NCBI RefSeq assembly: GCF_030684315.1
Contig: NC_081385.1
Span: 12,806,606-12,870,605 of the forward strand
Direction of reading: 5' to 3'
Length of the DNA: 64,000 nt
Origin: Stegostoma tigrinum
Taxonomy: Eukaryota
The notes beneath the pieces were generated by a model, which ran no database searches, had not been told where the DNA came from, and saw only the letters and a list, made by a program, of their open reading frames with translations. Shown piece after piece: positions 1 through 64,000 of the stretch. A program made the position numbers and the translations under genes. Numbering within the stretch: position 1 is the first letter of the stretch; each line of letters begins with the position of its first letter.

Positions 1-168
1 CCTCTGATGTTGTCTCATCATTAATACATCACTACTTCCCTTTTACCAGATCAGCAGTTTTTGAGCTGTACGTGTACTGCATCAGGGAAAATCTGTTACT
101 TAAAATAGTCCAAAAAATCCTTCCCAGAACTGTATATCTTTAATTTATTATCAACTTTATCCCTACAG

Positions 169-277
169 ACTTGGTGAGGTGACTCTGAAAGATTTTAAAG
201 CAGCAATAGATCGGGAAGGGAATTATAGATATCACTTTAAGGCACTGGATCCTGAATTTGGTACTGTGAAGGAAGAG
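169..277 (+). CDS. DIXDC1: DIXDC1 (dixin) penultimate coding exon, DIX domain
   Basis: cag| acceptor and |gtaaaa donor. Encodes (R)[36 protein letters not shown], near-identical to the vertebrate DIXDC1 DIX domain. Confidence 0.95.
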
Positions 278-640
278 GTAAAAATTTGTTCATTGGTATC
301 ATGTTCTGGAAAATAACATTACGCTATTCCTTACTTACTGATTTTATCTTATTCGAAGTTTGACAGGTCAATTGATCAGTGAAGTATTTTGTAACATGAA
401 AGTGTGTGTGCCACCAATACATAAAATGCATTCTGTGCTTGGTCTGTAGAAAACATGTTGATATTCAAGTAGCTGTCTAAGGTGATTATTTTCTGTAAAT
501 ATGCTTCTGTATATTGATAAAGAAATGGCAAAATATATGGAATAAACTTTTGTTTGGCTAGCATGTACAGAGCACTATAAGGGTATTATGAAAATCATAC
601 ACTTTAAAATCTTAGCTTGATTTCTGTTGTCTTTCTGCAG

Positions 641-724
641 CTTTTCCATGATGATGATATTGTACCTGGTTGGGAAGGCAAAATAGTTGCTTGGGTTGAA
701 GAAAGCCATGGAGACAGTAGGTAG
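641..724 (+). CDS. DIXDC1: DIXDC1 terminal coding exon
   Basis: ctttctgcag| acceptor. Encodes [27 protein letters not shown], matching the DIXDC1 C-terminus; phase 0 with the previous exon. Confidence 0.95.
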
Positions 725-2830
725 ATTGATTCTCTTCCCCAGATTTGGCTGATGTGTTTATTTTTAATCGCAAGAGGACAACCACCAAAGAACAGCGAGA
801 TACCACTCAAGTCGTCATGTCCTTGGTTTCCTTCAGTTGTTGTGCCAACTACCAAACGTGGACTGGAAAGAAGAGCCTAGTGCAAAAGTTGCCGAAGAAC
901 AGATGCCTTGTGCTAATGAGAATAGATTATTCATTGTAAAGCTGAATGACTTGTTAGTTGCTCTACTGATGTACAATTGTAATTCCATTATCATAAGCAA
1001 TAAGTTGAATTTTGCTAACATCAGTATTTTGGAAAGCAACTTCAATAGAATATTTGTTCGTTGCAACCTCAATGTTTGGGGTATATGAAGCTGTAAATTG
1101 TTATAGCTTAGCAGCAAATTCAATTCGGGTTATAACTTCTCCAGTTTTAAGTTATATAATAACGTCAAATGATTTTTTTTGACTAATCTATAAATATCAC
1201 CTTTATCATTTGGTTACATTGAGCATTTGGGTATTACAGCAAAGACTTTTCAACTGAATGGTTTTGAGCATTAATGCTTGATTAAATATGACCTTTTTTG
1301 CTGACAGGTGGGATGACCTTACAGTAATGAAATGTGCCCCTTCTGCTTTGGGGTAGGACCTCTGACGAATTGCAGTTGTTTTCCTTATCTGCAGTAAGTG
1401 TGCCTTTGTTAAGAGTAGCATGCTTTGTGGTGTGGACTTTTCTGCTTTCCAACTGCAGGAGGTTGTTTGGAAATGAGAGGCATAGTTGATCTGGAGGAAG
1501 GAATAGTGAAATTCATTCGTAAGACAATTAAACCAAAAGATTCTAACCAAGGTCGAGACAAAATATTTTCTTGATCTCACTCAAAGACATTATCTTCATT
1601 CCTTAATAAATATAAACCAAAGGCTACTATCTGCCTTGTTAAATTGATGTTCCTGATTTTTTTGTCAACTTGAAATTTTTGACTTGCAAGTTTAAACGGA
1701 AAGTACTGACTTCTCTCCGATCAATAAAAGAAATGTTGGGTGAGCATCAAGTTCCCCCTGCTGTCCTGTCACAGAATAGCTTACTGGAGATTTGGCATTT
1801 ATGAAGGCCATAAATGCATTTAAAATAAGATTACAAGAAAGGTATGGATTTTTAGTCTTGTGTGTAATGAGGCCAATTTATTATTTGCAATTTGATTGCC
1901 CAGAATGAAAGGCATAATGCATGTGTGTGTGTTCTCCCTTTAATGAAACTGAGCCATACACAAATATATTGGTCTGTGATACATTGGTTAGATAAACAAT
2001 TCAGGTTTCAAAATGTGTCACATACAGCAAGCGATACTGCCTTGATCTTTAGAGCCAAGTGGAATTTTATTGATCTCATTTAGGATCAGATTTCTACAAA
2101 ATTAAATAATGAAAATTAGAAGTTAGGTAAAGAAGAAATAGGATTTCTAGATTAAGATTTCTGGAAAAAGTGCAGTCTTTGAAGGATTTCTCTGTCTTGG
2201 TAATTCTGTTCCATTTTAAAAAAATCATAATAATATCACAAATGTTTCAAGTATGATTGCTTTTCAGAGTCAGTATTCCTGTTTTTTGTTTAGTTTTTTT
2301 TAAATTGACCATTATGTGACTGCTATACCACTGTTTGGAGATTTATAAAATTAACTCCAGAACTGAATATGGATGTAACTAATTTAGTTGTATCTGTTGG
2401 GAACTGGAACAGTAAGCTTTTTATAATTGGATATTTATCAAATTTGAATTACTTTTTCACGACGGGCTATTTAATTTAAAAAAAAGGTTTGTATTGCCAC
2501 TGTTTTGGATATTATATGTTCTGGCGCTATGGTCAAAAGACATCAATAGTACTAGACATTTAGCGTAAGTGCCATAATAATTACTGCTGTGCAGTTTGTT
2601 TTAACGGAACTAAACATTTCAAATGGTGCAGTGTATTTAGTTTATATCTATTATAAGAAACTGTTTTGTTATAACCAAGATTATTTGATTTGCATCAACT
2701 CAATTAGTCCATATGATGGCATCCAGAGGAAAAAAAATGAAGTTTGTTATGATGAGGATTGACTATATAAAGATACTGGTGTTTTTAAAAAAAGACTGCA
2801 TTTTCAATAAAATATGTATGAAGTTCCTTT
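725..2830 (+). other. DIXDC1: Probable DIXDC1 3' UTR
   Basis: AT-rich stretch after the stop with no obvious repeats; AATAAA hexamers near 1605, 1723 and 2806. The true end is not determinable. Confidence 0.5.
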
Positions 2831-4257
2831 GTTATGCAGGGATTTTATTCTGTGTTATCCTGAAAAAAGCCCTTATCTCTCAATTGTGAACAGCTATTGT
2901 GTTAAAGATGAAGATTATATGTATAGAGTTGTTGCAATTTTATATATAGTTGCTCACTATTTACGGCACAGAAGTGAGCCATTCAACCCAAGGGGCCTAT
3001 ATTTTTATTAATGCTGCACATGAGATTCCTGTCGTCCAGCATTAGCTTTTAGTGTAACTTTTGATTCCTTTCTCCCTCTTGTTCTTATCTAGCATCCCCT
3101 TAAATATATCCATTATAATTGTCTCAACAATTCCACATGGCAAGTTTCACATCATAACTACTGAGTAAAGAAGCTTCTCTTAAGTTCTTTATTAGATTTG
3201 AGTGACTATCTTGTACATATGACCCCTAATTTTGGATTCCCTCAAGCAGGAACATCATAATTAAGTGATCATTGCTGTTATTGGAAGTGATGTTGCTGTT
3301 TTGTACTTGAACTGAAATGAATCAGCACACAACTCTTGACAGATTGTTGGACTGGTATTGATAGAATATCTGTTGAGGAAAATTGGAAAATAAAAAAAGT
3401 TTGGACTGATTCCAATTCATGGGAGGGGAATGACGATCTTGCAGTTGGAATCAGAATTCTAGCAGTTGTGGAATGCTACTGGTCAACTGCAAAACCATTT
3501 ACAGGCAAAGACCTAAGCCTACTGGCCAGAGAGAATTTAAGTTGAGTAATGCAAATGCGCCGCATCAACAACAGAAATTGCAAGATATGCTCAGGAAGAG
3601 GGAGGGATGGCACCGGATCTGGAAATATGCCATCTTCTAAAATAATGAAGTATTTGAAGCACAACTCAAGGTCTCGCAGAATACTAACACCATACACTGC
3701 CAAGTTGAACCTGCAACAAGAGACTTGAGTCAAGAGGTAAAGCATTGAACTTCTAAGTTGAAATAAAAAGAATGACTTCTATTTTAAGTACGAGATAACA
3801 CTCTGACTGTTGGGGAATTGACCCAATGGTAAATTTCACTGGTTGTTATTATCATGTATATCAAAACTGGCCCATCACTACAAGTCATGATCAGTATTTT
3901 TGTATAAAAGAGTCATACAGGGAGGTTATGATAAACTTTGGAGCATACGAAAGGTAACTGGATGTTCACAGGGGCTAGAGTGCCTCTTGTCAGATGGAAG
4001 GTTAGATATCAAAATGAACCATACAGGTGAGACAAGGTAGTGCTGAAGGATGGATATAGTTGACTGCTTTGAGACTGGAGCAGCTAATCAGGACAGAAAG
4101 AGAGAATGCACCATTGTTACAGTCACATAAAATGTCAACACTGATCTTGCGAAGGGCAGTTAATATGATGACTGTAATGCTAAAGGAATTCTTAAAAAAG
4201 AATATGAAGATGAGTGTACAGCATGCAATGCAATCATGACTAGATAATTTGTTGCTA

Positions 4258-4575
4258 GGGTGGCATGGTGGCTCAGTGGTCAGCACTGCTGCCTAATAGT
4301 GCCAGACACCTGGGTTTGATTCTAGCCTTGGGTGACTGTGCAAACTCCACACAGACATTCCCACCATGTCTGCGTGGGTTTCCTCCAGGTGCTCCAGTTT
4401 CAGTCCATAGTCCAAAGATGTGCAGGTTAGGTAGATTGTGTTCAGGGGTGTGTAGGCCGAGTGGATTAGCCATGGGAAATGCAGGGTTATGGGGATAGGG
4501 TAAGTGGTGGGATGGTTTTCAGAGGGTTGGTGTGGACTCAACAGGCTTACTCGCCTGCTTCCACTCTAGTGATTA
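4258..4575 (+). mobile_element. HE1-type tRNA-derived SINE
   Basis: Starts GGGTGGCATGGTGGCTCAGTGG (A box), has GGGTTTGATTC (B box), the core ...GTCCAAAGATGTGCAGGTTAGG and a LINE-like 3' tail. Homologous to three other copies in the window. Confidence 0.85.
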
Positions 4576-5134
4576 TTTGATTTTCTGAACTACCCCATTA
4601 GCAGTTATTGCAATAATAAAAGCTTGTGGTGTAAGGGCTGGTACACTGACATACATAGAAGGTTGGTTGAATGATTGGGCTGGTTGAATGCATTAATGAA
4701 GATATAATTGCCAAATTTACTGATGTCAGAACATAGCTTTCCTCCTAACAGAGTTGTATCACTTGTCACAAGGGGAATTAAATACAAAAAAATCATGATT
4801 CTATTATTCTATATTGATTTGAGGAATAAATATTAGTCAGGACGACTAGGTAATTTCCCTGCAGTACAGTTCCAGGAACCTTTTTAGATGTCAAGACCTG
4901 TGCTCCGAAACCAGCTGAATCCTTCCTGTACTCCTACAAGGTTATCATCTACGTGACACTGTGGAAAATCACTCAGTTGTGCCTTCTCTGTAAGACTGTG
5001 GACAAATCCAACTGTATTAATTAAAGTTCTATTGACCCATGTCTAATTTTAGTGATGGCACAGAAGAAATTATCAGTAATGCTGGAAAGTAATACTTGCC
5101 AATAACTTGCCAATGGTAGGATTCCTCACAGTAG

Positions 5135-5372
5135 ATATTTATAAATAAACAGTTCAGATATGTTGTGTTACACCTTTGAACGAGGTGGGACTTGATCATA
5201 GGCCTCCTGGTCTGGTGGTAGGGACAGTATCACTACAAGAACGCTCTTCTTAGAGTAGGTATTTTCTAATCAACCTGTTCAGAGATGTAATTACACACCT
5301 CTGGAACAGGTAATGACTTCAACCCTGGCCTCCTGGTTGAGAGGTAGGTGACTAAGCATGCCTTGAGACCCA
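5135..5372 (-). repeat. Tandem dimer of a short tRNA-like SINE unit
   Basis: Two ~120-bp related units (..GTTCAGA.ATGT..TTACAC..CCT.TG.AAC..GGT..GACTT.A..C..GGCCTCCTGGT...GGTAGG..). The same unit occurs at ~25860-26040 and ~42966-43060. Confidence 0.55.
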
Positions 5373-5559
5373 TAAAGATTTCAAACAACACGTCCAGGCA
5401 TGTTGTTGTTTTTATTTAAATAAATAATGTGGAAAGGTATAAGGAAAAAGCAGGATCTTCGTAATAGGTAATGACGGTCATTTGAAGAGCTTGTGCAGTG
5501 CCGAGGGCCTGAATGGTCTCCTGCACCGAAACACTGCGTGATTCTGTGAAGGGAATGGG

Positions 5560-6024
5560 TAATGATGGTACTGTGAACAGCTGAGGCAGTCACGATGGAC
5601 TGAACGGCCTGCGGCGTACTAAGGTGCCACGTCATCATGTGAAAGGTAAAGGATGTCCATGGAACCGAAGAGTGAGTCTCCGTGATGTCACATCCGTTTT
5701 ACGACTGTGGCCTTTGCCGTACGGCAGAGGTCATTGAGGAGACGCTGAGCCTGTACGCCCCTCTCAGCTCCGTTCTCCGGCCTCGACATGCTCCGTCAGG
5801 CCGCTAGGCTCAGGCCGTGCGTCCGGCTGAAGCCCGGCTCCCGGTCCGAGCGCCGACCGGCGATTGCGGGGCTCGGTTTCGGGCCGCCTCCTTCTCGCTG
5901 CTGGGTCTCGCTCACCGCCTGCGGGAGGCAGGGCCCCGGCCCCCAGCACTTTCTGCTGCCCAAGAGCGCGTTACCGGTCACGGCCACAGCCAGGAGATGG
6001 TACAGCCTCCCCCCACATCAGTTG
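5560..6024 (+). promoter_or_regulatory. DLAT: DLAT CpG-island promoter and first exon
   Basis: Abrupt CpG/GC enrichment around the start codon. GTGCCACGTCATCA at 5624-5637 and GTGATGTCACATCCG at 5682-5696. Confidence 0.75.
5788..6024 (+). CDS. DLAT: DLAT exon 1 (mitochondrial transit peptide)
   Basis: Arg-rich MLRQAARLR...ARRWYSLPPHQL followed by the |gtgagc donor. Confidence 0.9.
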
Positions 6025-7740
6025 GTGAGCAACATTTTGGGAATAGGGAGAGCTAGAGCACAGAGGTGGCAGCCTTTTGATTCCCGTTCCTTCGTCAGCT
6101 CCTGAGGCTTTTCCTGTTCTGTCTGTAGCTATATGTTCTCCACTGATTGCCAAGATCTGGGTTCCAGCCCCAAAAATGCCAAGGCTTTTTGTCACTCCAG
6201 CACGGTGGCTGCTGCACGGCCTTTTGGATGAGATGCTGAAACTGAGGCTCCGCCTTCCCTTGGATAGAAGTTGAAAGAAAAACCCGGCAGTGGCACCATG
6301 TTCGGCAGCCACTGCCCTGGAATGGTTGCCCATTCTGCCAGTTCGCGCGTGTGAAGTTTCCCCTGTGATGAGCGGAGAGTTGTGTGGCTTTGAGGGTGGA
6401 TGGATGTGCTGAGATTTTGGGAATAGGGATGGTGAATGGAGGTAGACAACAAGTGTAGAGTAATGTCGACAGTGGAATGAGTTGGTGCTGACTGGGTGCA
6501 TGCACTTGTCCCTGTATGGTGGCAGCGGTTGGAGTATTTTAAGAAGTGGTGATTTGTCCCTAGTACCCCTGATGAATGTTTATTTCTAAAATTGCTGTCA
6601 CAGCAGTTTACATAGTTATTGTAGTTGTGAACGTTTGCTGCGTATAAATTGGCTACCTCTATTCTGACAGCAGTAACTTTAAAAAGTACTTTGTTAGCTG
6701 TAAGGAAGTTTCAGTTAGTGGCTATGAAAACTGTTGTATTAATTCATAAACTGCAGTAATATTTGGGTCAGTTTCTGCTGTTTTGTCATCCATGTTATTT
6801 TGAGTTGTTGGGTGTCTTGCATATTTTGATGTGTTTATGAAGTATTTTATTGCTGCTATATCTGGTTTTCTCTTCCTGGTAAAACAAATTCAGTTCTGTG
6901 TGTTCAGCTATTGCTTTGTGTACTACAGTAGATTCTGGAGAATATCTAGAAATCCCTTGGCTTGCAATCATAACTTGAGGCATCTGCATCAAAATGATCA
7001 AATCATTTAGCATAGTAGAATTTAGATTTATTTTTAGTGAAATCTGAGATGGTTGTGTTTGTATGCTGACATGAGTAGCCTACCTGTGTTAATGTTTGAC
7101 ACAGGTCATGAGGAGTTTGGACGAAGTAAGTGTCGAATTGAAGTATGAGTGAAACCTCCTGCGTTGTTGAGTTGTATTGATTTTGGTTTCTGCATTTTTC
7201 TAACTATAGCAAGTTCAGACCAGTTTTCTTGAAATACAGTACTGAGAATGATTTTTGTAATTCCTGTTACTGTACTGTACGACAGCATGCGTGGCTTGAT
7301 TTGGACACAACTCTAATTGACCAGAGTTGAGAGTTATAGTCAAAGTTGCATTGTACGCTGAATGCCCAGTTTGTTACTGTTCAGGTTTTGAACAGGTTAG
7401 CTGAAAGTTTCTCGACTAAGTATGTGTTTTCAGAGAAATGAGACCTGTTTACTGATCTGATGCGATGTTCTAAAAGCAAGTTGATGTATTTCCAGCCATC
7501 CTGAAATCTATAAATCTCTTAATCTGCAATGAAACCCCTGATTGATGTACAAAATCTTTTGAACTCATCACAGTATTTATCGGTTACCATTTCTTTAGTT
7601 TCTGCTGTAATTTTTGTCATGACAGTTAAATTTAGACTAATGATCAAATAATGGACTCGTTAAAATAATGATATTTTCTCAAAGATGTTCTTTAATCAGT
7701 TACAGAAGTGTTGTGTAACTCATCATTATTTTATTTATAG

Positions 7741-8840
<1,100 letters not shown>

Positions 8841-9749
8841 TAAGTAAAAGTTCAGTAAAAACTACCACTGTTTTGTGATGTGTGTAATCTTCTATATCTG
8901 CTTTTATACTGCTGCTGTGTTGGTTTTGATTCTAGAATTCAAATGCTTATTCCCTGATATGTTGTCCTTGTCGTAGAAGTGTGCACACACAAAAGATTGG
9001 GCCCACCAGCTCTGCCAATACTATAACTGGAGAGCTAGGTCAATGATGTCTATTTTATGCAATTTAAATTAATTACTTTTATGACAACACTTCTTTACAA
9101 TATTGTTCACTTTCCTGGGTGCAGATGAATTTAATGTTGTGTCCAGTTCATGTGTTGGCTTTATTTTTGTTGATGGGTAGCAATATCAAGATATGTTTTC
9201 CTTCATGCTTTGCTCATGCGTGCCCTGAATCTTTTTTTAACAATGTGGCCCATATCAAGACTATTTTCCATTGGAAAATAGTTACTTGTATATTTTAAGA
9301 AAACCAATTCAGTATGTTTTACATCTAATTAGTAGTAAGTTCTTACATTTTATAAGATAATCATGTCCTGGGTTTAGGTCTCGCTCTAGCGATGTCAGAA
9401 AGTGCTGAGGCAATGCTATTACACTCTTGCGTGTTGCCTTTTGAATGAGACTTTTTTATGCTGTCATCTCTGATTGAAGTTAAAAAATGTTGTAGCACTA
9501 TTTGAAGGTGAACTGGGGCATGCTCATAGTACTTACATTAGAAATTTCAGATTTGCCCAGTTTTTTATTAATTGAATTCTAATCTCCATCTACTATTGTG
9601 AGATTTGAACCCATGTCCACAGATCATTAGTGTACATCCCTGGAGTTCTAATCAGTGTTGCTGCACCACTATACCATCACTACACCACGCCACCCCCGCC
9701 CCGGCCACAAGAAAGAAAAATGTAGGTATCGTTTTGTTTTAAGTGAGCT

Positions 9750-10042
9750 TCTAGAAAGGTAGGGGAATCTAAAACAAGAGGGCATAGATTTAAGGTGAGA
9801 GGGGAAAGATTTAAAATGAACCTAAGGAGCAACTTTTTCAGGCAGACAGTGGTGCACATATGGAATGAGCTGCCAGCGAAAATGATGGAGGTGGGTGTAA
9901 TTACAACATTTTTAAAAGGCATCTGGATGGCTATATGAATAGGAACAGTTTAGAAGGGCATGTGCCAAATGGGACTAGATCAGGTTAGGATTTCTAGGCA
10001 ACTTGGACCGACGGGTCTGTATCGGTACTGCATAATTCTGAC
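9750..10042 (+). mobile_element. CR1/HER1 LINE 3' end fragment
   Basis: AGAGGGCATAGATTTAAGGTGAGAGGGGAAAG...TGGAATGAGCTGCCAG, a CR1 ORF2 C-terminus pattern. Confidence 0.8.
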
Positions 10043-10968
10043 TTGCCTCTTATTCACTTCTTTTAGTAGTGCTGTGTGTGTCAGCCTTTGTTTGAGTTCA
10101 CGTAGACTGTTGCCTTTGCTTGAATGATGATGGAAATTGTCGTTGATCTTCTCTGAATTGTTCTTAGATGTCATGAGGGTGTGAAAGGTGTCACATAGAT
10201 GCCAATTTGTTCTTTTGAATAAAAGCTGTTATTTTTAATTCAACAGGTTGTGCAGTTTTTAGTGACTTTCACTACACAACCAGGATAGAGATATTGTTGT
10301 AATCTATTTATATAATAAGGGACTATACATGCATTTAAAAATTGCTTTTTTGTATTTTTAATGTAATAGTGTCCACAGTAGTAATAAAATGTCTGGATAT
10401 TATTCTGGTGACTCATTATTTCATTACTGGGGACATTTTTACTTTGTACAGGTGAGAATAAATAAATGGCTTTCTTTATAAATCAGAGAGTAAAATGGAA
10501 ATGACCCACCTGCATTAAGACAACATGTCACGTATGAAATATTATGATGTACAATTGTTAGATAAAACAAGCTCTTATAGAAGTTCGAAAGAATGAGATT
10601 GCTGGGGAATGGCATCAATGTATTAAATTAACAAATAAAATGCCCACTCCTTGTCACTCATTGATCTATCAGAATGTAATAGTAAGCAGGCCAAAAGTCT
10701 ATGGAAGATTTCAAGCAGTGCTTGTATCATTTAATGTTTGTAACTATTATGGATTGTAAAGACAGGTCAGATTGGTGCCAACAAGTTAAGTATCAATAGG
10801 TTTCTGGGCTTGGGAATCAACAGCTTTCTACAGAAAGGCTGGTGTACACCAACAGCAGTCTTAAAGATGTCCAGAGTTGATTCTTAGCATAAAGTGGCAA
10901 TGTTTTTCAAGACTGTGTTCCTGTCTTCTTTCTTTCTTTCTTTCTATGTATCTGTATTTTTTCAAAAG

Positions 10969-11093
10969 GTGGAAACGGACAAGGCAACTGTGGGCTTTGA
11001 GAGTCTGGAAGAATGTTATATGGCGAAAATTCTAATGCCAGCTGGAACACGAGATGTGCCACTTGGTACGATCATCTGCATCACTGTTGACAA
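10969..11093 (+). CDS. DLAT: DLAT exon 3 (lipoyl-Lys of domain L1)
   Basis: aag|[41 protein letters not shown](K)|gtgagc. Confidence 0.97.
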
Positions 11094-13026
11094 GTGAGCA
11101 TGAGGATAGTTCTAAATAACATTCCACCCTTTTTTGTGTCAATATGTGGTTTCTTGAATCCCCTCATGATTTTTCTTTGTCTAATAGAATATTCTTTATA
11201 CGCCACGTTCAAATTCACACGTTCTGGTTACAGTTCTGATATGTTTGCCGCTTTAAGTAAAGGGTAAATTCTAGATAGTATTTAGAACAAATGATACTTA
11301 AAGGCTCCTATTCTCCTCACCTTAGACATCTCACATTTTCCTGTTTTGAAAAATCTTCGTCTTCACTAATTACAGCAGTTCTTAGGATTTTCACAGGGAT
11401 AGCCCTATGTAATTCCCCTTGACGTAGTTGTTCAGGAAGAGCTGACTATTCTATCTTGCATTTAATAATACATTTGAAACTGGAATCAAGATGTATGAGG
11501 ACTTGTGCATTCAGGGCCTTATATTAACACTCCAGTTCCATTGTATTCTCTCTCGAATCTTCATTGCTTCTATTCTGTGAAACACCTTGCAGCAGTTTAT
11601 TATTTTAAAAATGCTGTGAAAATACATCTAATGATGACAATGTTTCCCTGTTATAGACAAATGAATTTCTTGACTATTGCCCAATCGCATGGTACTAAGT
11701 TGATGTCATGCAGTACCTGCTTCAAAATTACAAAGCAGAAACTAAATATTAAGAATCATAAGCAGTTCTGGCAATAGGACTGTAGTCAAAGAATATTGTC
11801 ATTTTGAGATTGTTCAGTCATGGCTATCAGAATTGAGAATATAACTGCTGTTTTTTGAGATAATATTTGTGCCTCTATTGGCACAGACTAAGCAGCAAGT
11901 TTAGTCCACTTCTTGCAGTTGACAGAAAATGATTATACTTATGATTGGTGTGTATTAAAAACCAAAGTTGATTTGAAGGGCAAAACAGAAGCTACACAAA
12001 ATGAAGTTTGACTATTGAAGGTACCTAAAACTCCTAATTGATCCAGTGTGTTGTTTATATAGAACATTTGAAATGGGGATGTGTAATTTTATGAAAACGT
12101 ACAATTTTCAAATTTGACCTTGTGATTTAATGATGTCGTAAAATAGAATAAATCTCAATATTATTCTCAAAAATGTTTTTAATGTTAAAGTGGCTGCAAT
12201 AACTTTGATTTTGTGCTCCAGTAAGCTGTGCACTTGCTAATCTTGAACATCTTCACAAGGAAAAGATCAAAAGGCGAATTTCACGCAGAGTCAACTGATC
12301 TCATTCATAGCAGCCGTGGAGTAGTTACAATTAACTTCAGTGCAAACTGAGAAGCAGGACACGAGCCAAGGTTCCTGTTCCTAATAGTTAAGCTGTGACA
12401 TTAACATACATTAACTCATACATGTCAATGTATGAGTGTTGGATGAGCAGAGGCTTGGATACAAATCTTTGTCATAACTTCAGGTGGATGTTGGGAAAAC
12501 TAAAGCCATCCACCGCAAATTACAGATTATCCCAACTTATTCCCATGTAAGGGGCAGACAGGTACTTGGCTTGACATTCGGTCTTAAAGATGGCATTTCC
12601 ACGTGCAGTGTTCCCTGAGTACTACAGGCAGTGTCAACCTGGATTTGGTGCTATGTCCTGGACAAGAATTTGAGTCCATAATGCTTCTGACTTGGCTGGC
12701 ACTTCTACGGAGTCCAGGCTGAAAACCCAATCTGTATGTTGGGAATTGCATGGTGACTTGGAGTCTGCTTGTTTGGAGAATTTCCCAAAAGTTTTCTTTT
12801 CATAAATTGGCCAATGGTGATTTTGTTTGAAGCTATTTCCATGTCGTCATATGATGGTGAAGGGTCAGAAGTTGAATTATAAGAACCTAATACCATTCTG
12901 AATGGGTGAGGCTTGATTGGTCACACATGATCATCTTTGTTGACCTCTGACTACACTGTTTAAGTCATACTGCTAGTAACTTATGACACAAAGTGTAAAC
13001 ATCTTTCTCTGTCATTTGTTGTTTAG

Positions 13027-13171
13027 ACCTGAGGATATTGATGCTTTTAAGGATTACACTCCAGAGGCAGCAGCCGCTTCTGGCCCACCACCCCCAGCAG
13101 CTGCTGCAACCCCTTCCACAACCTCATCTCCACCCAAAGCTCCAGGCAGTTCTTATCCTCCCCACATGAAG
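13027..13171 (+). CDS. DLAT: DLAT exon 4
   Basis: tag|..PEDIDAFKDYTPEAAAASGPPPP...GSSYPPHMK|gtgagc. Confidence 0.97.
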
Positions 13172-13214
13172 GTGAGCAAAAAGAAAATGGAAATGTGAGT
13201 AGTTCTACATAGTT

Positions 13215-13500
13215 TTTTTTCATCTTACGTGAGATATGGGTGTCATTGGCAATTCTGGCATTTGTTGCCCATCCCTAATTGCCCTGAGCTGATTTCAAGG
13301 ACAGTTAAGAATGGGATTGGAATCAAGATTAGGCCAGACCAGGTGAGGATGAAAGGATATTAGTGAACCCAGGTGGGTGTTATGATCGTCAGCAATGCTT
13401 ACCCTGTCGGCGTTAGATTAGCATTTTTAAATTAGAGATTTTTATGAATTCAAGTTTCACCATCTGCCACAGTGGAATTTGAACCAGTGTCCACAAGCCC
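13215..13500 (-). mobile_element. tRNA-derived SINE fragment (family as 24793-25035)
   Basis: The reverse complement shares GGTTCAAATTCCAC..GGCAGATGGTG and GGTTCACTAATATCCTTT with the + strand copy at 24793. Confidence 0.6.
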
Positions 13501-13519
13501 CATCCATGTCCTTGGAATG

Positions 13520-15075
13520 TAAATAAAAACCAAATTTCCTTTCTCAACGGAAAACTGTCTTAAATCTGTTTCTCTTGACATTCTCAGCTTGACTCCAACA
13601 CACTTGTGAGGAGCTCATGGACTTCTTCCTGATTAAAATTGAGACCATTTGATCAGCTACTACTGCTTTTCATTCTGTAGTCCACCTGACCAAGCCTTAA
13701 GGTTTCCTCTTGCCCTTATTCTGAACTTGAGACTTTCTCTCTTTCATATTTCCCACGTGCTTTTTCCACGCTTATCTTGCCTATAGACTGTCTTCCTATT
13801 AGACTACTGATCACCAACCTTTTCTTCCTGGATCTGACTTCAGTTGATAGTGTGTATGGTACTGTTTTTGTACCTCCCAAAAAAAATCCCTTCTCCCTCC
13901 ATCCTTGAAAACTACTGGTCCGTCTCCATGCTTCCCTTCCTTTCCACGATCCTTGAACGCATTGCCATCTCTTGAATATTTCTGTTTGCATCCCTTAATT
14001 CATGTTCCTGTCCCTACCGCAACACTCAAACTGTTTTTTCTCAAAGTCTTTGCATTCCATCCAACTGTGATCATCGTAAACTATCTCTTCTTGTAACTAT
14101 CACCCCTTCTGTAGCCTTTGATATGATTGCTCACATCATTTTCCTCTTCTGGTTAGCTGGGGCAATGCATACATGTGTGCAATCTGTTATCACTGGTGTC
14201 TTGCAAAGATCTAGCCCTAACGCCTTCGGTTTTACCATGCCAGTACCACTTGATTTTTTTTTTTTACTAAGTAAATGACCTGACTGGTTATCTAACATTG
14301 GTACTGGAGGAGCACAACGTTTTTCCAAAGAAAGACTTGGAGGATCGTGGACCTTGGATCTAATGTTTGCATCTCGGTGCTGTTCTGTATGCACTAATTA
14401 CATTCCCCTACCTGACAACTGTCTGAGACTGAACTGGACAACATGGGAGTATCAACAGTATAGACATATCTAACCCTAAAATGAACTCTCATCCATATTT
14501 CATGCTATGTCTAAGATTACTTGTCTCCAGTACTGAATCATTTCCTGATTCCTATCTCAGCTCATCTACTGTTGAAACCCTTATTCTCTCCTTTGTTATC
14601 TTAAAACTTGAATATTCTAATATACTTCTGGTTGGTCCCCCATGTTGTACACTGTACAAACACAGTTTTCATCTAAAAGTCTGGTGTCCATATCCTTACC
14701 TACATCAAGCCCTGTTCACTCATTGTTCCTCTGCATTTAAGTAGCTTCTAAAGTTTTCATTCTGTATTCACATCTTTTTAGGGCGTCAACCTGTCCTGTC
14801 ACTGCAAGCACCTCCAGCTCCACAACTTTCAGATATCTGAACTCCTCCAATCCTGGTGTTTTGAACAGTGCAAATCTTACTTCACTATTGATAGCTGTGC
14901 CTCAGCTGCTAAAACCCTAACCTTTGAAATTCTGTCTCTCCTGCTTTGAGATGTCCTGCTTATTGTATATCTTCAAACAGACTTTTGATCATCTGCTGTA
15001 ATATCTCCTCCTGTCAAATTTTGTTTCATAAAACTTCTATGAAGCACTGCATTAAAGAAGCTTTATAAAGAGGTT
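13520..15075 (+). mobile_element. Old L2-type LINE remnant
   Basis: The fragment YLSSSTVETLILSFVILKLEYSNILLVGPP resembles the L2 ORF2 motif ETLIHAFVTSRLDYCNSLLAGLP; pyrimidine-rich L2-like composition. Confidence 0.6.
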
Positions 15076-15396
15076 GCTGTTGGAGTGTTGGGGAAACTAA
15101 CCAGTTTTTCTTATTGAATGTTGATGTGTTTGTGACCTTCTAAAACAGTGGTAAACACTCCACTTTGCGTTTTAGTTGCCGGGATTATAACGTTCTTGGA
15201 GCAAATGGGTCTTTTTGGAAGGCTGTTGAAATGGGAATAGTACGTAGGGAACAGTGGTGTATGTAATATTTTGATGCGTAAATCTATCCTATCCCTAGTG
15301 TTGGTGGCAGAATGTATTCTGACTGAAGTAAATGCAGAATAAGAAGTGAGGAAACAAAATCTGGCAGGTCAAGAAGTCTATAATTTAAATTCTAGT

Positions 15397-15591
15397 GAGA
15401 TAACAAGGTGTAGAGCTGGATGAACACAGCAGGCCAGGCAGCATCAGAGGAGCAGGAAAGCTGACATTTTGGGTCTGGACCCTTCTTCAGAAATGCTTTC
15501 CTGCTCCTCTGCTACCAGGCCTGATGTGTTCATCGAACTCTACACCTTGTTATCTCAGATTCTCCAGCATCAGCAGTTCCTGCTATCTCCC
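15397..15591. mobile_element. Fold-back Penelope-derived mini-element
   Basis: Inverted arms ~15397-15461 and ~15495-15557 of the Penelope terminal sequence. Flanking direct repeat ATTTAAATT(C)(T/C)AGT at 15383-15396 and 15592-15605. Confidence 0.85.
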
Positions 15592-15799
15592 ATTTAAATT
15601 CCAGTTTTGTTTTGTATAATAGTCTTTTCAATCGCACTTGATCTGAACTTTGTGACTTCCAATTAAATTTGACCTTTTCAGTCAGTTTACAAAATTGCTT
15701 GGTGAATTTTATCTGTGCAACACTGCTTTGTCTTAATCCACAAGTGAAAATGCCCAGCTTCACAATGATTTAAAGTCAAAATACACTTTCTGTTTGCAG

Positions 15800-15926
15800 A
15801 TTGCCCTACCTGCTCTTTCTCCAACAATGACAGTTGGTACTATTCAACGATGGGAGAAGAAGGTGGGCGAGAAGTTGCTTGAAGGTGACCTTATAGCTGA
15901 GGTTGAAACAGATAAAGCAACAATAG
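15800..15926 (+). CDS. DLAT: DLAT exon 5 (lipoyl-Lys of domain L2)
   Basis: cag|[42 protein letters not shown](G)|gtatgc. Confidence 0.97.
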
Positions 15927-16454
15927 GTATGCATTGGTTGAGAGAAACCATACTAAACTTCACTTGTATACACTGAGCAACATTTTTAAAAGCAGTAACT
16001 GTAGACAATGGGTTTATGTGGACCTGAATTCTAATATTTTTCACTGTGGCCTAAAGTAGTTGCAGACATTACACTGTGGCCATTTGCAGGGTGATTATAG
16101 TTGGTTTGTCTTTATGGCCACTTGGGATGGCTTTGAGTAGGGTAACTCTTGATGTTAAGCTGATTTATAATTTGACATTGTGATAATTGACTCTTTGTGT
16201 AACTTTGTGGAAAAAGATGAAACCTTTCCTAACTTGTGTCCAAAATGAGCAGTGCCTGAGAAAAATATGATAAAAATTTAAGTAATTGTGTTTCCAGAAA
16301 AGAGAGTTGAGTTTTTACTAGTTTCCCTAGTTTTGTGAAAGTTAGGATGGCCCTTTAGCTAATTGACCAACTAGTGTGACACTTAATATAAACAGCCAAC
16401 AGGAATAAGAAATTATGAAAGTACTATTTATAAATTATGCATTGCGTCTCTTAG

Positions 16455-16636
16455 GTTTTGAAGTAATGGAAGAAGGTTATTTGGCCAAGATTCTGATACC
16501 TGAGGGTACCCGGGATGTTCCTCTTGGGACAACGCTGTGCATCATTGTAGAAAAGGAATCAGACATTTCAGCATTTGCTGATTACGTGGAAACTGGAGTT
16601 GCTGATATTAAGCCTCAACCAACGCCTCCAATTCCA
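16455..16636 (+). CDS. DLAT: DLAT exon 6
   Basis: tag|..[43 protein letters not shown]...PPIP|gtaaga. Confidence 0.97.
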
Positions 16637-16821
16637 GTAAGAAACTATCATATCTGCAAATTTGCAGAAATTATACATGGAACCTCAAATCTTTTCAGTA
16701 GAACAGGATTTTCTCTCGCCTATCATGCTGAATCTCTATTACTCATTTGGCACTTGCAATATTTTGATTTAATGAATGGCTGGATTATAATTTTGTTTCT
16801 AACTTCTGAAATTTACTGCAG

Positions 16822-16966
16822 CCTGCCCCTGTTGCGCAACAGCCTGCGGCAGCGCCAACTGTATCTCCACCAGTCAAACCCAGAGATCCCAAAAGTCGTG
16901 TCTTTGCTAGTCCTTTGGCAAAGAAGCTAGCAGCTGATAAGGGCATTGACCTCAAACAAGTGAAAG
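16822..16966 (+). CDS. DLAT: DLAT exon 7
   Basis: cag|[48 protein letters not shown](G)|gtaagc. Confidence 0.95.
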
Positions 16967-16992
16967 GTAAGCTGCATGGAAATTGAAAATTT

Positions 16993-17120
16993 CTGATGAA
17001 GCGTCTAGGCCCGAAACATCAGCTTTTGTGCTCCTAAGATGCTGCTTGGCCTGCTGTGTTCGTCCAGCTCCGCACTTTGTTATCTTGGATCCTCCAGCAT
17101 CTGCAGTTACCATTATCTCT
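16993..17120 (+). mobile_element. Solo Penelope (Neptune-type) 3' terminus with hammerhead-like core
   Basis: CTGATGAAGCGTCTAGGCCCGAAACATCAGCTTTTGTGCTCC..., nearly identical to the terminus at 56526-56614. Confidence 0.85.
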
Positions 17121-17867
17121 GAAAGTTGAAATGTGGTTGGTTAGCTAACAGCATTCGAGTTGGCTTGATTCAGTCAGTAGGATTTTTATTTCTGAATCAG
17201 AAGTTTGTGGATTCAGAACCACTCCATTATTTTTAGCTTGCTTGTTCAGGGTAGTCTTGCGTTGTCAAAGGCCTCATTTTACGAAGAGTGTTAAGGTCAT
17301 ACCTGCTTGTTCAAGGGAAAAAAAATAAAAGCTTCCGTGGCATTCTTGACGTGTGCAGGGGATTCTAGCATCTTGATTTGCAATCTTCAGCAAACCCTGC
17401 CAAAAGCAAATTCATTTCCTGCTTGTCGGCCTTTGCTGTGTGTAAAATGTCTGCTCTGTTCAGCTGCGCGGCACTTGCTGTCCATCAAAACAATTAATTT
17501 GCGTGAAGAAGCAGAGATAGTAATCCTGTGACATTACTATTACACCACTAAGTGTTATTTTGGCAAGCTTGCGATACGTATGCGACATGAGATACATTGA
17601 GATATGATTTTTTTTTTAATCCATTAAGATTTTGACACAAATTCTTCCTCAAAATAAACTGATTTGCTGTTACGATATAGTAACCTACTAATCACTTCTG
17701 AATGAAATTCCCATGGGAGAATTATTCAGGTAAAACACAGTTGAAATATATTGTCATGAATTTAACGCCAAGGATGCATAAAAGCTTAGCCCTCTTGAAA
17801 ATGGCTTTGAAGTGATAGCTGATATAGCTGATGTTTGTCTCTGAATTGTCACATTTTCTTTACTTAG

Positions 17868-17935
17868 GTACTGGACCCGATGGTCAGATCAGGAAAAAAG
17901 ACGTTGACTCATTTGTGCCTTCAATGGTTGCCCCA
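17868..17935 (+). CDS. DLAT: DLAT exon 8
   Basis: tag|..[22 protein letters not shown]|gtaagt. Confidence 0.96.
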
Positions 17936-18330
17936 GTAAGTTTGTTTAAAATAACTCTTCATAATGTGGCAGATCAACTGACTTTTGGATGTGAGATTAT
18001 ATAAATGAGAAGTTTAGTTTTATAGTTAAATGAAAAGAAAAGTTTATAGACGGCAGCAGTATTTCATCACAAACAGATTGCTCAGAGAATGCCAAACATT
18101 TGACTCACTTGAATTAAGTCTCTGAAAACTCTGGGAAAAGTGAATTGAATACAATACAATGAAATTTCAATTTCAAGGTGGAAATATTGCTGTGGTTTGG
18201 AATTATTCTAATCCTAGAAAAGTAAAATATTTGCAAATTGGATTCCAGTTTGAGAGTTCATATTTGTTTAGTAGGTGCCGGTGTCTACTCTGCCATTTGA
18301 TGAGATAATGATAAAATTTGAATCATAAAG

Positions 18331-18649
18331 AACCATAGAATCCCTACAGTGTGAAAAACAGGCCATTCGTCCCAACAACTCGACATCGGCCCTCCGAAGA
18401 GCATCCCACCCCAAACCCATTCCTCAAACCCTGCATTTCCCATGTCTAACCCACCCAACCTAAATGTGGCTGGGCACTATGGGAAATTTAGCATGGCCAA
18501 TCCACCTACCCTGCACATCTTTGGACTGCAGGAGGAAACCCACGCGGACTCGGGGAGAACGTGTGCTGTCCACACGGAGAGTCGCCTGAGGCTGGAATTG
18601 AATCTGGATCCCTGGCACTGTGAGGTAGCAGTGCTAGCCACTGTGCCGC
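18331..18649 (-). mobile_element. HE1-type SINE
   Basis: The reverse complement begins GCGGCACAGTGGCTAGCACTGCTACCTCACAG and contains CAGTCCAAAGATGTGCAGG. Confidence 0.85.
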
Positions 18650-18914
18650 TCCTTTGCAGCATTCTCTAATTTCCAGTTCATTGCTTCAGCAAAGTGATGT
18701 TTACTGTGCTGCATTATGGCCACTGTCATTACCCAAGTCATTAATGTGTATTGTACCATTGTGGTAATATTACTGGCTACATATTTCAATGGCTTGGTCA
18801 AAAGTTCTGGACATATAAATACAAAGCCTGCTGCAACAAACCGTAATGCCTACAGTGCACACTGCCTGTTCAAGAAGGAGGCTAACACTATTATCATAAC
18901 TATCATATTTGTAT

Positions 18915-19375
18915 AGTCACAGAAGCGTTCAGCACAGAAAATGGCCTTTTGGCCATTTGAGTGAGTCTGTGCCAGTCAAAAACAAGCACCTACCTATTCT
19001 AATCCCATTTTCCAGCATTTAGCATTGCAAGTGTGTATCTAAATACTTAAATATTATGAGGCTGTCTGTCTCTATCACCTATACTTTTCAGATTCCCATC
19101 ACGCTCTGGATGAAAACATTGTTCCTCATATCCTCTCTAAACCTGCTCCTGACCTTAAACGTATTGATTCCCCACCAAAGGGAATAAGTTCCTTCCTGTC
19201 TACCATATCAATTTCTCCTCATAATGATGTAACTTCTCTGCTGCAGGGAAAACAATCCCCATCTGTTCAATCTCTGTTAAGAGCTAAAACTCTCCAGTTC
19301 AGGCAACACCCTGGTGAATTTCCTCTACACTTCTCCAGTGCAATCACATCCCTCCTTTAATGCTAGTTCCAGATA
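18915..19375 (-). mobile_element. CR1 LINE 3' fragment
   Basis: Reverse-strand CR1 tail pattern (CAGGCAACACCCTGGTGAATTTCCTCTACAC..TCCAGTGCAATCACATCC). Confidence 0.65.
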
Positions 19376-19750
19376 TTAAAGAATGGCAAGAAATCTTGGC
19401 CTTTTAGAAATGTTGAGGTTTGAAGATCAAATGATACAAAAGTTGTTTCAATCAGGTATTTGCATACTAAATACCATTGACCTATTCCCTGTGAAATTGC
19501 TCTGTGAGTGACACGATATGGCACACATTTTGCAAGTGTCATACAGAGAAATCATGAGTGATCAGAAGAGGCAGAGTGTAGATTAGGGAAAGACTTGTAA
19601 CCTTCTTAGTGACAGGTTTTTTATTGAATTTTTAAGCGTAGAATTAAAGTGTGATACACATAACAAGAATAATTGTGTAGATTTTAGCTGCTTTCTGTAA
19701 TATGTAATGTCACACAACCTAACCTAATTATCATTTTTTTTTTTAAATAG

Positions 19751-19831
19751 ACTCCCACTCCAGCTGCTCCTGGGGTAGCGCCAGTACCCACTGGAACATT
19801 CACGGATATTCCCCTCTCCAATATACGAAAG
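19751..19831 (+). CDS. DLAT: DLAT exon 9
   Basis: tag|TPTPAAPGVAPVPTGTFTDIPLSNIRK|gcaatg, with a non-canonical GC donor. Confidence 0.9.
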
Positions 19832-19939
19832 GCAATGTACAATTAATAAAATTGCTACTGGTTAGATTGTTAAAATGGAGATAACAAATATGTCTCATTG
19901 CATTTTCCATTCACTGACTCCTTTATGGCTTACCATTAG

Positions 19940-20047
19940 GTTATCGCTCAGCGTCTTATGCAGTCCAAGCAGACTATCCCCCATTATTACCTATCTATAG
20001 ATGTCAACATGGATAATATCCTGGAACTTAGAAAACAGTTGAATGAG
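19940..20047 (+). CDS. DLAT: DLAT exon 10
   Basis: tag|[36 protein letters not shown]|gtatta. Confidence 0.97.
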
Positions 20048-20539
20048 GTATTAATGATTTTATATAAATAATCTTGTGACATGTTTATCCCTGGTCGCTT
20101 ATTAGCATTCTTCTAGCTGTAGCACCTACCATTTTTATCTGAAGGAGTGTGGCTGTAATCAGATACTCCACCTTTTTCCGAGCATTCTCTGATGCTGGGG
20201 CTCCATTTTGCTGTTGCAAAACATTTTTATTACATGAAGAGAATTCTGCTTAAAAATGTATTGGCATAGTAGACTCTCAGTCCAGTCATCCACGTTTGGA
20301 TTTAACAAGTTACTGGCAGTGAGGACCTGCTGATTAGTTGAAAGTTGTTCCTTGTATTAGCATTATGACGCCCCTGCCTTTTCATTCCTTTTACCCATTT
20401 GCATCCATGTCATCTCTTAAAAGATGTTAAGAACTCGGCTAGGGCTTTTCTTTTTAAACCTCATCTCCTGTTCTAATCTTGGCATAAATCTTTTGTGCAC
20501 TCTGTACAGTAATGTATTAAATGTTGCAGAATATTTGAC

Positions 20540-23500
20540 CTTAAGAGACAGCAGAATTAGGCCATCCGTGGCTGATACATATTTCAACCCCATTCTTCCT
20601 CCTCCTCCCTGTGATACTTGATCCCTTTATTAATCAAGAGCCTTCCACGGCCTTTTGCAGCAATGAATTACACAGATTCACCACCCACTGGCTGAAGAAT
20701 TTCTCAGGTCTAAATCGTCCCTTCACGCTGAGTCTGTGCTCTCGGGTTCTAGTTTCTCTGAATTAGTGGAAACGTTTTCTCTACCTCCATTCTATTCAGG
20801 CCTCTCAATGTTCTCTTAAGTTTCAATCAGATCTCCCTCTCCTTCTAAACTGCCCTTGACTCCAGGCCCTGAGTCCTCAACTGCTCCTTGTCATACAAGT
20901 CCTTTGTCCCAGGATTCATTCTTGTAAACCTCCTCTGAAGCCCTTTCAGCACCAGTGCGTCCTTCCTTGGATACGGGACCAAAAATTGCTCAGTATTCCA
21001 AATATGGTTTGACTAGAGCCTTGTACAGCAGTACATCTCTGCTGTTGTATTTCAGCCCTTTTAAACCGAATGCTAACATTGCACTTGCCATCCTGTGTAT
21101 TAGCCTGAAGAGAATCCCAAACTGGAACCCCCAAGTCCCTTGTGTTTCAGATTTTTGAAGCCTTTCCCTGTTCAGAAAATATTTTATGCCTCTACTTTTC
21201 CAACTAAAGTGCATAACTCTCGCTCTGCTACATTATATTGCATCTGCTACTTCTTTGCCCACTCTCCTCCACTCTGTCTTTTTGCAGCCTCTCCAGTTCC
21301 TCAACTTGTCTTTGTGTCACCTGCAAACTTAGCAACAACACCCTCAGTTTCTTTGTCCACATCATTAACGTATGAATAGTGTGGATAGTTGTGGTCCAAA
21401 CAGTGATCCTTATGGAGGTCCACTAGTCACTGGCTGTCATCCTTAAAACGAGCCCTTAATCCCTACTCTGCCTTCTACCACTCAGCCAATCCTGTATCCA
21501 GGTCTCTTGCCCCTAACACCGTGGGTTCCTATTTTGCAGCCTCCTGTGCAGGACCTTAGCACAGGCTTTCTAGAATCTAAATAGATCATGTCCACTGGAT
21601 CTCCTTTGTCTAACATTTTCATTACCTCCTCGACAGAATTCTAACAGATTTGTCAGGCATGACCTCCACTTGATGAAGCCATGCTGACTGAGTTCTAGTT
21701 TACAATGCACTTTCAAGTAATTTGCAATCACATCTTCAATAATGGACTCTAAAATGTTATCAATGACAAGGTCAGGCTATCTGGCCTATTGGTTTCTGTC
21801 TTCTGGCTCCCTCCCTTCTCAAACAGGTTACATTAGCCGTTTTCTCTTCCTCTAGTGTCCTCCCTGACCCCAGTGATTCCTGAAAGATCACTGCCACTGC
21901 CTCCATGATCTACTCAGCTATCCCCCTCAGAACCCTGGGGTGTAGCCCATCCGATATGGGTGTTTTATCCACCTTCAGATCTTTCAGCTTCCACAGCACC
22001 TCCTTCAGATTGGCCTCTGCACTCCTCTCTTCCCGTGACATTTGAAGTTCTGGTATGCTGCTAGTGTCTTTCTCCGTGAAAACTGATGCAAAGTGCCTCT
22101 TCAATTCTTCCGCTGTTTGTTTGAATCCCATTACTGTTACTACTACTACCCTAGTCTCATTTTCCCTGTGATCCAATATCCACACTTGCCCCTCTCATGT
22201 TTTAGATATCTCAAAAAAAAATCTCTTGCAATCTTCTGGCTAGCTTACTCAATATTTCATTTTCTTCCTCCCCATTGCTTATTTTGTCATTCTTTGCTAG
22301 TTCTTAAGGGCTTCCCAACCCTCAGGCCTTCCACTAATCTTCACCAAATTATATGCTTTTTCCTTTGCTTTTATGCTGCCTTTTGTTGCCTTGTCGTTGT
22401 CCTATATTATTCTTCTCAGGTTGAACTTCTGATGTTCCTCCCAAATTACCCCTGAGGAATTCCTGCACTTGTTGCACCAGTCTTCTCTGCTAGGCTGCCC
22501 TTCCAATAAACACTGGTCAGTGCCTCCTTCATAACTTTGTAACTACAAAGACATAATACCATTACATCTAATTCAAGCTTCTCACTCTCAAACTGCAGAA
22601 TTCTATCGTTTTATGGTCATTGCCCCTTAGGTGTTCCTAATAAGCTTCCTCATCAAGTTTGCCTCATTACACATCACCAAATCCAGAATTGCCTGTTCCC
22701 TACTGGGCTTTACCAAAAGCTGTTACAAAAGAAGACCATCTCACAGAAATTCCACAAATTCCTTTTCTTGAGATCTGCTGTTAGCCTGATTTTTCCTAGC
22801 CCACCACATATTGAAATCCCCCATGATTATTGTAATAGTGCTTTCCTTACATGCCTTTTCTACTTCATGATTTATTTTCTTCCCTACATTCTGACTTACT
22901 GCCTGTGCTGAAGTCTTATTGGATCTTTTTTCCCTTTGTGCTTCCGCAACTCAACCCGCGCAGACTCTACACTTTACGACTCTATTTCACTTGCAGTTGA
23001 TTTAATTTCATTTCTTACTAACAAGGCAACCCTGTCCCCTTTTCCCATCTGTCTGTCCTTTTGATAGGGCACGTATCCTTGGATGTTTAGTTCCATGCCC
23101 TGATACCCCAGTAGTCACATCTGTCATAACAACCACATCGAGCATGCTGATTCACTTTGCAGTACAAGCTCATTTACCTTGTTTTGTGTATGGCATGCAT
23201 TCCAGTACACATGCTGAGCTTTGTGTTGACTGTCCCTCTTCTCATAGTTGTTCCCTTATTTGCAGTGCCTAAAGTTAGATTCTTGACCTTTCTGTACTCT
23301 GTCCTATTACTTTTTCTGGAAACTTTTTAATCACCTGTCCTGCGCCCACTGCCCTTAACTTTTTCTATAATTTTCCACGAAACACTTCACTCCCTCCTCC
23401 TCTGCCTCTGCCGCCACAACAGCCATCCACAGCCCTACTTATGTGTTTGTGCTGTGCATCTGGTCCCAGCATGTTTCAGTGGAGCCTGTCCCAACAGACT

Positions 23501-24070
23501 AGCTCCCTCCTTCTCTAGTACTAGAATCAATGTCCCATGAATCCAACCAGTTTCTCCCACATCAACCTTTGAGCCAAGTGTTTACCTCTTTAATCTTGTT
23601 GACCTTGTGTCAACGTGCACATGACTCAGGTGGTCATCCAGAGATTATCATTTTTTTGGCTGTGCTTTTTAATTTAGCCACTTGCTGCTCTCATTCCCTC
23701 AGCAGAATCTCTTTTCTCTTTCTCCCTATATTGTCTGTGTCTACGCAGACCATGACAACTGCTGCTTCTCCTCCCACTCCAAGTTCCTCTGCACCCCACG
23801 TAAGAGTTCCTGAACTCTGGCACCAAGCAGGCAACACAGCCTTTGGGAGTCTCAATCCTGGCCACAGAGACGAGTATCTTCCCCTGACTATGCCATCCTT
23901 GATTACAACTGCATTTCAGTTTTCCGCCTGCTCTTGAATAGCTCCCTGTACCACGCTGTGGTCGTTTTGCTCATTCTCCCTCCAGCCCCCACACTCATTC
24001 TCACAGGGAGCAAGAATCTCAAACCTGTCAGACAAGCTCAAGGGCTCAGGCTCCTTCAGCACTACTATTC
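20540..24070 (-). mobile_element. Long degraded CR1-type LINE (ORF1 esterase remnant plus ORF2)
   Basis: Minus-strand fragments LKYNSRDVLLYKALVKPYLEY and LKVDKTPISDGLHPRVLR (ORF2). The ~23700-23870 region resembles the CR1 ORF1 SGNH-esterase motif (V.CLPGAR). Confidence 0.8.
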
Positions 24071-24233
24071 TCTCTATTTGTCTCGGACTTTTATTGGTGT
24101 TGGTTTCTTGGTTGTAAGAGTTGTTTGCTTACCTGCAATCACAAGTTTTAAGTAAATTTAAAAGTGAAGTTGTCATTTTGCAGCTTAGAACCGTGACAAG
24201 TGTTTAATAATTGTGATCCTTTTTAACTAACAG

Positions 24234-24352
24234 GAAGTCAAATCCAAAAACATTAAGCTGTCAGTGAATGATTTCCTCATAAAGGCTTCAGCCTTGGCAT
24301 GCTTAAAGATTCCTGAGGTTAATTCGTCTTGGCTGGACACATTTATCAGGCA
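24234..24352 (+). CDS. DLAT: DLAT exon 11
   Basis: cag|[39 protein letters not shown](Q)|gtgagt. Confidence 0.97.
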
Positions 24353-24792
24353 GTGAGTAGTCAATCAACTGTTTAAAAGTCTAAAATGTGTCAGTTTTAT
24401 TTGAAGCCACTTGCCTTTGTTTAATGTTTTAGTAGCATGTGAATCTGTCCATGGGAACCAAGTGGGCCATTTGGTCCCTTGAGCCTGTTTTGTCATTCAA
24501 CTCAATTTTTTTTTGGCTGTACTTCTGCCTCTGTGTTAATTTCCTGCACTATCCCCATATTCCCTGATTTCTTTAGTAAAATTATTAAATTGCATACTAT
24601 AGTTTTATAAAGGGAAAGTGTGGCGATGTACCTTTCCTTTCATGTGATGTGAAATTTCAGCCTCAAAAATGAGAACTCTGTTTTTGCAGGAATAGTAATT
24701 CAGGACTAAAGCGTCAGTAGTTTCATAATCTTCACGATTGGGTTGCCTGTCTCTGCATGGCAAATAAGGAACAGCAATGATCAATTTCATTA

Positions 24793-25035
24793 GGGAGGTG
24801 ATGGCCTAGTGGTATTATTGCTGGACTATTGATCCAGAGTCCCTGATAACATTCTGGGTACTGGATTCGAATCTCACCACAACTGATGGTGTTTTAAACT
24901 CAATAAATATTTGGAACTAAGAATCTAATGATGACCATGAATCCATTGTTCGTTGTCAGGGGAAATCCCCATCTGGTTCACTAATATCCTTTGGGCCAAT
25001 GATGCCCCTATCCAGTGAATGAATAAAGGGAAAAA
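24793..25035 (+). mobile_element. tRNA-derived SINE
   Basis: GGGAGGTGATGGCCTAGTGG (A box), GGATTCGAATC (B box), A-rich tail TGAATGAATAAA. Confidence 0.7.
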
Positions 25036-26291
25036 AAACACGCCATTAGAAGTGTTGCCGTCTTTAAAATGAGACTACACCCATCCCTCTTTTTTTGAGA
25101 AGTAGAAATTTTGTCAAACTGTCAATTTGTACCATTAACACAATAGGTAAATGGCTGTCACTATGACCCTTGTCTCATTCACTCGGATGTGGTTCAGTTT
25201 AAGTAATTTGTGTGTAATCAATTAGACTGAAATGTGAAAAACTTAAGAGTTTGTCATACTGGTTCAAAGCCATAGGGCAGAGTTTAGCCTGAAAGGCCCT
25301 TTGTTCATGTGTCCTTAGCAACTAGTGGCATTATCAAAATTTGGGTGGTGTATGTTGCAGGCCTGTAAGAATAATAAATGCGCTCAGTAGTAAAGAATGG
25401 GTTGAGAGTTTTGGTGCACACTAAAAGTATTGAATAGAATATTCTCTGTACCACAACCTCAACATGAGCATGGGTTAGGTATAAAATGGGCTAGGGAAGG
25501 GGTAGAGAGTACACGTTATTAAAAAGCGGGGCACATTCATAAAAGTAACATCAGTGAAAAATTTTTCATTTCTTTTGATTGAGACTACCAACTGGCGAGC
25601 AACTTGTACTGAACTCTGAATTGTCTGTCCTGTGGCCCTTTGCTTGTTTAAAACAAAGCTGGATTGCAAGTGCCTCAACTATTTGCTGATGTAACTGATC
25701 CAACCAGTTTACAGTCATGAGGAAAGGTGCAGTTATCCCATCTATCTTGTATTTGAACCAAGCTCAGGGAAGTGATGAAAACAGTGTGCTTGCATTAAAG
25801 CAAAGTGCTATCGAGGATTTTATTCCCTACTTAAAAGGTTTATGATCCGTCCACTTGAAATTATTTAAATTACCCTGTTGGATATGTCCCATGTGTGTCA
25901 TAACAAGTGGGGCTTGAGCCAGATCATCTGGTTGTGTTAGAGACACTACCGGTTTGCCGTAAGACCTGCCGTGATTTGTCTGTGTATCTTTAAATCAACC
26001 TGTCCTGACATATTATGACACATGTGCGGACCTTCCAACCAAACACTGCAGTGAAGCTACAACCTTGTTAGTGTTAGTGCTGGCCATTGCGCTTCTCACC
26101 CGAACAAAGTACAATGCCTTAGACCACTCACTCACCCAATCTGACGTCTTCAAACTTTTCTTGTAATAATTTATTAATGTCATTGTTATCTGAGCAATAT
26201 CCTGCTCCAGAAATTTGTGGTAGGGTTAAACAGGTATAAACCTTCAAAAGGATCAAATAGAGTAATTTAGTTGCTGTCTGTTTCCTATCAG

Positions 26292-26454
26292 AAACCATGT
26301 TGTGGATGTTAGTGTGGCTGTGAGCACTGCTGCTGGTCTGATTACTCCCATTGTGTTTAATGCACATATCAAAGGACTTGCCTCCATCAGTAATGATGTG
26401 AAATCCCTTGCGGAGAAAGCTCGTGATGGAAAACTCCAGCCCCATGAATTTCAG
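26292..26454 (+). CDS. DLAT: DLAT exon 12
   Basis: cag|..[54 protein letters not shown]|gtaaga. Confidence 0.97.
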
Positions 26455-26477
26455 GTAAGAATTAATATTTGAAAAGA

Positions 26478-26822
26478 CTCTAGTGGACGGTCAGAAGCTT
26501 CTTCCCCAGGTTGGAAGAGTCAGTTGCTAGGGGACATATGTTTAAGTGCGAGGAGCAAGTTTAAAGGTGATATACAAGGCAAGTTTTTTCTTTACATAGA
26601 GGGTGGTGGGTGGTTGGAACTTGCTGCCAGGGGAGGCAGTGGAAGCAGATACAATAGTGACTTTTAAAGGGCTTCTTAACAAATACATGACTAGGATGGG
26701 AATGGGGGGGATATGGTCCCCAGAAGGGTAGGAGATTTTAGTTGTGGCGGGCAGCATGTCAGCACAGCCTTGGCAGGCCGAAGGCCTTGTTCCTGTGCTA
26801 TAATTTTCTTTGTTCTTCTTTT
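26478..26822 (+). mobile_element. CR1 LINE 3' end fragment
   Basis: AGAAGCTTCTTCCCCAGG..CTAGGGGACAT..TTTAAG...GGCCGAAGG.CTTGTTCCTGTGCT with a TTGTTCT tail. Confidence 0.8.
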
Positions 26823-27120
26823 GCAATGTATCTGTCCCCTGGTTTCAGTACCTCATATTTGTAAGGGCATTTAAAAAAGAACACGATTTCCTGGTTATGT
26901 GGAAGAATTCAAAACGTAAACATGATTTAAGATGAAATGTGTCTGAATTAAGTTCGGTGTGGTGAAGTGTAATGCTATATAATTTGAATCCATGAAAGAC
27001 AATCTAGATGTTTTCTTAATGGCAGCAGACTAGAACGCCGGAGGAGCAAACTCATTTTGATGTGGCACATACACATGTTGCTAATGTGTACAGGTGGAAA
27101 AAGTAGTTAAAAAGGCTGAT

Positions 27121-27433
27121 GATTAGATTAGATTCCCTATAGTGTGGAAACAGGCCCTTCGGCCTAACAAGTCCACACTGGCCCTTTGCAGCATCCCACC
27201 CAGACCCATCCCCCTTTAACCCACATACCCCTGAACACTGGGCAATTTAGCATGGCCAATCCACCTAGCCTGCACATCTTTGGACTGTGGGAGGAAACCA
27301 GAGCACCTGGAGGAAACCCATGCTGACACGGGGAGAATGTGCAAACTCCGCACAGTTGCCCGAGGCTGGAATTGAACCCGGGTCTCTGGCACTGTGAGGC
27401 TGCAGTGCTAACCACTGAGCCACCATGCCGCCC
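27121..27433 (-). mobile_element. HE1-type SINE (well preserved)
   Basis: Reverse complement GGGCGGCATGGTGGCTCAGTGGTTAGCACTGCAGCCTCACAG...GGGCCTGTTTCCACACTATAGGGAATCTAATCTAATC. Confidence 0.92.
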
Positions 27434-27939
27434 CCTGATGATTGAATGTTTGCTTTTAGCTCAGTGGAACTGGAATGCAAAGAGGAAGAAGCCGTGTTTT
27501 ATCTGTACAGATACTTGGTCAGACCCCAGAAAATCTCATTTCTTTCAGCTTGTTTTTGAGGGCTTTCCCCCCTCAAACCAGATGAGTTACAGTAAAAATG
27601 AAAGCGCTGTCATTTAATTAGATTGCTTCAAATCGCAGAATTATTTCGGTGCAGGATGCGGCCATTCAGCCCATGTTGTTTGCACCTCTACACGCTCGTT
27701 AGCACAGTACCTGTATATTGTCTGCCCATGTGCTTTCTACAAAGATACATCACTTTTCACTTCTCCGCATTGAACTCGATCATCTACCTGCCCACTGCAC
27801 CAACTTGCCAATGCCCTTTTGAACTTGTGCACTGTCTTCCTGTAAGTTTATGATGTTTCTACATTTTGTATCATCAGTAAACTTGGACATTTTCTCCTGT
27901 ATGAATGCTCCTGGCATGTAAAACATGATCTATGTATAG

Positions 27940-28658
27940 ATCAGTAATGTAGAAGAGTGTTGCTGAACAAAGAGATCTTGGAATGCAGGTTCGTGGTTCC
28001 CTGAAAGTGGACTCGTATGTAGACAGGATAATGAATATGTTTAGTGTGCTTGCCTTTATTGGTCAGTGCATTGAGTATATGAGTTGGGAGGTCATGTTGC
28101 GGCTTTGGTTAGGCCACTTTTTGGAATGGTGCATTCAGTTCTGGTCTCCCTGCTGTAGGAAAGATGTTGTGAACCTTTGGAAGTGTTCAGAAAAGATTTA
28201 CAAGAATATTGCCCGGGTTGGAGGGTGTGAGCTATAGGGAGAGGCTGAATAGGCTGGTGCTATGTTCCCTGGAGTTGAGTGGTGACCTTGCAGAAGTTTA
28301 TAAGATCATGAGGGCCATGATAGGATGAATGGCCAAGGTCTTTTCCCCCAGGGTAGAGGAGTCCAAAACTAGAGGGCATCAGTTTAGGCTGTTGGGGGAA
28401 TGATTTAGAAGGAACCTAACGGGCAACTCTTTAATGCAGGACATGGTGCAGGTATGGAATGAGCTGCCAGAGGAGGTAGTGGAGGCTGGTATAATTACAA
28501 CACTTCAAAGGCGTCTGGATGGGTGTATGAATAGGAAGGGCTTAGGGGGATATGGGCCAAATGCTGGCAAATGAGACTAGATTAATTTAGGATATCTGGT
28601 CAGCATGGACAAGCTGGATTGAAGCGTCTGTTTCCATGCTGTATAGGTCTATGGCTGT
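27940..28658 (+). mobile_element. CR1/HER1 LINE 3' fragment
   Basis: ORF remnant VLAFIGQCIEYMSWEVMLRL...LEWCIQFWSPCCRKDV. Confidence 0.85.
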
Positions 28659-29354
28659 CATACGTAAGAGGTCCTGAGGTGCAGTGAGCATCGTCCTGAT
28701 TCTGATCTAGTAGCTCTGGGTTCAGGCCCCGCTCTAGGACTTGATGACCATTGAAGCTGGATTCCTTATCACAGCCAAATAGGTTCAGTGAAAACCTAGT
28801 AATCCTTCCAATGCACCTTATGGCAGATGGTACAAATAGAAGTCTCTTGGTGAGCTATCCTGCAGAAGGCAACATCAAATCATTGTAATAGCTTGCTCGA
28901 CACAATCGAGGACCAACAAAAATTGGAAATGGAAGAGCACAGTTACCAATCTGCTCTTGGGGCATCTGAGAGAATTGGTTCTGTTTCTTAAAACTGACAA
29001 TGTGAAAGAGCTCCTTGAGCCTGCCCCACCAGCATATATCATGACTGATTGTCTCATTGCTCTTTTCCTGTCCTGTTTCCATGCTCCTTAACGCCACTAG
29101 ACCCCAGATTTCTGACATGAACAGTTCAATAATTGAGCTTCCGTTGCTGTCTGTAGTAGAGAATTCCAAAGGTTCACCACTTCAAGTGAAGAAATTCCTA
29201 CTCATCCCGGTCTGAAATGGCCTGCTTCTTCTGTTCCCTGCTTTCTAGAGTCACCAGCCAGGGGAATCTCCTATCCATCCAGTCTTGCCCCATCACTGCT
29301 TCTAGAATTCATACACTTTTATTTAACTTGTTGATTCTCTCCTTCATATTTTAG

Positions 29355-29491
29355 GGTGGAACATTTACAATATCTAACCTAGGAATGTATGGTATAAAGA
29401 ACTTTTCAGCCATTATCAACCCACCCCAAGCATGTATTCTTGCTGTTGGTGGATCAGAAAAAAGACTACTTCCTGCAGAAAATGAGAAAGG
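29355..29491 (+). CDS. DLAT: DLAT exon 13
   Basis: tag|[45 protein letters not shown](G)|gtaggc. Confidence 0.97.
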
Positions 29492-29918
29492 GTAGGCAAT
29501 TTCTCCAGTCATTCTTAACAATTAATGAATTACTCCTGTTAAGATAGTGTTGTTACCTATTACAGCTTAAATGCAAAAGTGTAAGAAATAATTTTGTATG
29601 TATTGTAAAAGAATACTTTATTTTAGGTATATAGAAATTAATGAACCTTTAAAACACGCTTTTACCCTTGAACACAAGTAACACAGCATGTCATCCAGAG
29701 ATGCCTAGATGTTTAAATTGATAAAATCAAAGTATTTTAAGTATCTATTGAATATATCAGGTTTGAATCATTTGATTTCTTTTTGGTTAATAATGTTTGT
29801 CTGTTAGTCGCTTCTGTAGCTTTGTGTCATCCAGTTAATTTCAAATGCTGTTGTCTTTCTATGTGTTGGTCAAATGTGTAATTTTAAAATTTCACCATTA
29901 CCGTGTCATACTTCACAG

Positions 29919-30048
29919 ATTTACTGTTTCCAGTATAATGTCGGTAACCCTGAGCTGTGACCATCGTGTTGTGGATGGAGCAGTTGGTGCCCAGTGGCTA
30001 GCCGAGTTCAAGAAGTTCCTTGAAAGGCCAACAACCATGCTGTTATAA
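29919..30048 (+). CDS. DLAT: DLAT exon 14 (catalytic His)
   Basis: cag|..[42 protein letters not shown]. Confidence 0.97.
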
Positions 30049-33000
30049 ATTTCAAGAACCGGTGTTTATTTAAGTGTAAAGTATTTTTTTTCCCCAAGGT
30101 GGTTTTATTTATGAATTCCAGTATCTGCACGATTTCCTTATTCCCGTTATCCTTGTAAGACTAAAATATTTGTACAACAGTGAAACGGAGGTATGCAGTT
30201 GAACTCCAATTCATAGTAAATTGAAGAAAAACATGATAGTGTTTTTCAGTTCCAGGTCTTGTAGTGTCCATTAGTATTGTAACTGAATTCCTACCTGATC
30301 ATTACCTAAATGCAGCACCCTCCTACGTTCAGATGCCGCAACTAGTACCAGTACCAAAAACCTGTAACTTATTTAAATCTACAGAGGACTTTTTTTTTTC
30401 CCTATTTTTGAATTCTGATTTTTCTTCAATGTGAAAGGTTTTCTCTGCTTTCTGTAAAAGCGGTCTCCTGGAACACCCTGGGTCATGTGGAATTGGCAGC
30501 GTAAGCAGAGTTAATCCTCACTAGGTATAGGGCATTTTTTATAAACTTCTGATCTGAAATCAATGCTGAGGTACAAGATTAACAGCATACCTTCTAGTCC
30601 AATATTATTAGACTAACAATGTTACAATGACCTGGAATTGTTTTGAAAGTAAATACTATACTATACGTGAAATTATTTGTGTTGTATGTTAGTACTTATT
30701 AACCAGATGAGAATTACAACGTTTTCCCCATTCTTATGCACCAGATAACAAATTATTGAAAGTAGGTTATCCCCTCGAATAAAGTTATGCATCTTTATAA
30801 GCCCTTTGGAAGTGTAAGTTGCAATTATTACTGAACATAGCATGAAATTCAAAATGCAAAAGAACAGTTTTCAACGTGTTTGCTCATGTGCCACAAATAT
30901 ATTTTATTGCTGATAACTGATAAATTAATATTAAATTCTGACATTTTATCAAATGCCAGAGTTGTTCCGTCATTAGCATTTTCAAATCTAGTGGCTTTGA
31001 TTACAACCCTATTTAAGATTGGCTGAGTCTGAGTAAATTTTGAAGCATTATATCTTAACGCAGACTTCAAAAATTTGTTTCCAGTCAATTTTTAGTCTTT
31101 TTATGATACTGTCACTGTAATTGGTACCTGCTTTGTTCCAGTTTGCGCATGCCTTGTTTAGTGCAGCCAGGTAACTGCACGCAAAGTAAACTGGAGTTAA
31201 AAGATGATTATATTTGTCCTGATCTTAGTCACGTCTTTTTGAATTCCACCATCACTTTGAATGGGTCACAAGCAACTAACAATTAGATCTAAAAAGTAGA
31301 AGTTTCAGAAAATAATCTGCCCAAACCTGTTTATATTCTTTAATTTGTGTTCTGAGTGCAGTGCAGGCTAATTCATTTGTTTACAGCCTAAATGATCTGT
31401 TGATCATTATTCCAGATACTGTATTTCATGCCTTATTATTTAATAGACCTAACAGCAACTAAACAAATAGGAAAAGGGGGATAAAAGCTGAAACTTGAAA
31501 CCAAATTAAATGTAAGAGTACTGTACAATATCTAACATTTGTATGTCAGTTAGTGTTAACAATAAAATGCCATATTGTTCATTAATACTTTTTAAAAGTA
31601 TATTTGTGTGCTTTTCACTATTGTGTGATCAAATCTCATTTTATCAAGAATCAATGTGTGCTGCAAAAAAGAATATCGTACTTCTCTAACATAATAGATA
31701 CTAATTGATCAACTGAATCAACTTGATTCTCAAATCAGGTTGCCTTGACCTCCTGTATATCTATTAGGGTGCAGAGTAAAACTTCATTAACGACCGTTTT
31801 CATAATTTGTATAACCTTGTTTATTATTGTGGTGCCAACCAAGTTAATTTGCTTATTGTTGTACTTGAAGCATTGCATATAAAATAGGACATGTTTTTAT
31901 TTCTGGAGCGCATTTCATTTATAATTTATATTCTTTTCTGTTGGGGATTATGTACTGTTGGATGGCAGGTGGGTCTTCCCTTATGCTTGTAGGTCAGTAT
32001 TGTTAGTGTGGAAATTGTGCACACACTGATTTGACTGTAAAAAGAAAATTAAATATGGGCATTTTGTTTTCACGGAAGCACCATTTTGCTGTATATTCAA
32101 TATTAAACCCATTTTTAGAATTTAGATAAATCCTGAAACAATTTTTGGGAAGAGGAAACAAAACGCACAAATTGGTGGTAAGGTCTTTCTTAAGTTACAG
32201 TGAAATGTCTTGTATGATATCTGTATTGTTAATTCAAGCCACAACCTCCCAGACTAGCAACTTGGTATGTAGTGGCAACTTATATTAAAACCAGGATTCA
32301 AATAAAACATTAGACAAAACTATTAAGTTTTTGTTCTATATTTATGTCATGTATTGCATTGAAAAGCATCCACAATACTGTGATTTCTAAGAATTCTTAA
32401 TTAGGAGCAAGCTGGAGTTTGTAAATACTGCATTTTGTATTGGTGGTTAGCAAAGCACATACAAAATTAGTGGATGTTAATTTACACTCGTTTCTTCCTA
32501 TGCCTGTAGAATTTTCTAATCTTAGTCATATGTGATATTTCTGGTAGTTGGTAACTCCCAGATTGCATAACCTCTGCTTGTGCCACCCATTATTTCAATG
32601 CTAACAGTAAAGGTCTGAGAAAAGATTAGTTTGGTTGCAAAGAAGGTGAGAGAAGAAATAGCTTTACAGGAGCAATCTGATTAAATGTAAAATTCATCTA
32701 ATTCATGTAACCATATTGAATTTTTGAAGTGGGGTAACAAAGCAATGTTTTAAATCTTAAAGCCGCCGTATTGGGAAATGTTGGCTTTAAGTTTGTAGCA
32801 TAACTCACGTGGCAAATATTTGGTTTATTTTGCATGTCATAATTGAATTAAACCAATGGGCGTACAAATTAGGAGCAGAAGGTATACACGTAAACATAAA
32901 AGCAAAATACTGTAGATATTGGAAGTCTGAAAAAGACTTCTAGTTGACCCAAAACACTCCAAAGAAGCTACTTGAGATGCTAATTTAAGCAGTTTTTATT

Positions 33001-33871
33001 GTAAACATACACATTACATGGTCTCACAGAACAGGTTGCAACCCTCTTCAGTGGGATTGTCAAATTTAGTTTGAAATTTTCAAGAATTATAACAAGGTTC
33101 ATTTATATTAGGTTAATTTCATTCTAAGTTGCATGCATATTGTAATTAAATTTGAATAATCTCTACTTTTCAGTTATTTCTTTCTAGGGAAGTAATGATA
33201 AACTGGTATTAAATTCTTGTTAGACCACATGTGCATACTGCATTGTGCTTGGTCATTACATTATAGAAGATGGTAATGGCAAGAACTCAAAAACAATTTG
33301 TGAAGATGATAGATGAAGTATGAGGTTTGTCTCTATTTGGAGAGGATGATGAAGGTAGAGCCTTTTCATTGAAAAGAGAAAGCCAAGAGATGTTCCAGTG
33401 GAATTTTGTTTTAAATATGTGCATCTACATTAAGTTGGTACAAAGGCAGATGGGTTACCGTTTGTTGTCAAGGGCAATACTAGAAGCCATCAACATTAAG
33501 TAGTCAAGAAATCAGATTGGGTGTACAGGATTTGTCATGACAGAATAGTTGAGGCAAATAGCACAGGTGCAGTTATGTAGAAATTAATAGGCACATAAGG
33601 GAATAGAAGGTTATGGTGTTAGATGAGGAAGGATTAGAGGAGGCTTCAGTACTGGGTGAACACATGGACTAGTTGGACTGAAAAAGGATGTATTGTGAAA
33701 TGTATGTTTTATACATATGTAAATTAGAATGTTTGTTTTATCCAATTTTTCATCCAGTTATAATCTGTCCTTTTCAAATGACAGTCAGTAGACAATTTGC
33801 TTAAATTTAGTACTGCTCTGTTTTAATTAAATGTAAAACATATATATTTCATTGAGAGAGAGATTTAATAG

Positions 33872-34006
33872 TTATTTGATAGGCATCTCCACAGACAGGA
33901 TGTGAGACTTTTTGTTGAATTTTGCAGTGACACTGTCTTCACTAATCGTTTCAGGTAGATCAAGCTGCAGTCTGTATTTCTCGGCTACATCAATAACAAG
34001 GTCATC
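33872..34006 (-). CDS. PIH1D2: PIH1D2 last coding exon
   Basis: cag|DDLVIDVAEKYRLQLDLPETISEDSVTAKFNKKSHILSVEMPIK*. Confidence 0.93.
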   Translation of the reverse strand, partial: DDLVIDVAEKYRLQLDLPETISEDSVTAKFNKKSHILSVEMPIK

Positions 34007-35615
34007 CTGTTTTGGAGACAAACATACATAAGTTGTCAAAACTTGAATTAGCTTTTCACAAAATATAGAATACATATTAATTTCAAATTAGGTTCCTTTT
34101 ATTCCATATGTATATATTTTGGGGTGGTAAAAAGCAGTTTGTAGATCAAATAATGTATACCTTCACTCTTGTTGAGTGAGAAAAGGCCGTTTTGTGCCCT
34201 AGGTCCATCTCTTTCACAGGCCATTTGCTGTTTTCACCATCATGGACAGTGCACAGCGCACAGCACAGTTTTGTGGCTTATGACACATAAGCCATTGGGC
34301 CAAAACATCGACAATTAAAATGCAATTTTAATTGGGTTAGCCAGCCCCGAGACAATGACTAATCCAATTACTGGATGAACAACGCAATATAGTTTGTAAA
34401 TATTGAGTAAGATGGTTCATCTATAAATCAGAAATATACGAGACTAGAAAACACTGTTCTATGTAGCAAACTGTAAATCAAAAACATCTCTCAAACATTT
34501 TACTGTTTATTTACTAAATGCTGAATTAGTGCAATAAATATACATTCAAAACTATATTTTATTTTCCCTTTTGTAATGTTTCATACCGTGTCTGAGGAGA
34601 AATGCTGTACAATTGCTCCCATTGTTTCTACCACTGGTGCTTTAAGCCAGTGAATGAGTGGAATTTTTCTGTAGTTAACATGGTGGATGATGTTACTGTT
34701 GGAAAACTGAACATTTCCATTTCCTGCTACTAGTGTTGCAGCAAGCAGAGTGGGGGAAAAAAACAACACTCTCTGCATTGGTGATGTTTCCCCCACTCTG
34801 CCGCACCCTACTTTTGAGTATTAGTATGACAATTTCCCATTTCTTTCCCCCCCCTCCAACAATCAACCACAAGATTGATTGAGATTGGTAATCAGAGTTG
34901 CTTTTGTAGTCTGCACGTAGAAGCTTTTGGATCCAATATGTCTGTCAATTTAAATAATAAGCAGGTGCTACCCTAGTCAGATTACTACATAGCGCAGAAT
35001 TGTTTAGCCTCATTTCAAATGAGAAACATACTGCCGGTTTGATCTGAATTTGAACTGAGATCTTGGAAGTGATAAGTTTGGTTTAATCTATAGTGTCAAC
35101 AAACATTCATGTCTGTTTAGTTTTCCAGTCTAGCCCTCTGCTTGTATATCCATACAGCTACATGTTTTGAATGACCAATTTGGGCTAAATCCGTGCCCTT
35201 TTAATGCACAGACTGTGTACAGTTGGATCATGTAGTCTGTTGCAATTTTGGTGTCACAACTGCCCTTTTTACAAATCAACAAACATTTTTTGTCTTAATA
35301 AGATGCTATAAAAGTCTAAACCAGAAATATTTCACATGCTGAATTACTTTCTTTGTGTACATAGATTGTTAGGAAGATGTAGCATCCATTGTTTCAACAA
35401 TGATATGAATTACTAATTAATCTGACTTCATGTTAAGTGGCAAGAAATATTACGTAGGCCATTGGGAAAGCTTTCTTCCTCCATGAGTTTTGTCTTGTTT
35501 GTATGAATGAAGAAATGAATTTAGTCTATGGTGTTCCAAATCAGTAATTCATGATACTGTTAGACAGATTGTTAAATCAGTGTTCATATCCGACCACCCT
35601 ACCACCAGCATATAC

Positions 35616-36151
35616 CTTTGAAACACTGAGATCACATTCTTTGACAGAGAACACTCCAGGCAGCTCTACCGTCAATTGAACTATTTTTGCCTTTGCGTTT
35701 TCATCTTTAATGAGCAATAATTCATACTTTGGACTCTCTACTTTAATGCCACTGTCAAATTCTGTACTTGAAATCTCTTCAATGAGTCCTTGTTTCTTAG
35801 GATGTTTGATATCACTCGGCAAGCAAATTGGGGTATTATTTTCTTCATTTTCCTCGTCTGCTGATTTCAGCATTGCTAGTTTCTGAAGCAATGAGACACC
35901 ACTGTCTCCTGATGACATTTGCTTGGCAGTTTGCATAGTGTCAGCCTCTCCTGTCAGTCGTCGCTTCATCTGTTTTTTACTTCCTTTTAGTTTGCCTTTA
36001 AGTAGGGTGTAAGAGTGCGATATTTGTACAGAATGCTGCTCTTCGATATATTTTATAGCTAAACGAATCAATTGGTCCTTTTCCACAGGATCTTCATCTC
36101 CTTTCTTAAGAACTTCTGGGTTGTATGCAACGTCGGTAATTGAATAAATCT
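35616..36151 (-). CDS. PIH1D2: PIH1D2 coding exon 3 (536 nt)
   Basis: cag|..IYSITDVAYNPEVLKKGDEDPVEKDQLIRLAIKYIEEQ...ECDLSVSK|gtatat, open throughout. Confidence 0.9.
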
Positions 36152-36726
36152 CTGCAGAGGGAAGAAATGAATCAAAAAAAATAAATAGTCAAAGTAACTT
36201 TCTCCTCTACAGCAAGATGAAAGAACAATTCCTGTGTTTTGGTCGGTGCATATCATTGCCAAACTTTAGGGACATGGGTGACCAAAGCCCAGCTTATTGC
36301 AAATGCTGTTGTCTTCTGTAGATGCCACAAAGCGAACCAGAGTGAAAGAAAATTATGCCCTGAATTTATGTTGTGCTCTCAGTATATCCTCCACAAACAC
36401 CTAAAAATGTATGACTTTCAAATATGCTGACTGTCAGGCAAAAATGGCCAGTGTTTTCCAAGCAAGAAAATTCCATAAACAGCAATTTTGCTGGTGGTTC
36501 AAAGACTGACATTACCCAGGTCATTGGAAGAATTATTTGCATTAAGTACCATTGCATGTCCTTGATTAATGGAGATTCCCTATCCTAGTCTGTATCCATT
36601 GATCTTGTCTGGAATGAATATACGCATGAGTGACCGATGCAAAGCTGTTATCTGTCAAATAATTTTGTGATGTCAAATGCCACATATTAACATTTCAATA
36701 AATAATAACCTTTTCTCACCACCTAC

Positions 36727-36850
36727 CTGTGCCCTCTAATGTTTCTTCCAACCTCCCCCCTCCAAGAGGCACTGGATCTGATTCTGACTTTGGAGCAGGG
36801 ACCTTACTCCAGGTGCAAAGATTTACATACAGTAGCTTCTCATTCAGTTC
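36727..36850 (-). CDS. PIH1D2: PIH1D2 coding exon 2
   Basis: tag|ELNEKLLYVNLCTWSKVPAPKSESDPVPLGGGRLEETLEGT(E)|gtaggt. Confidence 0.92.
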
Positions 36851-37556
36851 CTAGGAGAGAGAAATTCAATGATTGCTCATTGACAGTTGTGTGAGCTTGC
36901 AATGGAAAGGCTTTCTGCAGAATTAACAAATGTGCAAAGATGGAGTACAATTCAAGTTGTAAAATGTTTTGAAGTCTCTGTAGTGCTCATCTTTTATGTA
37001 AAAATTGAGATATAAACTATTTGAGTCAAACATTCTAACTACTATAATCTAATTTTGTTGAATCCGCTTATCCCAGTTTGGATTTTGTAGATGGCACAAA
37101 GATTTTGAGCACAATCTAAATCTAAAAATCTGAAATCTATTTCCTGCAAGTAAGCAGAAAAATCTGCCTGCATCCTAGCTAACATGCATCCTTCAACCCA
37201 CACCATCAGAAACAGCTTATTCAGCCATTTTCATTTGCTGTTTGTGGCATTTTGCCATGTGCAAATTTGCTGCTGTGTTTGACTATATAACTTTGGTTGC
37301 AATGTACTTCAGGACATCCTGACAGGATGGGAACATTTATTTACAAATAGTGTGTGTACTCCTGTTTTTAAAGTTGATCATTATTGTCATTGAGTATATG
37401 CAGGTTCTGCAGGTAGCAAGTTTGGACTAATTTTCTAAATATTCAATTTAATTCAGTTTTCATCAAAATCTAGCAGGTTAAAGAGGTAACTAAGAGTTCT
37501 TGTGCCACACGCAATAGTATAAAAACATCAGGCACTAAACCTGACAGATACTGTAC

Positions 37557-37739
37557 CAATATTCTTGTCTGAAAGCAGATGTAAGCCTCTGGTGGACTGA
37601 ACTGCTTCATTCCCTCTTCTAAGTGATGCTGGATAAATTTTCGATATGCTTCGGGGCTGTTTTCAGACATATCATCCAGCAAACTCCATAGTTGATTTAC
37701 CTGTTGCAACATCTCCTTTTCACACTGTTTAGTTGCCAT
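37557..37739 (-). CDS. PIH1D2: PIH1D2 coding exon 1
   Basis: MATKQCEKEMLQQVNQLWSLLDDMSENSPEAYRKFIQHHL...CFQTRIL|gtacag. Likely upstream acceptor at 37813-37815. Confidence 0.92.
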
Positions 37740-38394
37740 TGCTACTGCGAATTCAAATGGTTAAAGTCTTTCTTAAAACTGTATACTGGAAGGGCTTGGT
37801 AGGGCAGCTGTTCTGCAACAAAGTAAAAATTACACAATGTTATAGATTTGATTTTTTTCCATCAGAAGGCAGACTTCGGTATACCTTATGCCATAAACAG
37901 GGCAAAGACCTAAAAGAGTCATCAATGTTATTTGCATGCATACACCAGGAAAATTTCAAATGAATCTTGCATTTTTCAATACTTTTGACTCCATTATTTC
38001 ACCACAAGATTATTTCAAATGGTTTTCACCCTAAAATATTTAAATCTCACTGTGACTCATGTTTGATGTGGTATTTGGGTTTACATTTTCTGCAATATTT
38101 AATGCTTTATTTAATTTGTTGCCTCACCTTTAAGATTGAGACATTGTAAGTGGCTCTTTGTGCCCTTCTGATTTCTGACCAATATATAATATGATTCTCT
38201 GTGGCAGAGCATGAATTTTGATCTGCTAATTTGGGAAGAATGCAGGAAAGTATGCCATATTCCAGAAAGTTGGCTGAAGAAGGGGGATATAACTAGAGCC
38301 AGTATTTACATATTTGTACAAGCATTTTGTCACAGATGCACATTACAAACATACATGTCAAAGTGCAACATTGTTTCAATCTGCTCCTCTTTGT

Positions 38395-39150
38395 AGGGGT
38401 GTAATTGAATCCCTAGCTAATGTTCAGAATTGCATAGTGTTTGCCAAATTGGCCTTTATTTCAAGAGAGTTTGAGTACATAAATAAAGATATTTGCAGCA
38501 ACTGTATACATCCTTGGTGAGACCACAGCTGAAATGTTGTGTACAGTTGTGATCATTTTTCCTAAGGTAGGATATAGTTATTATAAAGGGATTGCAACAA
38601 ATGTTCACCAGACCAATTCCGAGGATTGTGTTATAAAGAGTTTGTGGACCTTGGGTCACTTGGGTCTATGTTCTGTAGTGTAGAAAAATGAAAAGTGTTC
38701 TCGCTGAAGCTTTCAAAATTCTTAGCTGAACAGGATAGGTGCAGGATGGATGGTTGCCCTGGGTTGCGGGTCTAGAACCAGAGCGGGGGTGGGGGGGGGG
38801 GTCACACTCAGAAGAAGCTGGCCATTGAGCACTGATGAGGATGAATTTCTTCATTCAGAGGGTAGTCTGACTGACTTAAGCATTCTCTGCCCCCAAGGAT
38901 TACAGAGTCTGTTATTATATATATTCAAGACAGTGACTGATAAGTTTCCAGATATTTTAAAAACTTCAAGTGACATGAGGACAGTATGGCATTGAGGTAG
39001 CAATCAGCCATGATCTAGTTTACTGGCAAAGTAGACTCAAGGATTTGAATGACTTGTAGTTAAGAAAGTGGAGTTGAGACAAGATTGGCTATGACCGTAT
39101 TGAATATAGACAGCTTTAAGGAGCAGTAATCTACTTCTGTTTCTATTGTT
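38395..39150 (+). mobile_element. Old CR1 LINE fragment
   Basis: LAFISREFEYINKD... remnant and CR1-like 3' region. Confidence 0.6.
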
Positions 39151-39989
39151 ATGTTTTTAACAAAGAATAATGTTTTCTAATAATTATTATATCTTCCCAA
39201 ACTGCTCCCATTAATACCTTGAAACGATCAAATTAAACCATGTCTTAAGCTTCTAAATTCCAGAGAATACAACTTGTAATTTCCCTTTGTAATTTAATCA
39301 TTGGAGTCCAGATATTATTCTATAAATTCAAGCTACGCTCTTTTTCCCAAAAAAAATTCTGCCTGAAGTGTGTTGACCAGAACTAATCAGTCTAGGCCAG
39401 AAACGTCAGCTTTTGTGCTCCAAAGATGCTGCTTGGCATGCTGTGTTCGTCCAGCTGCACACTTAGAATACAAGATAACAACCAACCAGGAGTTTGTAGA
39501 GCTAAAGAACAGCTTTTACCCCTTTGTACATTTCATTAGCCTTTTTGATTATTATCTGTACTTGTTCTAAGCAGTGAATTGGGTAAATGTAAATCTTTGG
39601 GTAAATGTTAAAATCATAATTTAAATATTATAGAATGCATGTGAAAATTAGCTTAATGCAAATCCTTCACAATCCAGGCACTATTACTTTGTACTTTGTT
39701 ATAAAGATTAATCAATGTGTTCTTTGTACTGCTTTCTCTGTTATCATTGTGGTGGATCTCTGGGGCAGTTGTGCCCTAGATCAGCGTCAATGGCGATTGC
39801 TAGAAGCTAGGCAGTTAACAAACAATTTCTAAGAAGGTACAGCTACTGATTATAATCTCTTACATCATTAACAAGGCATACCAGATTTGGCATAAGCTCT
39901 TTACAATATAGTTTTCTCTAAAATCCTCTGTCCTAATTCACCTTGTTTGTTCCTTGAGGTTGTGAAATAATTCTCATTCCTATTCTAAC

Positions 39990-40880
39990 CACGCGTGACA
40001 TTTTTCCATAACCACCCTTGCCTGCCTTGTGGAGAGACCACTCTCTCCATGACACCCTTGTCCACTCCACACTCCCCTCCAACCCCACCACACTCGGCAC
40101 CTTCCCCTGCAACCGCAGGAAGTGCTACACTTGCCCCCACAACTCCTCCCCTCACCCCCATCCCAGGCCCCAACATGACTTTCCATATTAAGCAGATGTT
40201 AGCCTGCACATCTGCCACTGTGGTATACTGCATCCACTGTACTCTGTGTGGCTTCCTCTACATTGGGGAAACCAAGCGGAGGCTTGGGTACTGCTTTGCA
40301 GAACACCTCCCCTCGGTTTGCAATAAACAACTGCACCTCCCAGTTGTGAACCATTTTAACTCTCTCCTCCCATTCTTCAGATGATATGTCCATCCTGGGC
40401 CTCCTACAGTGCCATAATGATGCCACTCAAAGGTTGCAGGAACAGCAACTCATATTCCGCTTGGGAACCCTGCAGCCCAAGGGTATCAATGTGGACTTCA
40501 CAAGCTTCAAAATCTCCCCCTCCTCCACCGCATCCCAAAACCAGCCTAGCTTGTCCCCGCTTCCCTAACTTGTTCTTCCTCTCACCTATCCTCTCCACCT
40601 CAAGCCGCACCTCCATTTCTCACCTACCAACCTCATCCCCCTTCCTTGACCTGCCTCTCCTCCCTGGACTGACCTGTCCCCTCCTCATCCATACCCTCCT
40701 CTCCACCTATCTTCTCCTTTATCCATCTTCAATCTGCCTTCCCCCTCTCCCTATTTATTTCAGAACCCTCTTCCCCATCCCCCTCTCTGATTGAAGGGTT
40801 TAGGACCGAAACGTCAGCTTTTGTGCTCTTGAGATGCTGCTTGGCCTGCCGTGTTCATCTACCTTCACACTTTGTTCTCC
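39990..40880 (+). mobile_element. Penelope-like element (Neptune-type) 3' fragment: GIY-YIG endonuclease region plus terminus
   Basis: VVYCIHCTLCGFLYIGETKRRLG; same family as 55047-56614 but more diverged and frameshifted. Terminal hammerhead core is mutated (CTGATTGA..). Confidence 0.92.
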
Positions 40881-41439
40881 TGAATTCCCTGACTGGATTA
40901 GTGAAGGTGGAGCCTTTGTTCTGGGTGTGATGGTAATTAGACCATAAGGTTTCCTTGGTGATACACACCATCAACAAGCACCGCCAGAGGAATCCCACCT
41001 GCGCTCTGACTGGCTCCCTGCCAACCAGTCACTTGCGGACAATTCGTTTCGAGCCAATCAGAAGCAGAGGGATCGAGATGTGCTCTCCTGATAGGTGAAA
41101 CGTTGGTCCACTGAGGAAACAGCAAAAAGTAGGAAAGCCCGAAATTCAAAACATAAAGGTTTCCTCTAAACCTGAAGCAATTTCAAACCGCTCTGGCATC
41201 TCGCTGGTAATGTCCTTGCCTCTGGGAAAGAAGAACCTGCATTTAAGTCCTACCTTGTCCGGAGTTGGGTCACACGACCCTGAAGGGAATCATAGGGCGG
41301 GAGGATGCCATTCGGCCCGTCTCCTTCCCCCGTACTGGTGCTATCACCCGGTGCCAACCTCCTGCATTCCCCCCCCCCCACATCCCTTCAACACGTTTCT
41401 ATCCGAATAATGTCTCAGTAAATATTGACTCGGCAGTTC

Positions 41440-42420
41440 CAGACCCTAACTACTCGCTGTCTGAAAAATGCCGCTTCCCCCGCCCCACTTCCCCCTTACT
41501 TCATTTACCCATCGTTTATTTTAAGAAAAGAAACCGGTTGGTTAGAAAATGCACAAACAAATGTCACCGAAGATCATCCTTCATCGCGGAGGACGGCGCC
41601 GAGGTTCAGCCGTTTCGAGCCGAAGCGCCTCCGTTGCCCCGGCAACTCGTCGCGACCTTCGACCCGGAAGGTGTCTCCGCAAAAGAGGACCCTCCTCCCC
41701 GAGGGCAACGAACAAAACATCACCGTCGTCCCAGGAGGGATGAAAAAAAAGTATAAAACCCTTCGTGACGGACGATTAAAATCTTTTGTCTGAATGGTGA
41801 CCCCCCTCCCCCCGGTTTCAATTTTGTCGATGTAGCTCGTTGATCATTTCCAGCTTCCCCAAACCGACACCCCAAAGGTGAGTATATTTACAGGCCTCAG
41901 CAATAAATGTAAGATGCTGATGATGGATTTTTTCGTCATTCTTCGTGTTCTCGCCGGTGGAGGAGGAGCCGAGATTGATTTTGGATTTGCCCGGGTTAGC
42001 TGCGATGTTCAGTTCCGGAGGGAATGCGTTTGTCTGCGGGCTCCGCCGGAGCGGTGTGAGGGTGGCACCGACTTCCGGTCAGAGTGCGGGGACGATGCCA
42101 GAGGCCTGAAGGCTCCCGGGGGCCAGGCCAGGCCAGGCCGGGCCAGGCCAGGGAGCGAGAGAGAAGGAGAGCCCGGCAGGTAAAAGAAACCCGCCGGTCA
42201 GAGCCTCAGCGGACCCGGAGGGTAAAAGCTGCTCCTCAGCCCCACGTCTGGCCCGTTATTGAGGTGTTAAATGAAGCGCAGATTTACCCATTCCCCTGCA
42301 CAGTGATGTGGCGTCCAGGCCATTTGCGCCTATCGAGCCTGCTCGACGTTCCTCGCTTTCTCCCCTGCCCCACACCCCCACTACCCCTGACTCCCGAAAA
42401 ATCTGTCTTAGCCCCGACAT
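41440..42420. promoter_or_regulatory. CpG-island bidirectional promoter of PIH1D2 (-) and NKAPD1 (+)
   Basis: CpG-rich segment between divergent genes. X-box GTTGCCCCGGCAAC at 41633-41646, CCGGAAG at 41664-41670, ACTTCCGG at 42071-42078. + strand donors AAG|GTGAGT (41878) and CAG|GTAAAA (42180). Confidence 0.8.
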
Positions 42421-42609
42421 CCTTCCACCCTCCCACCACCAAATATCCCACACTCTTCCCTCTCCGGCAAAGAAACCCGGACTCCCCTAAAAATCTGCCT
42501 GAATCCAGCCTGATCCCCTCGTCACCCCAACTCTGTCAAAATCCGTTTACTCTGGCCCTGTCCCTCCAATAAATCGCCGACTCCCTAAAAACCTGTCTAA
42601 TTCAGCCCT

Positions 42610-42733
42610 CTTAGGAGCGTCTAGGCCCGAAACGTCAGCTTTTGTGCTCCTAAGATGCTGCTGGGCCTGCTGTGTTCATCCAACTCCACACTTTGTTATC
42701 TCGGATTCTCCAGCATCTGCAGTTCCCATTATC
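42610..42733 (+). mobile_element. 5'-truncated Penelope terminus with perfect 14-bp TSD
   Basis: GCGTCTAGGCCCGAAACGTCAGCTTTTGTG...CCCATTATC flanked by TCTAATTCAGCCCT at 42596-42609 and 42734-42747. Confidence 0.9.
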
Positions 42734-44856
42734 TCTAATTCAGCCCTGTTCGAAATGGTAACCAATCTCTGACAGAAAATCAGTCTTCCTCGTTACCACT
42801 TTAAATGTTAATTTCCGTATCTTGAATCTCTAAATCCTAGCTGTAGGATCCAATCTCTCACGTTTTCTTACCATCTATGCTGTCAAGCCCTTGGTGTCTG
42901 ATTGTATGGTACAGGTGTCTAGAAGAGACTAGGATATTTTTACAAAGAATAAAAGTTTTATAGGAAGGGTCTTTGTGGCACAGTGGTAGCGTCCCTAACT
43001 CAATTCCCACCTGCTCCAGATGTAGTATCTAAACATATCTGAATAAGTTGGTTAAAAATGTCTAAAATGTTTCAGGACAGTGACAAAGAGGTGAGAAAAT
43101 GGGATTAGCTCTGTTTCCTCTCATGCAAGGAATTCCAAATGACCTCTTCCTGAACCACAACCATTCTATAATTGTCACAGCATCCCCATATCTTTTTCAC
43201 TCTCCTTGTGACTGTAAATCCGTTGTTTTAAGCAAAAAAATCTCTTGTTGGACTGGTATATTTACTCCAGTCAAATTGCATAAAAGCATAAAATTCTACA
43301 AGAAAATTTCAAACAGCATCCAGGAAGAAAGTTTAATGATCTTAAATCAGAACATTACTGAACTACAGACAGACAAATAAGCAAACATTTTTCCCTATTG
43401 ATTCAGTAAGTGGAAGAGCTTCTTTTGTACATTGAAAGTAAAGTCTCTTCATGGCAAAAGCAAAATATTTTCAGTGTTGTAGTATTATAGATAACTCTGA
43501 GAAGGCAGCAAATGCTGGAAATACTCAGTAGGTTAGGCAGAATTTGCGGAGCGAGAAACACGCAACACTTCATCTGAACTAACAATTGTTAGAAATGTAT
43601 ATGTTTTAGGGAAGTTGAAGGGATGAATGGGAAGAACAAAGTGATGGTTGCCAGAAAGTTGAAATGACGACAGGTTTCATGGTTCACAAATCAAGGGGGA
43701 GTGGTAATGATACTCGTAAAGCTAAAATTGTCTATAAGTGTAAATGATAGGGCAGCAGTCACTTGGTCACAAAATAAAGGTGCACAAGAAAGGATCAAGA
43801 GGTGAAAGCTGAAATAGTGAAAATGCATATATACACATCAGGGCAGAGGATATTCCTTAAAATTGTTGTGCACAGTGTTGAGCTTCAATGGAAAAGCCTA
43901 AGGACACAAAAGTCACAGTGGAAACAAGATGGGAGAATTGAAATGACAAGTGTTAGGAAGCTCAGAATCATGCTTGAGGACTGAATGAAAATACATGCAA
44001 AGTATTCACCCAGTTTTAATGGCTTTTCACTTAGTAGCTAAGGACTAGATTTACTTATTGAACATCCACAGTTCGTGCATTGTTGCAAAGAGAGGAATGA
44101 TCAGTAGAAAATCAGAAATTATTTATTCAGTTTTCTAAACTGAAATAGAAATATCAACACTGCAATAAAAAAATCACATTTTAGTAATATCTTAAGTGGC
44201 CCTCTCCTAATAATATTTTTATTTTCTGGGTGAGGATTATTTTTAAATTATTCATGTTTTAGTTGGCACAAACTCTCTAAAGTTTCCACTAATCTTCACA
44301 AGCCAAATGAATACTAATCTAATCTAGTCTTCAGAAGGATCCACTAAAGAGCAGCAGGCATGATTATTTGTTTGAATTGTGTAAACTCTCAAGACAAAAG
44401 TCTGAGACCCTGTAAATTCTGCTTTTTAGTCCGTTATGTTAGATAAATGTTTCAGATATTTTCAGAGGCCAGAGGTATGCTTGTATTTTGGGGCTATTTC
44501 CTCCAGGTTTTCTCAACTCTCTCCTGTTCTGAAGGCAGCGATTGTTCCATAGGTTATGGCAACAGGATTTTCAAGCAGCATTCAACCATTCCTTTCCATG
44601 CGCAATTCTAGTATGTGGATGGTCAGTGAAATACTTGGCCATATAATACCACAGACAAGACTATTGTCTTCAACCTGCAAATTATTCCAGTAACGGTTGC
44701 TGGGTAGCGCAGTGATCAAGGTTCTTGGTTTTTCTCTCTCATTTAGCTTGCATTAAAGAAAAATCGCAAAGATTGTGGAAAGCAATTTGTAGCTCCTCTA
44801 CTGTGATTTAGGCTGAAACTTAGATTTTTTTTTCTTTATTTAGCAGAACAGCCACA

Positions 44857-44925
44857 ATGGCTCGAATTCCTGTGGGCAAAGTTCTTCTACGAAACGTCAT
44901 TCGTCACACAGATGCACACAACAAG
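44857..44925 (+). CDS. NKAPD1: NKAPD1 first coding exon
   Basis: Kozak-like GCCACAATGG; [23 protein letters not shown]|gtaaat. Confidence 0.95.
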
Positions 44926-45348
44926 GTAAATTTGCTCCATTTAAGTTTGTAAATTCAAGTTAAGAATGTTTCAGTGTGACAATGCTCACACAAAAGAATC
45001 TTCCAGTTGGATAATAATCTTACTGCATTATGTAGACTATGGATCTGTAATGTCATGTTTAATCATTTTAGTTTATAGTTTTATATTTAGTAACATTGCA
45101 ATATACCATGGAGTAGGTAACTAAACATTATAATTTTTAGAATTAATTTTTAAATGCGTATTCATATTGTCACAACTGCAGGATATCTCATGTTTAATTG
45201 GAATTTCTTAAGGATCTCTTACTTCCGTTTGTTTTTATGCTGCCACCAACAAAACGTGCATGTGCATGACACTTTTTAGTTAGGTATCCCAAGATGCTTC
45301 ATAGGAGCAGTATAAAGCAAAATTTGACATTAGGAATGTAGGGTGATA

Positions 45349-46654
45349 CATTCAGTTCTGCTATAACACATGTTGTAGCAATGCACGTTGGCTATAATGC
45401 AACTAACGAAGAGGTGAATGCTATTTCTAAAACACGTACTTGTCTTGGCTGTAATGTGATTCCATCAGTGCTGCTCATCCTGGATAATGTGCCAAGCCAT
45501 CCTCCCACCATTGGTGAACTTACTGAAAACATCAAAGTGCTACTTCTACCCCCAAACACAGCCTGTCTCCTTCAACCCATGGACCAGGGTGCAGTAGCAC
45601 CTTTTCAAGCTTATTATTTAAGGCGCTCATTTAAGAGGCTGATTGCAGCCACTGAGGGAGATAATGACAATTCTTCAATTTTGAAAGACCATTACCATCA
45701 AAAATACAATTCACATCAACATGGAGGCCAGGGATGATGTCAGTAAGGACTGCTTGCATGCAGTTTGAGGGAAATTTCTCCCAGACATTTTTCAAGATTT
45801 TAAATCAAGATTTTGCTGAGTCAGAGGAGCTCCCAAGAATCAAAGAACATTGTGTTGCTCTTGCAAAACAAGTTGGATTTGAAGAAGTGGAGAGTGAGGA
45901 TATTGAAGAGTTCCTTGACTCCCACGGTGAAAACCTCTCTCCAGCTGATTTACAACAACTTGTCGCTGAGCGAGAAGTGGAAGCTAGAAATGAAGTAGAA
46001 GTAGTCCAGGATGCAGAACCACGAGAGCTTTCCACTTCTGTTTTGTCCTCTATCCTGAGGGAAATTGAGAAGCAGTTGCAACTCTTAGAGGACAAAGATT
46101 ACAAAGTAGAATGGAGCAGGGTAGCAGTTTGTGGAATAAGATCTTATTTGGCACCCTATGAACAACTTTTTCATGAAACAAGAAAATGGGCAAGGCAGCA
46201 AAACATGGATTTTCTTTTTTAAGCCAACCCTCAAGAAACAGCCAGAAGACAATGAACCACAGCCATCTGCTTCTGGATTAACGATTTTTCACCCTCACCC
46301 TGCAACCATAACTGTGCCTTAAGGTGATGATGATGATGATGATGATGATGACGACCGTCGGCCCCTGCATTGACAGCAGACCAACCTCAAAATCTCCTCC
46401 CCCAACAAGTCATCTTGACATTTTTTTTCAAGGTAAGGTGTTAAATTTATGTTTATTTCATTATTAGATATGAATTTAAAAATTATTCAAACTGTGCTAT
46501 CCTTTGTTCAAGGCTTCTGAGTGATTTTGAATGTTATTTGGTGGTCTGCTCCTACCCCTGCTTTTCCCATAGGTCCTGTTATTTTTATAGTGCAATTTTC
46601 TATAACACAATGTTTTGCACGAGCGCAACTATCGCAGTTTAGCAGAACCGACTG
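45349..46654 (+). mobile_element. pogo/Tigger-type DNA transposon, internally deleted
   Basis: TA TSDs at 45347-48 and 46655-56. Imperfect TIRs CATTCAGTTCTGCTA / TAGCAGAACCGACTG. DDE_1 fragment LLILDNVPSHP...LLPPNTACLLQPMDQG; the N-terminal HTH is missing and the ORF is frameshifted. Confidence 0.9.
46324..46353 (+). repeat. (GAT)n microsatellite
   Basis: About 9 tandem TGA/GAT units within the transposon. Confidence 0.9.
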
Positions 46655-47426
46655 TACTAGGCCAAATGACCATAAATTTGGTCAGAGAGTAGGTTTAACG
46701 GAAATCTAAAATGACTAAAAGAGAGGTAAGAGGTTCAAAGGTCAGAGTTTTAGAGATGATGACCTATGTTGGAGAAGTTACAGTTGGGGTATGCAGGAAG
46801 TCCGAATTGGAGGAGCAAACGTTGTTCAGACAGGTGTAGGACTGGAAGGGTTTACAGATGTGGAGAGCTGAGGCCACAAAGGGCTTTAAAAACCAGGTTG
46901 AGAATTTTTAAAATCACTGCTCAATTTGAGAGTCATTAGAAGTTAATGTGCGCAGGGGCGATGAGTGAATGGAGCTTTCTGAGAGTTAAGATATGTCTGA
47001 CAGAGTTTAGAATGATCACAAGTTTATGGAGGGTATAAGATTTGAGGTTGGGCGGGAATGTATTGGAATCATTGTGAAGGAGTGAACATTGTCATTAGAT
47101 ATAAATTGTGGATGGGTTATGAATGCATTTTCATGTAGTGGTTCAGTAAATGAGCATTAACTAATGATTTTAATTGGAGTTACTCAATGCATTTCTGGAC
47201 TGTGCGATTATTGGCAAATAAGGAAAGTATAAACCATGTTTTGAAATTTTGAAGTACATCATGGAGTTGCAGCATATAGACAGGACATGCTGGAAACACT
47301 AAAAGGTCACTGACCTGAAACATGAACTTTGTTTCTGACTTCACGAATGATGCTTGACCTGTTGAGTGTTATCAGAATTTATCATTTTTATTTCAATTTA
47401 CAGCACGTGGAGTAGGGGGCAGAATC

Positions 47427-47727
47427 GGGTGGCACGGTGACTCAGTGGTTAGCACTGCAGCCTCACAGCACCAGTGACCTGGGTTCGATTCCAGCCTCGG
47501 GCAACTGTCTGTGTGGAGTTTGCACATTCTTCCTGTGCCTGTGAGGGTTTTCTCCGGGTGCTCCGGTTTCCTCCCACAGTCCAAAGATGTGCAGGCTAGG
47601 TAGATTGGCCATGCTAAATTGCCCGTAGTGTTCAGGGTTGTAGGGGGATGGGTCTGGGTGGGATGCTCTGGTGGGCGGTGTGGAGTTGTTGGGCCAGGGT
47701 GCCTGTTTTCACACTGTAGGGAATCTA
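47427..47727 (+). mobile_element. HE1-type SINE
   Basis: GGGTGGCACGGTGACTCAGTGGTTAGCACTGCAGCCTCACAG..GGGTTCGATTCC...CACTGTAGGGAATCTA. Confidence 0.92.
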
Positions 47728-48121
47728 CTAAAAAAAAGAAATCAGATGCCCAGTGGATTTGATTACTTCCAGTGAGAGAAGTGACCCAGAAAGGTTAGCC
47801 TCCATTATTAGATATAACAGTGATCTTTTTCTCACTGTAGAAGAACCAAAATGTTACAAAAATTCAGTTGCTATATTTCCCTATCTTTGCTCCATTTGTT
47901 CTCTGTCTGCAGCCTCAGACAATTTTGCTTATTTTATCCTACCCTAGCTGGATAAAAAGTTCCATAATTCTAAACACGATTCAACTCAAGAATTTCTGAT
48001 CCAGAGCCTAGAATTTTGCAGTTTGAGCTATTGACCTAGTCAGTTAGCTGACTCATTTTAGTCGACTCAGCAGAATGCCATTTTTTTTTCCTTAAATCTC
48101 TTCTGACTTTCGTTTTTGCAG

Positions 48122-48225
48122 ATTCAAGAAGAGTCAGAGATGTGGAAAATTAGAGAAAAAGAGAAGCAAACACGTGAGATGAGACTTTTCCAGCGAAGAA
48201 GGAAATCCTGTGAGAGTTTGCCGGG
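48122..48225 (+). CDS. NKAPD1: NKAPD1 coding exon 2
   Basis: cag|IQEESEMWKIREKEKQTREMRLFQRRRKSCESLP(G)|gtaagt. Confidence 0.95.
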
Positions 48226-48558
48226 GTAAGTATCTAATCCTGTTCTTTTGAAGAAACAGGTGCTGAGGATAAAATTAAGTTCCTTTCCTCCTTAGAGAAG
48301 CTGACCTGTAATTGTAAGTGAGATACACAAGTCCTCAAAATCCACCTTTCATTGTATGTTTTTGAGAGATTTTTAACAGTGGCATACACTGATTTTATTT
48401 TTTAAAAATGCATTTGAATTTAATGGTTTTTATTCCTGTCAGTATACTGGATGTGGAAGCTCACGACTACTTGTTCATAAATCAAAGTTCAAAGGGTTAG
48501 GAATGGAGGTCTTCCATTGAGATCTGGGGAATTTAGCGATGAGCAAGGTTCTTTACGG

Positions 48559-48790
48559 CAAAAACAGAAAGCCCTGTAGAAGCTCATCAGGTCTGGCAGC
48601 ATCTACGGAGAGACAGAACCAGTGTTAACAAGTGTTAACATTTCAAATCCAATGACCCCTTGTCAGAACGTCTGGGCTCAATATGTTAACTCTGTTTCTC
48701 TCTCTACAGATGCTGTCAGACCTGCTGAGCTTCTACAGGGCTTTCTGTTTTTGTTTCAGATTTCCAGCATCTGCAGTTCTTTGTTCTTAT
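48559..48790. mobile_element. Fold-back Penelope-derived mini-element (second family)
   Basis: Arms 48559-48630 and 48684-48753 are reverse complements; tail CAGATTTCCAGCATCTGCAGTTCTTTG. Confidence 0.8.
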
Positions 48791-49234
48791 CCTTACAAAC
48801 AAGGCTGATCTGAGTAAGGGCATCACATCCTGTGGGGCAAAGAAGGAGGCCAACTGGTCCCAATCTCTGCTGATTTAGTTGAACTTCTCTTGGGACGGAG
48901 TTGGACTGCGTCAGTCATACCCAATAGACTGGGTGAGGAAGCATCTTCTTCATCACCATCTCTTGACACTATTTTTAAAAAAAAGTAGTAAAGGCAGTTA
49001 AGTAAGGATACAGGAAAATGTTCAACTACAGTGCTGTGCACAGTTAATTATCTTGTTAATGCACACTAACAGGTCATACCCTTTAACCTGCTTGGTCACA
49101 GGGTAGTATTGGCAAAGATATTGTTACCACATCTACTTCTTTGAATATTAAAATTGAATGTCTGGGAAGCATAAACAAAAGGTTGAAATAAAAGCGAGTT
49201 ATGTCCTTACTAAAACAATGCTGATCTGAACCAG

Positions 49235-49393
49235 CAATAGAATGCGCTGTGATGGGTACGATGAAGAGGATGAGGAGAAAGAGAGAAAAGCAAACTCTGC
49301 TGCTCGTAAGCCATTGACCACTCCACAAGATGAGCGTGAAACAAGATACTGGACAAAGAAGCTGTATGAGTTTGAAGCAAGTGATCCGAACAG
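49235..49393 (+). CDS. NKAPD1: NKAPD1 coding exon 3
   Basis: cag|..NRMRCDGYDEED...YWTKKLYEFEASDPN(R)|gtatgc. An alternative in-frame acceptor would start the exon at 49241. Confidence 0.9.
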
Positions 49394-50794
49394 GTATGCT
49401 TCTTCACATCTTTTCTTAACTGACAGGAGCAGCTGTGTTTTTTAGGTGAAGTTGTGAAACAGAAGTTAGTTTGAATTTTGTTGTAGCAGATTACATTTAT
49501 TCATCTCTTTTTAGAAGAAAAGTCTGATTCTGGTAGTTGAAATTTGCTTTTTCTGTTCCAAAGGTTGACTTAAAGATAGTTGGAAATAGTTGACTTTGAA
49601 TTAAGAGATGACAAATGTATTTTAGGTAAATATGCCTGAAATATTTATCTGATTGTTATAGAATTTTTGTGTTAAAAATGAGCATGCTACAAGTTGAAAG
49701 CAAAAACAGGCAGAAGTGGTGGCCAAGGGTCGATATTGGATCACGGCTTTTGTCCTTGGATTTCACTTGAACCATAGCCACTTTGTAAATTTCTTTTCCC
49801 TTATGCATAACTATTCCTAAATTGGAGACCAGCTTTCAAGCTAATATTCTTGAGTGTTCTGCCTTTTAATGATATCCTTCCTATAAATTTGCTTTATATT
49901 CAATTTTGGGAGGCATTATTAGAAAAGGTATGTTTCTCAGAAGTGTACTATCATAATTTAATGGTGGAGCAGACTTGATGTGCTCAATGCCCTAATCCTG
50001 TGTCTATATCTTATGGTCTTATGAAGTACCTGTAGGGAAAAGAACAAGTTATGCTTCGATTAATTATTATCATTGCTGGTCGAGTAAGTTGGTGATCTTT
50101 TTCACAGTTTCCAAATCAAGTACTGGCAATTGCTGACAATTTTAACTGATTGATCAGTTTTTGTGTACAATTGATTTGTTCTAGACAACTCTCTTTGAAA
50201 ACAGCTGTTTCATTTACAGAACATTATGTAGATATTCTCAGCATCAGCTTTGCTACAGTCAAAAATATTTGTTTTCCATGAATTATACAAGATGCAGACC
50301 ATGTTAATCTGGTGAGACAGCCTAAAGGGCTAGTCACATTGTTGAAAATTATTACTGCGCCAGACCATTTGATAAAATCAGATTGGCAGCTTGATAGCAA
50401 GACAACTCGGCAAACCTGAGGTAATTTATCTCTGTGTTCCTCAAGTAGTAAACAGTGCGTTTTGGGCTGCCAGTGGGCACAGAAAAAGCTGAACCATTTC
50501 TTTTGTGGAAGAAAGGGCAAGTCTTGTCAATGAGTCATTGTGAGCCTGTTCTTAGTGGCTGATTACAGAACAGCGACATCTCTGGGATGGGGCCGTTCAC
50601 TGAATTGCCACCTTGGACAGGAGAAGGCAGAAATGGGTGTAAAAAATGAAGTCAATTGTGTATCGCCTCAGCTTCACAAATCACTGAATTGTATACCAAT
50701 CCTTCAGGAAATGCTGAACGAAACTGTGAAATTTTTTCTCCCTAGAGTCATTCCACTTTTGTGCTGAGGTGGCTGTCACTTTTGCTACTCACCT

Positions 50795-51612
50795 AAGGTC
50801 ATAGAGTTATGCAACACAGAAATGGACCCTTTGGTCCAACCTGTCCATACTAACCAGAACAGTAAATGGTCTAGTCCCATTTACCAATATTTCATCCATA
50901 ACCCTCTTAAACCCTTCCTATTCATATACCCATCCAGATGCCTTTTAAATGTCATAATTTGGTACCCTTCTCCACCACTTCCCCTCACAGCTTGTTCCAT
51001 TCATGCACCGCCCTCTGTGTGAGTAAGTTGCTCTTCGGGTCCCTTTTAAATCTTTCCCCTCTCAACTATGCCCACTAGTTTTAGACTCCCCTAGACTGAG
51101 AAAAATACCTTGGTTATTCACCCTATCCATGCCCTGCTAATTTTACATCACCCCTCAGCTTCCAGTGCTCCAGGGACAAAAGTCCCAGCCAATTCAGTCC
51201 ATTCCTTTGGCTCAAACCTTCCAATCCGGTAGCATCCTTGTAAATCTTTTCTGCACCCTTTCAAGTTTAACAACATCTTTCCTACAGCAAGGAGACTAAA
51301 ATTGAAGAGAAGAAAACGGAAGTTGCTGGATAGGCACAGAGTTAACTCTCATTTCTCTCCATAGATGCTGCCAGACTGGCTTGGCTTATCCAGCACCTTG
51401 TGTTTTTGTCTCTGATTTACAGAATCCACAGTTCATTTGGTTTTTACCGACCAGAATTGAATGCAGTATTCTAAAATTAGCCTCACCAATGTTACGTAGC
51501 ACCAAAACATGATATCCCAATTCTGATACTCAATCATTGACCAAAGGCAAGCATACTAAATGCCTTCTTTACCATCCTGTCTACCTGCAACTCCACTTTC
51601 AAGGAACTATGA
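50795..51612 (-). mobile_element. CR1/HER1 LINE 3' fragment interrupted by a Penelope mini-element (51307-51448)
   Basis: Reverse CR1 tail (GTCATAGAG..ACAGAAA.GGACCCTT.GGTCCAAC). The insertion is flanked by GACTAAAATTGAA / GACCAGAATTGAA. Confidence 0.8.
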
Positions 51613-52356
51613 TGGCAGAAGTTTAGTAACTTGACAAAACACAATAAGAGACAGGTTGCGTGTGCTAGATAAGATGATGTCCCCTGTTCTGGTTATTGTT
51701 AATCATTAAGGCTGATAGTGAGAAGAAGCTAGGTCTTCCATTTGCTGAAAGAATTACTGGAACCTAGAGGAGCATTCAGACATCTAAGCTCTTTTAGTGT
51801 ACTACTCAAGAACTTGCCTGATTAGTATTGATGTAGGTCTAGGAGAGGGTAGGTTTCCTTCTTTACTAACAATAGGACAGTGCATGCATTACAAGAGGAT
51901 AGACGTTATGAGGCTTCAGTAAAATAAAGTTTGGAATTTTAAATTTGCACACGCACAATTATAATGCGGGGGAGTCTGTTAGCTCAGTAAACCGTGTAAC
52001 CACTTAGCCAAAGCCTCTGGGGTCTTGGGACTCTGCCAGTTCTCTGAGATAAGGCACAGTAGTTAGATGTATTGTGGAAAGAAATTGCACTGGAAAAGTG
52101 TTTGATCTTACTCGAGTATCGGTGTACAATGAAGAGATTTGAGTGATCGAGTGCGTGTAAAATATTGCTTCATGGAAATATCATTCATTCAATATTTTTT
52201 GCTTTAATAGCAGGCCAGGTAGCACCAGATGGGCAGGAAAGCTGACATTTCGGGTCGGGACCCTTCTTCAGAAATAGCTATCTGTATTAAGATTATTTGT
52301 TTCTTTTTATTTTAAGTCATGTATTTATACTGACACATATGGTTTTGTTTATTCAG

Positions 52357-52410
52357 GTGGGGCCACAGTGGCTACAAAGAGCTTTATCCAGAGGAATTTG
52401 AATCTGAGAG
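52357..52410 (+). CDS. NKAPD1: NKAPD1 coding exon 4
   Basis: cag|..WGHSGYKELYPEEFESE(S)|gtaatt. Confidence 0.96.
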
Positions 52411-52519
52411 GTAATTTTAAAAAGAGGCTCAGCATGGTTGTAAGTGCAGAGACCTACTGTAAATCTAACATGAAAAGAATATTGGGGACAACTAAGAAAG
52501 ACTTGAATATATCTATAGT

Positions 52520-52830
52520 GCCTTTGCTGATCTGACGATATTTTAATGTGTTTCACAGCCAGTGAAGTACTTTTGAAGCATAATCTCTTTTGTAACAAAG
52601 AAAACATGGAGTCAAATTGCACATGGCAAACTCCTACAGACGGATATGTGATAATCATCAATTTATCTGTTTTTGCATTGTTGGCTGAGGGATAAATAAT
52701 GGCCAGGGCACTGGTGATAATACTTTGGACATCTTCAACATCATAGAATCTTTTACACCCGCCTGAGACGGCAGACAAGGCTTGCATTTTAACATCATAT
52801 CTGGACACTGCCACCTCACAAGTGAATATG
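52520..52830 (-). mobile_element. DeuSINE-like element (AmnSINE1/SacSINE1 Deu domain)
   Basis: The reverse complement GAGGTGGCAG...GATGTTAAA...TGTCTGCCGTCTCAGGCGGGTGTAAAAGATTC...CCCTGGCCATTATTTATCCCTCAGCCAAC resembles the recalled Deu-domain consensus. Confidence 0.6.
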
Positions 52831-52984
52831 AGGAGTTTTAGCATGGGAAGAGTATTGAATGGTGAGTCAAATGTCACCTTGAATTCCTATTTGCAATTCC
52901 CGCCCTGACGTATGTCCTGGTGTTGGACACAGAGAATACAGGATTGATGTGAGTTTGCCCGCTGAGCTGGAAGGTTAGTTTTCA

Positions 52985-53018
52985 GACGTTTCGTCACCAT
53001 TCTAGGTAACATCATCAG
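52985..53018 (-). ncRNA. Minimal type I hammerhead ribozyme motif (antisense copy)
   Basis: Exact reverse complement of 56741-56774. Confidence 0.75.
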
Positions 53019-53849
53019 TGAGCCTCCGATGAAGCGCTGGTGTAATGTCCCGCTTTCTAGTTATCTGTTTAGGTTTTCTTGGGTTGGTGATGTCATTTCC
53101 GAATGCAGTTTCGTTTGTGTGCGTTGGGATGGTTTAGAATGGTTTGGGATGCATTAGGGGGATGCATTAGAACATTATTCCAACGAGCCACCACACACTG
53201 CAGCACAGAGGAACTGCGAAGAGCAGAAGAAAATCACCTATACAGCGTATTCAAAAAGAACGGGTACCCTATGAACACAGTCCGCCGATTTCTCAGCAAC
53301 ACACCCAAACGAACAGACAAAACAGGCCCAGAAACCATAATCACTCTCCCCTACATCATTTCCGAAATGACTGCCAGAATACTCTGACCTCTTGGCATCA
53401 GGGTAGCCCACAAACCCACCAACACACTAAAACAGCAACTAATGAACTTAAAATACCCTATACAGACATCAAGCAAAACGAACGTCATCTACAAAATACC
53501 TTGCAAGAACTGTGAGAAACACTACATTGGACAAACAGGCAGAAAGCTAGCCACCAGGATACATGAACATCAACTAGCCACAAAACGACATGACCCACTA
53601 TCATTAGTATCCTTACATACAGATGAGGAAGGACACCACTTTGATTGGGACAACACATCCATCCTAGGACAAGCCAAACAGAGACACGCACAAAAATTCC
53701 TAGAAGCATGGTATTCCAACCGGAACTCCATCAACAAACACATTGATTTGGAGATAATGGGAACTGCAGATGCTGGAGATTCCAAGATAATAAAATGTGA
53801 GGCTGGATGAACACAGCAGGCCAAGCAGCATCTCAGGAGCACAAAAGCT

Positions 53850-53877
53850 GACGTTTCGGGCCTAGACCCTTCATCAG
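53850..53877 (-). ncRNA. Minimal hammerhead ribozyme motif (antisense copy)
   Basis: Exact reverse complement of 56526-56553. Confidence 0.65.
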
Positions 53878-56525
53878 AGAGGGGGATGGGGGGAGGGAAC
53901 TGGAATAAATAGGGAGAGAGGGGGAGGCGGACCGAAGATGGAGAGTAAAGAAGATAGGTGGAGAGGGTGTAGGTGGGGAGGTAGGGAGGGGATAGGTCAG
54001 TCCAGGGAAGACGGACAGGTCAAGGAGGTGGGATGAGGTTAGTAGGTAGCTGGGGGTGCGGCTTGGGGTGGGAGGAAGGGATGGGTGAGAGGAAGAACCG
54101 GTTAGGGAGGCAGAGACAGGTTGGACTGGTTTTGGGATGCAGTGGGTGGGGGGGAAGAGCTGGGCTGGTTGTGTGGTGCAGTGGGGGGAGGGGATGAACT
54201 GGGCTGGTTTAGGGATGCAGTAGGGGCAGGGGAGATTTTGAAACTGGTGAAGTCCACATTGATACCATTAGGCTGCAGGGTTCCCAGGCGGAATATGAGT
54301 TGCTGTTCCTGCAACCTTCGGGTGGCATCATTGTGGCAGTGCAGGAGGCCCATGATGGACATGTCATCAAGAGAATGGGAGGGGGAGTGGAAATGGTTTG
54401 CGACTGGGAGGTGCAGTTGTTTGTTGCGAACTGAGCGGAGGTGTTCTGCAAAGCGGTCCCCAAGCCTCCGCTTGGTTTCCCCAATGTAGAGGAAGCCGCA
54501 CCGGGTACAGTGGATGCAGTATACCACATTGGCAGATGTGCAGGTGAACCTCTGCTTAATGTGGAATGTCATCTTGGGGCCTGGGATGGGGGTGAGGGAG
54601 GAGGTGTGGGGGCAAGTGTAGCATTTCCTGCGGTTGCAGGGGAAGGTTCCGGGTGTGGTGGGGTTGGAGGGCAGTGTGGAGCGAACAAGGGAGTTACGGA
54701 GAGAGTGGTCTCTCCGGAAAGCAGACAGGGGAGGGGATGGAAAAATGTCTTGGGTGTTGGGGTCGGATTGTAAATGGCGGAAGTGTCGGAGGATAATGCG
54801 TTGTATCCGGAGGTTGGTAGGGTGGTGTGTGAGAACGAGGGGGATCCTCTTGGGGCGGTTGTGGCGGGGGCGGGGTGTGAGGGATGTGTTGCGGGAAATG
54901 CGGGAGACGCGGTCAAGGGCGTTCTCAATCACCGTGGGGGGAAAGTTGCGGTCCTTAAAGAACTTGGACATCTGGGATGTGCGGGAGTGGAATGTCTTAT
55001 TGTGGGAGCAGATGCGGCGGAGGCGGAGGAATTGGGAATAGGGGATGGTTACGTGGAACAGTCCCTCTTCCGCACCTACACAGGCCCCAAACCCCACCTC
55101 TTCCTCCGGTACATTGACTGTATCGGCGCCGCCTCTTGCTCCCCAGAGGAGCTCGAACAGTTCATCCACTTCACCAACACCTTCCACCCCAACCTTCAGT
55201 TCACCTGGGCCATCTCCAGCACATCCCTCACCTTCCTGGACCTCTCAGTCTCCATCTCAGGCAACCAGCTTGTAACTGATGTCCATTTCAAGCCCACCGA
55301 CTCCCACAGCTACCTAGAATACACCTCCTCCCACCCACCCTCCTGCAAAAATTCCATCCCCTATTCCCAATTCCTCCGCCTCCGCCGCATCTGCTCCCAC
55401 GATAAGACATTCCACTCCCGCACATCCCAGATGTCCAAGTTCTTTAAGGACCGCAACTTTCCCCCCACGGTGATTGAGAACGCCCTTGACCGCGTCTCCC
55501 GCATTTCCCGCGACACATCCCTCACACCCCGCCCCCGCCACAACCGCCCCAGGAGGATCCCCCTCGTTCTCACACACCACCCTACCAACCTCCGGATACA
55601 ACGCATTATCCTCCGACACTTCCGCCATTTACAATCCGACCCCAACACCCAAGACATTTTTCCATCCCCTCCCCTGTCTGCTTTCCGGAGAGACCACTCT
55701 CTCCGTGACTCCCTTGTTCGCTCCACACTGCCCTCCAACCCCACCACACCCGGCACCTTGCCCTGCAACCGCAGGAAATGCTACACTTGTCCCCACACCT
55801 CCTCCCTCACCCCCATCCCAGGCCCCAAGATGACATTCCACATTAAGCAGAGGTTCACCTGCACATCTGCCAATGTGGTATACTGCATCCACTGTACCCG
55901 GTGCGGCTTCCTCTACATTGGGGAAACCAAGTGGAGGCTTGGGGACCGCTTTGCAGAACACCTCCGCTCAGTTCGCAACAAACAACTGCACCTCCCAGTC
56001 GCAAACCATTTCCACTCCCCCTCCCATTCTCTTGATGACATGTCCATCATGGGCCTCCTGCACTGCCACAATGATGCCACCCGAAGGTTGCAGGAACAGC
56101 AACTCATATTCCGCCTGGGAACCCTGCAGCCATATGGTATCAATGTGGACTTCACCAGTTTCAAAATCTCCCCTTCCCCTACTGCATCCCTAAACCAGCC
56201 CAGTTCATCCCCTCCCCCCACTGCACCACACAACCAGCCCAGCTCTTCCCCCCCCACCCACTGCATCCCAAAACCAGTCCAACCTGTCTCTGCCTCCCTA
56301 ACCGGTTCTTCCTCTCACCCATCCCTTCCTCCCACCCCAAGCCGCACCCCCAGCTACCTACTAACCTCATCCCACCTCCTTGACCTGTCCGTCTTCCCTG
56401 GACTGACCTATCCCCTCCCTACCTCCCCACCTACACCCTCTCCACCTATCTTCTTTACTCTCCATCTTCGGTCCGCCTCCCCCTCTCTCCCTATTTATTC
56501 CAGTTCCCTCCCCCCATCCCCCTCT

Positions 56526-56553
56526 CTGATGAAGGGTCTAGGCCCGAAACGTC
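56526..56553 (+). ncRNA. Minimal hammerhead ribozyme motif of the Neptune element
   Basis: CUGAUGA-A-GGGUC UA GGCCC-GAAA-CG-UC with palindromic ACGU helix III. Helix I is only about 2 bp by eye. Confidence 0.65.
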
Positions 56554-56731
56554 AGCTTTTGTGCTCCTGAGATGCTGCTTGGCCTGCTGTGTTCATCCAG
56601 CCTCACATTTTATTACATTGATTTGGAGCCCATCTACCATCCTCTGAGAAAAAGAACAGGAAATGACATCACCAAACCAAGGAAACCTAAACAGATAAAT
56701 AGAAAGCGTGACATAACACCAGCGCTTCATC

Positions 56732-56790
56732 GGAGGCTCACTGATGATGTTACCTAGAATGGTGACGAAACGTCTGAAAACTAACCTTCC
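56732..56790 (+). ncRNA. Minimal type I hammerhead ribozyme of the Poseidon element
   Basis: UCA-CUGAUGA-U-GUUACC(UAGAAU)GGUGAC-GAAA-CG-UC|UGA. Helix I is UCA/UGA plus distal GGAGG/CCUUCC. Confidence 0.8.
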
Positions 56791-56961
56791 AGCTCAGCGA
56801 GCAAACTCACACCCAGAAACTCAGCCTGAGCTACAAATCTTCTCTAAACTCGCTAATACAGGATTGAATCTAGCAGTGAACGCCTCCACTGTAGAATAGC
56901 AGTTCACTTTCCAGCCTTTCATGTGAGCAGCAACCCCTCACTTAGAGTGCCGGTTGTCATT

Positions 56962-57352
56962 GAAATAAAACAAAATGCTGCAGAGGCTGGAGATTTGAAA
57001 CAAACACACGGAAATGCCTGGAGAAATTCAGTTCTCAAGAAGGGTCACAGGACGCAAAACATTAATTCTGTTTTCTCTCCAAAGAATCTGCCAGACCTGA
57101 GCGTCTCCAGCAATTTCTATTTTTGTTTGTATGAGTTGCCATTGTTTTGGGAAGGAAAAAGAACAAAGATACTAAATCCAAATAAAGCAAAATATTGCAG
57201 ATACCGGAAAAACTCAAATCTGTCAGCGTCTGTGGAGAGAGATAAACTATATTGTCTCAAGTCAGTATGACTCTTCAGAAAATGTTGACTGTTTCTTTCA
57301 CCACAGATGTTGCCATACCTGCTGAGTTTCTCCAGCATTTTCTGTGTTTATT
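56962..57352. mobile_element. Two adjacent old fold-back Penelope mini-elements
   Basis: ~56962-57130 and ~57180-57352 each show AAA..AAAAT.(C/T)TGCAGA..C..G then the inverted ..CCTG(CT)GAG..TCTCCAGCA.TTT, like the element at 48559. Confidence 0.6.
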
Positions 57353-57739
57353 TAAGACGTTATGTCCCTTCAATTGCAGTTACATCTAAGCATGTAAAGC
57401 ATCAAAAGTAAATGTGTAAGATCTGAGAGTTCTTCTACTACTTTACTCTGAACCCAGTAAAATGCTAGCCGAATTATATTCCTCCCCAATAAGCATCACC
57501 TTCACCAGCTGTGTATGACTCCACCACAGGCTGTGCCCTGTTAGCCGGTCTCTGTCTAACTTCTAATTTCAGATTTGCCCCCTATACCAAGTTTGTCAGT
57601 TCCGAGTCTGTCCACCAGAGCCTTGTCTGCCGTCACACTTTTTTTTTGCTTTCAACTCCGTTTTAGTTGCAACATCTGGTCATTTGATATCTGGATCAGG
57701 TGATTGCTTCAATCAAACAAGGGAATCTGCTACTTGTTT

Positions 57740-58396
57740 ATCCCTGAAAGTTTCCACCCAGGTTGATAGGGTTGTTAAGAACGTGCACAGTGTGTTAGGT
57801 TTTATTGGTAGAGGGATTGAGTTTCAGAGCCATGAGGTCATGTCGCAGCTGTACAAAACTCTGCTGCGGCCGCACTTGGAGTATTGCGTACAGTTCTGGT
57901 CGCCGCATTATAGGAAGGATGTGGAAGCGTTGGAAAGGGTGCAGAGGAGATTTACCAGGATGTTGCCTGGTATGGACGGAAGGTCTTATGAGGAAAGGCT
58001 CAGGGACTTAAGGCTGTTTTCGTTAGAGAGAGGAAGGTTAGGAGGTGACCTAATCGAGAAAACAAGGTGATCAGAGGATTAGATAGGTTGGACAATGAGA
58101 GCCTTTTTCCTCAGATGGAGATGGCTAGCACGAGGGGACATAGGTTTAAATTGAGGGGTGATAGATATAGGACAGATGTCAGAGGTAGATTGTTTACTCA
58201 GGTAGTAAGGGCGTGGAATGCCCTACCTGAAACAGTAATAGACTCGCCAAGTTTAAGGGCATTTAAATGGTCATTGGATAAACTTATGGATAATAATGGA
58301 ATAGTGTAGGTTAGATGGGCTTCGGTTTGGTTTCACAGGTTGGCGCAACATTGAGGGCCGAAGCATCTGTACTGCGCTGTAGTGTTCTCTGTTCTA
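57740..58396 (+). mobile_element. CR1/HER1 LINE 3' fragment (relatively young)
   Basis: LYKTLLRPHLEYCVQFWSPHYRKDVEALERVQRRFTRMLPG with a TGTTCT tail. Confidence 0.92.
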
Positions 58397-58640
58397 AAAA
58401 GGAAAAAAGTACAGTTACACTGTGTGAATTGCAAATTTGCCTTGCTTGTGCTGTGGGGCCTCATACTTTTGTCACTGGCAGTGAAAGCAGTCTGTTAGTA
58501 TGATTTTTTTTGCCTCTTCATCTCAGTGATCAACTGTGGCATAATTCCGTTATGCCTGTCTTAGAAATGTCTGCTTCTGGATTAAATAAAGGTTTCTTAA
58601 AACTCAAAGCAAGAATTAACTTGTTATTTTTAATTTCTAG

Positions 58641-59172
58641 TGACCATAAAGATAGCAGCGATGAACGCACTGCCAATGGAACAAAAGCCATATGCTTGAA
58701 GTCTTCAAAATCAAACTCGCGAAAACGCAAGCGATCAAGTAAATCAAATAAAAAGAAACGCAAGAAGAAATCTAGCAAAAAGATGAGGAGGAAGAAACAT
58801 CTACGGAGCAGTGATTCTTCAAGTGACAGTGAAAGCTCAGAGGAGGTGGATTCTGATCAGAGGAAAAGAAGGAAAGCGAAGAAGAAGCACCATAGAAAAA
58901 CTACGCGAAAGCAGAAAAAGTTATCATCCACCTCCTTTGAAAGTGAAAGCAATTCGTCACACAGCAGTGATTCAGACACAACTAGCAAAGATGAAAGTGA
59001 TTCTGGGAGTCAGCTGGAGAAAAGGAAAAAGAAAAGAAAGAAAAAGCGTCACAGGAATATTCCCAAAGATGATGGTGATAAAGAAATAAAAAATAGCCGA
59101 AAGAAGAGAAAAAACTGGAAAATAGCACACAATGATACTTCAGATGACAGTGGAGAAGATGACTTGAATTAG
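58641..59172 (+). CDS. NKAPD1: NKAPD1 last coding exon
   Basis: tag|..DHKDSSDERTANG...Lys/Ser-rich...KRKNWKIAHNDTSDDSGEDDLN*. Confidence 0.93.
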
Positions 59173-61660
59173 ATTTGTACCTTGAAAGTCTGTTCTCGAG
59201 TTCTTAAGGAAATTACTTGAATCGTGTAAACTGAGTCAGACTAAGAACATAATTTTGGTTTTACTGACTTAGTTCAAAAATTGTTTAGTGCTAGTTATGA
59301 ATTTACATTTTGTGCTTCAGGATATCGTTGCACAAAGCAGGCCGTACTCCAGAAAGCTCTTTCACTTGGTGTAAAAGTCTACTTTATCTATGTACCACTG
59401 CGCTGCCGCCGTAAGTGATAAGGTGTGGGATTAAGAGTTTAGGAGCTAGGCCTGTCCGAAGCAGAACCAGTGACAAGTTGCTCAAAAGCTGCTTATCTTC
59501 TCTTGGTTATGAATGCTTTTCTGTACCACACCAAAATTCTGGAAAGATATTGTCGTTGACTTCAGAGTTACCTGTAATATATCAAGCTCTGTGTCTAATT
59601 TCATTTTGCAGAACTGTTCGGTCATTCCAAACAGGCAAAGTCCATGAAGTTGCTTAGCACTTAAAACTGCACTCTGCAATTTTGTCACTATCATTTTGCT
59701 GGGAACTTGAGCTGTTACTTCTAGAAAGGTGGAGATTATGGCAACCTAAGTGATCTTTGTTCTGGTTTGTATAATCTTTCTGACTTGAGCTATATCAATT
59801 GTCATTTCCCTGATGCAGTGGAATTGCTTTTTGTTTAAGAAGAGGCGGTATGAAGCAAAATTACGATTGGTGAGAAGAAGGCAAGATGATCTTACTGATC
59901 GTGCAATGTGCCCAGCTGCTGAAACTTGAATAGGTCAGCCTGCACAATAATGAAAGTCTGCAGTCAGAGAGATTTTGATACTGTGCTCCTGAATGGCAGG
60001 ATTTGCTTTTGATTGAACCAAGTGCTTGCAGCTCTCTCTGCAATCTATATCCTTTGATCCATTCAGTGATTATATGCGAAAGAGCACTGCAGCAGCTGTG
60101 TAGTTCCCTAAAAGCTCCAAACCCCAATCCCTTGAAACTCTAATCATTTGATTGACTGATTTCTGTTTTTATTACTTACACTTAATTATCTTTGCAAAAT
60201 CCACAGATTTTAGAACAATGATTAACTAAAAATGGTCAAAGTAAAAGCAGAGATGATGGGCAACTTCTTTTAATGTGTTGGTTTAATGAAGTACTTTTTT
60301 TCATTTTTATCTTTCAGACTAGAAGAATTTTCACTTCTGGAGTGTTTTTTTCCCTTTAGTTTTCTTTCTGGCTTATGGACACAGTTCAGTGGGTACACTG
60401 CTCACAGGGCCATTTCTTATGCCTTAGCCTGTACAGTAAATATTGGCAGATAATATAAACATTTTATTAACTGTAGCTGAGCCCAATCAGATGTTCACTT
60501 AATGCACACACACATGCACTTTCCAAATGGTGTTTTGAATCAAGAATCCATAAAACTCGGGGATGCTGAAGCTTGCAGTGACCCTCTCACCTGCTATGCT
60601 GCCTACAATCATGAACATCACTCAAAATATAAAGATCTTCTGGTCTTTGTAGCTTTTTTTGTTGATTTGTTGAAGACTTAATAGTGTGAGCTTTTTCCAT
60701 ACTCGATTATTGTTTTTCCCTACCCTTTCTTCCCCAGGTTCTTCTGATTGTCAGGTTCTTATGGGATAGAGTTGAAGGAGCATTGGTAGCTCTCAGGCTG
60801 TTCCACCCAATAATGATTTGTTGTGCAAGGCTGGACAGAAGATGTCGGCGGGCTGCTTGGATATACAGCTCCAGAATGGTTTTATTGTGATTTGTAAGAA
60901 CTGACCTGCCCATTAGTTACATATTGAATGAACTAAACAGTGAGCCTGTAACCTTGTGCTGTTAGTCTTGAAATGATCCTGATTTGTCTTTTGATTTCTT
61001 GGGAATTAAGTGTATGTCCCAGTGTGGTTGAATTAATTCTGATTGAATTAAAACTGCTGGATTTTGATGAAAAGCATTTACTTCAAATGACTAAGGGACT
61101 GGACATATTCTGATTATGGAGTTTTTTTTAAGTTCATGACATTTAATGGGAACTGTTCTTTTAATTTAAAAGTGGTGAAATCGTTTTTGGCAGGGAGCAG
61201 CTAATATCTGCACCAAGTTTTTACAAATCTCAGGCTCAGTGGGAACAGTATTAAGGTTTTGTTCACAGATCATAGTAATGCTTTTTTTTTCCATTTTTTT
61301 CCTCCACCTGCTGAAGCTCTTAACCAGTAAATATTTTCTGCACCAAAACATCCAGGTAAATGTTGAAACCTTCGTTCTGGTGAGCCTTCAACATCAGGGA
61401 ATTGAGCCTTAGTTTAAAAATATTCACTGCTTTATGTACAATTGGTGTATCTAAGCCCTTGTTCTATAAATAGAACTGTTGTGGGTGCTGCTTGGTGATA
61501 TGCAAAGTTAACTTTGGACTATTTCTGCCAATATCTGTTGGTGTCGTCTTTTCCCATGTTACTAAGTGACAGTTTTTTTAAAATCCATTTTGTATTTAAC
61601 CATTAGTATATATTAGCATGAATTTTGCTTAATAAATATTTTAACACTTTAAGTTTTGTT
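59173..61660 (+). other. NKAPD1: Probable NKAPD1 3' UTR
   Basis: Stretch without obvious repeats, ending with AATAAA at 61631-61636 followed by GT/T-rich sequence. Confidence 0.45.
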
Positions 61661-62045
61661 GACTGCTAGCATCCATGAATTGCAAACTTTGTAAGTACTG
61701 TTCACAATTAAAAAGGCACAAACAGGACATCATGGGCTATATTCCTCACTTGTCAGGTGCCATGAGAAAACATAGTGTGTTTTTGACTTTGTTTCTCAAG
61801 GATTTTTCGTTCCGTTGCACAGTGTAAGTGCTGTCTCATTTGAATTGCATTCCTCACTTGAGCTTTGTATAGATGCATTTAATGGAATAATACCACACAA
61901 GTTTCCAGCCAAAGTGATAACTGGCTTAGTCATGCAGTTGTTGATTTTTCTCCCATTTGGTTCGGTATTGAACAAATTTTCTCTGCTCAACCTTTCAATT
62001 CTTTGATGCAGAGTTCCATCATTACCAGTGGCCAGTCTGTGCTTC

Positions 62046-63560
62046 ATTTAGACATTAGACAATAGGTGCAGGAGCAGACAATTCGGCCCGTCGAGCCAGC
62101 GCCACCATTCATTATGATCATGGCTGAGCATCCACAATCAGTATCCTGTTCCTGCCTTATCCCCATAACCCTTGATTCCACTATCTTTAAGACCTTTATC
62201 CATCTCTTTCTTGAAAGTAGCCAGAGAGTTGGCCTCCACTGCCTTCTGGGGCAGAGCATTCCATATATCCACCACACTCTGGGTGAAGAAGTTTTTCCTC
62301 AACTCTGTTCTAAATGGCCTACCCATTATTTTTAAACTGTGTCCTCTGGTTCTGGACTCACCCATCAGCGGAAACATGCTTCCTGCCTCCAGAGTGTCCA
62401 ATCCTTTAATTATCTTATACTCCTCAATCAGATCCCCTCTCATCCTTCTAAATTCAAGTGTATACAAGCCCAGTCACTCCAATCTTTCAACATATGATAG
62501 TCCCACCATTCCAGGAATTAACCTCGTGAACCCACACTGCACTTCCTCAAATTTGGAGACCAAAACTGCATACAAACCAAACAGGTAGATGAGAGTAAAC
62601 CGGTTGATGTGGTGTATATGGATTTCAGCAAGGCGCTCGATAAGGTTCCCCACAATAGGCTATTGTACAAAATGCGGAGGAATGGAATTGTGGAAGATAT
62701 AGCAGTTTGGATCGGAAATTGGCTTGCTGAAAGAAGATAGAGGGTGTTAGTTGATGGGAAATGTTCATCCTGGAGACCAGTTACTAGTGGTGTACCGCAA
62801 AGGTCGGTGTTGGGTCCACTGCTGTTTGTCATTTTTATAAATGACCTGGATGAGGGCGTAGAAGGATGGGTTAGTGAATTTGCAGACGACACTAAGGTCG
62901 GTGGAGTTGTGGATAGTGACGAAGGATGCTGTAGGTTGCAGAGTGACATAGATAAGCTGCAGAGTTGGGCTGAGAGGTGGCAAATGGAGTTTAATGCAGA
63001 CAAGTGTGAGGTGATGCGCTTTGGTAGGAGTAACCGGAAGGCAAAGTACAGGGCTAATGGTAAGATTCTTGGTAGTGTAGATGAGCAGAGAGATCTCGGT
63101 GTCCATGTACATTGAAACATATAAAATAATCAGAGGGTTAGATAGGGTGGATAGGGAGAGCCTTTTTCCTAGGATGGTGATGGCGAGCATGAGGGGGCAT
63201 AGCTTTAAATTGAGGGGTGAAAGATATAGGACAGATGTCAGAGATAGTTTCTTTACTCAGAGAGTGGGAAGGGAATGGAACGCTTTTCCTGCAACGGTAG
63301 TAGATTCGCCAACTTTAAGTACGTTTAAGTCGTCATTGGATAAGCATATGGACGTACTTGGAATAGTGTAGGTTAGATGGGCTTCAGATCGGTATGACAG
63401 GTCAGCACCACATCGAGGGCCGAAGGGCCTGTACTGTGCTGTAATGTTCTAAGTTCTAATACTCCAGGTGCGGTCTCACTAGAGCCCTGTATAGCTGCAG
63501 AAGGACCTATTTGCTCCTATACTCAATTCCGCTTGTTATGAAGGCCAGCATTACATTTGC
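62046..63560 (-). mobile_element. CR1 LINE 3' fragment (minus strand), split by a nested insertion
   Basis: ORF YTLEFRRMRGDLIEEYKIIKGLD. CCAAAACTGCATACAA (to 62575) rejoins TACTCCAGGTGCGGTCTCAC (from 63460). Confidence 0.88.
62576..63458 (+). mobile_element. CR1/HER1 LINE fragment nested in the opposite orientation
   Basis: VTSGVPQRSVLGPLLFVIFINDLD...FADDTKVGG RT motifs, an internal deletion at ~63110 and a TGTTCTAAGTTCTA tail. Same family as 57740-58396. Confidence 0.92.
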
Positions 63561-64000
63561 TGTAAGTAATTGAAAATATAGGAGACAACGTTCAGTGTTC
63601 AGTGCAGGCCATTCAGTATCTAAAAAACAGTGTAGTGGAGACAATTTCAGACACTGACTAGACGCTGTGTTTTATTAATTCATTTTCTATTTTAATTTGG
63701 ACATACGTAATTTTATTTATTATTTGCATCATCGCAGATTGTTATGTCCTGATACTCTCACCTTTTGGATAAATAAGCATGTGTGCTTTCATGTTGTCTT
63801 GCCTAAACCTAGTTGTTGAACCCAACCACAGACCTTTAAAATTCAGCATCTCTTGCTCCTGACTGGTGTTTGTGGAATCTGAAAAGCAAAAACTCACCTG
63901 TGGGTGGTGCTATTTACATAAATGTTGCACTCAGCAGTGCCATCAGCAGGTAATTGACAGTACTTCAGTTATTTGGAGGTTTGGCTTCACCAGCTTGTCA

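Follow-up and report, generated by a model that had tools for sequence, protein, structure and literature searches.

The sequence analysed here (the window) is a 64,000-nucleotide stretch of contig NC_081385.1 from Stegostoma tigrinum. It carries NKAPD1 on the + strand, and the hammerhead cores of interest are located in the last intron of this gene (52411–58640). The preliminary description had named an NKAPD1 intron as the host, and this assignment is borne out by several observations. A protein search with the last coding exon returned 34 proteins, 33 of which carry PF15692, and the best named matches are NKAPD1 of sharks and rays. A shark NKAPD1 protein could be mapped exon by exon onto the + strand of the window, and an open spliced frame is obtained with the donor after 52410 and the acceptor before 58641. 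In addition, a 3,403-nt contig from run X20 of the same organism starts at 58639, at the acceptor, with a depth of 442 and zero differences. Run X20 shows no depth on intron-unique sequence; it behaves like RNA and is not labelled as RNA. The gene and the nested insertion in its last intron are composed of the following features:

52357–52410, + strand: penultimate coding exon of NKAPD1, 54 nt, followed by the donor GT (spliced frame, shark protein mapping)
52411–58640, + strand: last NKAPD1 intron, 6.2 kb, host of the nested insertion (frame, contig, shark protein mapping)
52935–52947, unstranded: target-site duplication of element A, 13 bp, left copy
52948–53100, − strand: inverted arm of element A, 153 nt, 6 mismatches to the sense arm, without tail
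52985–53018, − strand: hammerhead core A, antisense copy
53101–53753, + strand: body of element A, 5′-truncated, with the inversion junction, the ORF end with one stop and the GIY-YIG endonuclease
53740–53753, unstranded: target-site duplication of element B, 14 bp, left copy; its last 3 nt are shared with the tail
53754–55048, − strand: inverted arm of element B, ~1.29 kb, with the tail (~33 nt) at 53754–53787
53850–53877, − strand: hammerhead core B, antisense copy
55047–56614, + strand: sense arm of element B (1.57 kb) with the 3′ part of the RT, CxxC linker, GIY-YIG, 3′ UTR and pLTR, without tail
56526–56553, + strand: hammerhead core B, sense copy, with A9 extra base, 4-bp helix II, ACGU helix III and 2-bp helix I; predicted cut after 56553
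56615–56628, unstranded: target-site duplication of element B, right copy, where the reading frame of element A resumes
56629–56854, + strand: 3′ end of element A with the ORF end, pLTR and ~43-nt tail
56741–56774, + strand: hammerhead core A, sense copy, with A9 extra base, 6-bp helix II, ACGU helix III and 3-bp helix I; predicted cut after 56774
56855–56867, unstranded: target-site duplication of element A, right copy
58641–59172, + strand: last coding exon of NKAPD1 up to the stop codon (frame, protein search, contig, shark protein mapping)

Two insertions are nested in the intron. The outer element A (52948–56854) lies inside 13-bp duplications, and the inner element B (approximately 53754–56614) lies inside 14-bp duplications and splits the endonuclease frame of element A. 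Only one arm of each element carries a tail, namely the inverted arm in B and the sense arm in A. The two arms differ at 11 of 1,261 positions in B (99.1% identity) and at 6 of 153 in A (96%), which fits the nesting order and marks B as the younger element. A full-length copy (L231), with a direct partial pLTR upstream of its ORF, shares 98.8% identity with the sense arm of element B. The frame of this copy, 1,094 amino acids long, matches RVT_1 (E = 1e-5) and GIY-YIG (E = 0.002), both under the Pfam cut-off. For element A, which was assessed from its endonuclease, the GIY-YIG match has an E-value of 6e-4 and is likewise under the Pfam cut-off. With a GIY-YIG domain (in B also an RT), inverted pLTR arms, a one-sided tail and a target-site duplication, A and B show the features of EN+ Penelope-like elements (PLEs). 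A Cys-rich linker is present in the translation of element B, and none was seen in element A. According to the consulted part of PMC8557442, Neptune elements carry a Zn-finger-like linker between RT and EN, and Poseidon elements do not. By this linker criterion, element B would be of the Neptune type and element A of the Penelope/Poseidon type. Identity as non-LTR retrozymes was considered and rejected, as these consist of non-coding tandem repeats with a type I hammerhead in every unit, whereas A and B both retain parts of an ORF and have their arms in inverted orientation. At the downstream junction, a contig from a related organism fits the window from exactly 56855 onwards, and its other 69 nt are unlike the window. 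This break may be a weak hint of an empty orthologous site.

All four cores reported in the preliminary description are found at the coordinates listed above, and each upstream core is the exact reverse complement of its downstream counterpart. The two sense cores start 215 nt apart, and in both of them ACGU lies between GAA and the cut. The earlier assignment of the motifs to the minimal hammerheads of PLEs, with their palindromic helix III, is also supported: the core marks of this type are present in both families. Both cores contain the conserved boxes, an extra base after A9, the G10.1-C11.1 pair, a palindromic CG at 15.2-16.2 and H17. In 135 B-type motifs, selected for the core boxes and the outer pairs of helix II, the CG is kept in 108 and C17 in 134. 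Helix I is short, with 2 bp in core B and 3 bp in core A. It measures 2 bp in 118 of the 135 B-type motifs, with U-C at the third pair in 117 of 135, and the upstream 14 nt are identical in 50,991 exact copies of core B. The short helix I is thus the state of the B family. In the consulted part of PMC4209133, the usual helix I has 4-5 bp (Schistosoma motifs), and 2 bp are described for D. virilis.

Evidence from structure prediction is mixed. Covariation was discarded as a proof of structure because the 135 motifs contain too few variants (helix II pair 4 is U-G in 125, U-A in 5 and C-G in 3). Searches with the Rfam hammerhead models, suggested earlier as a check, recovered no hammerhead at the gathering score in the window and none at E ≤ 10 in 52800–57000, a result that is uninformative for minimal motifs. 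The best predicted folds pair CUGAUGA with the cut-site strand, and compared with these, folding into a hammerhead is less favourable by 9 and 4 kcal/mol in the two cores. Folding z-scores are +0.78 and −0.39 for B and −1.19 and −2.49 for A. Published activity data, as far as described in the consulted sections, report the minimal PLE hammerhead to be inactive as a monomer and weak as a dimer (PMC4209133), and the hammerhead of the Poseidon element PAc to show no cleavage without protein (PMC11167929).

To determine copy numbers, exact patterns were counted genome-wide. The 28-nt core B occurs 92,176 times and the 34-nt core A 6,988 times, whereas the reversed-pattern controls gave no match. 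This corresponds to one exact core B per 35 kb of genome. The hammerhead cores in the NKAPD1 intron are not due to chance, and they are ordinary, as the locus has tens of thousands of counterparts. The head-to-head layout recurs as well. Among the first 100 of the 6,988 core A matches listed, neighbours within 3 kb form 18 divergent and no convergent pairs; among the first 100 of the 92,176 core B matches listed, neighbours form nine divergent and two convergent pairs. Young B pairs carry a tail on a single arm in 36 of 37 cases, and in 27 of 37 a flank word of at least 10 nt is common to both sides, with a mode of 14 nt. Within genes, the tail is on the antisense arm in 37 cases and on the other arm in 23 (p = 0.09). 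A host-linked placement of the tail was rejected, since the excess comes from + strand genes (22:10) and not from − strand genes (15:13).

These features agree with what has been published on PLE insertions. As described in the consulted parts of PMC8557442 and PMC3846280, complex insertions of EN+ PLEs (Penelope/Poseidon, Neptune) typically have a head-to-head inverted, 5′-truncated copy adjoining the 5′ end, a one-sided tail of 30-40 bp, a duplication around the unit and a GIY-YIG domain after the RT. The same sources describe the insertion of one PLE into another (Pen2a into Pen3). Elements A and B show no difference in kind from these insertions, with ~92,000 exact cores in the case of B. 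Pairs of minimal hammerheads on opposite strands, 100–700 bp apart, were reported in 2014 (PMC4209133, in the part consulted). Moreover, the purified protein of the Poseidon element PAc of Anolis nicks and extends both target strands, and two adjacent start sites (the 3′ ends) define the tail, according to the consulted part of PMC11167929; such both-strand priming would explain head-to-head units. Applied to the shark families, the element protein would nick both target strands ~14 bp apart, and two cDNAs would be primed from two adjacent pLTR start sites and joined at their 5′ ends. The joined cDNAs would place the antisense arm first, whichever direction the gene is read. It seems likely that each double copy is made by the element's enzyme in one event. 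In the PAc element the ORF begins inside the hammerhead, whereas in B it begins downstream of the tail, and the PAc data in the consulted part of PMC11167929 are in vitro tests, whereas A and B are known here from sequence alone. The layout and the motif are therefore published PLE features, and what is new is the two shark families. Among the papers listed, which leave aside subscription papers and Repbase, no printed description of these families was found, and none of the intron orientation of such hammerheads; the supplements of PMC4209133 may list shark motifs.

In the NKAPD1 pre-mRNA, the antisense copies emerge before the sense copies and could pair with them, as had been suggested. Such pairing is predicted here, and on this physical point the suggestion is probably right. 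The duplexes between antisense and sense copies (core plus 20 nt on each side) have energies of −154 and −148 kcal/mol, far below those of the self-folds (−12 to −21 kcal/mol). While its sense arm is being transcribed, B would close into a duplex of 1.26 kb, with ~1.17 kb of this duplex able to form ahead of transcription of core B, and the A arms would then close 153 bp around B. Both cores would be buried in duplex in the pre-mRNA. The four hammerheads are thus predicted by this folding model to be passengers that do not cut the host RNA. For a 1.26-kb duplex with 99% identity, A-to-I editing or small RNA production would be likelier outcomes.

The proximity of the sense cores had led to the idea of a cross-family dimer, in which the two sense cores join via the ACGU palindrome and cut the intron. 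The palindrome is present in both cores, its 4-bp duplex amounts to −3.1 kcal/mol, and the cores are on the same strand and close to each other. For the swapped dimer, we followed our reading of the published model, in which helix I is built from the 5′ strand of the first partner and the 3′ strand of the second. In the swapped helix I, the first position is mismatched in both halves (U-U and A-A), leaving no contiguous pair either way. Both cores are also predicted to be buried in long duplexes, and their adjacency is explained by B landing 113 nt upstream of core A. Cleavage by such a dimer is extremely unlikely according to this model.

A further proposal was that the antisense arm acts as a built-in safety catch: it would silence a sense core that otherwise cuts, and selection would accordingly retain intronic copies with a fold-back while purging solo copies in sense orientation. 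The predicted duplexes, far more stable than the ribozyme folds, and the earlier transcription of the antisense arm both speak for it. The idea was examined in an intron sample of 1.58 Mb inside 14 genes (five glypican genes, TRAPPC9 and eight of 14 Eph matches) on both chromosome strands, with all stretches oriented to the pre-mRNA by means of exon checks. An Eph exon of this genome shares 99-100% identity with carpet shark proteins. This sample represents 0.05% of the genome and consists of long genes; for six of the eight Eph stretches and the final 90 kb of TRAPPC9, no exon was matched further downstream, and these parts were assumed to be intronic. As a control we used a putative, not annotated desert of 170 kb (on C6) between an LRR gene (38.0 Mb) and a glypican gene (41.3 Mb).

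The gene sample contains 299 B-type arms, and those with a pLTR (246) are divided into 122 sense and 124 antisense arms. Pairs with a gap of at most 120 nt are head-to-head in 76 cases and tail-to-tail in none. A head-to-head pair reads antisense-then-sense on both strands, so the arm order is no evidence of selection, and the antisense-first arrangement that had been taken for a built-in catch is automatic. Solo intact cores in genes gave no orientation bias, with 15 sense and 11 antisense (p = 0.56; 95% interval of the sense share 0.37–0.77), and solo non-intact cores numbered 35 sense and 43 antisense. Restriction to exon-bounded stretches left eight sense and nine antisense solo intact cores, and family A was represented by three sense and two antisense cores. 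Mates were found for 20 of 35 intact sense and 20 of 31 intact antisense cores (p = 0.62). The mate lies over the core in 16 of 35 and 15 of 31 of these, respectively, which leaves 19 of the 35 intact sense cores uncovered by an antisense arm. The share of fold-backs is the same in genes (135 of 246 arms mated) and in the putative desert (31 of 56), 55% each (p = 1.0). Exact copies of core B number 45 in the 1.58 Mb of genes, a density of 28.5 per Mb that compares with 28.8 per Mb genome-wide. B-type arms of all ages amount to 156 per Mb in genes and 329 per Mb in the one desert stretch. An early excess of antisense exact cores in the first 800 kb (9 sense, 17 antisense) disappeared in the full 1.58 Mb (21 sense, 24 antisense). 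Together with the denser arms in the desert stretch and the early antisense excess, the under-representation of Xenopus retrozymes in introns (10.64898/2026.07.22.740005) speaks against our reading.

The intron data thus do not reveal the orientation or fold-back bias by which the antisense arms were thought to make these insertions tolerable in introns: in the 1.58-Mb sample a strong bias is absent, and a weak one lies within sampling error. The strong form of the safety catch fails; a mild depletion of sense copies remains compatible with 26 solo intact cores. Geometry alone gives the antisense-first order, and more than half of the intact sense cores do without cover. Against this, a weak bias would be compatible with the small sample, and copy starts at the cut site in the genome (see below) hint at in vivo activity. 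Taken together, we regard the safety catch as very unlikely, and the double copies are likely an ordinary by-product of PLE insertion. We infer that the burial at the NKAPD1 locus is redundant, for two reasons. In other introns, sense copies without such cover are retained no less often than antisense ones. The cores themselves form only 2-3 bp of helix I and lack a stable helix III, and they would depend on a partner of their own family and probably on the element protein. Our preferred reading as a whole, which we hold to be very probable, is that a young PLE sits in an older PLE in the last NKAPD1 intron, that the head-to-head copies likely arose in single events and that the hammerheads are predicted to be non-cutting passengers.

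Footprints of RNA starts and cut sites bear on whether the motif is active anywhere. The 5′ ends of young B copies fall between −8 and +6 of the core in 29 of 108 cases, compared to 12 over the 191 nt upstream, which suggests that the RNA of element B starts just in front of the core. Only two of 108 sampled B copies start at the predicted cut, as did two of 148 in an earlier sample. Read as the lack of any cut footprint, these numbers are partly overturned by genome-wide counts of copy starts. The cut itself, when preceded by three bases that do not match, is the start of 3,158 copies; the position one base downstream is the start of 405, and the one two bases upstream of 179. Inspection by eye of the first 100 matches listed showed that ~65 of the copies starting at the cut are fold-back junctions on the 4-nt palindrome just after it, and that a further ~10 are consistent with a different microhomology. 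Scaled up, the last quarter corresponds to ~800 copies genome-wide, about two to four times the neighbouring positions, a count that microhomology may inflate. Judged from these copy ends, the hammerhead motif probably retains activity in some context. The starts at the cut site fit cleavage in the element's own particle, and the cut site may be marked less cleanly than the RNA start.

One explanation would be that lone cores cut the pre-mRNA at a low rate, which is tolerated because the flanking exons still join co-transcriptionally, and that the fold-back is irrelevant. Cleavage within introns can be tolerated, and this explanation accounts for the lack of bias together with the cut-site starts. 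On the other hand, a solitary minimal hammerhead requires a partner from its own family, and only one pair of intact cores on the same strand within 500 nt was found in 1.75 Mb. The helix I of 2-3 bp and the misfolding of the cores also argue against it, and at the NKAPD1 locus the predicted duplexes would in any case enclose both cores. We consider tolerated cutting of this kind very improbable. A tentative alternative, which we rate as somewhat less likely than not, is that the ribozymes are gated: positioned at the 5′ end of the element RNA, they would cut only in their own ribonucleoprotein, with thousands of copies beginning at the cut as a result, and be inert in the host pre-mRNA. Gated activity would allow for ~100,000 hammerheads in the genome without an orientation bias in introns.

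The shark motifs can be compared with two groups of known hammerheads. With the minimal hammerheads of metazoan PLEs, as described in the consulted part of PMC4209133, they share the CUGAUGA and GAAA boxes, the extra base between A9 and 10.1, the G10.1-C11.1 pair, the palindromic 15.2-16.2 positions, the pLTR location and the opposite-strand pairs. They differ in helix I, with 2-3 bp in the shark compared to 4-5 bp in Schistosoma, and in the 4-bp helix II of B. The copy number of shark B is ~10 times the 9,000 given in the same source for Xenopus tropicalis. The ultraconserved intronic hammerheads of amniotes (RECK and others; PMC6155905, in the part consulted) are likewise of type I and located on the sense strand of an intron. 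However, these are canonical, single and conserved, whereas the shark motifs are minimal, young, present in ~100,000 copies and without a sign of selection.

In the 1.58-Mb sample, no selection was detected against unprotected sense hammerheads in introns. A safety catch is therefore not needed, and this finding is in favour of PLE minimal hammerheads being silent except in the element's own particle. A real safety catch would have represented a novel strategy by which a retroelement renders a harmful ribozyme tolerable to the host. The evidence on the RNA start and the cut site bears on what the hammerheads of PLEs are for. If the gated reading is true, this genome would be a natural test, with large n, of protein-dependent hammerhead activity in a vertebrate.

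The 5′ ends of family B, the Penelope-like family of the inner element in the last NKAPD1 intron, cluster at the hammerhead core, where the RNA of the element probably begins. In sampled stretches elsewhere in the shark genome (L031-L060 and L061-L249), about a quarter of the young copies (29/108) have a 5′ end lying between 8 nt before and 6 nt inside the core. In the genome-wide count, the predicted cut is the exact start of 3,158 copies, with 405 and 179 at neighbouring positions, and palindromic junctions make up the majority of the copies beginning at this cut.

Within the window, further B-type remnants were found:

52209-52272, - strand: older solo hammerhead remnant, antisense in the preceding NKAPD1 intron, palindrome decayed
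15415-15580: core broken or missing, a short fold-back
16992-17113, 39390-39455 and 39997-40873: cores broken or missing
42619-42729: core broken or missing, with a 12-bp duplication

The window also holds other repeats:

57690-58400 and 62590-63460: fragments of high-copy repeats, which by eye look like LINE 3′ ends; read depth is very high across 57700-58400
48559-48753: 55-nt inverted repeat, arms 91% complementary and 85 nt apart, probably another short fold-back family; related arms also lie at 51354 and 57074

The inverted arm of the inner element introduces two AATAAA signals on the pre-mRNA strand of the last NKAPD1 intron, both enclosed by the predicted duplex:

53789-53794, + strand: AATAAA
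53904-53909, + strand: AATAAA

A contig from a second organism (related organism B) matches the window at 56855-56947, starting at the first base of the outer element's right target-site duplication, and carries a further 69 nt that differ from the window. It is possible that this contig represents the empty orthologous site of the outer insertion.

At the 5′ junction, a 6-bp helix I before an intact core was made by chance in 2 of 135 motifs:

L057:1490-1540: chance 6-bp helix I
L060:1490-1540: chance 6-bp helix I

Such copies could have an activity above the family norm.

Follow-up and report, generated by a model that had tools for sequence, protein, structure and literature searches.

In a 64,000-nt stretch of the genome of Stegostoma tigrinum (hereafter the window, in whose coordinates all positions are given) we found two nested Penelope-like elements (PLEs), a Neptune-type element inside a Poseidon-type one, spanning 52935-56867 within an intron of NKAPD1. 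This layout is real and cleanly preserved, and represents another instance of an arrangement already known for PLEs. Both copies are 5'-truncated and inactive. Each is built of two arms placed head to head, and each such insert would most likely have arisen by two-ended target-primed reverse transcription. The individual features are as follows:

52411-58640, plus: host intron, the last coding intron of NKAPD1, 6230 nt (protein-to-DNA mapping)
52935-52947, plus: outer target-site duplication (TSD), left copy, 13 bp, exact and maximal
52948-53100, minus: outer inverted arm, repeating 153 nt of the Poseidon-type 3' end but not the tail (96.1% identical to 56659-56811; no tail seed)
52985-53018, minus: hammerhead-like core in the outer inverted arm (motif pattern)
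53101-53134, minus: extra inverted internal piece (NHPNAHKRNCI) from the RT-thumb stretch, plus the junction G at 53101 (comparison with relatives)
53135-53162, no strand: filler of short reiterated pieces, with a 12-mer present twice and a 9-mer shared with the 3' end of the element itself (self-comparison)
53163-53753, plus: outer sense arm, part 1, RT thumb and GIY-YIG endonuclease, 5'-truncated (92% identical to relative P0118 over 179 aa)
53740-53753, plus: inner TSD, left copy, 14 bp, within the outer endonuclease ORF, exact and maximal
53754-53787, minus: 34-nt 3' tail of the inner element, confined to the inverted arm (also seen at the end of three other copies in the window)
53788-55048, minus: inner inverted arm, Neptune-type thumb, Cys linker, GIY-YIG and 3' UTR (self-comparison, motif and profile matches)
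53850-53877, minus: hammerhead-like core in the inner inverted arm (motif pattern)
55049-55353, plus: 305 nt unique to the inner sense arm, the end of the RT core (arm comparison)
55354-56614, plus: part of the inner sense arm that pairs with the inverted arm, tail absent (best relative 54% identical over 95% of the query)
56526-56553, plus: hammerhead-like core in the inner sense arm (motif pattern)
56615-56628, plus: inner TSD, right copy, 14 bp, exact and maximal
56629-56811, plus: outer sense arm, part 2 (PIYHPL and the 3' end; tblastn to relative P0117, aa 310-381)
56741-56774, plus: hammerhead-like core in the outer sense arm (motif pattern)
56812-56854, plus: 43-nt 3' tail of the outer element, present on the sense arm and not on the inverted one (arm comparison)
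56855-56867, plus: outer TSD, right copy, 13 bp, exact and maximal

The host gene was identified with the exon at 49.2-49.4 kb as query, for which 13 of 30 candidates passed, the best (93%) coming from Chiloscyllium punctatum. The NKAPD1 protein of this species maps onto five exons between 44.8 and 59.2 kb, and the intron at 52411-58640 has GT..AG ends and leaves an open frame when spliced out. These exon matches, together with the in-frame intron, bear out an earlier sequence-only reading of this DNA, which had named the last NKAPD1 intron as host; the limits that it gave for the nested pair were likewise exact. A separate exon at 16457-16636, for which no Pfam family was recovered, lies in a gene that we take to be DLAT.

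Each element is bracketed by its own perfect TSD, as had been claimed. The outer 13-mer occurs in the window only at 52935 and 56855 and the inner 14-mer only at 53740 and 56615, and neither can be extended; among 5000 random pairs of 60-nt segments lying 2.5-4 kb apart, three had a word of at least 13 nt in common and one a word of 14 nt. Self-comparison, which the sequence-only reading had proposed as the check on its two concentric inverted repeats, displays both of them: an inner one pairing 53788-55048 with 55354-56615 at 99.05% identity (11 mismatches and one gap over 1262 positions) and an outer one pairing 52948-53100 with 56659-56811 at 96.1% (6 of 153 positions differ).

The sense arm of the outer element retains only the thumb and endonuclease, and has suffered one stop codon and a two-codon deletion. 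Its GIY-YIG ORF is interrupted precisely as first read, with the last residues KHIDLE ending at 53753 and the frame picking up again as PIYHPL at 56629. Among its relatives (35 of 70 candidates passed) the closest are proteins of Stegostoma tigrinum itself, with 89-93% identity. Alignment with these relatives displays a gap in the outer element where a Cys linker would stand, and the linker pattern is found in none of the 35; the PMGSP motif of the relatives resembles, by eye, the Penelope and Poseidon rows in Fig. S1 of PMC8557442. No Pfam family matched the outer thumb region. The absence of the Cys linker and the presence of the endonuclease CCHH residues fit the Penelope/Poseidon clade, a name that here would follow from motifs rather than from a reference tree.

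What is left of the inner element starts towards the end of the RT core, and its YID-C stands in place of the YxDD motif of 111 of 115 relatives. These 115 proteins, which passed out of 3007 candidates with a best identity of 54%, mostly combine an RT with an endonuclease. Both inner arms carry the linker CNRRKCYTC, which fits CX2-5CxxC, the linker between RT and endonuclease that defines Neptune (PMC8557442). The linker is separated from the endonuclease by 23 aa, comparable to the 22-26 aa seen in 72 of the 115 relatives (40 were unmatched by the pattern); counted by eye in Fig. S2 of PMC8557442, the same spacing is 25-27 for Neptune (four rows) and about 7 for Nematis (three rows). Thus, the linker, the long spacing (not that of Nematis) and the C-terminal position of the endonuclease (not that of Naiad) fit a Neptune-type element, this assignment too being a putative one made by motif and not with a reference tree.

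Both elements display features of EN+ PLEs. The GIY-YIG domain was matched in all three ORF pieces with E-values of 6e-4 (part 1 of the outer arm) to 3e-3, all below the curated cut-off, and in the CCHH set of the endonuclease C259, H281, H297 and H303 are invariant, and C262 nearly so, across both elements and their relatives. Full-length relatives carry RVT_1 along with GIY-YIG; the local copies keep just the RT end and thumb, and the window holds no full-length copy of either element. Also present are the hallmarks of PLE insertion, namely inverted truncated copies, TSDs of 14 and 13 bp, and a single tail per element, of 34 and 43 nt respectively. All four arms contain a hammerhead-like core motif with stem II, found by pattern matching, and the same core is visible in the RNA of the anole element PAc (PMC11167929). 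An Rfam scan of 52500-57300 at E<=5 returned two chance matches and no hammerhead, and single-strand folds of these regions were no stabler than shuffled sequences (z-scores from +0.47 to -1.77).

The arms also bear on which insertion came first. With one end-effect row set aside from an initial 13 differences, the inner arms differ at 12 of 1262 positions (0.95%), as against 6 of 153 (3.9%; Fisher p=0.009) for the outer ones. Because the inner arms are the less diverged, the data fit an outer element that inserted first, with the inner one following later and in place; the counts are low, that of the outer arms being 6, and the inner arms may have been kept alike by gene conversion. With a rate of 7e-10 per generation (PMC10587355; CI 1.4-14.1e-10) the two insertions would date to about 7 and 28 million generations, figures to which we attach little weight. 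Because the target is itself a repeat, the inner target site can be seen empty in relatives: P0117 reads KHIDLEPIYH, in which the residues coded by the inner TSD are present once, and HIDL[DE]PIY occurs in 7 of the 35 outer-element relatives, 26 of which extend to this region. A third copy of the inner family at 40 kb covers 7 of the 12 sites at which the inner arms differ, and assigns two derived states to the left arm, four to the right and one to neither; 3 of the 11 substitutions are CpG transitions. To judge from these sites, this is the pattern expected of independent decay in two real arms and not of an assembly artefact. No second copy of the outer family, which would polarise its arm differences, was found in the window.

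The two arms of the inner element are asymmetric, with the 34-nt tail present only on the left (53754-53787) and the 305 nt only on the right (55049-55353). Thus, neither arm lies wholly inside the other, whereas plain self-copying predicts that one does. For the outer element, the sense arm does include all of the 153-nt arm, but most of the 33-nt inverted piece comes from upstream of the sense arm's start. The inner junction consists of a GG, perhaps TGG, common to both sides and belonging to a Gly codon (19 of the 20 best relatives have Gly here; the residue pattern preceding the junction matched 85 of 115), and no palindrome was found there. The left end of the inner element has a 3-nt primer-template match; its absence at the outer left end weighs against two-ended priming. 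Eight further matches to the inner 3' end are found in the window, of which three end with the tail, three near the tail-less point and two are partial. One locus, at 15383-15605, repeats the whole layout in miniature: its 14-bp TSD contains a single mismatch, its inverted arm is long and lacks the tail, and its short arm carries it. In both the inner element and this 15.4-kb insert the tail stands on the short arm, whereas that of the outer element stands on the long one. Around the related pieces at 17 kb, 40 kb, 48.5 kb, 52.2 kb and 57 kb a search for TSDs returned nothing above 9 nt.

The outer element contains a third segment, also inverted. The sequence-only reading had noted neither this segment with its filler nor the one-sided tails nor the hammerhead-like cores. 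Read on the minus strand, the 33 nt at 53102-53134 encode NHPNAHKRNCI; the shark relatives P0117 and P0118 read NHPNTHKRSCIRTLF (a pattern present in 15 of 35 relatives), and therefore the inverted piece corresponds to the stretch just upstream of the start of the sense arm (CIRTLF at 53163), with a 6-nt overlap. The hexamer AGAACA adjoins both sides of the implied jump, at 56653-56658 and 53169-53174, and occurs nowhere else in the 817-nt sense arm; 354 of 579882 position pairs have a 6-mer in common. At the junction itself a single G stands in place of the hexamer, and hence remodelling must be assumed, a point against two-ended priming.

We consider it probable that each head-to-head insert arose by priming from both ends of the target. 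In this scheme the GIY-YIG domain would nick the two strands 13-14 nt apart, giving rise to the TSD, and each 3'-OH would prime one cDNA, that begun at the distal start site becoming the tailed arm and that begun at the proximal site the tail-less arm. Both cDNAs would end early and then be joined in the middle, through a 2-3-nt microhomology in the inner element and through a template jump with filler in the outer one. The purified Poseidon protein of the anole cleaves and extends both strands, and uses two internal start sites whose interval equals the tail, with no difference between strands (PMC11167929); the steps beyond initiation lie outside the experiments of that study. We favor two-ended priming because of this demonstrated priming of both strands at two sites, because every insert has exactly one tail, on either the short or the long arm, and because copies of the inner family in the window include both tailed and tail-less ends. 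It is also favored by the coincidence of the inner junction GG with a conserved Gly codon, and by the outer inverted piece meeting the sense 5' end within 6 nt on the RNA, with the hexamer flanking the jump.

The structure of the outer junction suggests, by analogy, that both of its cDNAs were drawn from one RNA in a manner resembling the twin priming of L1. The two arms of an L1 twin-priming product derive from separate stretches of the RNA. In that process cDNA is primed at either side of the break (Ostertag and Kazazian 2001, as described in PMC2246262), and the outer element is alike in that its inverted and sense pieces come together at a single point on the RNA; it differs in that both arms also repeat the 3' end and in that the second primer would be the 153-nt cDNA rather than the target end. 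As a tentative reading, and one that we hold to be somewhat doubtful, the second cDNA would have begun at the tail-less start, copied 153 nt and then made a hexamer-mediated jump of about 600 nt upstream, to the point reached by the first cDNA, which it thereby stopped. Among the titles and abstract openings of the open-access literature we found no description of twin priming in PLEs.

The chief rival is fold-back or self-priming, whereby one cDNA or antisense RNA would copy itself and the endonuclease would strip the tail from one arm during resolution and insertion. This explanation was proposed from the palindromic junctions of rotifer PLEs, with the Discussion of PMC3846280 reading inverted junctions as self-priming on an antisense template, and the one-sided tail has been ascribed to endonuclease resolution of the intermediate (PMC8557442). 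The outer element, with its tail on the long arm and none on the short one, is as this explanation predicts, and to that extent the layout fits fold-back too and counts against two-ended priming; its filler resembles snap-back synthesis, and microhomologies of 2-3 nt at a junction are equally compatible. However, the inner element has its tail on the short arm and 305 unique nt on the long one, which would call for extra asymmetric trimming; the 15.4-kb insert has the same polarity; the inner junction lacks a palindrome; and two start sites account for the tail directly (PMC11167929). We hold fold-back with such trimming to be unlikely. The sequence-only reading had described the locus as a nested double fold-back: two nested elements, each with its own TSD and inverted terminus and with the inner one arriving later, are upheld, but not fold-back as the mechanism for the inner element, since each of its arms has sequence that the other lacks.

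It is very improbable that each inverted pair combines two separate insertions at the same site, or results from a later inverted duplication at the DNA level. The PLE endonuclease is able to cut its own pLTR (PMC11167929) and the arms do differ, at 12 and 6 positions, but a single TSD brackets each pair with none inside, the inner arms are 99% alike as against 88% for the other long copy in the window, and duplication cannot supply a tail that the other arm lacks. We give still less credence to the Neptune copy having entered a donor Poseidon elsewhere, with the composite then moving here as one RNA: PLEs are able to transport foreign DNA enclosed by their termini (PMC3846280), but such a history would make the inner arms no younger than the outer ones, and they are in fact younger (0.95% versus 3.9%), and a 1.26-kb RNA duplex would probably hinder reverse transcription. 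An artefact of chimeric fold-back reads is the least credible explanation, for although inverted PLE structures are said to trouble short-read assemblies (PMC8557442), it would create neither TSDs nor a family-typical tail on one arm, nor inner arms differing at 12 sites with derived states on both sides and CpG transitions among them.

Much of this architecture has precedents. An inverted 5'-truncated copy with a one-sided tail of 30-40 bp is typical of PLEs (PMC8557442), and inverted terminal repeats flank the commonest form of Penelope in Drosophila virilis (PMC2377424). The inverted 5'-truncated copy, the tail at one end, the TSD and the putative hammerhead motif at the 3' end are all shared with the canonical EN+ layout described in these two papers, from which the present elements differ in having no upstream pLTR or partial tandem, in both arms being truncated inside the ORF and in the outer tail measuring 43 nt. 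Another parallel is Pen2a_Av of Adineta vaga (PMC3846280), likewise a PLE within a PLE: it lies in Pen3, has an inverted terminus, and carries a one-sided tail of 31 bp and a TSD of 9 bp. However, Pen2a_Av is full-length and lies in the opposite orientation to its host element, whereas here the long arms run in the same direction, the elements belong to different clades and both TSDs survive. By architecture and description the outer element is also akin to Poseidon_Ac (PAc) of the green anole (PMC11167929), a Penelope/Poseidon-type element with two start sites and a tail. The likeness extends to a hammerhead-like core that precedes the distal end by some 80-95 nt (80 nt in the outer and 95 nt in the inner element) and to the bottom strand of the outer TSD ending in ATT, the motif preferred by PAc; the local copies, unlike PAc, are dead and truncated. 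Neptune and Poseidon are widely found together in vertebrates (bioRxiv 10.64898/2026.07.22.740005), and we found in the open-access literature no paper describing PLE insertions in sharks.

The locus itself matters little, being composed of two dead elements in a known layout. For the host, the NKAPD1 pre-mRNA would carry a 1.26-kb inverted repeat of 99% identity with a 305-nt loop, making it a likely source of long double-stranded RNA, along with two sense-strand hammerhead-like cores. The value of the locus lies in offering a clean case for how PLEs finish integration, given that the in vitro work ends at initiation and older work favors self-priming. The side on which the tail stands separates the models of integration and lends itself to counting across whole genomes. 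Were such junctions common, shark genomes would hold a large and readable record of late PLE integration in the form of tail side, arm lengths and jump points, and such a record, if true, could decide between two-ended priming and self-priming.

A third head-to-head insert in the window, a short relative of the inner, Neptune-type Penelope-like element (PLE) family, lies at 15383-15605 within an intron of a gene that we take to be DLAT, with the following parts:

15383-15605, bracketed by a 14-bp TSD with one mismatch
15397-15494, inverted arm, without the tail
15495-15591, sense arm, with the tail

The same family is also represented by direct copies. One, at 42596-42750, is a short copy of the 3' end that carries the tail and has a TSD of 14-17 bp, the first bases of which overlap the end of the tail. 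The other, at 39997-40882, is an older copy (identity 88% and 81%) that is 5'-truncated, frameshifted and lacks the tail, and a search around it recovered no clear TSD. In the 3' region of the inner element itself there are 3-4 imperfect tandem units of 39 nt, at 54122-54233 and 56169-56286; the alignment of the copy near 40 kb to this region is gapped and its identity lower. The hammerhead-like 3' end of this family recurs in short copies at three further places:

16992-17119
39390-39464
52209-52272, 85 nt upstream of an NKAPD1 exon

Another inverted pair, with arms of 55 nt (91% identity) and a spacer of 85 nt, is seen at 48559-48790; it has a tail-like word on the right side only, and no clear TSD was found around it. 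The whole nested element lies between the members of a 19-nt inverted pair (95%) at 52764-52782 and 57619-57637, which is probably either a chance occurrence or the remains of an old repeat. Elsewhere in the window, 57750-58400 and 62570-63460 contain fragments resembling CR1-type LINEs, although the ORF at 57567-58070 gave no real match in a Pfam search. Reading frames at 45342-46222 resemble a pogo/Tigger-type transposase remnant.

As for the outer, Poseidon-type family, a protein search found pieces of it inside five annotated shark host-gene isoforms (protein matches P0123, P0140, P0147, P0148 and P0149), namely those of MAP3K7, CUEDC2, an EYA3-like gene, a WBP2-like gene and one unnamed gene. 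These pieces could reflect either exonisation of the element or errors of annotation.
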